Made by a program: the position numbers and the translations under genes. The notes under the pieces are model-generated. The model did not search any database, was not told the origin of the DNA, and saw only the letters and a list, made by a program, of their open reading frames with translations. From assembly GCA_051294905.1 (NCBI GenBank), contig CM119384.1:5456001-5520000 (forward strand): a stretch of 64,000 nt of DNA. Direction: 5' to 3'. Positions 1 to 64,000 of the stretch are shown here, one piece after another. The stretch comes from Botryllus schlosseri (lineage: Eukaryota). Position 1 is the stretch's first letter. Each line of letters opens with the position of its first letter.

Positions 1-218
1 TAGCATGTCCTAGATTCCATGTATTAAGGCATGGACAAAGTCACTTCAGTATTTTGCATATAGAAATTATTTCATATTGTGCTAGACAGTCTCTCTTGTA
101 TGTCTATGTAAAATAGATATCCACTATCCACTCAGGCACAAATTAAACCACAATTGCAGTGGCTTAAAAGAACTATCGTACTTACAAGGGACAAAACGAA
201 CTTATGTCCTTGCTGTAG

Positions 219-347
219 ATGCAGTGGAATCTGGAAGATGGTGATGATTTTGAACACGCTTGGCTGCTCTTGGCGGATTTGTTCATTTCTGCGGGGAAAT
301 ACGAACAGGCCACCGACTTGCTGAAGAAATGCATCCAACATAATAAG
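219..347 (+). CDS. TTC21B: TTC21B/IFT139 orthologue, third-last coding exon (MQWNLEDGDDFEHAWLLLADLF...CIQHNK)
   Basis: tgtag acceptor at 217-218, AAG|gtgact donor at 348; 129 nt, phase 0/0. The peptide matches the remembered TTC21B C-terminal TPR segment ([28 protein letters not shown]...). Confidence 0.93.
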
Positions 348-784
348 GTGACTGCTGCCATCTTCTTGGCTGTAAGACCAAACAAACTCCAAACGTCAGA
401 TGTTCTTGTGATTTGATACATCCAAATTCATTAATTCCACTTTGCTCGGAAGCAGAAGTAAGAGGTAGACCTACGTCACAAAAGCTACTGTTGGATCATG
501 AAAGGTCATGAGATTGGATATTTGTAGTGTTCAACTCTCTAGTATGACTTGGTTGGCAGCATATTTTAGATTTTGCTCAAGACCCACTGATGTCGACTAC
601 TTCATTTTGATCTAAAAGCAAGGTTTTGAACCAAAATCAAGGTGTATGTGGAATTTGTTAGACACATTATCACAGTACATGCGGCAAGTGTGGGACCCAC
701 AAAAAGGATAAAAATTTTCCCTATCCAAAAATTGTTTGTTGACTGAAAAAGTGAGTTTTGTATACAAAATTTTGATGCGCGAAG

Positions 785-1138
785 CAGGGTTGTAACCAAG
801 TCGCAAGGCTCGGAGTCACAAGTCAATCTCACTTTTATAGTTTTGACTCGAGTCAAGTCAAGTCATTTTTGATTTACCTCCGAGTCAAGTCCGAGTCCAA
901 GTCTTTGCGTTGACTGCTCAGTTTCAAGTTAAATCCAGTTTTTACAACTCTGTTTGGTGATGTCCAATGGTAGCATTTAAAATATACTAACTTCCCGCAA
1001 TTTCAACAGTTTCTGGTCACATTTTCAAGTACCAGTACCAATCGGCGAAATACCAACATTGTGGATACTTAACTATTTTTCGAACTTACAATGAAATGTC
1101 CGTCTTGGCCGTCTGAGACTCGAGTCATTACAACCCTG
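785..1138. mobile_element. hAT-type MITE with internal GACTCGAGTC repeats, in a TTC21B intron
   Basis: 11-bp TIR cagggttgtaa/ttacaaccctg; 8-bp flanks gcgcgaag/gtgcaaag (6/8); a second copy lies at 61794-62295. Confidence 0.8.
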
Positions 1139-1291
1139 GTGCAAAGTGCAGTAATTGCTCTGCAAGAGAGTTTAATCACGGTCTTCCGAATTTTGGCTTG
1201 CTTTGGTCATTTTGCATTTACCACTGCTGACTTCCCACGTCGTGTACTGGTACTGGTGCTCTCTGAAATGATGAACTGCATTCTCTTTCAG

Positions 1292-1412
1292 TCGTGTTGC
1301 AAGGCGTTTGAATATCTCGGACACATCCAGGAGAAAGAGCAGTCCTATAACGAGGCCGCCAAGAGCTATCAAAAGGCTTGGCTATATGGAAATTGCAGCA
1401 ATCCCAGCATCG
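1292..1412 (+). CDS. TTC21B: TTC21B penultimate coding exon (SCCKAFEYLGHIQEKEQSY...NPSIG)
   Basis: ctctttcag acceptor ending 1291, G|gtatga donor at 1413; 121 nt, phase 0/1; matches the remembered SCCKAYEYMGYIMEKEQAY motif. Confidence 0.94.
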
Positions 1413-1834
1413 GTATGATTTTGTGATCGTGCTGTGACTGAATAACGACTCAGGGAAAATTGATCAGCTGAATCAGCTGACTCCTGACATGACTTTGTCG
1501 CAGTATGTGCCGCAGTGCTGGTAGTCATAAATTTGGCTATTGAACCAGCTACTTATGCCGAGTAAATACACAATTTGATGTCTTAGCCTGATTGTGTCAT
1601 CGCTTATCTTGTGGTACTATTCATTTGACTATGCAATGAGTACATATACATGTATTGTACAGTGTACAATGTACAGAGAGAATACTATCGGTACCTTTTT
1701 TCTGTAGGGAAGAGAGATATGGGGAGTTTAAAGGTCATTTTTGTACCCACTATGTGATAAATTCTGCATTTATATGTAGAAGTTTGTATGTCATAGCCCA
1801 GCACATGCCCCCATAGGTTTTTGCCATGTATGGT

Positions 1835-1856
1835 GAGAGAGAGAGAGAGAGAGAGA
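1835..1856. repeat. (GA)11 microsatellite
   Basis: Read directly from the sequence. Confidence 0.95.
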
Positions 1857-2057
1857 CTGCACCATCGAGACGCTACGACGAAAGAGATGTGATACCACCA
1901 TTTTTTTCCTCCGTGGACGTGGACAACCATTGTTAAAAGCTGCTGTTCTACACTTATTATTCAAATTAACATCTTTTTCAGTCAATGTGAACGTTTTAGC
2001 GATCTCTTATACATTTGCTGATTTGGTATATCATCAACTTCAATGATTCCATTTCAG

Positions 2058-2203
2058 GGTATAAATTATCTTTCAACCTCCTGAAAGCAAAGAAATATAT
2101 TGACGCAATCAACATCTGCCACAAGGTCCTCGAGAAGAACCCGCATTATCCCAAAATCAAGAAGGATATTTTGGACAAAGCTAGAGCATCGCTAAGGACG
2201 TAG
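2058..2203 (+). CDS. TTC21B: TTC21B terminal coding exon ([16 protein letters not shown]...[11 protein letters not shown])
   Basis: atttcag acceptor ending 2057; phase 1 join gives GGG (Gly); TAG at 2201-2203; matches the remembered TTC21B end [16 protein letters not shown]. Confidence 0.95.
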
Positions 2204-2335
2204 TTATTCTATTTTCTGAAAAGACATTGTGGTTACATTTTGATGTTTTCAAATATTATTTTTGTAGAATGGTAGTTGTTGAGTTTTGAAACACGGCACC
2301 TTCCTAGATGTCCATAATAGATCAACACAATATGA

Positions 2336-2341
2336 AATAAA
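2336..2341 (+). terminator. Candidate polyadenylation signal of TTC21B
   Basis: AATAAA about 130 nt after the stop, followed by GT/T-rich sequence. Confidence 0.5.
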
Positions 2342-2689
2342 CTGTCGGAATAGTGCTGTGTATTTATATCTTTTAAACCTCTGTATGTTTTACGATTGCT
2401 AGCTAAGTACGAATTCATATATTGTTCGCTTTTCTGTACCGTGTAAAATACAATTATTTTGGTAAGATTCTTGATCTCGCTGTTGAGATAGACTGAAGCT
2501 GGTGAGAGTGATCGCAGTGTAGTAATTTGGTCAAGTAGCAGAACGTGTACTCGGTATTTGTGCTGCCGATCATATCCGCCAATGTAGATAGGACGAGCTA
2601 GGGGTTTCGAAACTTGACTCGATCCAATGGAGGTGATGTATTAGGAAACTAATTCTAGTGTCAATGTTTGTGATCGCGTTCGTATCGTA

Positions 2690-3850
2690 AGCATATAGCC
2701 TAACTGACGTTTATTCCGAAAGAAACGACCAGAACACCGAACAGCTATCAGCCGTATCGCAGCATTTCCTAACCGTTCCTAGCCAATTGCCGTTCAGTGA
2801 CGTGAGGAGGCGTACATCTCTCCACAAGACTTATAAGAGAGAGCAGACGTCTAGACAGCGCATGCGATGTGTACACTCGTCGCGCAGGCTCATACACTGC
2901 GTCGAGTAGGACAACACGGCAGACGTTACTATTTGCCGTTTGGGAAAAAGGTCGAACCCGATAGCTGTCTAGCTGGCATCGGTTGAAATCGATCGAGTCT
3001 ACGGCGATCTAGCTCCAGCGACGCCGCCTTCAGATCAGCCGCCAGTATTGTTGTGATTAAACAAGCGATATGGTCGATTAGCGTCTGCTAATGAGTGCGA
3101 TTGTTATGTTGTTCCGAGGCTGAGTGAAGACAGTCCTGTAATGCCTTAGTGCTGCGTTGAAACTATTAGAATTGTGAAGCCAGAATACATATTTCTTCTT
3201 TTAAGTAAACGGTGTACATGATCTGGTGGTTAGTACATTCAAATGGCTTATACGTCTTGTACATATGTGGCTTTGAACGCATAGTATTCATAAATATCCC
3301 AAGTTAGTAAGTGGGTTTAGGTATGATGAGAACGTATTGTATCAACCGGTGCGATTCGCCGCAATAGGCGACGAGCAGCCTACGTTCCACGATTGCAATA
3401 CCAATGCGTCGCGTCGGAGGTCGACTATTGAATTCCCATGCAATGCGTTGGAGGTTTATCTGGGCTCCTCCACGCAAGCCGTGTCTCAAGGAAAGCCTAG
3501 AGCTAAATTGGACCGTGTCACAAGTCGGCAGCTCTGGAATAATAAAAATATTATCGGCTTCGTGTAAAATGACTATGGATGTCGACACATCGTGCATACT
3601 AAAACAACAACAGTACCGCGATCCAGGTAATGGAGCGGATACCAGAGACCGAATTAGTAGGATAGTGTAGCCTGCAAATGTGCGGAAACGGCGAGTGTTT
3701 CAGAGTTTTACGGGTAGTAGAGTTGTAACAGCGAGAGGAAACGGACTCGACTACAGACTGGTCTCTGCGACGCCGATGAGTAAACGAGGACCGTGTTTTT
3801 TTACAGGCAACGTGCTATGCATAATATGAATTGCATGAAGGTGAGCAGGT
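2690..3850 (+). promoter_or_regulatory. Probable SKI promoter and 5'UTR exon region
   Basis: CpG-rich stretch between the TTC21B end and the SKI start, with a CRE-like TGACGTGA (~2798), an NRF1-like GCGCATGCG (~2858) and a strong donor GAAG|gtgagc at 3841. The TSS is not determinable. Confidence 0.4.
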
Positions 3851-4313
3851 CAGCTATTTCACTACGGTTCAAGGCTGCGGAGCGTATTATTATTATGGAC
3901 CGTATTTTATCATTTAACGGCGTATTCTATAGCTTAACGTATAGCCCCAGACATGATAAACACTACAACGCGTAATCGGCGACAAGTCCACCTTGCATCT
4001 GTCTGAAACTTGATTTTTAGTAATATTTAATATAAGGGGTTGCAGCATTGATTAATGACTCCGCCGACTCTACAAGGCGGAACATAGTTACTCAGCCTGA
4101 CAGTACTATTTGTGATTGGTTCAGATACTGTAATACTATAATGATAAAAATAACATGAACGATACAGTTTTCCTCTGTTGCTGCTCAACTGCTTACTGAA
4201 TGGATTATTAAGTTACTCTTGCAAGGATACAAAAGTAATTTCACAAGCTCAACATCAACAAGAGGACATATTATCGTTTTTTTACTCAAATCTATATCGC
4301 AACAAAAGCCAAT

Positions 4314-4448
4314 ATGGATCATATACATCCTACGACATATGCCAAAGAGACTTTAAAGGCAACGCTCAATTGCTACCAAATAGCAAGTGTGGATAGCCTC
4401 AGTGGGCCTGGTGGTCTACCAGCGCTAGTTGCGCGCATGTGGTACAAG
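4314..4448 (+). CDS. SKI: SKI/SKIL coding exon 1 (R-Smad-binding N-terminal motif)
   Basis: MDHIHPTTYAKETLKATLNCYQIASVDSLSGPGGLPALVARMWYK resembles human SKI [26 protein letters not shown]; donor AAG|gtcagt at 4449; 135 nt, phase 0. Confidence 0.8.
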
Positions 4449-4787
4449 GTCAGTGTTTTATTTCATTTCACCATTCAATCTCCTGTTGTTAATTTATTTT
4501 GAGCTAGTTCCTTGGATGATGTATGCATTCTAGTGTAGGCTAGCTACATTATTCATTGATCTTAATCCCTTGAACCTCACAAAAGACATTGGCCAAAAAT
4601 CTCTTTTGTATGGAAAACTGGCATGCAGAGTTAAGAGATGACCCTGTCATAGCCTAATCTATGTCACACTAGACTGTGAATCATCACGTCGTAATTGTGA
4701 ATTACTACACTTGGAAATGTTTCTTCATAATGTGATACTTATAATTATAGGTGGATGAACAATGGTAAGACAAGAATTGAATATGTA

Positions 4788-7653
4788 GGGGAGAGTAGGT
4801 AGGTATGGGCCACTGTTAAGGTGTGGGCCACTGACATATCAGGCGACTGTGACATCACACATGCTTGTCACGCTCTGTGATTGTAAGAAAAAGGCTTCAG
4901 ACTCACACATGTTCCTCACAGCCATGAGGCCAGCAGAGTTTTTGATTTAGCTGGAGATATATAATTTTTGTGGTCGAAAGTAAATTTATTTTAAAATAGG
5001 GAATTTGGGTTTGAGTCTAGGTGTGGGCATGTTTGGGCTAGACTTATTTATGATGTGAAAGCTATAGTAATAGGCTAGCTATGGAGAATAGTTTTACTGC
5101 TTTGTCAATCTCTGTTATTTTGAAATTATGGTAAGAATCACTAAAATGGAGTGTTTGAGGTATGGGCCTTTCAGTAGGTTAGGGTATGGGCCGGCCCATA
5201 CCTCAATAGACTGAGGTATGGGACAGTATAGCATATGCCTGAAATCAATATTTGATCGATCCTATTAAATATATTTTTCATTACAATACAACAGGTGTTG
5301 GTCTTATCCCTCCCATATACAAATCAATCCAAGTTTAATCATGAAGCCCACAAAAAAGGGCCAGTTTTCAGAATCAGATCTCAACTTGGCAATAAGAAAA
5401 GTTAAAGCAGGGGAGGTGTCAAAAAGAGAAGCATGCCGTCAGTACAAAATTGGTAGAGCTACCTTGAACAGGTATCTGGAAAAAGCAGGAGATGAATCAT
5501 ACGCCAAAAAGATATCAAAGTCGTTTGCCAACACTGTCTTTAATGAAGAGGAGGAAAGTTTGTTAGCGCAGTACGTCATCAAATGCTCCAAGATGTTTTA
5601 TGGTTTATCAATTGACGACCTATGTAGACTTGCATGGCAGTTTGCAATAGCCAATGGAAAGACACCACTACCAACTGCATGGTCCAAAGATAGCAAGGCG
5701 GGAATGGAATGGTCACAAGGATTCCGAAGGAGACATTCGCTTTCACTCCGCATTGCTGAGAGTACAAGCCTTGCCCGAGCATCAGCTTTCAACCCCACCA
5801 ATGTCCAGCTTTTTCATGAAGTATACCAACAAGCTTTGGAACAGTTTCCGTTTGCAGCAATGAATGTATGGAACTTGGATGAGACTGGAGTGTCTACTGT
5901 GACAAAAATACAAAAACTCATAGCTCAGAAAGGAGACCGCCAGGTTGGAGGCATCTCGTCTGCAGAACGAGGTACCCTAGTCACACTTTGCGCCTGCGTA
6001 AATGCAGCTGGACGTACCCTTGCGCCAGTGTTGATCTATCCAAGAAAGAAAGTGCAATCATTTTGGGCAACAGCTGCACCCCCTGGAACTTTGACCTTGG
6101 CGAATGAGAGTGGCTGGATGACAAGCATGCTATTTCCTGAAGTATTGCATCATTTTATTCAGCAGATGGGAGCAACAAAAGAAAACCCGCAAATTCTGAT
6201 TTTCGACAATCACAACTCGCACATCACCATCGAGGTAGTCAACTTGGCGCGTGATTCAGGAGTGGCGATTGTTACTTTGCCTGCTCACTGTTCGCACAAA
6301 ATGCAGCCACTAGATGTAGGTGTGATGTATCCATTCAAAACCTATTATGCTAATGAAGTTCGTTCATGGCATCATTCAAATCCAGGACGAGCACTGAACA
6401 TTCATGATGTTGGTAGCCTTGTGAAAACATCTTTTAACAAAGCTTTTACCATCGAAAACATCGTAAACGGATTCCAGAAGAGCGGGATTTGGCCCCCAAA
6501 TCCCATTTCATTTACTGAAGCTGACTTTATGGGTGCTGAGCCAAGTGAGCAACCACTCCAAGAAAATCCTGTTCCAATTGAATTGCCGGAGGAGCCCAGT
6601 TCATCAGGAGCCCTATCTCCTGAACAAGTCAGACCTTTGCCTAAGGCTCCGACTAGAAAGTCAGGACCAAGGAGAGGTCGGGAAAGAAGAATTCCAGTGA
6701 TTTTAACATCAACGCCCCAGAAGAATAAATTATTACAAATTCACAATAAAAGAAATGATCAGATGAAAGTGAGAAATTTGGACAAAAAGGCTTTGGATAA
6801 ATTACTGACAGATAGCTCTGGTGACGAAAGGGATTTTTCAGAAATGGATGAGGTGACTGAGTTGACAAGCAACCCCAGTCAGGAGTTTGTTGCCAAAAAC
6901 ATGAAGGTTGGCGAGTGGCTTCTCGTACAAATAAAAGGAGGGCGTCGGCAATCTGTTACCTACAGATACGTGGTTCAAACCTTGGAAAGTTTCAACGAGG
7001 GTGAAAATTGGTTCAGGGTGCAGGGGTATCGCTCAATCAACGTCTCAAAAACTAAGTTTCAAGTTAAAGAAAATGATGTATTTGAGGTTGAATTTGGTGA
7101 CGTGGTTTGCTCTCTTGTCACTCCCACTTTAACCAGAGATAGAGCTGTGACATATGAATTTGACGGGGTGGTTGAGGCGAAAGAAGCGTAATTTGATAGT
7201 GATTTTCAAGTTACATATTTTCAGTTATTAGGTTTCGTTATTTTCAGTTATCAGGTTTCGTTAGGTGTTTATGATCAATACAGGAATTCAAATGAATGAA
7301 TTGTCTACTTCCAGTCCAGTTTTATATCAGTATATGCAGAGTGTTGATACCTGTAACAAGAGTTGAGGTTTTTAGTATGATGAATTGCATTAATTGATTC
7401 AATACAGACAACGGCCCATACCTCAACACCCCCTGGCCCATACCTCACACCCTATTTTTTATTTCCAAAAATGATGTATTATTACAAAATTTGATGTCAA
7501 CTCCAAGAACTTTTATATTTTAGCTCAATTCCATCACTAATAGTTAGCCATATAACTAGTGATTGTCTGTACCAAAATATTGGAATATTGGACCAAGTTG
7601 GGGGGAGTTACAGCTTGGCAAGATTTGGTGGCCCATACCTACCCACTCTCCCC
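4788..7653 (+). mobile_element. Full-length pogo-superfamily (Tc1/mariner-IS630 group) DNA transposon in SKI intron 1
   Basis: 26-bp TIRs ggggagagtRggtaggtatgggccac (4788-4813, 7628-7653; 1 mismatch); TA duplication at 4786-87 and 7654-55; 2866 bp. Confidence 0.95.
5341..7191 (+). CDS. pogo-type transposase, 616 aa (psq HTH, CENP-B/Tc5 HTH, DDE_1 with DD35D triad, extra C-terminal domain)
   Basis: Uninterrupted ORF; motifs WNLDETG, LIFDNHNSH and MQPLDVG, with 35 residues between the second and third Asp. Confidence 0.95.
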   Translation: MKPTKKGQFSESDLNLAIRKVKAGEVSKREACRQYKIGRATLNRYLEKAGDESYAKKISKSFANTVFNEEEESLLAQYVIKCSKMFYGLSIDDLCRLAWQFAIANGKTPLPTAWSKDSKAGMEWSQGFRRRHSLSLRIAESTSLARASAFNPTNVQLFHEVYQQALEQFPFAAMNVWNLDETGVSTVTKIQKLIAQKGDRQVGGISSAERGTLVTLCACVNAAGRTLAPVLIYPRKKVQSFWATAAPPGTLTLANESGWMTSMLFPEVLHHFIQQMGATKENPQILIFDNHNSHITIEVVNLARDSGVAIVTLPAHCSHKMQPLDVGVMYPFKTYYANEVRSWHHSNPGRALNIHDVGSLVKTSFNKAFTIENIVNGFQKSGIWPPNPISFTEADFMGAEPSEQPLQENPVPIELPEEPSSSGALSPEQVRPLPKAPTRKSGPRRGRERRIPVILTSTPQKNKLLQIHNKRNDQMKVRNLDKKALDKLLTDSSGDERDFSEMDEVTELTSNPSQEFVAKNMKVGEWLLVQIKGGRRQSVTYRYVVQTLESFNEGENWFRVQGYRSINVSKTKFQVKENDVFEVEFGDVVCSLVTPTLTRDRAVTYEFDGVVEAKEA

Positions 7654-9158
7654 TATTGCTATATAACATAGATTCCAAGCACGATCCTATATAATAAGGT
7701 TTGCTGATGTTCAGTGCGTGGTACACTGGTACCTTACAATGTATCATCCACAACTTACAAGACAACTCATTTTGTCTGATCCATTCAATAATATGAAATG
7801 AATATAAATATACCAGTTTTCTCATATATATTTTCTGTGCATTTTTTGATGTTCCTCTCGTTGTTATCTCCGACATGTCTGTCCAATGGGGCATGGTGTC
7901 AGGAAGCCATTATTTCGAATTGTTATTTCTTTTCCAACAATAATTGCAATTCATTGTGCATTTTTCATATTACCCAACCCATGATCAATTCTGTATTATT
8001 CAATCAAGATCTCCTCTTCAATAGGCCCATCATCTCAGCTGAGATTGTAAGATTGGTGTTCCTTAAAATAAACTTTCAAATCATTAACAATTTGACATTA
8101 TCCAACAGATCATTATTGATTTTTCGTTACCTAATTGTATATTTTGGTAAACAAAATGCATGTTCTTATCTGAATTTTGTCACACCAAATGTGCAATATC
8201 TCAATTTGTTAACCGAAAGTAGGCTACTACTTATAGCTCGTGACAATCATCATATTAGCGTCACCTAACATACCACTAATTGCAATATTATGATGCTCTT
8301 TCTATATCGATTGACTAAACATGTTTTTCATGTCAACATACAGGGCCTATCCTCCTGAATAGATGATATTTATACACAGGAATAATGATTCCTTTTTCAC
8401 TCATGTTCATTCGACATAAGTATTGCATAATCTGTCATAAAAATTGAAAAAACGAGATGTTTCTTGAAAATTTTAGTGGACACACTTTCGTACAGTTTGA
8501 ACTCTGTGCTGATGATTGCTGTGAAACTCTATTTTCATAACTTCATGTTAATCAAGTAGCCTAGGCTATATTGCTCTATCACTTAAGTAGCCATCTGATG
8601 TGGAATTTATTATAATATGTCTTGTAGGTACTTGCTTGCCAATCTCTATTTAAATAGTTTTTCAACTATCTAACCCATTACTGGTGTAGACATCGTTGTG
8701 TATTTGTGTGATCATAAACTGTTGAACATTGATATACTCAATTACGAATGCATTATGTTTATAATTATCTCTAACATATATTAAATACCAGTTCTGCATC
8801 TGTGCTGGCAATTAAGTTTGTACATAAACAGCACCAACTGTACCACACACTCACTGATACACACTTGGCAATAAATTTAATAATATACAACACTTTACTG
8901 GCACTCATTAGAACATCTATAAATCATCTCCTCCTGAAATATATATCTCCCATTTATTGCGACTACCATCAGTACCATGTGTCTATATTTCAAGTGAGCC
9001 AGGCCTATATGATGAAGCTATCATATTTTTGCCTTGGAATTCAAACAGTTGCATCTTCACCATGATTCATCCTTGTGACTTTTATTGATAGCACTAAGTA
9101 CAAAAGTTTTTTCTTTTGACTTTCATTAGATTTCATCTGTCAATATTCATTCTTACAG

Positions 9159-9317
9159 CAAAATAAGGAGCTACCGCCAATCCAGCCGCAGCCATTGGTA
9201 CAAATCCCATATCTTATTCCAAATGACAAGGCTGCGACAAGATCAGAAACAATACTTGCCGGTGAAAACATTGCCTGCTTCATTGTAGGTGGAGAGAAAA
9301 GATTATGTCTTCCTCAA
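9159..9317 (+). CDS. SKI: SKI coding exon 2 (start of DHD: [24 protein letters not shown])
   Basis: ttcttacag acceptor, CAA|gtaagg donor; 159 nt, phase 0/0; near-identical to the Ski DHD motif [18 protein letters not shown]. Confidence 0.93.
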
Positions 9318-10173
9318 GTAAGGCTTTTTTTCTGTAAGCCCACATATAGATGTCACTTGCTGTAAAAGATGGATGAAGTGACCCTCTAATTCTCTTGCCT
9401 GGCTGAGCAATATGGAGCATGACACGTTGTCAAAGATAAATAATTATGTATTTCTTGGCCACAGTACTTTGTGTTAATGCCATGGGTCGATTACTTACTC
9501 ACTGGATGTTGTTTCCATATAACGTATTTTGTACCGTCTGCTGTTCACGACCAGCTGAGGTTTTGAGGTTCCCATGGTGGGAAGAACGTATTCAAACCAT
9601 ATTTCTCACGAAGAGAATAACTGGTGGATCTGTGAAGGGCGTGTGTCCTGGACTCTGCTTTCAATGTGATGATTCCCTTGGTAAAGGGGTTCATATAAAT
9701 TTTCTTGTAATGGTATGTGCTAAAATACCGTACTTAGTTTCTTGGTCTTGATCAAACATACAGTTACCTGTGTAACAATTATTAGTTTGTCCTCAATAGA
9801 GATGTGTAAAGATCTGGGGTCAGCAATATCCCCTACTTATTGAACTGGCTCTGTGAAGCAGTGAATTTGAACTTTTAAGGATCATTGTGTGGCTATACCA
9901 CAGTCATCTTGCTCTTGAATGATCGTTAACAGTCTCCTCTGGCAGCCAATAACACGAGTATGTTACTACTTTCTCTGGTCATGTTTGTCCCTTTTGTAAG
10001 TCGCTTTCGATGTACCAACCAGACATGCTCAATTGCTCATCTAGCAATTGCATACCGTAATAATATTCTCCTCTGTTTCAGAATATTGGGCTACAGACTG
10101 AAAATTTGCTTACTGCTTGTATTACCATACAATCAAATGCTGTTCGTGTATTATTATGAGTCATCACGTTTAG

Positions 10174-10407
10174 ATACTGACCTCTGTCCTGAGAGAGTAT
10201 AGTATCGCGGAGATCAATCAGGCCTGCGCCGAACTCCACATCTACTGCAGTCGGTGCCTGCCCGAGCAATTGCAAGTACTGAAGGCACTGTCAATTTTAC
10301 CTATCAACACGGCGCAGTGCGGACTGATCACAAAAACGGACGCAGAACGGCTGGTCGCCCTTCTCACTGACCGGCACGATCCTTACAGAATGGAACGGCT
10401 TCCTAAG
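10174..10407 (+). CDS. SKI: SKI coding exon 3 (DHD: [10 protein letters not shown]...[12 protein letters not shown]...)
   Basis: gtttag acceptor, AAG|gtaatt donor; 234 nt, phase 0/0; conserved LHIYCSRC and [12 protein letters not shown]. Confidence 0.95.
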
Positions 10408-11223
10408 GTAATTTTTATCAACAATTCGAACCTGTGTGCAATCAATACCTGGATGTTCGTTTGGCATTAGCTCTCCTTGTGTTGAAATGTTGTGGTTTGA
10501 GGTAACACAAGTCACTTGATTGATCTTCTGTCACGCAGCACTCATGTCTTTACCCTACGCCATTTGCTGCCTTAGCGTAAATTATGACAGATCACTGCGG
10601 TCACTTGGGCGAGAATCACGGTTGCGACTCATGAAATATGGAACAGGTCTATATTGAAATTCATGCGGTTTTGTTAGGTATTGTGACACACGCTGTCACT
10701 TCGTTTCAACACAATCTCGGAACGCAGGTCAAATCAAATGAAATCTCGCAACTGTGTTCCTGTATATGACTTGAAGTGCATATATTTGCTTACAGTACAG
10801 ATTGTCTTGTTTGTTTTCAGTAAATTTCAATGTTTCCTTGGTGTTGGTAGGGATTTATGGCTGGTAACCCCTGATTTATATTGATATTTGTGATATTTTA
10901 ATGAAACGCAATTGCAAGCCTATTGAAGCTCTCTTTCATATATTCCACGTTAATCCTGCTCCTTGGATGGCTTTCGACTTGGTTACTATAACATCACAAT
11001 TGGAAAGCCTACTGAATTATCGAATGTCTGGATTATAAGACCTATCATCAAACACCATTCACTTCCAAGTTTTCATGACAGCTCTTGTGACTTGTTTAGT
11101 AATTTCATCAGTCACTTTCTCTCCCTACCATGACAAATCTATCCCACTACCACTGAGCGTGTCACAGGTATACTGCACGATATTACACTTCCGTTTATTC
11201 ATTACTGTTTGCACTATCTAGTA

Positions 11224-11600
11224 CAGGGGTCACCATCACCAACACGCGGCCCGCGAGGTCATATTTTGCGGCCGGCGACCTGATTTCGGAAGTACGCTTT
11301 GTCAAGCATTTTGAAGTGGTAAAAGTGCTTCCCGGTTAAAATATTGTTGTTGTCGTTCAAAATAATCTATTCTCCTGTGGCCAAAACCATTATTGCTCAC
11401 TAGCTGATACGGCTTCGGTGATGGTAATAGCATTTCATGTAGGTAGAATTAGCTGATATGAATGGATTGGCCATATTGCCTTGACGTGCATTGGTCCAGA
11501 CACTACCATGGCCGAGACGCTTAGAAAACGACTCCGCGGCCCGAGACCTCTACGAAATTTGAAAAGTGGCCCGCGATCCGTTTTGAGTTGGCGACCCCTG
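11224..11600. mobile_element. hAT (Charlie-like) MITE
   Basis: TIR caggggtcRcca; perfect 8-bp TSD atctagta (11216-23, 11601-08); subterminal GCGGCCCGCG motifs. Confidence 0.92.
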
Positions 11601-11762
11601 ATCTAGTACATCTTATCTTCACATTGTGACTTTGGAAGTGACATATTGTGAGAAATTTAAACTTTATCATTACACGAATGTCATTACTGAAAACAATGTA
11701 AGCAAACGGGAATTCTATGCGGAAACTGACGTGAAATAGTCTGCACACTGTCGATATTCCAG

Positions 11763-11926
11763 GATGTCGATCCGGATAGTGGAATACCAGTGTATCACGA
11801 ATGCTTCGGACGGGGTTACGGAATATTATATCCAAAGGTTTACGTAACGCCGAATTCAGCTTGCATCTCGTGTAAGGACTGCGGTTACATGTACAGTCCG
11901 CAGCGTTTCATCACTCATTCGGACAG
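11763..11926 (+). CDS. SKI: SKI coding exon 4 (SAND domain: VYHECFGRGYG...ACISCKDC...FITHSD)
   Basis: attccag acceptor, AG|gtatgt donor; 164 nt, phase 0/2. Confidence 0.95.
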
Positions 11927-12849
11927 GTATGTGATTTGCCATTTGTCTACACGGTTAAGCTAGTCAGTTCTCTGAAAATTCTACTGTCCAAGTGCGTTAG
12001 TGTCCTTGATGTTGACTCATTTATTTGTTTTCGCTTCGTACAAAAATGAGCTCGGAGGCATCAATTTTCACCAGCGTCACGTAACGATCTCGAATATTCA
12101 AATGTCATAATGTCACCGGCCATTATCGATATAATCATTTGGCGCATTGTATTTATTTTCGGTCACCCAACGGATGGCACATGGGCCTACTTAATTTTGG
12201 CATTGCTGCAGAATTTCGTGTCCTTTATGCTTGGAAATTGTGCAAGAAAATCGCCGCTGATTGTTGTGCGCCTTTCCAGCGAATAGTGTCCGGGTGTGCG
12301 TAGATTCAATCGCTGCTGCGAGATATTTTGCAAATAAGAGTGATTCATAAAGAGTTCCCCTGAGTGAAAGCCAAATCCGTCACGGTATTAGTCCCGATTT
12401 GGATTTGCTACATTTATGTTGGCTCCACCCGAATACTTTTCGTGTATACGCATCCCGCTGCAGTGCGTATATACAATTGTACACCGCGAAACGTCTTCCA
12501 CGTAATTTAACGTACAGCCTTTACGAATAAATAAGCCTTCCTGTTATTTCTTCTCAAACTTTCGGAGGTGCGCTCCTTCGACATTATGTTGTGATTGTTG
12601 AGACTCGAAGTTCATTTTATTATATGTTAATTATGCTAGGTCGCTACCGCGGAAGTCGGTTGATATTGTATCCAGGTGGCACAGAACAGTACATTCCTAT
12701 TTTCATATTGTTATATTTTTGATAAGAGGCACGCGAAAAGTTCTAATCAACAAAATATGAATGTTCTGTTAAAAGCAGTATTTGATGTCTTAGTAAATGA
12801 CCCAAGTAAGAGCAGGTCGTCAGGTCAGAAAAATCGAACGGAAATAACA

Positions 12850-13085
12850 CTCCAGCTAGAAAATTTTCAGCTTTATTTCCAAATTATAATAGAATCAGAA
12901 TCAGAGTTACTGAATTTGCGCAAACTCGGAAATTGAATCACGCACATCTCCTATCGAATAGTTCATTCTCACGAAGCGAGAGAATGGCTGATGTCTGCGC
13001 AGCAAGCTTGGCGTGTTTCGCACTATACAGTTCTGTACCATTTTCAGGAAAACTAGAAACTAGATTAAAATTAAAATTAGAGCAA
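12850..13085 (-). repeat. Dispersed repeat family 2 (core gaaaatggtacagaactgtatagtgcgaaac...aattctaattct...aatttggaaa)
   Basis: Related copies seen by eye at about 20090-20160, 20790-20880, 23700-23760, 23985-24420, 26010-26130, 27105-27190, 29290-29630, 37100-37230 and 61600-61740. No clear TIR or TSD. Confidence 0.7.
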
Positions 13086-13123
13086 AGAAACATTTCGCGT
13101 CATCGCCTTGCAACTCCTTGCAG

Positions 13124-13334
13124 GTCGTTCGAGAAGAGAACGTGTCACTGGGGCTTCGACCCCGACAACTGGCGAAGCTATCTGTTGCTGCCGAAGGATT
13201 TGGAGGGTCCCAAACGGGAAGAATATCAGAAGGCTCTCGATCACGCCAAGGCTCGCTTCGGCAGAGACGACGGATTGTCGCAGCAGCAGAGCCGAGGCAA
13301 CGGAAGTCCGCCTGCCGCAAGCAAGCGGAGAATA
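13124..13334 (+). CDS. SKI: SKI coding exon 5 (end of SAND: RTCHWGFDPDNWRSYLLL...SKRRI)
   Basis: ccttgcag acceptor, ATA|gtgggt donor; 211 nt, phase 2/0; conserved RTCHWGFD..NWR.Y.LL. Confidence 0.93.
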
Positions 13335-16300
13335 GTGGGTGTTTTTTTTTGCCACACCTCGCTAATAGTATCGATGTGATCACGAGCTAAAAAACTGCAT
13401 ACCTACGTTAGCTGCATATAGTGTACCGGTATATAATATAATCTAGTATCCTGTAACAGTGTATCTTATTCGAATACGAAACCAGCTGTGAACTAGTGCC
13501 ATAAATCGGTGAGATATCGGCTCTATCCAGGGTTGTCATCACCGTTTTGACAAGGGTCAAAGGACCGTTAAGTATTCTCGAAGCAGTTTAACCGCGAAAT
13601 ATGTAAGGTGGTGACCGAGACTTTGAAGAGCTTCTTGGTTGGTGCAGAACTTCAATATGCAATTGAATAATATATTCATGTTGAAATGAACCCGAATATT
13701 TTCGGCTCACTGTCGTCAGATGTAATCGTATGGAACTAGTAGAGAATCGGAAATAACATTGTATATCAACAAGACTTTGTCCTTCAGAATACAGACAAAT
13801 ACTAGAAATAAGGACGGTACGGCAACCCTGGATATCGCTCGCTCGATAATTGAGCAAAATGGTCGGGAAAAAACGCTCGGGAATTCGCGGAACCTCGCCT
13901 CCGTTTTGATATGTCGAATAATATGCGGAAACTTCCTATTCTATAGCAGCGCAATCGTAGGCTTTTTCCGAGAACCCCGCTTTTGGCGTGTGCGCGATAA
14001 GGTCATTGTGACGTGTCGGCTGTCGTCTGCGTGCGAAGGCCGCACGGCCAGGCCGCGTGATGTGGTTTCGTTCCCGTTACTGTACTCGGGGACTGCCCGT
14101 CGCGGTTTCATTTCTTCGGTAATTGCTACGCGCTGTCGTTACGATGATGTGCTATCTGGACGCGATCGGGGATGTGTATTTCCCTGATGCATATATAGGT
14201 CATGCGGATTTACGGCTTCCGAATGCCTTTTCTGGGCCTGCATTGATATCATTCCTTCACATCGTGCTGGACAGTTCATAGTGTGGGATTCTTTTCCTCA
14301 AGTAGACTGCTGCGAACACGGAACAGACCGTCGCTAATGCGATTGTTTTTGCGATCTGCGGATTTAGGGTCTTTAATCAATCCAGACTAGACTAATGCGA
14401 TTTAAGCCTCCCGCAAATGGACGGTGTGGGAATTGGAATAATAGTAGATATCAAAACATAACAACTCACTGATCTGATGAAGTATTGAATTTTGCGTCCG
14501 CTACCCGTGGTTCTTAGTCTCAGGCGCGTTAAATTCCTATGAGTTTATGGATTTTGTCATGCCAGGCATATATCCGGAACATAAAGTTTGATATCGGAGA
14601 TACTCAAGCTCATTGATACAAAATTTGATGTTGTGATCACAAAATTTGGTGTTGTGATGATGTCTTGTTACTAAAATGACCCGGACCATCTCAGTAACGC
14701 GAATTTTCGGAATGGTCGCAATGATCGATAATTTTCCGCTTCCTTTAGAAACCGATTTTCGCGATAGATTTTCCGACACGTTTTATGCGATTTCGGACCG
14801 CCGCGAGAATTGGTGTAATCGCGAATATTCCGGTCACAACGGTTCCGCGAAAAGCATTCCTGCATCTGCGTGTAATCGATCTTACTAGCGCGATTTGCTC
14901 GATACCGGAATTTAGCCGATCACACGGGCTTGTGACGAAATCGGATTTGTGACGTAGCGCCTTTGGAGCTCCGGCATATCGGCCGGATAGGCTAGACCGG
15001 ATGAGTTGGTCGATTTTCGTCCTAGCTTTTAAATGAATTGGTAGATGGTAGTGTTAATCCGCTTTTTGGTCGCTTAACAAGTAGCGTTGCTTTGCTATGT
15101 AGGTGTGGTGTAGCCCTATGATTTGAGGTAGCCAGCTTCGAAGCGCTTTCCTCGTCGTGGATGACGTATTTGCTGACGTACGCGCACTGTGACGTAACGT
15201 ATATTTACATAAATGTCACCGACAAAACTTGTGGTTGGAGTCTTGGTGCCGGGAACAATCGGCTCTCCTGGCTCCTCCATGTAATTTGGAAAGATGAAAA
15301 ATTTTCCGGTTCTCCAATGCTGGCAGCAACACATTTCAGGCATTATTAGGTTATATTATGATCCATATTTTCATTGTTATCCTTAGATTACATAATGATT
15401 GTGTATATAATAAAGAACCCCCCCCCCCTTTTTACGATACTGTCCCTGCCCGCTCAGTGTTATGCAATGCGCATCGCACATTAATAGCCGTTATATACTG
15501 CGGTGTCAATCTGGGTATCAGTTTCCGAGCCATTTTTGTGGATGATGCTGAATTTAAGTAGTCTGAATCGCCCGCCAGCAACACAATCGTTTCATCGCCG
15601 GCGTCTAGACGAGGTTGCGAGCAGCGCGCGGAATGCGGTTCTTTTGGTTGCGTTCCTTCGTAAAAGCGCTTCAACAGGCTACGCGGTGACACTCGATGAC
15701 CGCGCGATCGCCAGTCCGCCGTTATTGACCTCTAGCATTGAGCCGTAGGCTAAACATCGTTTTTGACCTGTCGCCTAGAAATAGTTTTTTTTTTTGTCCG
15801 TTACAGCATTAGGTACGGCCGTCATTCACCCGTGTTATGCACAGCTCTGTTGCAGTATTCAAATTTGTACCTTTACAAAATGATGCTGATTCGGCTTGTA
15901 TTCACCCCGGTGCTGATCTATCACTATTACTTTTCGAAACGATGCCTTTTGCGATCGATTCATCTCAGTTAGCGAGATCTGAAGCTTCTTGCGGTCTGCG
16001 GCTTATAATTACTGATGCGTGACGCGTGTTCTATGGTGTGTTCGTAGTCAGTGTTATTGAAATGCATCACTTTTTGACTTTTACTATATTCAGTCGATGA
16101 AATTGCCGCAAATAAACAGCATGGCGCCTAGATTTTAGCTTACACGGTGCGAATCTTCTTTTTGAATGATGAAGCGAGAGGTATTTGGACCTGGGCGATT
16201 CGATATTGGGATCATCCGAGTCGAAACGCGGTGACTCACCGTCAATTTGTCTGATCCGGCGTTGGCGACTTACCCCGTTTCGCTCTTGCGCAAACACGGC

Positions 16301-16824
16301 CCGTACTTTGCATACAGCCGACTGTGGTGTGGGGATACGCCACGGCAGACTTGTAAAAGGTGTCTCGGCGGGCGGGGCATGAGAGTTCGACCAGTCTACT
16401 GTTATCATAAATTTCCGACCAATGTCGCTTGGCCAATGACACGCAGTTGATAGTGCCTCACCGGCAGCGAGGCCTCAGACAGTCCGTTTCGAAAGCTCTG
16501 TTGGAATTCGAGAGGAGCACGGGTCGATAGTGTTATCGAGTTATTTGCGCTGTCGCGTAATAATTAATCTAAAGTCGATGCATTGCTAGCTCTTGCGCTC
16601 GAGAGCACATACGGTGGAGACTGGCCGTACACCCGGGTGAACCCGCTACGAACTTGATCAAACCCTCCCGCTGTCTGCTATCTTGGTGACGCGTCTTAGA
16701 TTTTTAACTATTTCCGGGCTGTTTACGACTCCCACGTGACTATAAAGGTTGTGCTGTTGAAGCGGACATTGGTTGTCGTCTTGTCAGTCCGTGAATTTGC
16801 TGAAGATTTAGCAGAATAAGTAAC

Positions 16825-17572
16825 AAAACACTTGAGTTTCTAGTTGTGAATTAAGAACTTATAGGCAAGACCACAATTTAGGGAAATGAGCTGGAAGTGG
16901 GCCACTGAAAATATTTGCTAGATCAACCAGGGCCTACGATACTCTGCGATATGTATCGTAGGCCCCGGATCAACATAAAATCGAATATGCAACTTCGAAA
17001 TAATTGTTTCCTCGCTGGGCGCGATAATGTCGACAACAATATGGGTGCCAAGACCGACATTTTTGGGAACTGATACTCTCCTAGCGGGTCCCCGACTAGG
17101 GAAAAGGATGGGAACCTCTGGCGTATAATAGGGTTACCATATTTTGGAAATCTAAAACGAGGACACTTTCAGAATGTTCAGACTTGCACACGGTTGTGCA
17201 AGTCTGAACATTCTGAAAGTGTCCTCGTTTTAGATTTCCAAAATATGGTAACCCCTATTATACGCCAGAGGTTCCCATCCTTTTCCCTAGTCGGGGACCC
17301 CGCTAGGAGAGTATCAGTTCCCAAAAATGTCGGTCTTGGCACATATTGTTGTCGACATTATCGCGCCCAGCGAGGAAACAATTATTCTCGAAGTTGCATA
17401 TTCGATTTCTTATGTTGATCCGGGGCCTACGATACATAATCGCCAGACGTATCGTAGGCCCTGGTTGATCTAGCAAATATATTCAAGAGGCCCACTTCCA
17501 GCTCAATTTCCCTAAATTGTGGTCTTGCCTATAAGTTCTTAATTCACAACCTAGAAACCTCCAAGTAGTTTT
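16825..17572. repeat. Near-perfect ~745-bp palindrome (two ~365-bp arms, 4-nt loop cggt at 17191-17194)
   Basis: The arms are reverse complements with only scattered substitutions and indels; the centre reads ...gacttgcaca-cggt-tgtgcaagtc... Confidence 0.97.
16928..16967. mobile_element. TIR-only mini-element (CRGGGCCTACGATAC...GTATCGTAGGCCCCG), mirrored at 17421-17463
   Basis: 7-bp direct repeats gatcaac at 16921-27 and 16968-74 (gttgatc in the mirror copy). Confidence 0.8.
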
Positions 17573-20500
17573 GAATTTGAAACGTGCGATATGAAAAATC
17601 CAGGGTGGAAGCTATTCGGGCCTGACCACTGACCGCTGTTTGCTGCTCAAAATCTACTGGAATAAATTTTGATTCGCCATCTGACTACGAATTAGCGCGC
17701 TCTTGAAACGCGTAATAAGGGACCCCGCCGGTTTGGCCAATTTTCAGTAATTGCCCGTTTTCGGCGTATGGTTCCGCAGCGTTCGTCAGCGGCGCGTATA
17801 ATGACCCCAGCCGCAATGAGTTTAGCCTTTTTTCCACGAATTCCGCTGGCTCCGCGACTTGTTGCGGTATTTTCGTGCGGAATCGATCACGAACCTTGCA
17901 TCGCGCCGTTCGAAATCGCCGTCTTTCAGCGGTCTCTTCTCGCCTCCCGCCCGAGCGCGTGTTCGCAGAGGGCATGCTGATTGAATTATCCTAATAGGAT
18001 TAAGCCGCGCGAATGGTTATTGAAGGGAATGTGCGGGCGTGGCTGTTTTCGGTGCGCGAGGCGCGGCGCGGTCCTGCGGTCCGTTCGCCTCGCCAGCTTG
18101 GCGTACGCGTTACCGCTGTAATCTGCGTTCGGCGTCGGGTTGTCTGATCCTGTTGTGATTTCCAACAGGCCGTGAGCATTTCGCGGTGCAGTGCGCAAAG
18201 CTAGCATGCCGGCGTTATCTAATTTTTTCCAATGTCAGATGTCTGGTTTGTTACGTACCTACCGTCTATCCGCATACCGAGAGACACACTTGCAAATCGT
18301 ATCAACTGTTGATGTGCAATGTTCTTTTGAATTCTCTACTAGTTGCTGACGCCCTGAAGAGTGTCAGTCGAAAATATTCTAGTTTATTCCGATATGAATA
18401 TAATTTTCAATTGCACACTGAAGTCCTGTATCTCCACGAATCTCTTCATATCATTAAAATGTAGCAACAATTATATAAACTGCTCAGCCTAGTGTCGTTG
18501 ATTTGTGTAAGTTTGACTTGCGGAGCTGCCTCAAAATCGCGTGGATATTACACTTGATTATTACTTGATTCGACTGTCGCGGATTCGACAGACGTAACGG
18601 ACTAACGGGTGCCTTTGAAGGGCAATCACACAGTAGTGATGCGGGTACTTATTTGCTGAAACAAGTAGTGGCAGAGTTCAACCCCAATATTTTTTTCAAT
18701 TATGAGCGGAAGAGAAACTGGCCATCTTTTTATCGCCACTGTTCAAGATATCGTTATCCGCATTTTCAGAACCGACCTTCGCCATTGCGTATATATTTGC
18801 GGCACTGTGTAGTGTGTAAACGTTGCTTGTTAACCCAGGGCTGGCGTGAAAAATCTGATACTCAACTGATAATAGAGTGGTACGCAGGAAACGAATCAGA
18901 GATTACACGTCCAGGGATGGTCGACATCGCAAATTCGCCCGTGCATAGGAAGTACGCTGATGACGAATGGCGCGTGATAGAGCTTCCTGTTGCGAAAATC
19001 CCGAAATTACTAACGAGCGCGCACATCTGCGCAGGGGATTAGTTGTACATCGTACAATGAGAAGCCCTAACGATAACATGCCCCTCTTGATAGCGCTCTC
19101 ACGGAAAAAGAAGTCGCTATACGCCATGCTTACTGTTCAAACTGGAGTTACACGATACATAATGAAATTTACCGGAACAAATTATTATCGGACTGGATTG
19201 TAGGTGTCTTGAAGGTACACAACTTCAGTATGCAATTGAATATTATATTGGTATTGAAATAAACCCGAATATTTTAGGCTGACACTCGTACATGTGGTAA
19301 TCATCTGCAACTAGTAGAGACTGGATTGTTTTGATTCGCTTTCTCGGCTTGTTTCGATGCTTATACAGTAAAAGTCGTTTTGAAGGCGTTAGTTTGGCAT
19401 TGGCAACATTTGGCTTCACTTCGCTACTCTTTTAGTCACTGTGACGCACACATATCTCTTTTTAGTCGATGTCACACTCACGTCACGTTCCAAGATTCAT
19501 TACTATTGAAATGAAACATTCGCGCTTGCATTGTGGCACGTTGCCAAGTCTGTTGTTGTGACTCAACGCGACTGCTTGTACGCTGTCGCTGGCTGCAGGA
19601 AAACTCATGAATTTCTAATGCACACCGGGCGTGATAACGCGACGCCGCTTCCGCTGTGATGCTGGCGGACCTTGTAAGCAACTTTCGGTCCAGATATTGT
19701 GACGCAATACTTGACGTTATGCGGTGGGATGTTACTGTCGTCCGCTACGTTCCGAAATATCACTGCGAGATAATGACTGGTCTCATCTCTCTATGCAACA
19801 TCTAATGAAGTCGCGCGGTTTTGGTTGTTGTGTGCTAAATTCGGGTCTTTTCTCAAGTATTGCACTACGAGCGGCAATCAACGTGCACGTGGATTTGATA
19901 ATAATATGTTGCGCCGGGTTGAGTGTTGAATATATTTCGAATATTGTATCAGTTTTATTGTAATGTTATGAAATATTCATTCTGAAACACTGTGCAGTGA
20001 AAATATATTCACCCTTGGTCGTTTTGAATGTTTTTCTTATGTACTGGGCCGCACGTAAACGAGGCAACCATGCAGACTTGTGCAACTAGAGAATGTTCAG
20101 CTTTTCCAAATTACATTAGAATTACAGAATTGCAAAACCTTTAAAATTGAATTTATTGCCACAATAGAAGGAAAAGTAACAAAGCCTGCAGCCATATTCC
20201 CAGTCGATTATAAGAGCCATGATCTGTGACGTCACAGTCCGGAACGGGCGTGTTGCTTTTGTTGACGGGCCGTGTTATCCGCGTCTTTTGACCGTGTTGC
20301 CTGTGAAATCGAGGTCTCTCGAGTGCAAGTTGAAATCTTGTAGCAAAACAAGTGCTCGGCGCGTTTCGAAAACAAGTCGCCTGTCCAAGACAAACGTCTG
20401 AAGTCAGTTTCGTTTCGTACGGAGCAAACAAACCGCTAAGAGTCTCTGTGATGGATTGGCGATCGCGCGGCTGCCTCTGACTTGTTTGTCGATTTGAACC

Positions 20501-21659
20501 GCGACTGGCGCTGAATCGTGATTCTGTCGCGCCTCTCTCGATGGTGGTCTCTGCCAAATACAATTTGTGTTAGCCTTTCCGGCAAAGCGAACGCAGGCCT
20601 TGGGCTACAGTAAATCCGGCCGCGATTTTAACACTAGCGGCACGATCGTACGATACGCGATGTGGATTGCGAAAGATGTGGCGCAAGCCGTTGGAAAAAG
20701 CGAAACTAATCTTTTTCCATTTGCGTCATCGTGTATGCTGCGAAACAACGGTTGATGTCGAGATGAAAATTGGAGCCATACATTTAGATTAAACGAGAAT
20801 TACAGCTAGCAGCTACACTGATTTTTTCCAAATTAGATTATAATTAAAATTACGGAATCAGCAAAAACTAATTATATTACTTCGTTTCGATATAGTTAGT
20901 CAATTTCGATAACTGGGATTGTCTAGTTGTCCGAGATGTGTGGCTTAATTTCTTCGTTCTTTGCCCAAAGTCTTGCGTCCCTTGTAGGAAAACGGACTCG
21001 CTTCGGTGGTGAAGTCGAAGTCAAGTGCTGTGTACGGGAATAACAGCCGCATCCACACGATATAACCGTGCGTCGGTGTTTCTTTATCAAAATAGCGCTA
21101 AGATTGCCTTGCTGCTGTTGACTCATGCGATCGGGATTTTGGTTACGATCCGTGTGCTGTACTGCGCCGTGCGCTTCTGGAAACGATATTGTGGCTTTAA
21201 GACTTGGCGCTAGCACTGGCCTGTCGCAGAGATGGTCAGAGTAGACAGTGTTTCTATTAGAGATAACGCCATAATTTTTACTCAATTATAAGTAGAAGTA
21301 GTGATTTTCAGGACATGTGAAAACTGCATCCGCGGATGTTTAATAAAAATTGAAAGACCCTAGGATTGTAGTCGATGCCTCGCATATTTCTATCTGTTAA
21401 TCGGCGGTGGTTGCGGTTTCATTCGAAATTGCGAGATGTATCTTCGAGACTAACGAAAAAAGAATGGATGTCGCTACAAATAGGCACAGTCTTAGAAGAT
21501 GTATTGAGCAGTAACTGTGGTTGCTTTGTTATTTTAATTGATATACATTTTAATAATATATTCATATTACAACTATATTAAAACCCGAACCTTTTCGAGC
21601 CAACACTCTTCAGGGGTAATCGTCGGCATAAAGAGAATTTCAAAAACTTGCATATAACT

Positions 21660-22000
21660 ACATTGCATATAGCCAATTGTGATGAATAGTATTCATCTTG
21701 GAATGAGCCCGAATATTTTCGGCTGACACTCGTCAGGGGTAATCTTCAGCAACTAGTGGAGAATTGGAAAGAACACTGTATATCAGCAATCGTGTCACAA
21801 AGTATGACGTCACCAGCTATCTTATTCGAAATTTCATGCTGGTGACGTCACCTTTTGGGATAAGATTTTTGATATACACACAGTATTTTTTCCAACTCCT
21901 CCTAGTTGCTGACGATTACTCAGCGTAAAATATGCGGGATCATTTCAATGTGAATATACCATTCAATTGTATATTGAAGTTTTGCACCTCCAAGAAGCCT
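21660..22000. mobile_element. Paired L+R family-1 arms forming a long-TIR MITE-like unit
   Basis: Two ~130-bp inverted arms around an ~80-bp spacer. The same L-then-R pairing occurs at 38160-38330, 44855-45058 and 51065-51290. Confidence 0.7.
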
Positions 22001-24090
22001 TTTGCTATTTTACACGTAAGAGTGACGCAAAATAATCACAAAATCACTTTCTACTCGAAATCGAAAAAAGTATTTTTTTTTTCCCAAAGAGCTGTCGAAG
22101 TGGAAGTGGTCTGAAAACGTAACCAGTTGAGCACGCAGTACATAATTGGGCAAATCCTATTTGAGTACTTCGAAAAAGCGAAAGTACTTGGTTACCGACC
22201 ACCTCTGGTCTAATCTCCCAATACAGGTGTATTCTAGATTGAAGAATTGTTATACATGACATCATAAGGAAAAATAACACAAAACAATAATACACACCCT
22301 GTGCTACCAAGTTTATACGCCCGCCCTTACGCTGACCCGTGTGATTACTGACCGACGCATATTTCTGATCCCGCGCCACGGAGCCTAAGCCCGTTCTGGC
22401 ATATAGCGCCCTCCTCGCGACTGGCTATTTGTTTTTCGCGTTTGGTGTTGTGACTTTGCACAATTTGAACTCGCGGCAGTTTGGCGAGTGCGAACCGCAG
22501 AATGTGCTGCTTGCAATTCGTGGCGTTCGCTCATTTACGACCGTCTCTGCCTTTGATTTGGTGCCGTGCGATAGGTCGTCCGGAAGGAATTTTGAGATGT
22601 TCGCAGCGTGCGCTCGCAATCGGCGGCTTTCGCGCGCTGGATTGATTGGGCTTGATCTTGTTGCAGGACGCCGCCGCCGTGCAAGGCCCGGGGCTAAGCA
22701 GATCATGTTTGATCAACGCTGAATATTGTTTTGGTGTATCTTAACGACCGCCAACCGACACAGACCTGGACACTGGACAGCTAGATCGTCAGCTACTAGT
22801 GGCGAACTAGAACTGGATTACCCCAGACTGTGTCAGCCGAAAATATCAAGTTTCATTGCAATGTATTCAATATAAATATACTATACAAAATAGTTGAGTA
22901 GCCCTGCCTCCGTTTCAGTCCATAATAACCTAGACTCGTTGAGTCACGCAAAATTATGCGCGTGTTGTATTCCCTGTCATGGATCGCATCGCAAGCGGGG
23001 ATCCGCCCCTTTCTGCGATTGGCCGAGCCAAGGCGTAAACAAAAGGCGTACGAAAACTTGTAATTGGCCGTCTTCGATTATTGTTTCTTACTACAATAAA
23101 CGGTGCGACAGTGAACCGGACTGCTCTGGCTGTGTCGCGCCGGATGCGGCAGCTCCATTGTTTGACCGCTGCACTTCAGCGTTACACGACTATCTTGTTG
23201 GCCGGCGTGTAGATAGCTGCTGCGCGCTCACGTTTCGGAAACCTATTGTCGATAGCGGCGTCGATTTTCAAGTATTTCCCGCGGCGTCGACTTTTTAGCT
23301 GTCCTTCCTCGTTGCTGATGTTTCTTGCGAATTCATACCCTCACCCTATGCTATGTAACAAAGATTTGAATTGATCGGATTTGATGATTTTGAACGGATT
23401 TGGGTTCTAGACTGATTTGAAGATGGTCTTTAACATTAAATTCCTTGTAACTTCCCATTTACACTCGAATTTGTGATCGTATTCCAGCCATTTACGGGTT
23501 TAGTCGTGGTTCCTGTGGTGGCATAAACGGTACACATTTGAACGTTGACATAGTGCATTCTGTTGTTACTTCATAATGAGCGATACTAGACTCTACTCGA
23601 AGGTTAATACCCGATTCATAATCGAATCACTCGGGTACTCGATTTTGCCCAGCCCTAGTCAAGATACAAACAGACTTGGACAATTAGATAATTATAGTTG
23701 TCCGATTATAGCGAAATGTTAATTTGAATCTAATTGTGAAATGTTTCTGTGTCGTAATTGTCATTGTGATCACGTGGTTCCCAAACTTTTTGGCTCATCG
23801 CCCCCATATCAAACTCAACATGTCTTTATCGCCCCTATAGACGTCGTCAGTAAGGTCAACGTTCTACTGTTCCGCAGTATACAAGTAGGTTGTATCCACG
23901 TACGCAAGTAGTTTTGCTTGTATACTAGTTCTACATCGCACTTCTTCGGCCCCGTCTATCAAAATTGCCCCCACATTAGGTATGACTGTTCTAGTTTAAT
24001 TTCTGGTTTTTCTGAAAATGCAACAGAACTGTGCAGTTCAAAACGAGCCAAGGTTAAGACATTTTCTATTACCGTAAGTCAATTTCCCTG

Positions 24091-24348
24091 CAGAGGTGGT
24101 CAAAGTAGTCACCCTCGCTACTCAAGTAGAAGTAGAAGCAACGCCGGAATTTCTACTCAAGTAGAAGTGGTGGTTCAGAAATAAAAGTAAGTATGTATTA
24201 TACGGATATTTTTGCCTACAAGACTGAAAACTGTCAAGTAGAAGTAGAAATAGTCTAAAATCATACCTACTTAAAAAGTAGTGTGAGTAGAAAAAATCTA
24301 CTTCAAGCACTTCAAAAAGTAGATGTACTTCGTTACTGACCACCTCTG
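24091..24348. mobile_element. hAT-type MITE with AAGTAG repeats, inserted into a family-2 repeat
   Basis: 12-bp TIR cagaggtggtca; TSD tttccctg/tttcccag (7/8); related fragments at ~22180-22207, 39590-39650, 42470-42505 and 52655-52870. Confidence 0.85.
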
Positions 24349-26167
24349 TTTCCCAGTTTTTGCGAATTCAGTAAATCAAATTCGAATGTAATTCGGAAAG
24401 CCCGAACATTTTCTTGTGATCCAACTCTGCTTCACAGCGAACCAGCGTACTCTAAATTAGATGCTTCATAGTGAATCTTTACTGCGCAAGTACATAGATT
24501 GTTGACAATCCCGAGAATACAATGCCTCTGTTTCGTCATGACGGAAATAGCGCGCGCGTCGCGACGCTACACACTGGCACAATGCAGGCTCCGCGTCGCA
24601 ACTGCGTGTAACCGACCTTGTTTCCTTCCGCTCGTTCTGCGTTTGCTCGACTGCCACTGAAGTTTACGAGCCTTGCGTCAATATTTGAGCGAGGCCTGTT
24701 GTAGATCGACCGCAGCACCCTTTGGTCTTTGATGTGTGCTGTCTAGCTGGTCACGACCGTTCGCGGTTTGTTTTTGTGGGGATTGTCTTCTCCGAACCGC
24801 TGCCTTTTTAGTGTTGGTCTTCACGGGCGTTTCGGCGGTGTTTGTCGAAAGTTCTCGCCTCGCGGCAGTGGTTCAGCTTCACGGGGGCCCGACTGATGTG
24901 TAATTATCGCGTTTTCGACGTTGTTTGGCATCGCGCTGTAGAGTTAGGCGCGATCCCATGTGATATTCATGATGTAAAGCGATATTGATCGCGCCGTTCG
25001 CTTGCGACATGGAATACGGATAATCGTATCGATCTGATTTTCCGGACCGGAGCGTCGCGTAAACTTTTTAATGCAGATTATATTTAAGAAATTGAATTTT
25101 CTTGGAGTGTCTGTGGAACCGATGTACAATTCTTTCAATATGAATATACTATTCAATTGTATATTGAAGTCCTGTACCTTCAAGAAGCTCTTCAAATAAT
25201 TCTTTCAATGATATGCTTGTCCCCATGGAATTTCCACCGGAAAAGAGTTTAAATCTTTGCGGTTCACATGCTTGATGAGGTCGGGGGCGTTTACAACCAA
25301 ATCTGACCTTGTGTGTTGAGGTTTCTACCGTTGAGGTTTCTACCCTAAAGTAACCGGACACGAATCAAGGTTAGACTACTGCAAGAATCATATTTCGTCA
25401 ATGTCAAATTCTTGTAGTGCAAAGATAGTTCATGGCTACGCCGCGGATGTCTGTAGTTTGATCTCGATCTCGTTCGCAATTGTGCTGTAAGCCCTGCGCA
25501 ATGTCGTTACGGCAATACGGAGTTTCACGTCACAGGAACACATTTCCATTGCAGATTATGTCGTTATCAAACGATGCGAAAATCGTTGCCCGGCGGTTAT
25601 CTTTATTGCTTCCATGAATCATATTTTCGTTGCAGATACACTCTGTCTTCGATCATGCGCTTGAACTTTTTGCCTCTCGTAAAGACGGCGCTGGTCGCCT
25701 TACGAATTTTATGCGCGCTGTGCCGATTCTCTCCGCGTGATTTACATTAGGGACAGTGGAGCCGTGTTTTCACGTGGCATCTAAGCCTTCTCGTGATTAC
25801 TTGCACTGAACAAGTGCGTCGATTATGCAAGAATACGAGCCCCTGCATAATGCGGCAACACAATCCAAATAGGTTGTTTTGCTGGTGGTTTGGATTGGTT
25901 CTGAATTTACTTCGACGCAGACACTGCACGGCCTGCGTACATAGATCATGCAGACTTGGTCAACTACTTAATGCTAGCTTAATAATTACACTAATTAGAG
26001 CGAAATGTCGGTAATCTAATTATAATTCAATTTGTGAAATGTTTTCATGCTCCGATTTTAATCTCATTCTGATTTTCCCGAAGATGCTACACCAGTACTG
26101 TATAGTGCGAAGCGAGTCCAGCTCGGTGCACAAGCGCACAGACATTTGGCATTATCATGCTTATGAC

Positions 26168-27042
26168 TAGGGCGTTTTTTTTTGACATGTCAAAATTTGT
26201 CAAAATTTTGTCAAAATTGTAGCGTTAGGTCAAAATTTGTCAAAATTTTTCATGAAATTAAAAAAAATTTGACGTCTGCATTTTGTTTGTATCGTAGATT
26301 TAGCACTGTCGGTGAACTTATAATTTGATATTTTACCGCTTTTAGCCTTTTTTATAGGCCTGCCGTTGTAAACGGCTAATCGTCCGCTCATTGTGAATCA
26401 TAAACGGTAAAAAAACAAATAATAGGTAGACATGGTGTTATGGTCAACGAACCGCAATATCCTAACTGAAGAAAGACTTCTTGTGCATTGCATCATTCAA
26501 ATATTAAGAAGCGCATGATGAAAAATTGTGATGTAGACAACATTGTCAGAATGAAGCAACACGGTGTGTCACCAGCACCAGCAGTGTACGCACAACTTGA
26601 GTGTTGTCGGCCAACACCTGCTGCTGTTGAACGTCCTTGACAAGCTTCTTAGTAAGGACGTGCACTTTCTACCCAAGAATGTAGGAAAGCATCTCTCGTT
26701 GTACTACAAAATATTTTAATTATTTCTACCATAATACATATTGTAACCACTGGAATTCTTCATAGGGCCAGATTTCGTTAAAATATTGTTTTTTTCATGT
26801 AAAAACATGCCTGTTTCCAAGCCAAAAACGTTTTTTCAGGCCAAACTACTTCGTTAGGACAGTCAGTTCAAACCAGAAATGAAGATAAGTGGTGCAATTT
26901 TAACATTATGTGGGAAAACACCTAATTTGCATACGTTAGGTCAAAATTTGGTCTATATTCAGTTTTTTTATGTCAAAAAAGTCAAAATTTTGATTTTTTA
27001 GGTCAAAATTGTCTTTTTTCAGGTCAAAAAAAAAACGCCCTT
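26168..27042. mobile_element. Non-autonomous hAT element with GTCAAAA subterminal repeats
   Basis: TIR tagggcgtttttttttgac; TSD cttatgac/tttatgac (7/8). Confidence 0.88.
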
Positions 27043-29347
27043 TTTATGACAATGAACTCTGGTTTGATATGAAATGGACTTGATTTTTGTAGTGTTCATT
27101 TGCGAATTCCATAATTCTAATTTTAATTTGATCTGGAAAATCTGTGTAGCCATAATTGTAATCTAACTTGTAAAAGATGAACATTTTTTAGTTCAACTCT
27201 GTATGCGGTGGGTATGCCTGTCGCGGCATTCAATATTTTTGCGAGTGACGTCATAAAACCGCGATGTTTGTGGCTTATTATCGCCGATGACAAATTTCAT
27301 TATACGGTCGCGTAAGTTCAGCATCTCGTAATGATTCATGTTTGCTCCTTCGCGCGCGTACTGCACGCAGAACTTTGTCGCGCGAGAGGTTATCGCGGTT
27401 GACGTCCCGTTGCTTAGTCAAGCCCGAGACAAAAATCTAGTTGACAGGCCCCCGAAAAGCTATCGGTTTGCGATTCCCGGGTCGCATTTGTAACGTTCAT
27501 CGTGTCATTTCGCCTTGTATTTATTCGCGATACCGCGATCAAATCGACGGGCTGATTTATCACGCGAGGCGCATACTCAATACTTTGTGCGGGTGAGCAA
27601 TCGTGCATTCTGGATCGCACTGCTTCGAGAGCACAAAACGTGCGCAATGTGTCTGATAATTTATTGGCGAACATGGTTAGAAAAATACTTTCTGCGTAAA
27701 TATAGCCGGGGGCGGGCTGCTGATTTTGCCGTGGATGCGAGTATTAATTGATTCGAGTTGAATGCATTGTTAACGTGACAGTTTCTGACCACCAAAACCC
27801 ACCTGGCTACGTCCAGTTTCGTAGTGAGGACTCCGAGCTGACGATGGCTGCGAGAACATCACACGACAGAACACCAGTATTACTATTCACGTCAAACGAC
27901 GACACGTGTTTTCTAGTTGTATAACTAAATTATTTTGAAAATGCGCGACTACAACTAGAGCTACTCAAAAAACCGTCAATCAATGGATTGGTACTGGTGG
28001 TATAATTCTGGTTAACGATGTTGCAAATGAATTTCAGCGCGGGTTATTCATAGCATCTCGTGATCTTTAAATTACTTGTTATTGATTTGCGATGTCGTAG
28101 ACCTGAGAAACGGTTGTTGAGATATGGCTATGCTTCGGTCATTGCCTATTGCCCGGTACTTTTTTATATTTGAACAATGAATATAGTGACAATAGTGACG
28201 CGTAGTCGAAAACTTGCGTTCTCTGACTAAATAAGTAAGCCTTTAATCGCTGTACGTCACCGACGCATGATCGGATGTAACCGATTAGTCGGGTCACTCG
28301 CGTATGGTCGTGTATTATGCAGTGTTTCAAAACGCGATTGCGCGACAGGGCGGCCGTATTTGGTTGTGGCTAAGTATGTCCGCTAATGCTCAAATCACGA
28401 ACGCAGAACCCGTATCGGTGCGTCTGTGGTCTGTCAAACTTTCGAAATATCTCTGATTTCATTTTGTGATGCAATGTATCGGAATTGCTTCCACGTTTAT
28501 AATGTTGAGTGCTCTCAGCGGGATGACGATTTTGGCGAGTACTGTAGCGTAAACTTATTTCCGGCATATTCCATGGACACCCAACTGCGCCTTAGTTAAA
28601 TTCTCTTCATCATTTCGAAATGAATATAGTATTCGATTGTATGTTGAAGTTCTGTGCCACCATGAGACTCTTCAAATGATATATTTTACTGTAGCTGCCA
28701 CCATATAGAGCGTTGTCTTTGTGTTCATAAGTTGTTTAGAAGCATCTTGTAACTTGCCAGAACTGCCAGTACCCGTATAATTGCACGAGGGTTGCTCTCA
28801 AAATACGGGGTGCTATTAATCATCGTTTAGTCGTTTTTCAAGCGCCAGGCGTTTGCCGTCCTGGGTTTTCGTCTGCGGCTCCCTGATAAAATTACACATA
28901 ATTTTCGATGGTACTTTCCGAGCTAGCGTAAAAAAACTGTCGCCTCCAAAATCAGCTGGGACGGTATAGCACTAGAGTTGAAACCGTGTTGTGGTGATCT
29001 GATTTAAGCCATGCTTAAAGCCGGATTGTGCCTGCGGGCGTCATTACAAATGATAACCGAAAGTCGATATGACAGACAACGCGACGACGTGTAGTACAGG
29101 CATGACATTTAGCATAGCCTATGAGAGTGTGGTGAAGTTCATGTTTGCTAGCTGTTTACCGGTACCGTTTTGTGACGTAACCGATTGAAATCGAATGTGT
29201 CACGGCGTAGTTGACCCCGCTTTTCCTGGTTACCTAATTACGACGAAATGACGGGTTATCTAATTCTAGTTCGTGAAATGCATGTGCCCGAATTTTAATT
29301 TTAATTTTAATCAGATTTCTGGTGTTCCTGAAAATGTTAAGGTAGAA

Positions 29348-29377
29348 CGGGGCCTACGATACGCATCGTAGGCCCCG
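29348..29377. mobile_element. 30-bp TIR-only mini-element inside a family-2 repeat
   Basis: cggggcctacgat-acgc-atcgtaggccccg flanked by ggtagaa (29341-47, 29378-84); other family-2 copies lack the insert. Confidence 0.85.
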
Positions 29378-32300
29378 GGTAGAACTGTATAGTGCGAAAC
29401 GAGCCAAGATTGGTGTACTGGCATTTGCAATTCTTATGCTTATAAGAATAAACTCAGCTCTGATATAAACTGAACTTAGCTTTTGTTGCATTTTTTCTCC
29501 GAATTCAGTAATTCTAATTCTCACCTAATTTGGAAAATAATTGTGTAGCTATAATTCTAATTCTATTCTAATATGAATAAAACTGTAGCAACAATTCTAA
29601 TTCTATTGTAATTTGGGAAAGTGAAAATTTCACAACCATTCTATGTTCCGACAGTAGAAGGCGAATATCTTGCTGAAGAATACCATAAGAGTATGTGCAA
29701 ATTTACATTGAACGAGATTTTCATGTGATATTTCCTGGCGTATTGGTAGTAGTAATATTCACCAGGGATATCTAGTTCTGAATATTCATTAAACAAGCAT
29801 TGACCAATGTGATGATCATGATCATTGATGGTAGTGTGAACACAATTTGTGACTACACTTTACTGGTCATAATTTGCTGTACCGTAATAATAGCGTCAGC
29901 TGCATATCCTTGGTTTGAAAACGGCCCCAAGTCCTTTTCTTAATTGACGTCGTAGTTTTAACTGCAATCACGTTCATCCTTCCAAATTCGCGGCAATAAC
30001 GCCTTTCTATTTAGGCCGCATTACTCATTGCCATCCTGTTTTGAAGGGGCGTTACAAAGGCGGTGCGCGTGTTTTTTTTTCACATCGGAAGTGCCACTGC
30101 ATTGCGGTCGAAACTGTGACTGTCGTTTTTTGTCTGTATCTCTCTTTGTCGAGTCGCGTATATGATTTGGAAGTTCAGCAGAGTGTGCGACATCCGACCC
30201 TGAAAGGTCTTGAAACCGTAAATCAATATCACGTTAACTCCTTTTGACCCTTGTGGGTGTCGCGTCGCAGACAATTGTTATCGTGTTGCCGATAATGGTC
30301 TACGTCAGCTATATACGCTGCATGTAAATTTAGCGGCTTGTTCTAATTGAGGATCGGGCGATGTAACGAGCTGATAACTCCCATGACTCCGATTCTTTCG
30401 TCATGATGCCTCTGCGGTCGGTTAGCGGAGCCTGGTAAAATCACCGGAATATCACTCGCGCTATCTACCGTACGAATGTGGCCTTGTGGGGGTGATCTTT
30501 TTTATTTGTTGCGTTAAAAGACGGTCTTTATTTGTGCGGTGCCGCGATGCGTATTTCCACGCAACTGAAGTCGGGTATGTTCAGAGATGGTCTGTGAATT
30601 AATTAGTTGCTGACGATTACCACGGATTAGTGTCAGCCGAAAATATTCGGGTTTATTTCAATATGATTATACTATACTATTCATTTGTATATAGAAGCTC
30701 TGTACCTCCAGGGAGCTCTTCATATCACTATACTTCTACTTGAAACCATGTAAAAATTTTTGGCGTTGCCACATTTTCTCAGCGTCGAGTGTCTTCCGCC
30801 CAATCATCACCCATTGTGTTGGCCTCATTGCGACATGTCTCGCGACCTTTGTTAACGACTCGTTTCGTCAGAGCCGGCCGTCACCGCTCGCTATACGACA
30901 CGTTGCGCGAGGCGTGCGGCGCGTTTCCTACCGCTGGTGTGTGTATTCAGCTTCGCTTAGCCCGGTTACAATAACAACCAATCGCTCTGGCCGCGGGAGA
31001 TCGACGAAACAAAAATAAACATCTCCAACTCGACCCATTACCATAGGTTTCTGTTTTGCCACCCGTCGGCAGTGTTCCGGTCTCGAGTGTGAAATTTTTT
31101 GCCCTGTCTATATTGCGTTTCACGTTACGCCTGATCGCAGAGTCCGTAAGACAAGCAACATTTGACTAAATTCACGGTCGGCTATTCACGCGGTTTCCTA
31201 AACGTTGGTGGCTAGCCATGAAATACAGGGTCCTATTCGAAACTGATCCGCACACTTGTACAAAATACCAACCCAGTTAGTTCACGGTCAACTAAATGCA
31301 GTTTTGATTTCCAGTTCTAGTTGGGCATTTTGAAACGTAAGTAGTTCTAGTTCTAGTTCGAATTGAATGATATGTTCGTATTGAAATATACCCGAATATT
31401 TTCGGCTAACACTTCGTCAGCGGTAATCTTCCGGAACTAGTAGAGAATTGGAAAGAACAATGCATATCGACAATCGTGCCACCAAATTCTAGTGCATTTA
31501 AAAGTTTGGCGCGAATCGTGATACCGGTGTTCTGTTATGTGATGTACTTGCTAGCTCAGAATCATCACTAACAGTGAGGTCGGGGGGTGGGCTTTGAGAG
31601 CCAAAAGTCCTCCCATTTCAGCCGATCCGATTCCGATAGAATAAAAATTAATGCGTTGCTTCTGAATTGAAGTTGTGTTTTGGTTGTTAGTTGCGGATTT
31701 CTTAAGGTCGTTACTTCTAGTTCTGGTTCTCGTTGCTAGTTCGTTCGTAGCACCGAGTACGATTAAGGCTAAATCGAGTAGCCTACCTCAATAATACGAT
31801 TCTGTATCGATTAATAGTCGTCGTGCCGAGTTCTCTATTATCACTCGTTATGTTGTCATGAGAGAATGAATGAAGGGGAAAGTTTATTCAAATGTGTCGC
31901 AAAGAAAATGATGCCAGTTTGACGTCACATTGAATTTAATTCGGTAATTTTTCGTCCGAAGCTGTTTCCTCGCACGTTCTGAAAATGCAGCTGTCAGTCG
32001 ATGTGACAGCCCTGGCCCTAGCATTGGGCACCGGTATTCAATAAAATTAGTTACGTAACAAAACCTCGAACCCAGATTTTCGAGCGCCTCTCGCTGTATT
32101 CTGCTTGGCAACGTCTGTTTACGACGTGGCTTACGGCCCGTCGCATTGGCTTCTCGTTAATGTTAACATGGATGTTTTATGGTTTGGCGAATGCTGTTTC
32201 ATAAGAATGTGTCGGCAATCGGTATTTTTCGTTTTTGTGTCTCTTAATTGCTTTGCAGCATGACCTACTATCGATTTGTGAGTTCACTGGAAGCGTTATC

Positions 32301-33031
32301 GTTGCTTCATTTATTAATCCATCACGTATCGTATCGTGCCGTTGTCAGTAGAACATACATTGTGGGCGGATTTTGTTGCTGTACTTACAAGATGTAGTTC
32401 ACCTGTTCTGATTAAAGCTATTATTGCATCACATACCGCAACGAGGTCATTGTCTCGCATAAATTTGTCTAAGCTAAGGGAATGCAGCCGGCCATAAGCG
32501 ATGATGGTGCGGATGTAACCCCACTGCGTGTAAATTGTATTTGCCCTTCTCGGTTCATAGTCCAGTCCCGACACGTCAATGGCATACGCGGTATTGTTTG
32601 TAGTCTTTGTTTACTTGTTACGTTCTGGTACTGTTGTGTGTAGATACGGCTAGACATCGCGTGCGATTGCGTAAGTTTCTTCCGCATACCTTTTGTTGGG
32701 TAACATTCGTCTTCCATGTCGTTGCACAAACTGTTTTGAACAGCTTCTTTGAGGTACAGAACTTCAATATACAATTGAATAGTATATTCATATTAAACTG
32801 AACCCGAATATTTTCGGCTGACACTCGTCAGGGGTAATCGTCAGCAACTAGTAGAGAATTCGAAAGAACAGCGTATTGTGTGTAGCCATTTTGTATATGT
32901 CCGCGAATCAGCGAGATGCGAATTCGTTTGGTTGAGAAAGTGACTTTTCTGTTTAGAATTCGTGCATTTCGATTTGCGCATGCACCCTGTAACTCGGTAA
33001 AACACTTACTCTTCACTCCGATTGTTTAAAT

Positions 33032-34532
33032 CAGTGGTTCTTAACCTTGCCCCCAGCGCCCCCCAGGGGGCGCTGGCGATCTTGAAGGGGGGCGGAAACG
33101 CTCAGGGGGCGATATGGGGGGCGCTGGGCTCAGGGGGGCGGTATGGGGGGCGCTGGAGAAAAATGGCTTCGCAGTAGATGATGTGGTGATAGGACATATC
33201 CTTAATGAGTATTCAGAGCAAATTAACACCGAAAACTTCGTTACATATAGCCTTCAAAATGCATATAGGTTTAATTGTCCATGGGCGCATAAATGACTGA
33301 CACCGAATGTTCCTGTCGTGGCAGTCTGAACCCCAGAAGACGAATTCCATCTGGCAGGGAAAAATTATACGTCAGTGAAGAAATACCAATCTGAAATCGT
33401 GTGCGTCTTTTAGTTTAGTACGGTTGGGCGACAGGGATATTCCTGTTGGGCGATATCCCCGTTGAGCGATTCCATATTTTTTGATATTGCAGACAGGGGG
33501 TCACGAAACAACATCATGCAACGAAGTCATACCAACGGGTTCGCCCGCCCGAATATGTTTAATTATTGGTAACGGGCCCTACAGTTTCCAAGAAACCTCA
33601 CAATGTTCGCTTTAAGTTTTGATGAGTCTGCGCACACTCAACAACTCACTGCGCTGACCCTTGGACAACAGTGCGTATCGACTAAAAAAAGGTAATAACT
33701 TCGGATTTGTTATGGGCAACGTAGATTTTCTGTGCGCAGAGACCGTGTAGGCACAGCGCACGTGCGCAGCTTAGAGGGAACATTGCACCTCACTCAGCTC
33801 TACCGGTAAATGTGTTTACGTGAGCAGAGAGAGGATAAAAATTGATCTCAATTTACATGCAATTCCCGATGATATTGACCAATTCAATCATTAATTAGTG
33901 AAATTTTTCGCGCTTCGCGCGACTAGGCTAAAATAGCTACATCAGTAAATGGACACCCAATGTTGATACCTAACAGGCTTTCAGCAAATAGAAGACAGTC
34001 TAATGGGGATCTGGGAGTGAAGTCCCCCGGAAGCTTGGTTTATCACCCGATGGGGGCCCAGGACCAACGTTGTTTTTTTTTGGGGGGGGGCTGACCAAGT
34101 GCTGTTACGGCCCTGGTAACGAATAATTGTACCTGCGGGCACGCCCGAATATGTTTAATTATTAATTATATGTCCTTTATCTTCCTATACAACAGCTCAC
34201 TCAGTTTATCGCGACTTATATATGTAATTACCACCTATTCATTCATGCATTATAGAAAATTTTGGTACCTAGGGCGACCAGGCCACACAAACTTTGCTGG
34301 CCATCGAAATCACGATAGGGGGTTCGTGGGGGCGAAGCCCTCAGAAGTTCGGTTTATCACGCTATGGGTGCGCAAGGCAATCGTTTTTAGGGGGTTGACG
34401 AAGTGCTGTTACGTCCCTCCCTCTTACTCACTGTCTTTATTACATTCCTTACATTATGAAGTTGGAGGGGGGCGCTGGAGCACGATAATTTTTGAAAGGG
34501 GGCGCTGGAGGAAAAAAGGTTAAGAACCACTG
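33032..34532. mobile_element. Non-autonomous hAT element (1501 bp) with nested fragments
   Basis: Perfect 17-bp TIR cagtggttcttaacctt; perfect 8-bp TSD gtttaaat; probable nested element at 33601-33785 (caatgttc...ttagagggaacattg). Confidence 0.93.
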
Positions 34533-37500
34533 GTTTAAATCATAGACTCGCGTACTAGGGAATGGTAACTTTTGATGATTTCGGTTTTGCCTTACGGAAA
34601 ATCCGTTTAGAGCTGGCGTAATTGCGAATCTGAGTTCGTGCCCTTAGTTTGGAGCCAAATTGAACAGCAGTTATCCCCCATTTTTCGTTTGTTCGTACGA
34701 ATAACTGAGATTATCACGGACATTTCCACATATCAATAAACAGCGCGGAACTGTACACTGAACACTGAACAGCGAAGCGTTTTCGCGCAATATCTGATTC
34801 GTATCTGTAAACTGCAGAGGTGAAATACGAGTTTTATCAATCTCGTAGTGTGTTTTGGGTCAAATAAACATTTCTGTAATCTTCCGTGCTAATAAACGAT
34901 CGTGAACTCGGGCGTAGAGATAGTCTGTCTTGTTTGATTGCACGCGCGCCGTTTCGTCGGGAAGTATATTACTGGACCAGCCTCGCGAGTCGCGAACCAT
35001 AAACTTCCCGAGATTATGGACTTATGGTTGCGTAGGATAAGCAATATACGATTGGAATGAAGTGATACTGCTGTGAGTATAAACTGTGATACGTTATAAG
35101 ATGATCGGTTACGTTGATGCTATCTTCTGTAGCACTTGTAAGATTCAGTCTTATAAAATGTAGACTGTACCTTGGAGCGCCTACGTACCAAATTATAAGT
35201 TGAAGTCTTCTTTTGTTGCGATAATGTACGAACACGCATCGAATAGTACTTAGCAATTGTCGTGCGTTGCACAAATTGTGCTTTGTACTGTACAGTGTAC
35301 AGTGCACGTACAGTAGCACATCTCCCACTTGTAAGCTTACGTCTAGACCCGATGAATGGGCGAACCGTATTTTTTTCCAGTTTGACGGAAAGGCATTTCT
35401 AAAAACCTGCATACACTTGTGCGACTGAAGCACTCCGGATAATATTACCTGAAATTAGTCGAAAGCGGATACCTTCATTGCCGTTCGGGTCGTCGTAATC
35501 CCAGACAACTAGTCTGCGCATACGCGCTGGACACTCGACGCCGTATCACGCAGATGTAATTAACTTTTCGCGAGTGCGCTGTAATTTTGGAATATTATGA
35601 TACTCGCGGTTTAGCTATTTTGAAATGGACAGTTGACACCCGTCGCTTTCAACTGCTGGAATTTCGCTGCGTCCTTGTTAAAGCTGGAAGTTATGCCGCT
35701 CTAAGCTGTCTTTCATGGACAGTTTTCTTCGGTAATGAAGCGTAGCGTAGGCCTACCCATTGATCATTAATCATGTTTCGAGAGAAACAAATTGTAAATT
35801 GAAACCTTGCGTGCCTCTGTGAGGATATTCTCCCTAGTCCGGTTTCGCGCCGTCCTTGATCGGATGGTTATTCCTAACATTGTTTTATCGACCAAAAGCC
35901 GTATCCAAGATGATATTGATGAGTCCGGCCATGTAATGAAGGCAAAGATCATTTATAGAGAAATATACGGACCGGGTTGATCGATACCCTGTCTAGTAAT
36001 TCGTCGATGTAAAAAGGCCCCATCTCCAAGGTAGAGAACTTCAATAGGATATTCATATTGATGTAAACCCGAGCATTTTCGACTGACACTCGTCATGGGT
36101 AATCGTCTGCAACTAGTAGAGAATGAAAAATAGGAGTGTATATCAACTAGCGTATCACCGATTGCGATTTCGTCCGGGGTAAGAAACTGGACGCGTCGTC
36201 GGACTTGACTTGTGGCTTCTATGCCCGCGTTGGGTTCTTTCAATTTATTCTGTAGTCCGTGTCTCCTGTACGTTTCCGCGCTTGTAATAATACAAATTAT
36301 AACAACAACCGTAAACCGCACTTGTTGATATAATACGACACGTCCAGTATGATTGATTATGTTTTTATTGGCACCCGGCCGAGCGCGGCGCTCAACGGCA
36401 GAGGTATCGTAGTAAATATGGCGGTGTTCGTAAAGAATTTCGGCTTTCACCGGATTTGCCGTTGATATTACGCAGAGTACAGGCAGAGCCCATCGTCCAG
36501 ACGTGAGTCGATCCTTCAAAACGGATTTTGTGGATTCAAGTACGCTCAATCCCCTGTACGGACCTGTCGCCAACGTTGTTTTTTAATAAAATTGGCTTGC
36601 GCGCGGTTACCGAAACGTTGATGACCCTTACAGGCGCTTCAGTCTGTTTTTCGATGCGCGATTAGCAAGCCTTGCGACGCGATTGTCAAAAACAACGTCG
36701 CCAACGGGTTAACATATCTGTCTTCGACATGTCAACACCGGCAACATGTCGCTAAGCTCTACTCGACCCTATTGAAAACAAAATGGATTAACCCTCTCGG
36801 CAATGAGATTTCGTCAACCCGGCGTCGCGTCTGTCAGAGCACTCGACATCGCGATGAGTATTTGACAACGTGCGCTTCGGCTTTTGCTGGTGCTTTATGC
36901 CACGGCTGGATAAAAATATCCGTGTAAAAGTTGATGCTTAGGAGAGGATAAGAAGTCTGATTTTTTACACTTGGCCTGGTCATACTCGAGATGTGAAAAC
37001 GGTGCAGTCGAAATACATACGCCGCCGTAAAGGAACTTCATATCAAACCGAAGTTCGTTCTGATAGGTCATAATAAGTATGAAGGGAAACGTCTGCACTC
37101 CAACCTTGGCTCGCTTCGCACCATACAGTTCTGTAGCATTTGCAGGTATACTAGAAATTAGATATGAAAATTAGATGTTATAAACATTTCACAAATGGAT
37201 TAGAATTCAATGTATGGTAATTTGGGCATAGTTAAACTTGTAGGATTATGGTAAAGGAACCAGATAGTAAGTTTTGACCATATTTTACCGACACAGAAGC
37301 ACAAAATGACCAAGACGCAGCTTTCATTCTAGCCTGTGACTGAGCCATTGAATTTTTGCGCTGTCTTACAATTCCCGATACTGGAAGATACTCTCATCGA
37401 ATCGAATAAGATATTTTTCTTATTGAAATAACCCGAATATTTTCGGCTGACCTCGTAAGCAACTAGCAAGAAATTAAAAGAACAGTGTATTATCATTATC

Positions 37501-38748
37501 AACAATCCGCGATACTTGCAAAGGGTAGCCTATATACCTGCGTTGTTTTCTGGAATCGCGCACTTACGCGGCGTTGAATCATGTTTGCGTAGCGAGATAG
37601 CCGGTTGCCGGATCGGCCCGTAACCATGCGAGTCGCATTCTGTCTGACCGGCCGGTCACGTGACTCGAAGAGTTGTTATTCGAGCGCCGGCGTTGAGTCA
37701 TCGCTGTAGAGTGGAAAATTTCTGCTCCGGTCAGTATCAAGGGAATCGCGCCGATGCGATCTCGTAACCGACGCGTTGCGCGATACAGACTATCACACAT
37801 CAAAATCACTATATGCAGTGAATTTGAATGAATGTAATTAGCACCTTGAGTGCTTGCTCAATGCTCAAGGCTCACCCTCGATGTAACATTACAATTCTGT
37901 CTTTTTAAACAAGTGCACATATTTCAAGATGCTATAATGCGATCCGCTGACACGCCCCCAAGTTTGGAATCACTGAGTATGCAGAATTTCTGTCGATAAA
38001 CCTATTCCTTAGTAATCCCGTTATCACCACCAGTGCTAGTTGTTTTATCGAGTGTCCTGGCATTGTATAACAGCGCAATTCACGCTGATATTGTGTGAAA
38101 CATTACCGTAATTTTCGAATTTGTCAATACAGTATTGATGTATTGCTTTCATAATAAAAATGCAGTTGAATAGTGTGTTCATATTGGAAAAAAAATCGAA
38201 ATATTCGGTTGACGCTCGTCAGGGGTACGATTGTTGATAAATGTTCTTTCCAATTCTCTACTTGTTGTAGACGATTACTACCGAAGAGTGTCAGTCGAGA
38301 ATATTCGGGTTTATTTCAATACAAATACCATCAAGAGTGTCTTCAGATGATAAAAATAATTATTACATTCCTAATGCCAAATTCTACAAGTTCAGAATTC
38401 ACTGGTAACCACGGCCTTAATAGAATGTGCACGGGTCTGACTAATTCCGGCAACGGGTTAATGGGTTGTGTCCAATAGTCTGAAAATATTCTGAATCAAT
38501 TATGACGAGTAGACATACGCAGCTCGTAAGACGCATGGCGCAATGCGCCGCGGCCTGTGCAAACACAATGTGTTTCAATTCCTACTTTATTAAGAATAGG
38601 TTTCTGTTTTTAATCTTGTTGTAACTGTCATGTGACAAGTAATCGTAAATGTTGCAGGTCTTAAGCCGGCGCTCAACTTCTTTTCGCTACTGTGCGCGAC
38701 TCCGTGTTTTTTTTTCGCGAACTCCTAACCGGGTCTGTTTTGTTTCAG

Positions 38749-38857
38749 GATTCCGCCCCGGAGTCACCGACGCAGAAGAAAAAGATCAAAGAGGAGGACA
38801 GCAAAGCCTACGAACAGGCCTTCCTGCCGAACCCATACGCGTCGATGCCGTACGGAG
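38749..38857 (+). CDS. SKI: SKI coding exon 6 (DSAPESPTQKKKIKEEDSKAYEQAFLPNPYASMPYG)
   Basis: ctgttttgtttcag acceptor, G|gtgggt donor; 109 nt, phase 0/1; bridges exons 5 and 7 in frame. Assigned by phase fit and coding-like composition, not by homology. Confidence 0.75.
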
Positions 38858-41800
38858 GTGGGTTAATTCATATCTGACGGAACGCGATTGCGTTCTGGTA
38901 TACACGGTCGTGAGCTGTGTGTGCGTGGGGTTGTTCAAAACTATATTTGCATATATGCACGAGAGTGGCAAATGTCTGTCTTGCCTCCTTTCGCACTATA
39001 CAGGTCTCCTGTAACGTTTTCGGGAAAACAAAAAATTTGAGTAAAACATATCACAAATTAGATTACAATGATCTTACCGGCATCTCGCTCTAATTAATCT
39101 AATTTGGCAACTAGAATTAACAGTTTTGCGCGTTCCTCGATTTGTTTTCGCGTCGGAAACGGTGAAATTCCGCGTTTTTGTTGTTGCTGCACTCGGCTAA
39201 CAACACTTCGTCTGCGCATCGACGCGACGCCAGTCACGTATCAACGATGTGTATTATCGCGACTGGCACTGCGCGCTTTCTCGGCTTCGGTTTCTGAAAG
39301 CACTTGTGTCTTGCGGTTTGGCTTTTTAACTGAAAAATTCCAGCCGAATCTGATGAAGATGTGATACCCGTAATTTGGTATCTCGTCAGCAAGAATTCTA
39401 GAATATGCCGTCTCGGGTTAGGCTGAGTCAGCGGGCAAAAATCTGAGCTGTCGCCGTGGAAACCGCCGCGGTCGGTTGCTGTGCGCGCGCGGTAATAAAC
39501 AAGGCGGCGGCCTCGTGCAGGGGAAGTCAGTAATGGAGTAGCCTAATCTATTAATTTTACCTGAATACCCACTCTGTACTTGCTTGAAAATCACTACTTG
39601 TAGCTCTACTAGATCTTATTTGTTACACAGAGGTGGTCTGTAACGACTAACGAAGCACTTATACAGCTTCTTGGTGTTACAGAAATTCAATATACAGTTG
39701 AAGCACTTATTATTTTTCGGGGTACTTATATAGTCATAGGTTTTGCCCACTCGCACTATTTACTCAAACGGCACAGTTTTCAGCTCTCAAGGCAAAGCTA
39801 GGTCTAGAATACTTACTTTTCACTAACTTGGAAATGGCGCGACCGTGGTCGAGCTAATTGGTTGAGGTTGGGTCATTGAGTGTAATTTCGTTCATTTTGC
39901 AGTTCCGATGATGCGGCATTCCGCGTTTCGGCCGTGGAGCCCGCGGTCCGGGCCGGAGATGCCGGTTGCTCAGGAAATGGCGCATCTCAAAGGACTGGTG
40001 CCGTTTGCCTTGGACAGGTAGGGAAATAACGTGGCGACGTAGTGGCCATGTTGCTACGGTAGGATGAGAATGTCGAATCGGCCCATCGCGACTTGCCTGG
40101 TTTCCCCGCCGTTTTGGCTTCCTCATTTAAAACAAACTGTCTTCAAAGTCGAATTCACTCAATGTAATACCACGTGCACCTTACTTAATATGTTATGTTC
40201 ATGAAATCTTAGTTGTTGAACTGTGCCGCATTTTTGTAGGCAACCTACGAACCTAATAATATCTGGGTTTAGTACCGTATGTGGAATTTGGAAAAGTTGT
40301 TTTTGAGCACACCCCAAATGGTCATTGCTAGTAGCCAGTAGGCTATGTCCGCGGACCGAAATCTTCCGGGAGGTTCGAATTTGTTTATCGATACCCCGGT
40401 TAGACTCGACCTCCGAAAGCAGCTCATTTCACACGTCACATTAGGACGCAAGATGAAATTCTGTTAGAAGCGATCGCTTACCAGATCTCGCGACTACCAG
40501 ACTCCCTAAAACGTCACATAGAAGTGACGCACGTAATGGAGCGGCTTTGAGATTAACAATACGAAGTTAATGCTTCGCGTAGTTCTGAAGTTCTGTACCC
40601 CGAACAACTTGAATTTTAAAGAAAAACAATCCTTTTTCAGACACGGCCTGCCGCAGTACTTGCAGACCGCCGCTTCGTCCGGTCTGCCGACGCGAGAATC
40701 CGAATTGTAAGTGTTGTTTACGTTCGCATCGCCGGGAAAAATCGAAAAAATACGGGTGTAGTGTTGCGCATTCTGGATAATGTTTAGTCTTGAGAGTACG
40801 CGTTTGTGTATCGCGTTGCGTCTCGTCCGGAAACCTCGCCGGCCGTCTGTTTATTGTGGCGGCCTGCTCTCAAGTGCGATGTGATAAAGGCCAGACTGTG
40901 TACGCGCTAGTGGCGTCTGCTTTGGGATAATCCGGGCGTGCATTTTCTTATCTGTGGTTCTCGCGACTTTGCGAATATTCGAAATCTTCGGATCTTTTTA
41001 TTTTCCACTCGCTCATTCGTTTATTTATATCTTTATCGATTCGAAACACTACAAGATTGCGATAGAGAGTGGAAGGTGTCGAAACGTCTCGTTGCGGCAT
41101 TTACACCGACTCATGTAACACATGCATACGATCTTTGTGACTTTGTCGTTGACTTGTCGTATCAGTCGGGTGTATTTCTTGAACCCCGAGACTGGATCAG
41201 TGAACCCCAGTTCAGAATCACTGGCGTAGAATATATGAATTAAAGTCGTGCGCACTAAATGAAAAGTAACAGGTGATAAGTGATAACACAAATCAACAGG
41301 CGATGAAAACGAGGTAGCATGTTACGGTAGACCAAGCCGATACGTACCAACGTGGCTCATTAATCTCGAGCGCTGACTCTTGTATTTTTTCGCGTTCGTA
41401 TCTTTGTCGATCTCAGATCTTAGCCTCGGGTCGCATACGATATTTCGAACAATAAACATCCGCTAAATGCTAACTGTTGTGATGGGTATTTCCGGTGCGG
41501 CAGCGTTATCTAATGAAAGGACGGATCGTCAGTGATCTCATTTCGGTGTAGTCCAGTGCTCTTCGACCTTCTTGTCTTGGCGTGATGAACCCCAAAACTT
41601 GTGACGAATTCATGCATCCTGTATACTTCGAAGCAATGTATATAATTGACAGCTGAATATTACAAAATATCGAAAACGACTCTTTTCTTTTACAAAGTTT
41701 GTCTTTAACTCTTGTATTCCTTTCCGTACTGGTGCACCCCATGCATATTCGGGGGCACACCAGTGTTGTTGTTTGTGGTATTGATAGTTTTTTCGACTAA

Positions 41801-44800
41801 AATGGTCATTCACAGCAGGCCGATATTCTTTAGTATGATTCCGTAGCTGCCGACTTGTAGCACGGTCCGCTTTTTTGCTGTTTTTTAAGAAACGGCATAC
41901 GTAGATCAGATGGCGAGGAGGAGACTAGATGAAGGTCCAACATTTTGGAAGGGACACACACCAGTGTAGCCAACACTACCGTTGTTCTTGTATCAATACG
42001 ACTGGACGCTTTGAACATACATTAGCCCTCATTTAAAGAGTTCCCTCCCCTTACCACGAATCGCCGGTGATAGTCGGTGGCGTTTGTTGGATCGACGCTA
42101 TGGGCGCTCTCATTTCCTGCGTTTGACGGCGTTACATTGCGTTTGTTGTCGCTCGGCCGCTGTTGCGTGAAAGCTGGAAATGATCGCGTAGCGCGCAGCC
42201 GTTCTCGAAAGTCGCAGGAAACGGTGGCACTCGGTGTAGGCTTTCAAACGCAGGAAAGCCGGTTGGGATTGATTGCAGGCGGCTAGAGAGCGCGACTGTT
42301 CGGTCTGTCTTCTTGCGAGCGATGGAATTAGGCGTGTGTCGGATTTTCAGAAACACGGCTTCGTAGATAACAATAGTATGGCCAGACTATATGATCATAA
42401 TCGGAGGTTCTATTATTGGTATCCGCTCAAGGCACAATGCGACGTAATGAGCTGATAGAACATCCACTTCGTAGTAGAAGTAGAAGTACTTCGTTATGGA
42501 CCAACTCCGAATCTACAACACATACATTGCTCGTTGGAAATGCATGAGAAGCGCCTAGCTTTTTACGATCGATATCGCCTCCGATTGCAATCAATATAAT
42601 TGAACTGACCAGCTTCAAACCGATTATTCCCGGCGGTAAATTGTGTGATGCGACAGAATTGCACTATAGGTAAGATCAAGAACCATCAAACTACATGGCG
42701 ATGCCGCGATTTCGCGCGACTCGCTTCAGCCAACGTTACAGCGGTCATCTCGCTTCGCTGAAGGGAGAGTACTTGAATGGGTTTTGCGCGCGTTCTGAAG
42801 TGGTCACTGGTCAGTTCCATTGTTCGCGTCCTTGAACAAATCCGATTCGGCGCTCTGGACAACTGCTAAGATCGGCTATTGTGCGTCGTCAAGGGCGCAG
42901 CACTCGACTGGACAATGCCGATGTCCGCACAATCGCGCCTTGTATGCACCTCGTGCTGAACAGCGCCCGGCTTACACGCGTGCCGGCGCTATCCAGAAAA
43001 TCGATTTAATCAAGGCTGTCTCGTCGCTGGTAATACGCGTGGATCAAGGTCGATTTAAACGCAATTACTCCTCGGTCGTTTATAAGCCGCGGCACGGTGA
43101 CCGTCTTAAAGTCATTACTATGCGATATGTTCACGTGCGCGGGATTTATCAAGTTACGGCCGTGAAACTGAAGCGAGGTAACATCGTTTTAATCCGGCTG
43201 TCTTGGTATTTCGACGGGTTACAGGGCTTTTTCTTGGCTGGTCACGTACAGGTTAACTCGAGATGAGTTGTTTTGCCGTGGTCTTTGCACTACTGCCGTA
43301 GCTTTGGCCTTTCTCTATTTTTGGCCGCGCTCTCGTTTTGTTGAAAGAAACGCCGGCGTTTTCTCGTCCGTTTTTCTCTCTTCCGACGCGCACGTTACGT
43401 CTCTCTTTCCTGTCTCTCGTTTTTGAAATGCGAGCCCGTCGGCTGCGGAATGTTACAGCCGGGATGCCTTTCTATTCTCGTAAAGCAAACTTGAGGCGTC
43501 AATGGCGCGCGCTTGCCATTGTTCTGCGAGTGCGCGCCGATTTCGCTGCGTCTCGGTGTAAGCCCTTGTGAATACAGCCCCTGCGTTACAAGTCATGATT
43601 TTTTACGCGAAATTAACAACGCGGTGTGCGAAATGCTTATTTGATTCGAGCATGTTCACATTCAAGTCAAATACAAGCAATTCCTTCTGTCAGCAACTAG
43701 TACCATCAGTCAAAAATATTTGGGTTTATTTAAACAGCCTATTTAAAATAGGAATATACTATTCAATTGCGTATTGACCTTCTGTACGTCCAATAAGCTC
43801 GTCAAATGCTACACACTGCTTCAACTTATTTTGCCGAACAATGCGTTCAGTCAAAATATGACTATTTATTCGGGTCGCAAGATTTTATTGACCTGAAGTA
43901 TTATTTTATGTGAGTCAACGCGTATGCGTAAACACTAACAATTTACTCTGTCAAAATATGACGACTATTTGTTAGGGTCACACGATTGTATCGATCTGAA
44001 TTGTTTTATAAACGAGTCACCTTGAACGTGTCGGGAACCACTGATGTAGGCCAAAACGGGTGCCTGGTTTCAAATAACTACTCTAAAGTCATTTCCACAC
44101 CTCCATCCACGTCTTTTCGTTGTCGCATTGTGTTTTTTTAAAGGCGGAAATCATTAACAATGCACTCCTCTGTAATTGTCACTCTGTTTTGCAGTGCATT
44201 GCCGAAGCCAGCGACAGAGCCCAGGCATATCGACAGAAAAAGATCCCAAGACCAGGATTCGCAGCCCATTCCGATTTCGCCGCGGACAGCTCCGGACCGG
44301 AACGCGATTCGTCACGGTAGGATTATCGCGGTGGCAGTCCCGGGAATTCTGTTTTCCGGCGCACGCAACCAGCTATCGCTTTGGCGCTTATGAATAATAG
44401 ATGGCGTTCGATGGAATAAAGTCAGGCCGGGTGCCTTGTGTATGAAATATAAAGCGTAGGCACAATTCCATCGGAAAATTAATGGGCTCGTAAATATTTC
44501 GCTCCAGATTTTTCTCCCGGGATTAACCCTTGTACTGTAAACGGCAAAAGTGAGCGAGCATTAAATACAATGGCGTCGATTTAACGCAAAGTGTATTTGA
44601 ATAACCAGTATGAAAAATTTATTCAACCGGATGCAGATTTTGTCCTAGCGCTATTACGGCATTTATGTCAGATTTGTCCACGCGAATGGATTAGTTTAGT
44701 ACAGCTGTTCCAATCTCTTTATGGTCTTGACCCAATTTCCGATCTGAAAATGTTACATGGTCCATGAAGTGAAAAGAAAGACGAGACCTTCAATGAGACC

Positions 44801-45118
44801 TACTTATGGCCTATTTGGGAAACTGATTACTAAAGAAGAAGCAAAATTGAAAAATGCATTCATATTTAAATAACCCAGATATTTTCGACTGACCGTCGCC
44901 AGGGGTGATCGTCAGCAGCGAGTAATGTTCTTTTGAATTCTCTACTAGTTGCTGATGATTATACCCTGACAAGGGTCAGTCGAAAATATTCGGGTTCATT
45001 TCAATATGGATGGATTATTCAGCTGTATACTGAAGTTGTGTGCCTCCAAGAGTCTCTTAACCCTCCTCCCGCGGTCGGCCTCAGGACCGAATTTTAATGC
45101 ATTTAGAAAAAGATTCAT

Positions 45119-45205
45119 AAAATCTGAACCACGGGACTTGAACCGACGCCTAATATATCGCTGTAATCAGGAAACAGGCGCCTAACCAACTAAGCTACTC
45201 TGAAA
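45119..45205 (-). other. tRNA-derived Pol III promoter unit (A box, B box, T-run); not a canonical tRNA
   Basis: Minus strand: TAGCTTAGTTGG (45197-45186), GGTTCAAGTCCC (45144-45133), then TTTT (45122-45119). A D-stem can form; the acceptor stem does not pair. Confidence 0.6.
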
Positions 45206-47128
45206 GCGAGAGAGTAACAGGTGATGCCCCTATACCGGGAAGTGTTCTCAACTTTTTGAAAATAAAAGAGAATTCGACTTTTGAATTTGCTGCTACGTCA
45301 TACACGGAGCTGCTCGGGATAGAGTCATCGCCTGACTGATTTCACAGCAATATCAGGATTCCAAAACGACCTGAGTGAGGTTCTTACGATAACACAGTCG
45401 ATTGTAACGAGTGCTGATGTACCGATGGCTACAGCTGGCTACTGCGTGTTCGACGCCAGGCGTCTCGCATTCAGCGCACATACACATGTTCGAAAATGAC
45501 GTAGTATCGCGGACGATGAAATTATTCATTTCACAACGCCGTTATATGGTAATCGCTTATCAATTCTTTGTACGAGATAGTGTTATGTGTTGAAACGAAC
45601 TTTGCCGTTGTAAAACAACTATACCTGAATTGGTTGAATTGACAGGTAGTCATACCTGCAATATGAATACACATTCTTACTGATATTTTAGTTGGCATTT
45701 CAAATCAGTTTATCAAATATTATGCAAGCCATCGACGGTGGTGGTGTAGACAAACGCTTTGAGACAAGGCCTATCTATTGAACAGATAATAGGCATCCAC
45801 AACCACCTCAGCTATCGCAGAAGAATAGTGGTTTCTGTACCACACGCGCATCGCAGCAATCAGTTTCGAAGTGCTTTCGCGACAGCAGAATCTACATATC
45901 TATACGATACATCTATACGCTAACTTGACAATCGACATTCAGCCATATTTTGGTAAAAGAATATAGTATATTGCATGATACAACATATGAAATAATGCAT
46001 CACGCGTGGAATACAACCGCAAATTGAAATGGTAACAAACCAAATCTAGCACCAACAAATGGAAAACCATGTCATGGGTACAATGATGGCTTCGTATGAA
46101 ACAATGTAGATGATGAAGTATATAGTATATATTGACGACTCAACTTATCGCAAAGATATACCTTGTTTTGCGTAATCCGCAACTTGAAATCTGCGCTAAT
46201 TACAACAGCAAAGATATTGCGGCATGTTATTGCTTAGGTAATAACATAGTATCCCCGAAATGATTCATTTCACAACGCGCCGGTATATGTAATCGCTTAT
46301 CCATCGTTTGTACGAGATAGTGCTATGTGTTGAAACGAACTATGCTGTTGTAAAACAACAAGAACTGAATATATAGTGGTTGAATTGACCGGCAGTTATA
46401 CCTGCACTATGAAATACAAGTTACTGATATTTTAGTGGGCATTTCAAATCAGTTTAGAACATATTATGCATGTTATCGACAATGGTGGTGTAGGCAAACG
46501 CTTTGATACCGGGCTATCTTTTGAACCAATAATAGGTATCCACTTTCACATACCCCCAGCCATCAAAAAATATATGGTATTATTTATGCTACACACGCAT
46601 CCCAGCAATCAGTTTCGAAGTGCTTTCGCGACAGCATAATCTACAGGCCTAAATCCGCTAACTTGAAAATCGATATTCAACCATACCCTGGGCAAATAAT
46701 TTATTGCATCCCACAATAAATGAAATAATGCACCATGTATGTAATGCATCGACAAATCGAAATATCAACAAACCACATTTCACATCAACAAACGGAAAAG
46801 CTATCTCGGATACAATGATGGTTTCGTATGAAAGCATGTATAGCATCGTCGACGAATGAAGTTGTTACAAAAATACACCTTGCATACACTGCAATGAAAA
46901 TAGGTCGAATGTTTTGAGTTGCGCCGACATTTCTTGCATTTCTCATTCGAACAGCGCAATAATAATGACACCATTTTTCTGGAATATCAGGTATGCATAT
47001 CAGCATATGCGACAATTACAGGTCAAGTCGCATGGCAACATATAGTAAATAAATGCATCACACGCGTAATACAACAGCAAATAGAAATGAAAACAAACCA
47101 CATGTAGCACCAACAAATGGAAAACAAA

Positions 47129-48819
47129 TCACGGGTACATTGATGGCTTCGTATGAAACCATGTATAGCATTGGCGACTGGTGCTATTGCAAAGATATAC
47201 CTTGCATACACTGCAATGAAAATAAGTCAAACGTTTTGACAGAGTTACACCGACTTTTCTAGCCTCTCTCAGCCGAACCGCGCAATAGTGACACCGTCTT
47301 CTGGTACCAGATGTGTATATCGGCATATGCGGCAATGACATGTCGAGACGCATTTCCAGAGGGCCTATTTGTCGTGGCAAGCTTATTCTGGGTCTGGGCG
47401 CGTGGTTGGATGTTATCAGCGCATTGATTAGATTGAGCCGGAATTTGATGCCATTGGATTTGCTGGTCGTCAAATTTTCAAAAATGACCCGGGCGTTGTG
47501 GACAGAAATCTCGAGCAGATACGAAAATACCTTACGGTACCAGACTCGCGATTGGCGACCGAGTTTATAGTACTTTCGCATCTGATCGAATCCATCCACC
47601 CCGCCCATGAACTTGTTGTAATCTTTGATTACTTGTGGACATGTTACCTCCACGGTTTTTCTACCCGCCCCACGCCTCTTCACACTAGACATTTCCCCCT
47701 CCGCATCATGAATGGTCGACATAACATAGACTGGACGATTGTCACACCAGGCATAGCACAATATGCCTTCAGATGACAATCGCCAGTTTAGGTCACCTCT
47801 TTTTGCCTTTGTGCGGCCGGTTTTTGCCATTTGAATTTCCTTTGGAAATCCCTTACGCGATGAACGCACTGTGCCACACGCGTACACGCCTTTCTCTTTC
47901 AATAATTTCAATAGGGCCGGACTCGTATAGTAGTTGTCCATATACAAGTGTTTTCCCTGATGGAAGAATTCATCCATGAGGGAGAGTACTACAGCACCAG
48001 AGAGGCCATACTCTGCTGTGATGGGAGCCGAAATCGGGTCTTCACCGATATAGATCTGGAAATTTGAGACATAAGACGTCGAAGACTCTGCCAGTACCCA
48101 AACCTTTATTCCAAATCGAGTTCTTTTGGCTGGGAGGAATTGACGAAAACCAACACGACCTTTGAAGGCAATCATTGATTCATCGATCGACAATTCTCTC
48201 CCAGTATTATATTTGTTCAGACAATTATCTCTAATCATCTCCAGAAATGGCCGAATCTTTTTCAATTTATCGGTTTGGGTGCTGGCAGAATCTTCTCTAG
48301 CCTGTGTTTGCGTACAAGGGCCTTGGTCGGGAAGGGGCTCAGGATCAGAGAAGTAAAGATTACGATATATCTGGAAAAAGCGGTCGCGAGACATTGTTTT
48401 TCCGAAATTTGGGCACTCTATCAAGAAACACTCATGGCTCCAATACATTTCCATGTCGGGTAATTTTAGTATACCCATCGCAATTACCATACCGATGAAA
48501 CACTTCATCTCGGGGACATCGACATCTCTCCATGCTATCATATGGCTTTTTTTAGCAGGTGGCTCGTCCCCCCTAGCCGACCTATTCCGCTGTCGTAGTG
48601 CTTCTTTGCGACGGTAATTTAGATTTGTTTTATCCGTTATATGACGGAATACCTCTTCAGAAAATATTTGAAAGAAACAGTCAATTTCCGTTGGATTTCG
48701 TCCTAAGCTGCGATTCGGTACAGATGCCGTGCCAGTAAATTGTTGCCGGTTTATGATTGGGACTGCTGGTGATGGCTGGCTCCACGTGAACTGCTGGTGT
48801 TCTCTGCGGACTTCAGAGT
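47129..48819 (-). CDS. piggyBac transposase exon 3 (DDD core and C-terminal cysteine-rich domain)
   Basis: Motifs SIDESMI, YMDNYYTS, MGGVDGFDQ and CHYC...CSVCKVYLC...CYTWFH; acceptor ttattttgcag (AG at 48821-48820), phase 1. Confidence 0.95.
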
Positions 48820-48880
48820 CTGCAAAATAACGTAATAAATCTTTCAAAATTACAAACAGAATAATTTGATGCTAACTTAC

Positions 48881-49099
48881 CTCGGGAAGTGCCAGGAATC
48901 CCGTCACGTGAGTTATTCGCCCGTGAGTTCGTCCGCTGTCTATACCTTTGTTGCGAGGAGATGGGGTCTGGTAAAGTGAGTTGTTGTGGGTCGTCCTGCA
49001 GACTTGTGGGCGACGGTTGTCGGTCACTCGCCTCTGAATCGTCCAGATCTACACCTGCAAAATCGTCATCTCTCTCCATGTCTTCAAGACGTATGTCCT
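48881..49099 (-). CDS. piggyBac transposase exon 2 (acidic N-terminal region)
   Basis: Acceptor gcgtttcag (AG at 49101-49100), donor GAG|gtaagt at 48880; 219 nt, phase 1/1; a 61-nt intron joins it in frame to exon 3. Confidence 0.8.
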
Positions 49100-49198
49100 C
49101 TGAAACGCATACCAGCAAATATTGGTTATCATAAATAGGACTTGCAAGAGCTAAATTCAACGCACCTCGACTCAAAACAACATCTTCAGTGCGTTAAC

Positions 49199-49301
49199 CA
49201 TAATTTTCATCATCACTGTCACATTCAATGACATCATCGTCGTTCTCTGCATTCAAAACTATATCCAACAGTTCGAGCGCTGTCAGGTTTTTTCTAGCCA
49301 T
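49199..49301 (-). CDS. piggyBac transposase exon 1 (MARKNLTALELLDIVLNAENDDDVIECDSDDENY)
   Basis: ATG at 49301; typical acidic piggyBac-like N-terminus. A phase-1 donor G|gttaac at 49198 gives a 670-aa protein; an alternative donor at 49165 retains an in-frame TAA. Confidence 0.65.
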
Positions 49302-51322
49302 CACTATTCGTTCTTTCGCATCTCAGTCGACAGCGAATGACATTATACGCAAACAACATCAGATTTTATGTACTGAATACCAGATGAACCACCTCTTTGA
49401 ATCTGCCCCACATCAGGCGTACTGTCTAAAATTATGTTCATTTGAGTAGACTGGCGCCAGATGCACAACGTATTCTTCTGCATCATTCCCATCCGAGCTT
49501 TGATGTGCCGGTCAGTTCTGTTTTGTTCGGTACCATGGGTCAGATCTGAAACATTCTCACCAGAAGTGCAGCCATTCACGGACATAAATTTGCTGTCATA
49601 TCAATTGCGCGTTGGAGATCTTGTAGCTCGCTGAACACCATGATGATAATATTGATGTATTAGTATGAAAAGCAGCAATCGATATGAGTAATCTGCAACA
49701 GCAAATCTACCATAATATTTTAGTAAAAGAATATATTGCATGACACAATATATGAAATAATGCATCACGCGTGTAATGCAACAGCAAATTGAAATAGTGA
49801 CAAACCACATCTAACTCCAACAAATGGAAAACCATTTCACGGGTACAATGATGGCTTGGTATGAAACAATGTAAATGACGTAGTGGCCTATATAGCATTG
49901 GCGACTCAACTTATTATAAAGATATACCTTGTTATGCGTAATCTGCAACATGAAATCTGCGCCAAGCACAACAGCAAATAAATTGCGGCGTGTTATTGTT
50001 TTGGTAATAACATAGGATCCCTGACGTTGAAATGATTCATTTCACAATGTCGGTATATGTACTCGCTTTTGTCCATTCTTTGTACGAGATAGTGTTATGT
50101 GTTGAAACGAACTTTGCCGTTGTAAAACAACTAGGACTGAATTGGTTGAATTGACAGAGTCATACCTGCAATATGAATACAGTGCTTCACTGATATTTTA
50201 TGGGCGTTTCAAATCAGTTTATCACATCTTATCGAGCGGTGCGTTTCGTGCGCTACCACGGGAAAGATGCGCAACACTTTCACCAGAAATGTCGTAAATT
50301 TGCTGTCATATCAAGAGCGGAGATCATGTAACTCACTGAAGATGGTAGTGTTGATGTATTGGTATGAAAAGTACGAATTATCCATATGCGTAATCTGAAA
50401 CAGCAAGTCCGCGATAATCACAACATGGAATATATTGCTAAAACCCACGCATGTTATTTCGTAAAATATGTTTACTTCCAATTCGAATAATCTGTCCTGC
50501 GACCAATGTTAGGTATAAGCATTACAATAGATGGGCGATGACATAGTCAACAGCTGTTTGGAGAAAAGAGCTGCATATGAATATGACGCCTGTAACGGAG
50601 ATGCGCTGGTCACGGGCGCTGGTTTATCTCGCGCGCGCACATGCACTCGAGCGCCGCCGCAAGTTGTATTTTGCGCAAAACGTTTTTGTGTATTCAATCG
50701 GCATTTTGATGAGGTTATTTCATAGTCTAATAGGTTATTTATGGCTCGACGTATGCGTATTGATACTAGCTATCCATCTGAAATAGATGTAACTTTCTGC
50801 GACCAGTATAACGCAAGATATTCGGGATTAAGTGAAGCGTGTTCGTGAAAATACAATCCGGGCTCATGCATGAGCCAACCGCGTAGCGAGGGTTAGAATA
50901 ATAAAAATGGTCGGCACATTCGCCCTGACCTACTAGCGACCTATTTGGGAAGCTGATTATTAAAAAGAAAATAGATCAGCACCTTTGTGACCCCAGATAA
51001 AAAAAAAACGATCCCCAGGTTAAAAACACTGATTTGGTAGAAAAAGTACAAAACGATGTATTAATATCGCTATACAATTGAACAGTGTTGAAATAAACCG
51101 GAGTATTTTCAGCTGACACTGGTCAGGGTAATAGTCAGCAACTAGCAGACAATTGAAAAGAATATTGTGTATCAACAATTGTATCTACTACTAGTTGTTG
51201 ATGATTAAACCAGACGAGTGTCTGGTTTATTTCAATACGAATATGTTATTCAATTCTGTGTCGAAGTTCCATACTTCCAAGAACCTCATCTAAGCGTCTA
51301 AGACCGCTATCATAATTCTCAG

Positions 51323-51813
51323 GCCATCAACATGATCTCGTCAAGACCCCATCAAAGACGGACCAGGAGATGCGGAGATCACGGTCGTTCGAACAGCCAC
51401 AGCTGGACCATCAGGGCAGCCTGTCCAGGTCATCATCTCGGATATCGGTCGCCTCCGACAGCAGCGTAAAAGCGTCCCGATTGTCCCCGGTCCGCTATGT
51501 GTCCGCGGCAGAACCACAAAGACCGCACAAGACGAACGGCGGCGCCAAGGAAAGCGTCCAAGAGATATCCAGACCGGCGTCCCGGTCGAGGGAAGCTGCT
51601 GCGTCGGCCATGTTGGAATTGAAAGCGGCGGGGCAGTTTCGGGCGCGGTCTCCAACACTGTCCGGTAGGCCTGTGGATAGGTCGCGTGTCGCCGCACCTG
51701 GTAAATTTGCCGGGACTGTGGTACCGCTGGATTCGTCGAGGCAGCATTACAAATGGACAGTGCAGGGGCAGAGTTACATTGTCAGTGCCGCCGGAGTTCA
51801 GGCCTTGGAATCG
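51323..51813 (+). CDS. SKI: SKI coding exon 7 (Ser/Arg-rich linker)
   Basis: aattctcag acceptor, TCG|gtgagc donor; 491 nt, phase 1/0, open and in frame with exon 6. Confidence 0.82.
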
Positions 51814-52299
51814 GTGAGCATTTTTTGTACCTTTGTCAGTAATTCCATAAATACTGACCAAAGGTAGTCAATGTTGGTACTGCTGTAAATTTCCGCTCAT
51901 GGCAAGTAGAGGCAACCATTCCCAAGACATGTCTAAACTGCTTCAAGTAGAAGTACAAAATGAAGGTCCAAAGAGTGCCAAAGTGGGTGGTTTTGAAAAG
52001 TGCGTTTAGCAAACATTCATAGGATTATCTGTAGCGGCTACTTTTGTAATGGTGGCGTGCATGCTTGCAACTAACAGAAAATGATTGAGGACGTTCAAGC
52101 TGTGCGACCCTGTTCCAGAAATGATAGAAGCTGTCTATGAGCAAGGTCAAGAAAACTGCCCCGGAATATGATTTTCTAAGCGAGCTTACCGATTCTATGT
52201 CTTTACCAATGGAGCTCCAAAGACGGCCCTGGGGCCGCCGCCTGTGGCAGGAAGACTTGATTACAGGGGTGATGCTCACGCTGGACGTTTTTGCCACAG

Positions 52300-52526
52300 A
52301 TTCGTGCGATACTGGAAGGTGAGTGTTCGTCGGGAAGCGCTCGCGGGCGTCTCATGCACGAGTTTGTGAAATCCAAGTCCCTGTTCGAGGAGAAGATCGA
52401 CATCGAAATGCGAGTCCGTCGGGACCTGGAGACAGAACTGGACCACTTGAAGACCAGCAGCGCCAACAAGCTGCAGACCGCCGACCAATCGAAGAGGCTG
52501 CTGAAGCAGGAGATGGAAAATATGAA
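52300..52526 (+). CDS. SKI: SKI coding exon 8 (coiled coil: IRAILEGE...KQEMENM)
   Basis: ttttgccacag acceptor, AA|gtgagt donor; 227 nt, phase 0/2; heptad-like E/K/L-rich peptide, as in the Ski C-terminal dimerisation region. Confidence 0.85.
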
Positions 52527-52654
52527 GTGAGTCGCGGGCATTCTTTGATATCACCCCAAAAGAAATACTAGGATTACAAAATATCGTTTTATTGCTTTGC
52601 ACTTTTGTGTAGAAATTTGTTGTACTCCATTTTGTGATGTCTTTCACTTTCTGA

Positions 52655-52870
52655 CAGAGGTATTCAAAATGGTCATTGTCGGTAATCAAGGGGAAGTAGA
52701 AGTTCCGGCATAAGTTTCCACTCGCATACAAGTAGAAGTAGCAATTTTGAAATGAGTAAAAAAGTAAGTATTCTAGGCCTAGTTTTGCCTGAAAAAATTA
52801 AAAACTTAAGAAGAAGTAACAACATAAGGAAGTCGTGCAAGCAAGCAAACATCGTTACTGACAACCTCTG
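52655..52870. mobile_element. Degenerate copy of the AAGTAG hAT MITE family in SKI intron 8
   Basis: cagagg start, ...gttactgacaacctctg end, internal aagtagaag repeats; no TSD recognisable. Confidence 0.65.
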
Positions 52871-52884
52871 ATAATTATCCCCAG

Positions 52885-53119
52885 AGAAGAGCATTCGCGA
52901 CGTCTAGAAGAGTTGCAACGAAGGCAAAGTAACTTCCCGGGCGCCGGCGAGTCCCGCGGCGCCACCGAATCGAACGAGCTTCGGCTGCGCATCAAAGAGC
53001 TGGAATTGAAAAACGACGATCTTCGGTCGTGTCTCCGGGAAGAGAGAGAGAGGAGAGAGCGCGTCGAGAGTAAACTCTGTGAATCGGATTCGCCGAGAGG
53101 GCGGATCCCGTTTTTTATG
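52885..53119 (+). CDS. SKI: SKI coding exon 9 (coiled coil: EEHSRRLEELQRRQ...LREERERRERVESKL)
   Basis: ttatccccag acceptor, ATG|gtgagc donor; 235 nt, phase 2/0. Confidence 0.85.
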
Positions 53120-53658
53120 GTGAGCCCGATTTTTCTTATTTGGCTTTATAATTTTAATCATGGAAGCCAATGATTCGTGTCGAGTAATTACAGTCGATTA
53201 TTATGAGTAATGGAAAATATACGCGCCCAAGCCAAGAGTGATATTTCAATATACGACTGAACTGTGTATTTGTGTTGAAATAAACCCAAATCTTTTCAGC
53301 CGACACTCGTCAGGGTGTAATCGTCGGCAACTAGTCGAGAATTGAAACTAATATTCAACATCAACAATCGTATCTTCAGATATTTCATCAACAAGGTTAT
53401 TCTTGTACTTTTGAAGTCGTTGCTGTTTGACCCGACCTGCAGCCCTAGTCGTAACGGCCGTATCATCTCGAAATTTGTGGTCGCCTTAGCCTCGAGTAGA
53501 ATTCTGGTTTGAAACAACATCTCTGTGTCGGCAAATTTTACAAAGGCCGTAGAAAACTGTGCATTTCGGACTTGTCGATATCGAATGTCGAACACGACAA
53601 GATCTTGCGCCGTAACATTATTCGCGTGACTACTCCGTGCTTTCTTTCACGGCGCTAG

Positions 53659-53763
53659 GACTCACCGCTGTCCAGAATGGTGCGAGACGTGACGCGGAAG
53701 AGCAACGAAGACGAGAAAGTCGCCGCGTCATCGCCGAGCTCTCGAAAAACGTCCCCGTCGCAG
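53659..53763 (+). CDS. SKI: SKI coding exon 10 (DSPLSRMVRDVTRKSNEDEKVAASSPSSRKTSPSQ)
   Basis: Pyrimidine tract and gctag acceptor, CAG|gtgggc donor; 105 nt, phase 0/0. Supported only by phase and splice sites. Confidence 0.65.
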
Positions 53764-54799
53764 GTGGGCTCATTTTGAATCTTTTTCAGACCGTCTTGTG
53801 GGTCGTTTTGTACGAATTTCGTGTGATAACAACCCCCAATATGCAATAATATGCGAGTACGATTTGAATAGTTTCCTTTTTTGTTGTGTAACGTGCAGTC
53901 GCGTCAAATCACTGTACTCTGCCCCGTTGCGGTTCCAAGCTGCAATAACTAATAGTCGAGTTGACAATTGTCTGTCAAATATTGCAATATCGCTTTTTTC
54001 CCCCATCGTACTCTTCTCGTTTTACTCCTGCCACCATTTTTTGAGGTCAGCGCACCGGTTACTGTCAATGGCATGCAATCCTTTGGGCACTTCTTCGATA
54101 CACGGCCGAGATCGAAACAGTGTTCCCCATGACACCCGTAAATGTTTCCCCATGTACACGATAAAATTTTATAAACGGATATTAGAGATTAGGTTTAGGA
54201 TGAGGGACACGATATTCAACCCTCTCCCGACCATAATATTCCCCAACCCTAATCTGAGATACCCTTTCCACAACTTTGACCCTAACCCTAATATCTGTCT
54301 CTCCAAAGGTTAAAAAATTATTTTGACGTTTGTAAAATTGTATCGTGCTCATGGGAAGCACATGTTGGTGCCATGCGCAACACTGTTTCTATCCCGGGCG
54401 TATATCGAAGAAGCGCCATCCTTTGTTCTTCCGACCTCAAACACTTTAGACGTTTGCGACCGCCGATGAACCGAATCGTTTTCGTTCCAGGACCATTCCG
54501 TTTCGCACACGCCCCGCGGTCTGCGGAAAGCGCCGCCGCTCCTAAGACCCGGCCCGCGCGACGCAACAATACCCGCCGATCTGGACTCTCAGAAAATTGT
54601 CGTGGTCACATAGAGCAGACAATCGCGGCCAATCGTCGGCCGAGACGCTCGAAATTCCTCCCCGCCTTCCCGATTCTATTGTCAACCTTACTGACGCAAC
54701 AAGGTTTCGTTTGGAGTTATCGTTCCTGATTGGTGTCAACTGCGTTTTAGAGACTCTATTCCTTTTCGCTGCCTGATTCTGTCAACATTGAGTTATGCG

Positions 54800-54863
54800 T
54801 AGGGCTGAGCAAATTGATTCGAGAACTGAGATTACAATTCCCTTTCGATTTTGCTCAGCCCTA
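54800..54863. mobile_element. 64-bp hAT-like mini-MITE
   Basis: 14-bp TIR tagggctgagcaaa/tttgctcagcccta; TSD only 5/8. Confidence 0.55.
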
Positions 54864-54990
54864 GTTTTGACGACAGCCGTGATTTGCGCAATCGATTTCC
54901 GTTTACTTCTAGTCCTTTCCATGCTCGGACCGGCCCATACCGCATTTTAGATTTAGGTTAGGTAAATATGCCCCACGCTCTGCTCGAAAT

Positions 54991-55528
54991 TAGAGGTCGA
55001 CCGATATTGATTTTTACAGGCCGATACCGATATATCGACACACTCAAAATGCCGATAACCGATATCATAGGCCGATATTAATATGGAAGGAAGAGAGAAC
55101 AATTTCGCCAAAAATATCATATATTAGGCAAGATGGCACTTGTACATTGTACATGCCACAGAAAGCTGAACAACAAATAAGAAAACTGAAATTGGAAAGA
55201 ATAATTGCTTAATTGTGCACATTCGTTGAAATTTGGGATAATCCAAAAAGCAAAACGTGATACAGAATTGCAGATCAGTCCAGAAAAGGTAGATTGTAAT
55301 GCAGGAAGCATAGTTTCTCTGCATGCTCACCCAGTTAAACTCGTCCTGCAAGGGTAAATCTGTCATATATCGCCCTTTGTGTCGTCGATTTCTTGAGATT
55401 GAGAACACGGAGCATTGAATTTCCAATATTTTAGAAATTTTTTTAAATATAGAATATCAGCCTTCATAGGCCGATATCGATAATCGGGAAAGCTCCGAAT
55501 ATCGGCCTCGATAATCGGTCGACCTCTA
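54991..55528. mobile_element. hAT-type MITE with CCGATA subterminal repeats
   Basis: 15-bp TIR tagaggtcgaccgat; perfect 8-bp TSD ctcgaaat (54983-90, 55529-36). Confidence 0.93.
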
Positions 55529-58500
55529 CTCGAAATGCGGGGTAGCTCGAGGTTTTGACGAAAGTAGATACGGACAAGTATTCTTTTAGCAATGGCAACG
55601 TAAAAATCAAGTCCAGCGGTGGCAATAAGATTTTTGCTCACGGTCATTTACCGGATGTTTTTTTCTAGGGGGGCTGATTTATGTCGTTTTGATTGAACCG
55701 CGGTAGTTTAGTTGTTGAACGGATGTAGTTTCTCTTACCGGTATTACTCAGGGACACTACCGTTGATTCGTTGTGGCTTGATTCTTGTTTTTTGTCGGTC
55801 GCGCATCAGTTGCTCGAGACTTTTAGCTTTATTTTCGAAGTGCACTTTAATTTATACAACCACGATAGTACCAGTCACATAACCGACCCACCTCCCGATG
55901 TACCGGTATCGACACGCCGACATTCCAATATTGCTTTCCTCGTTGAACGGTCTCAATGAGATTTTTGGTACAAATCGACTGCGTTTACGTCGTCACAATT
56001 TCTGATTAGTGGGGTTTCTGATGGACTTATGTTGTAGCTGTGCTCGCAGTATGATATCAAATACTGACAAGCATTCACGGTATCGCCTAGTCCTAATGAT
56101 TTGTTATTAGTACCTTTCCTTAATTGCAGAGCGGTTAGTCATTTTACTAATTCACTTTGAAATTGCGTTCATTGCTGTTTTATTTCCGAGCCGTCAGTGT
56201 TTTTTTCGACGAATAGCGGGCAATGCATGCACTGTCGCGACACCATATCTTGATTTGCATGAACTGCTCGTAGGATTTTCGTGACGTAACGGATTATTTC
56301 ACCAGTTTACCAGTATCCTGAAACTGCTTTTACACCCCATCACCCCCATGCTACAGGCATCCCAATTGCTGCTCTCATTTTTTCGGTGTCTACCGGTTTT
56401 GAAACGGTGAAAAACTCTTTCGTTTCACTATTTTGGTCTAGTTCGTCTGGAATTTTGACATTGTCTTTTTGATTAGCAATAGTAGTTTACCGTCTACCTC
56501 ATAGCTTCTTTTTCAATTAATTTTCGTTTTCAGCTGTTTTCTCAAGGTCTTTTTCGGAAGGGTGGTCGTGTTATGAAAGGGGGGACTCAGATAAAATTAG
56601 TTTTTTGTTTCGTGATTTAAAGAAACGCGCCATCCCAAATCCCTTCGAGATAGGAGTTTTTAACCGAGCTTATTTTTTACAAGCTCAATTACTGTCGTGT
56701 TGACGATGATATCGTATCTCTGACTGCATATTTTATTGTAACAATCCGACGCGATTTGTGTGACAATGGAGAATCTTATTATTTTTTCGCTTGCTTTGCG
56801 AAATTTCGCGACTTTCAAGCCGCTGATGTCGTTTTTGTTTCATTGTTTCCAGTCATAAGTTCCCGTGTTTTGTGTATTCGATTTGACAACACGCTACTTT
56901 CAATTCTCATGCTTCATGCTTCATCAGGCGCCAATTTTAAACCGCTTTTCACGGTCAGGCTTTCAGCTCTGGTCAAGCCGAGGACTATACGTCCATAACA
57001 CTTGTGTGGCATCTCGTTGTGACTAGCTGATTTTGGTTTTTGTGCTGTTACCGTGTGGTGCTGTTGATTTGTGAGATAACTTGATTTTGCCGTGGGGTTT
57101 TCCAAGCGTTAAGAATGCGTTGAGAAGATGGAATGTTGAAGTTGAAAATATGCTTGATTTCGAGGGACTCCGCCAAGATCGAAATGAAGAATTGTAAAGG
57201 TCGTTGTCCACCTGACTGTAACTGTTTGTATTCGCTATTTCGTTGGAGCAACACTTAACCAGTTCTCACTTCTGGACGATGCCGTCCCCCCTATCCGCTT
57301 TGCGTCTCCGTTTTGCCAAAGTCCTTTCTCGCGACGCGAGGGACTCGCTTTGCTATACCTCATTTCCAGCTCTGCCTAACGTTTGCATACTACATACCTC
57401 CTCCCTTGCGCGGTTGCCTTTTGCCCGCGTCGAATTGCCGCCGTTGTCCGGCAGACAGTTCCTCACGATATTACTGCATAATTTCGTTTCGTGTATAAAA
57501 TATCACATTTTCTTTGAAACTCGCAAATAAATTTGACGATATATTGAACCTGCCGTGCTTCCGTTTTTGAAAGTTAGTAATTTATCAAATGGAGACGTGA
57601 AGTGTGACAGTATCAGTTTATTAATAATTTCATCAAATCAAAACACCACAAAATTGTGATACGGAAAAGATCAGAAGGTGTCGAAACGACAGATTGGTCT
57701 TTAAAATCAGACACCCACCTTTGCCTAGGTGATATAAGAAGAGGAAAGTCCGCTAGATCAAGAGTAGACTTATAAAAGATAACACAAAAATGATATGGGA
57801 TTTGTCGCAAGGCCTGGTCGATATATTAGATCGTGGTCCGGTAGTCTCGAGGGCTGACTAGCATTCATTCAGTAAAGTCTGCTTGTGTTTTGACTTGAAT
57901 GTAGACAATGGACATGCTCAAATCAATAATACAGTAAATCAATCTGATTGGAGATGGCGATGTGACCTGTAAAGGTCTTATTACTAATCAGGACCTAAAC
58001 AGCACTGCGTCAGCCCCCCTCTCACAAACGCAGGTCTTGGGTCCCCATAGGGTGATAAGTCCAACTTCTGGGGGGCTTCGCTCCTCAGACCCCCTTCCAT
58101 TACGATGTACGTATTTGTCGCTACTTATCAGCGAGATCTGTTGTAGCCTAGGCTACTGTTTACTGACTCGGCTCATATATCCTATTCATGATTGAATCGG
58201 TCAATATGATCTGCACTGCATATACATTGCTATCAATTTTCTATCTTTTCTCTGCCCACGTAATCAGATTTGCCGGTAGAGCTGAGTAAGGTGTTTTGGA
58301 AAGTGTAGGGGCCGTAAATAATAATCAAATAGCTTCGGGCTGATCCGTTGGTAAAATGACTTCGTTACATGATGTTATTTCGTGACCTCCTGTCTGCTAT
58401 GTTAAAATATATTGAAATCGCCCAAACATATTAAACTAAAAGACGTACACGATTTCAAATTGGCATCTCTTCACTGGAAAATAATTTCCCAGCGGGATGG

Positions 58501-60079
58501 CATTTGTCTTGTGGGGTTCAGATTTCCAGGACATGAACATTCGGCGCCGGTCATTTAGCGCTTATGGTCAATTAAACATAGGCTAGGCCTATATATCGAT
58601 TTTTCCGGTCAGCATAAGGGCATAATCCTTTTCAGCCAAGGTTTTCTCGCTGCCGATGTTTTTGGCACACTTCTCGGAGTCGCATGTTACATGGACTAAA
58701 TCGTCTTCATATGTCTTGGTACGCCGGGGCGCGGGAACGGTCGAAGCCGAAATGCCCAGCAGTACTATAAATCATGTGTATTTTTTCTTGGAGACGGCTA
58801 TCCAGTGATAAAGGTGTTTGGTAACAATATTTTTTTTTTGAAAAAGTTTGCGTAAATTTTCGAAAACATACTCTATAATTTATGTTATTCATGAAAAAAT
58901 CTTGGCTCCTTCGAGCTCGCCCCCCCCCCAATTGGGGTAGTGCGACAGTTACGGTCCTGCCCCCCATAGTAGTAGAGTAACACATCTGCGGTACGTTATA
59001 CTTGATAGACGGCCATGACTTCGATAGGTACACACACACGCCACCCCAATCTGCCGGACTACGTATAGGTTATATGGTACCGTCACCCTGACAATTTGGG
59101 AGGCGCTTCAATCATGGTTTTCCAAATTCGTGTAAAGATATAGGGGCGTTGGCGAGCGAGAAGGGAGCTCTTAATTTTCGTGAAATGAGCGATTGGGGCG
59201 CTGAGAACAAATGAGTATAGGTTTAGAAGGCAGATGTTCTGTTATGTTGTAAAAGGATTGGTGAATAAAGCAGCAAAATGCACTTGCACGGGCTAAGAAT
59301 ACAAAATGCATCCGGTCAATGCAGTTTACAGTGGGCGTGATTCAATCAGCTGTGCACAGGACAAGTCCGTTGTTACTTCCAATGGTCATCCATGTTATTA
59401 ATTGACCCAGTCATATTAGAATCACCCGAAAGAGTAGTTCATTTTACGCAGTCAGAGCTACGAAGTATTTGAATGTTCGTTGCTGTGCTGCACAGTGCAC
59501 ACTGCACAGTGCACACCGAGATGCGATGGCTTTATAAGGAAAAGTGCCTCTCGCGATTTTACTCTTGTTTCAAACAAGCAGTCGTGGAATTTTCCTAAAA
59601 TTACGACCCTGCGCATGTGCGTAAGTTTTGGTTGCGAGAAATTATAATGCTTACTTGACGGACTTATTCGCCAGATTTATGCCTATCTTGGTAAATCTGA
59701 TCAAAGTGTAAACGGCACTGTTCGGATTCAGTAATAAGCTCGTGACGTATCAGCGAAATTTAGCCAGACGTGAATTCTTCCAATTCACAAGATTTCATGC
59801 GCTTGGTCCTGCCCGCGTGTCTGATGTGTAGGCTACGTAATCGAATACAAGAATTCTCTTCAATTACTGAACATGGACACGGTAATTTGAATTCAGGAAG
59901 TATTCCAATTTGAAATTCCTGTGAAATTTCTGAGCATGGAATTATTGAGTTACTGATTACATTGCAGAACAATTTTGAGCTGAAACTAAAGTTTGATATC
60001 TCGTATCATTCGTTCTTGATACATACATAAATCAAGAGAACACCCTCTCGGAGTCGGAGTGGAGTCGCGTCAAAAAATT

Positions 60080-60803
60080 TCTACAGGGTTGGTTATGTTC
60101 ACAATAAGAACAGTTTTGTTCAATATAAGAACAGTCCCACGTTCACAATAAGAACAGTCATGTTCACAATAAGAACTACGTATCATGTTCACAATAAGAA
60201 CAGTCGTTATATTCACAATAATGTAAGTCGCAGCACCAACATATTTCCCAGACACGATGTCCGAGTGACAACATAGTCCGAACACACCCCAGAGACACGA
60301 TGTCCTAGTGTCAACGCAGTCCGAACACACCCCAGACATGATGTCCGAACACGCCCCAAACACGATTTCCGATTGACAACGCAGTCCGAACATACCCCAG
60401 ACACGATGCCCGAATGGCAACATAGTTCGAACACACCCCACAGACATGATGTCCGAACACTCCCCACACACGATGCCCGATAAGTGCCAAAGCAGTCCGA
60501 ACTCCGAACACATCCCTGACATGATGTCCGAACACGCCCCAAACTTGATTTCCGATTGCAAACACAGTCCAAACACACCCCAGACACGATGTCCGAAACC
60601 CCCCAGACACGATGTCCGAGTGCCAACGCAGTCCGAACACACCACAGACACGAGGTCCGAGTGGCAACATAGTCCGAACACACCCCAGACATGATGTCCG
60701 AACACGATTTCCGATTGGCAACGGCATGATGTTTGAGGTATGATCGGACTGTGTTGCCAGTTCACAATATGGTCAGTCATGTTTAAAATAAGAACAGTCT
60801 CAC
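60080..60803. repeat. Compound minisatellite: ~17-21-nt units (tgttcacaataagaacag) followed by ~21-24-nt units (gtccgaacacaccccagacacgat); resumes at 63794-64000
   Basis: Tandem units read directly from the sequence; interrupted by the 60804-63786 insertion. Confidence 0.9.
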
Positions 60804-63786
60804 CATGGAAAACTGAATGGGATAGAACGGTAACTGCGTGGCCTGTCAATCATTTACGGTTGAATAACAATCAGTAGTGCCAGAATCTTTTGATTTTTTG
60901 CTGTTATTCTCCGGCTTACGTAACAGCGTACAACGGGTCAAGTAAGTGCTATTATCATTATCGTAAGTAACTTGTCTTGTCTAAATTACTTTGAATGTAA
61001 TTATTGACAGTATCTGGCATGTGCCTTGATAACGTTATGCAGTGAATGGCTTGCAAACTCCTTCACACAGTAATGTCCAAGCACTGCAAACTCGGGCCTC
61101 TCGCGCTTTCCCTTCACTCAGTTTTTCTTTCAAATTATCAGGTGATTGCCAAAACAAAGGTCAACTTTCCGGCCCAGCTCTCGAAATAGCCGCCGGAGCG
61201 TTACTGCAGTGCTAACTGATTATGTCTCAGTCGAATTTGGCCCTATATTTAACCTCAATTCTAAAAAAGAGGACATTTGGTCGTCCTCCAAGGACACTTT
61301 CAAAAAAGAGGGCAAATCGTCTTAAAAGAGGATGCATGGTAACCCTACAATACAGAATGTTTGGTGATGACACTGGCACGAAGACGATATTTTTTCCAAT
61401 GGACAGCATCTGTTGCAACCTGTGCTAATGTTGAACATCATTACTATAAACGTTGAAGGCTACTTTGGGTAAGTTTGATTTATGTAGATGTCTGAGATTA
61501 TGGGATGGTATTTATCCAAGTTTTGAATCGGTCTGTGCTGACTTGTTATGAGGCTTTCTTGTGATCTGTATACAGGGCAATCAAACTAATTTTGAAATAC
61601 TGTGTACTGTGTAGCTATAATTCTGATGCGGTTTGAAAAAAAAAACTGAGTACTTCTAATTCAAATTCTAGTCTAATTTGGAAAATTTGTATCGCTCTGA
61701 TTCTGATATAATTTGGAAAAGCTGAAAATTTTCCTAGTTGTTCAGATCTGATGTAGTGGTGGTGTTAACATTTGTGTTACTCATGCCAAGAAACAGGGTT
61801 GTAACCCAGTCACAAGGTTCCGAGTTACAAGTCAATCTCACTTTTATAGTTTTGACTCGATTCATTTGAAATTCACCACCGAGTCAAATCCAAGTCACGG
61901 AGTGGACTGTCGAATGCGAGACATAGTGTTTTGACTCGATTCCGAGTCATTGTGTTGACTGTTCAGCTCCCAGTTAATGTCACGCGAAACCCACTTTTTA
62001 CACAACTCCGCCCGGTGATATTGAATGCTTCGCATTTATAATATACTAATTTTCCTCACTTTCGACAGTTTCTGGTAGCATTTTCAAGTACCAGTAATGA
62101 TAGACGAAATAATAATAGCATGATAACTTAATCATTCTTTGAAATTACAATGAAACGCCTATCTTTGCAGACCAAACTTCGAGTTATATGACTTGGTCAA
62201 TGACTAGAGTAAAATAAGTCGAGTCATTTTCCGTTTTTCAGAAAATGACTCGAGTCACCAAAAAATGGCGACTCGAGTCTGACATTACAACTCTGCCAAG
62301 AACTAATGAAGGTTCACCTACCGACTGAAACCATTCCACCAGGCTGACATTATCTCATCACTTACTCTTGTCCCTACCTTGTTTGTGATCATCAGGATTT
62401 TATTTTTCAGATGTAGATGGAAATGTCCAATATCGACAACTCATAGCAGAACGCCACAGACCGTGCACTGATGGACGAGGATATTACTATGTCTGATATT
62501 GAAAAACCGGAAACTGTCACTGACACCCAACCCATTTGCTGGATATGGAGGGTCATGGCTATCTTTCATGTTAACCGTGTTTATACTTTGGTATCTGCGT
62601 CTTCATCTATCCAGCTGTGCCCCGGATAGCTGTGCAGAACTGGCAGGCATCTAGCAAGTTGTTGATTAATTGCCAAGATTCCTTTTAATTCGTCAATATA
62701 CAATCCTGCACAATGCACATGAATATTTATAGCAGTTTATTTATTGAATAAATGAGAAATGAGAGGCTTACAAACATATAAATAGCAAGCAGTTAACAAT
62801 ATCTCGGATTTTAGTGTTCATATGACCACGGTATTCTATCATCCTTTTTGTGGTAGTGTTTGATGCTATCGTCATTGATCCATCGTAGCCTTCTATGTAA
62901 TAATGCTCCCTAATGACCGTGCGATAACTGATAACAATCATTGGATGTGCAGGGAGATAGTCAATAGGGCAGATAGAATGTGTTAATCTAAAGAAAATAC
63001 AAGAGAATGTTAGAAACTACAAAGTGTCAAGAGCATAATAAAAATCATTATGACGTTCAATAAGAACTAATTGCCGGTAGTGCAATGCAGATGCGCTAAC
63101 AGTATAATACACACATGCAGGCTCGGCTCAGTCAAATAATAACTTACAGATCGTTATTGGATATGGATAGAAGTCGCTTAATAAGACTAATATACGTTTC
63201 TACATTCTTGATTGATTTTTTTAATCTAACGAAGGAGGTTGACGAGCTACTGCGCACATATATAGTCACCAGCTTTACTGGCCTTTTTTGATAACCAGCA
63301 CGCCAAATTGAGAGGTGGGGTCGCGACCATAAAAAGTTTGGGAACCCCTGGTCTAGATGCTAGCGACATAATTAAACACTATCCTGTAATAATGGATCAA
63401 AAGTGATCGGAGTTGGTATAAGCTGGTCGGATAACCAATTACTATTCAATTTATGATGCAATGCAAACAGGTAGCATTGCAGCCTAAATACTACACATCG
63501 TACAGCACTATAGCATATTAGAAACTACAAAAGACCCTGGAGTCGATGTTCAACTTGACAGCGAAGTACAGTCATTATAACTACATGAAAATTAATTTAG
63601 ACTGGTCACGATAACGATAATAATGACACTTACTTAACCCGATGCATGGCTGTCACGTAAGCCGTAGCATCACAGCAAACCACCAACACATTCTGGGTTG
63701 ATCGATTGTTAGCTACTGATTGTTATTCAGCCGTAAATGATTGACAGGCCACGCAGTAACCGTTCTATCCCATTCAGTTTTCCATG
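60804..63786. mobile_element. Non-autonomous P-element-like DNA transposon (2983 bp)
   Basis: 74-bp TIRs starting CATGGAAAACTG (2 mismatches); perfect 7-bp TSD gtctcac (60797-803, 63787-93); no transposase ORF found. The superfamily is inferred from the CATG ends and the TSD length. Confidence 0.85.
61794..62295. mobile_element. GACTCGAGTC hAT MITE (same family as 785-1138), nested in the P-like element
   Basis: TIR cagggttgtaa/ttacaactctg; TSD ccaagaaa/ccaagaac (7/8); long shared internal sequence with 785-1138. Confidence 0.88.
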
Positions 63787-64000
63787 GTCTCACGTTCACA
63801 ATAAGAACAGTCATGTTCCCAATAAGAACAGTCTGATGTTAGTTATATATCATATTATATTATTATATGTTCACAATAGCGTCTGTCGCAGCACCAACAT
63901 ATCCAAGACAGTTGCAACCCGGACATCGTGTCTGGAGTGTGTTCGGACCATGTCTGGGCTGTTCGGACTGCTTTGGCACTTGAACATCGTGTCTGGTGAG

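What the first reader, a model, noticed from the sequence alone, without database searches (positions are those of the whole stretch)
45520..50420. piggyBac gene is bracketed by long direct repeats built from its own C-terminal coding end
Seen: ~515-bp direct repeats at about 45943-46457 and 49710-50223, within tandem units of roughly 710-740-bp period. The units contain degenerate copies of the end of the ORF: KVYLCDKLSRQ...FHTKPSLYP* (~46060-46190), a longer CRD copy HMLICIP...CHYYCAVRMRNARNVG (ORF 46785-47015), and KVYLYNKLSRQCY...FHTKPSLYP* (~49835-49935) lying upstream of the start codon; the true end is KVYLCNSTSRQCYTWFHTKPSMYP*. A gene's 3' end repeated ahead of its own 5' end is unusual. 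Inference: relic of a head-to-tail multimer or circle re-integration; the repeats allow recombinational pop-out of the transposase to make non-autonomous derivatives, and may supply terminators or alternative CRD tails.
Basis: partly seen in the sequence, partly recalled or inferred. Interest (0 to 1): 0.7.

Follow-up and report, generated by a model that had tools for sequence, protein, structure and literature searches.

The report
piggyBac transposon that sheds its gene
A 5.8-kb piggyBac jumping gene in a sea-squirt genome carries half-kilobase direct repeats on both sides of its transposase gene, and 19 shorter gene-less copies elsewhere in the genome carry one hybrid repeat each, showing that the gene has been cut out between the repeats at least four separate times to found new dependent elements.

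Summary
The window holds one complete piggyBac element (45061-50892, TTAA/TTAG flanks, gene on the minus strand). A ~520-bp block lies on each side of the transposase gene in direct orientation: L at 45945-46467 and R at 49715-50232, 80-83% identical. Each block contains a decayed copy of the gene's last 24 codons plus about 90 bp of its 3' flank.

This is the only gene-bearing copy of its subfamily in the 495-Mb genome. Nineteen other copies (93-99% identical) are gene-less; the 18 complete ones measure about 2.0-2.4 kb, and nearly all have intact ends and TTAA duplications at unrelated sites. Each carries a single block that is a mosaic, L-like on one side and R-like on the other. There are at least four different switch points, which sort with four or more lineages of different age. 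That is the footprint of repeated homology-directed deletion of the gene, much like solo-LTR formation.

All interior modules follow one circular order. The last interior module is joined internally to the first, and there are no internal terminal repeats. This fits decayed head-to-tail copies of the element's interior, not a re-integrated excised circle.

Terminator or alternative-tail roles were not tested. Read support could not be checked.

The parts
45057..45060 (.). TTAA target-site duplication at the 3' end of the element (left side in window coordinates)
   Evidence: Read directly. The same TTAA flanks the derivative copies.
45061..50892 (-). Complete piggyBac element, 5,832 bp. It is the single gene-bearing (master) copy of its subfamily.
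   Evidence: Copies elsewhere match exactly from 45057 to 50895. The terminal repeats are CCCTCCTCCCGCGG... at 45061 and ...CCGCGTAGCGAGGG ending at 50892. It is the only transposase match above 81% aa identity in the genome.
50893..50896 (.). TTAG, the right-hand target duplication with its last base changed
45061..45494 (-). 3' subterminal region including the terminal inverted repeat. It is retained in all derivatives.
45495..45944 (-). Modules alpha1 (45495-45723) and beta1 (45724-45944), the last tandem unit downstream of the gene
45945..46467 (-). Direct repeat L. It consists of gamma1 (45945-46239: 3'-flank copy, decayed tail copy at 46164-46072, D5 motif at 46167-46220) plus alpha2 (46240-46467).
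   Evidence: 83% identical to 49715-50232. Alignment A1 and the peptide positions show the tail copy.
46468..46693 (-). Module beta2
46694..47033 (-). Tandem duplicate of the gene's last ~75 codons plus 3' flank (the decayed copy of the cysteine-rich domain and tail). It is frameshifted by a 4-bp deletion.
   Evidence: 46741-47033 matches 47066-47353 at 77%. See also alignment A1.
47129..48819 (-). Exon 3 of the transposase: DDE_Tnp_1_7 domain, DDD motifs and the C-terminal cysteine-rich domain. Stop codon at 47129-47131.
   Evidence: Pfam PF13843, E 3e-88. piggyBat transposase 9c0f, E 5e-51, with the SIDES, MDNYY and GGVD motifs aligned. The tail aligns to the zinc-ribbon end of P0001.
48820..48880 (-). 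Putative intron 2 (61 nt, GTAAGT...TTTTGCAG). It joins the two reading frames.
   Evidence: The spliced reading ...PGTSRDSEVRRE... matches the intronless sibling.
48881..49099 (-). Exon 2 (acidic N-terminal region)
49100..49165 (-). Putative intron 1 (66 nt, GT...TTTCAG), absent from the sibling
49166..49301 (-). Exon 1. ATG at 49301-49299. There is an in-frame TAA at 49196-49194 (codon 36).
49302..49716 (-). 5' leader X (49302-49519) and module delta' (49520-49716, a 70% copy of delta)
49715..50232 (-). Direct repeat R. It consists of gammaR (49715-50005: 3'-flank copy, decayed tail copy at 49930-49837, D5 motif at 49933-49986) plus alphaR (50006-50232). It lies upstream of the gene.
50243..50892 (-). 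Module delta with a D5-like motif (50243-50438), followed by the 5' subterminal region and terminal repeat (50439-50892). It is retained in all derivatives.

Best explanation
This is the master copy of a sea-squirt piggyBac subfamily. Its non-coding interior is made of decayed head-to-tail copies of one long unit, in the order D5-delta, 5' leader, gene, cysteine-rich end, tail, 3' flank, beta, alpha. As a result a ~520-bp block (alpha + D5 + decayed gene tail + 3' flank) sits in the same orientation on both sides of the transposase gene.

Homology-directed repair between the two blocks removes 3.77 kb, including the whole gene. The repair route could be an intrachromatid crossover, single-strand annealing after a break, or a template switch during gap repair after excision. 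The product is a ~2.0-2.1 kb element that keeps both ends and one hybrid block. A transposase supplied in trans then spreads it.

Shown: the architecture; the hybrid blocks with different switch points; TTAA-flanked insertions at nearly all 19 derivative loci; one gene-bearing copy.

Inferred: which repair pathway acted; which transposase moved the products; and that the repeats began as a tandem duplication of the interior.
For: - Element limits and TTAA duplications.
- L and R repeats.
- Tail homology.
- Copy count: a right-arm search finds 20 copies at 93% or more, that is 1 master plus 19 gene-less copies.
- Mosaic blocks: at the 67 substitution sites (112 sites with indels) where L and R differ, every derivative is L-like to the left and R-like to the right of a single switch.
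  - L020: switch at 45985-46008, the longest identical stretch (24 nt).
  - Ten '97%' copies: switch at 46110-46113, Fisher p 1e-12 to 1e-14.
  - L002 and L004: switch at 46281-46291.
  - L003, L005, L006, L007: switch at about 46306-46341.
- Age and lineage: in a tree of the two arms alone, the window copy nests with the youngest group (99%), then L002/L004 (98%), then L003-L007 (95-96%), then L016 and L020 (94-95%). The switch classes are therefore separate events of different age.
- Tail copies: the L and R tail copies are sisters (support 0.94) and share a ~19-bp insert, so R was copied from an already decayed downstream copy.
- Module order: it is circularly collinear, and the alpha|D5 joint recurs here and in L045, L046 and L047.
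- No internal terminal repeats.
Against: - L and R are only 80-83% identical. This is poor substrate for classical crossover.
- The commonest switch lies in a 4-nt identical stretch, so at least that event may be closer to microhomology joining or mismatch-corrected heteroduplex.
- The youngest group also carries a second small (~66-73 bp) deletion next to the block.
- L016 is a more complex mosaic.
- The window gene has an in-frame stop at codon 36, so it may not be the current transposase source.
- The assembly of this region could not be checked against reads.
- The origin by interior concatenation is read from module order only.
Confidence: 0.8

Rival explanations
1. Reverse direction. A gene-less element with one block was the ancestor, and the window copy arose when a circle carrying the gene plus one block integrated by a single crossover (Campbell-type). 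The derivatives would then be ancestors, not products.
For: A single integration gives the same L-left/R-right signature for the recipient family as a deletion does (reasoning).
Against: Only one switch point can be explained this way, yet there are at least four, each a single-switch mosaic of the same L and R. The arms tree puts the window copy inside the youngest clade, with older derivative lineages outside it. The circle would itself have to come from a two-block master. There are no internal terminal repeats.
Confidence: 0.06
2. Assembly artefact: the gene-flanking repeats result from a mis-join or collapse of several elements.
For: Repeats are where assemblies fail, and read support could not be examined.
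Against: L and R differ at about one site in five, far too much to confuse an assembler. There are no N's. The assembly is highly contiguous, 219 contigs for 495 Mb. The L-specific and R-specific variants are each seen independently in 19 other loci, joined exactly as deletion from this arrangement predicts. Related lineages L045, L046 and L047 show the same alpha|D5 joints.
Confidence: 0.03
3. The repeats are kept because they serve the element, as promoter or enhancer upstream, terminator downstream, or extra transposase-binding sites. Gene loss between them would then be a side effect.
For: The two-block arrangement has persisted while L and R diverged by about 20%, and through several rounds of derivative birth. 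Pokey, a piggyBac of Daphnia, keeps tandem repeats in its 5' non-coding region, for which a transcriptional role was proposed (PMC3849761). The alpha module is the one repeat module also present in the compact sibling.
Against: The compact sibling element (3.25 kb, intact 702-aa frame) has no internal repeats at all. The copies are decaying, with frameshifts and indels. No RNA data were available, and only one AATAAA lies downstream of the stop. This reading does not conflict with the deletion mechanism.
Confidence: 0.15

Closest known systems
Solo-LTR formation in LTR retrotransposons (unequal recombination between the two LTRs)
   Same: Long direct repeats bracket the coding part. Recombination between them removes it and leaves one hybrid repeat. 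Independent events are recognised by different crossover points.
   Different: This is a cut-and-paste DNA transposon. The repeats are internal, inside the inverted termini, so the product keeps both ends and stays mobile, whereas a solo LTR is dead. The repeats are 80-83% identical, not near-identical at birth.
Birth of non-autonomous DNA transposons and MITEs by internal deletion, e.g. microhomology-mediated miniaturisation of a Tc1/mariner element in Aedes (PMC3814204); Ac/Ds and P-element deletion derivatives (own knowledge)
   Same: Gene-less derivatives keep the ends of an autonomous relative, are moved in trans, and outnumber the master. Several families come from one master.
   Different: Known cases have breakpoints at a few bases of microhomology and a different deletion each time. 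Here the same ~3.77-kb segment is lost each time, guided by a 0.5-kb repeat, and a hybrid repeat is left as a footprint.
Pokey / mPok, the piggyBac family of Daphnia (PMC3849761)
   Same: A piggyBac element with arrays of repeats in its non-coding interior that recombine readily, plus MITE-like derivatives regarded as deletion products.
   Different: Pokey's repeats come from rDNA spacer and lie only upstream of the gene. mPok has an unrelated centre and no hybrid-repeat footprint. Here the repeats derive from the element's own interior, including the gene's 3' end, and flank the gene.
Compact sibling piggyBac in the same genome (C4:29071169-29074416, locus L044 570-3817)
   Same: 81% aa identical transposase. 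Related terminal repeats (CCCTACTCCCGCGG...), TTAA on both sides, and the alpha module downstream of the gene.
   Different: 3.25 kb long, with no internal repeats, no introns and one uninterrupted 702-aa frame.

Membership tests
piggyBac superfamily transposon | TTAA target-site duplication | tested here: met
   15 of the 18 derivatives examined show TTAA on both sides, at unrelated flanks. In the other three, L003 has TTAA on the left only, L009's left site reads TAA, and L017 lacks its left end. The window copy has TTAA on the left and TTAG on the right.
piggyBac superfamily transposon | Short terminal inverted repeats beginning CCC and ending GGG | tested here: met
   CCCTCCTCCCGCGGTCGG at 45061 and its imperfect inverse ending at 50892. 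These are the only two copies in the window.
piggyBac superfamily transposon | Transposase with a DDE_Tnp_1_7 core and a DDD catalytic triad | tested here: met
   PF13843, E 3e-88. Alignment to piggyBat transposase 9c0f (E 5e-51) keeps the SIDES, MDNYY and GGVD aspartates. It also matches T. ni piggyBac 6x67 (E 6e-23).
piggyBac superfamily transposon | C-terminal cysteine-rich (zinc-ribbon) domain | tested here: inconclusive
   No Pfam PF13842 hit even at E 10. However, the last 75 residues align (E 4e-12) to the C-terminus of P0001, which carries PF13842, with the C-x2-C ... C-x2-C ... C ... H pattern kept.
Autonomous (currently active) element | Uninterrupted transposase reading frame | tested here: not met
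   There is an in-frame TAA at codon 36 (49196-49194). Two GT..AG intervals must be spliced to join the frames. The 572-codon main exon is intact. A downstream start or an alternative donor could bypass the stop, but this was not tested.
Repeat-mediated (solo-LTR-like) deletion products | The single repeat in the product is a hybrid of the two parental repeats, with parental flanks on each side | tested here: met
   All 18 derivatives tested are L-like then R-like, with Fisher p from 2e-3 to 5e-14. The flanks are 94-99% identical to the window arms.
Repeat-mediated (solo-LTR-like) deletion products | Independent events, shown by different crossover points that sort with separate lineages | tested here: met
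   At least four switch intervals match the clades of the arms tree.
Whole-element concatemer or re-integrated excised circle | Internal end-to-end junction carrying the terminal repeats | tested here: not met
   No further copy of either terminal repeat in the window, allowing up to 3 mismatches.

The most novel reading that the evidence does not exclude
The gene-bracketing repeats are not a one-off accident. On this reading they are a lasting, LTR-like architecture of a cut-and-paste transposon lineage. An interior concatemer, made by iterative gap-repair synthesis, sets a high and recurrent birth rate of mobile gene-less offspring. It thereby shapes the family's own rise and decline, and the upstream copy of the gene's 3' end may be co-opted in expression control.
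Probability: 0.15. Interest if true: 0.7.

Novelty: new variant of a known kind. Interest (0 to 1): 0.5.

Why it matters
How non-autonomous DNA transposons arise is usually inferred from a single deletion with a few bases of microhomology. Here one genome preserves the master, its internal repeats and at least four independently born derivative lineages, each with a readable recombination footprint and a relative age. This gives a natural time series of a transposon shedding its gene. It shows that long internal repeats can make gene loss a recurrent, predictable event in a cut-and-paste element, as it is for LTR elements. It also offers a directly testable system: the rates of L/R hybrid junctions and of reciprocal circles can be measured by sequencing.

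Tried and rejected
- Tandem Repeats Finder gave nothing because the periods exceed 500 bp. BLAST self-comparison was used instead.
- A tRNA-like look of 45100-45190 was not borne out by ARAGORN or Rfam at E up to 1.
- Modules beta and delta, and leader X against alpha, beta and delta, show no detectable homology (z below 3). The upstream and downstream arrays are therefore not simply the same unit.
- I took the inverted pair 44964.../...51128 (CCCTGAC...) for the element's ends at first. It belongs to an unrelated small palindromic repeat family flanking the element.
- I tested whether this subfamily inserts preferentially into that repeat. Only one derivative locus has copies nearby, so there is no association.
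- L027/L030 looked like a second long copy. It is a gene-less derivative carrying a 4.5-kb nested insertion with an 8-bp duplication and no ORF of 150 aa or more.
Neither assembly support, splicing, 3' ends nor expression could be examined, and no other route was tried.
- DNA of the nearest outside relative (P0001, 49% identity, Logan contig) was not available.
- Paper searches found no description of gene-bracketing direct repeats in a piggyBac. The library is partial.
Full report
**What is there**

The window is C14:5456001-5520000 of a 495-Mb, 219-contig animal genome. The nearest named transposase relatives are from the ascidian Styela clava (42-43% identity).

The long ORF in the finding lies on the minus strand (47129-48847, 572 codons). 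It is a piggyBac transposase:
- Pfam DDE_Tnp_1_7, E 3e-88.
- piggyBat transposase 9c0f, E 5e-51, with the three aspartate motifs aligned.
- T. ni piggyBac 6x67, E 6e-23.
- Its last 75 residues align to the zinc-ribbon end of a relative annotated with PF13842. Pfam itself does not call that domain here.

The element's limits are TTAA|CCCTCCTCCCGCGG at 45057/45061 and CCGCGTAGCGAGGG|TTAG at 50892/50893. Genome copies that match exactly from 45057 to 50895 confirm them. The element is 5,832 bp.

**The gene**

I compared the gene with the closest other transposase in the genome, on C4. That one is 81% aa identical and has one uninterrupted 702-codon frame. Against it, the window gene shows:
- an ATG at 49301;
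- an in-frame TAA at codon 36 (49196-49194);
- two short GT..AG intervals, 49165-49100 (66 nt) and 48880-48820 (61 nt, GTAAGT...TTTTGCAG).

Removing these intervals restores the sibling's reading. The second one joins the two frames that the ORF list shows as separate. The main exon is intact. The same features were noted by another first-stage finding on this stretch (s1-300990). I did not test splicing.

**The repeats (observation)**

- L at 45945-46467 and R at 49715-50232, 83% over 539 columns (80% counting gaps).
- A ~740-bp tandem period on the downstream side (45518-46108 vs 46257-46840).
- A 723-bp period on the upstream side (49520-49716 vs 50243-50418).
- A 325-bp tandem copy of the last 75 codons (46741-47033 vs 47066-47353).

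Alignment A1 and the translated motifs show that both L and R contain a decayed copy of the last 24 codons plus about 90 bp of 3' flank. That is about 165 bp of the 520. The remainder is non-coding: module alpha and a 54-bp motif (D5).

**Derivatives exist and have moved**

The genome holds only one transposase of this subfamily. It holds 20 copies of the right arm at 93% identity or more, so 19 copies lack the gene.
- Eighteen were extracted. They are 2.0-2.4 kb.
- Fifteen show TTAA on both sides and two more on at least one side. One (L017) lacks its left end.
- All lie at unrelated sites.
- The nineteenth (L043) is the same kind of element with a 4.5-kb nested insertion that has its own inverted ends and an 8-bp duplication.

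**The decisive test**

If the gene was lost by recombination between L and R, the single block in a derivative must be a hybrid: L-like next to the left arm and R-like next to the right arm. L and R differ at 67 substitution sites (112 sites with indels). At these sites every derivative shows exactly that pattern, with one switch. The switch differs between groups:

| Group | Switch interval | Note |
|---|---|---|
| L020 | 45985-46008 | the longest L/R identical stretch, 24 nt |
| ten near-identical copies | 46110-46113 | Fisher p 1e-12 to 1e-14 |
| L002, L004 | 46281-46291 | |
| L003, L005, L006, L007 | about 46306-46341 | |
| L016 | near 46300 | extra patches |

A tree built from the two arms alone places the window copy inside the youngest group:
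- 99% identity to the ten copies, which are 99-100% identical to one another;
- L002/L004 at 98%;
- L003-L007 at 95-96%;
- L016 and L020 at 94-95%.

The switch classes are therefore separate events of different age, all from a master lineage that kept both blocks. The window copy is that lineage's surviving member.

**Direction of the events**

A single integration of a gene-bearing circle into a one-block element would leave the same signature for one family. It cannot account for four switch points against the same L and R. It also does not fit the nesting of the window copy among the youngest derivatives. I therefore read the derivatives as products.

Which repair route acted is not shown. 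The candidates are intrachromatid crossover, single-strand annealing, and template switching in gap repair after excision. The 17-20% divergence of L and R, and the 4-nt identical stretch at the commonest switch, argue that at least that event was not a textbook crossover. The youngest group also carries a small second deletion next to the block.

**Origin of the repeats (inference)**

I mapped reference modules back onto the element and its relatives. In gene orientation the order is:

5' subterminal | D5-delta | alpha | D5-tail-flank | delta' | leader | gene-CRD-tail-flank | CRD-tail-flank-beta-alpha | D5-tail-flank-beta-alpha | 3' subterminal.

(CRD is the coding part for the cysteine-rich domain.)

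- Every segment obeys one circular order: D5, delta, leader, gene, CRD, tail, flank, beta, alpha.
- Alpha abuts the 3' subterminal region, also in the compact sibling. It is joined internally to D5-delta, which abuts the 5' subterminal region.
- The same alpha|D5 joint is present in two related lineages of the genome: L045/L046 (82-83% identity) and the abundant ~2.4-kb L047 family (78-83% identity, at least 20 scored copies out of 111 candidates).
- This is what decayed head-to-tail copies of the element's interior would look like.
- No internal copy of either terminal repeat exists. It is therefore not a concatemer or re-integrated circle of whole excised elements.
- The L and R tail copies are sisters and share a ~19-bp insert that the live gene lacks (support 0.94). 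R was therefore copied from an already decayed downstream copy, not directly from the gene.
- The compact sibling (3.25 kb, TTAA both sides) has no internal repeats.

**What was not supported or not testable**

- The extra tails are frameshifted or interrupted. Nothing suggests they serve as alternative C-termini.
- Terminator or promoter roles need RNA data. For the same reason assembly support is untested, although the independent occurrence of L- and R-specific variants at 19 loci makes a mis-assembly unlikely.

**Comparison with known systems**

- Gene-less derivatives of DNA transposons are well known, typically with microhomology breakpoints (for example PMC3814204).
- A piggyBac with recombining interior repeats and MITE-like derivatives is known in Daphnia (Pokey, PMC3849761).
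- The nearest mechanistic analogue is solo-LTR formation.
- What is unusual here is a cut-and-paste element whose gene is bracketed by long direct repeats derived partly from its own 3' end. The gene has been lost between them repeatedly, the losses can be dated, and the products remain mobile.
- I rate it a new variant of a known kind, of moderate interest.

Noticed in passing
G000:C2:37982741-38066194 (loci L033-L035, L037-L040): Seven piggyBac-type reading frames of 573-625 codons without stops, 40-51% identical to the window transposase, lie within 85 kb. Three are on one strand and four on the other. This could be a tandem cluster of host-kept (domesticated) transposase genes.
   Followed up: no
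window 48820-48880 and 49100-49165; L044 (C4:29070600-29075000): The window transposase has two short GT..AG intervals and an in-frame stop at codon 36. Its 81%-identical sibling has neither interval and one open 702-codon frame. The 82-83% lineage (L045/L046) appears to keep the intervals. This implies intron gain, or loss through a processed copy, within one transposon family.
   Followed up: partly
window 44848-45021, 51088-51166, 53272-53316: Copies of a small palindromic repeat family (arms around CCCTGAC.../...GTCAGGG) lie on both sides of the piggyBac element. A 44-bp direct match (44797-44840 vs 50927-50969) also sits in both flanks. Derivative insertion sites show no association with this family.
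   Followed up: partly
L043 1619-6092 (C3:23644618-23649091): A 4.5-kb non-coding insertion sits inside a gene-less piggyBac derivative. It has inverted ends (CAGAGGTCTCAAAC...) and an 8-bp duplication (ATGTAGAT), which looks like a hAT-type non-autonomous element.
   Followed up: partly
L047 (C2:4009500-4012900) and at least 20 similar loci: An older, more abundant ~2.4-kb gene-less family, 78-83% identical to the window element. It keeps a 134-bp fragment of the transposase (codons ~432-476), a decayed tail, and two delta copies flanking them. No gene-bearing master for it was found in this genome.
   Followed up: partly
L010 (C6:17403242-17407427): One copy of the youngest derivative group is 2,367 bp instead of about 2,024 bp, because of an internal duplication of the region matching window 45601-45866.
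   Followed up: no
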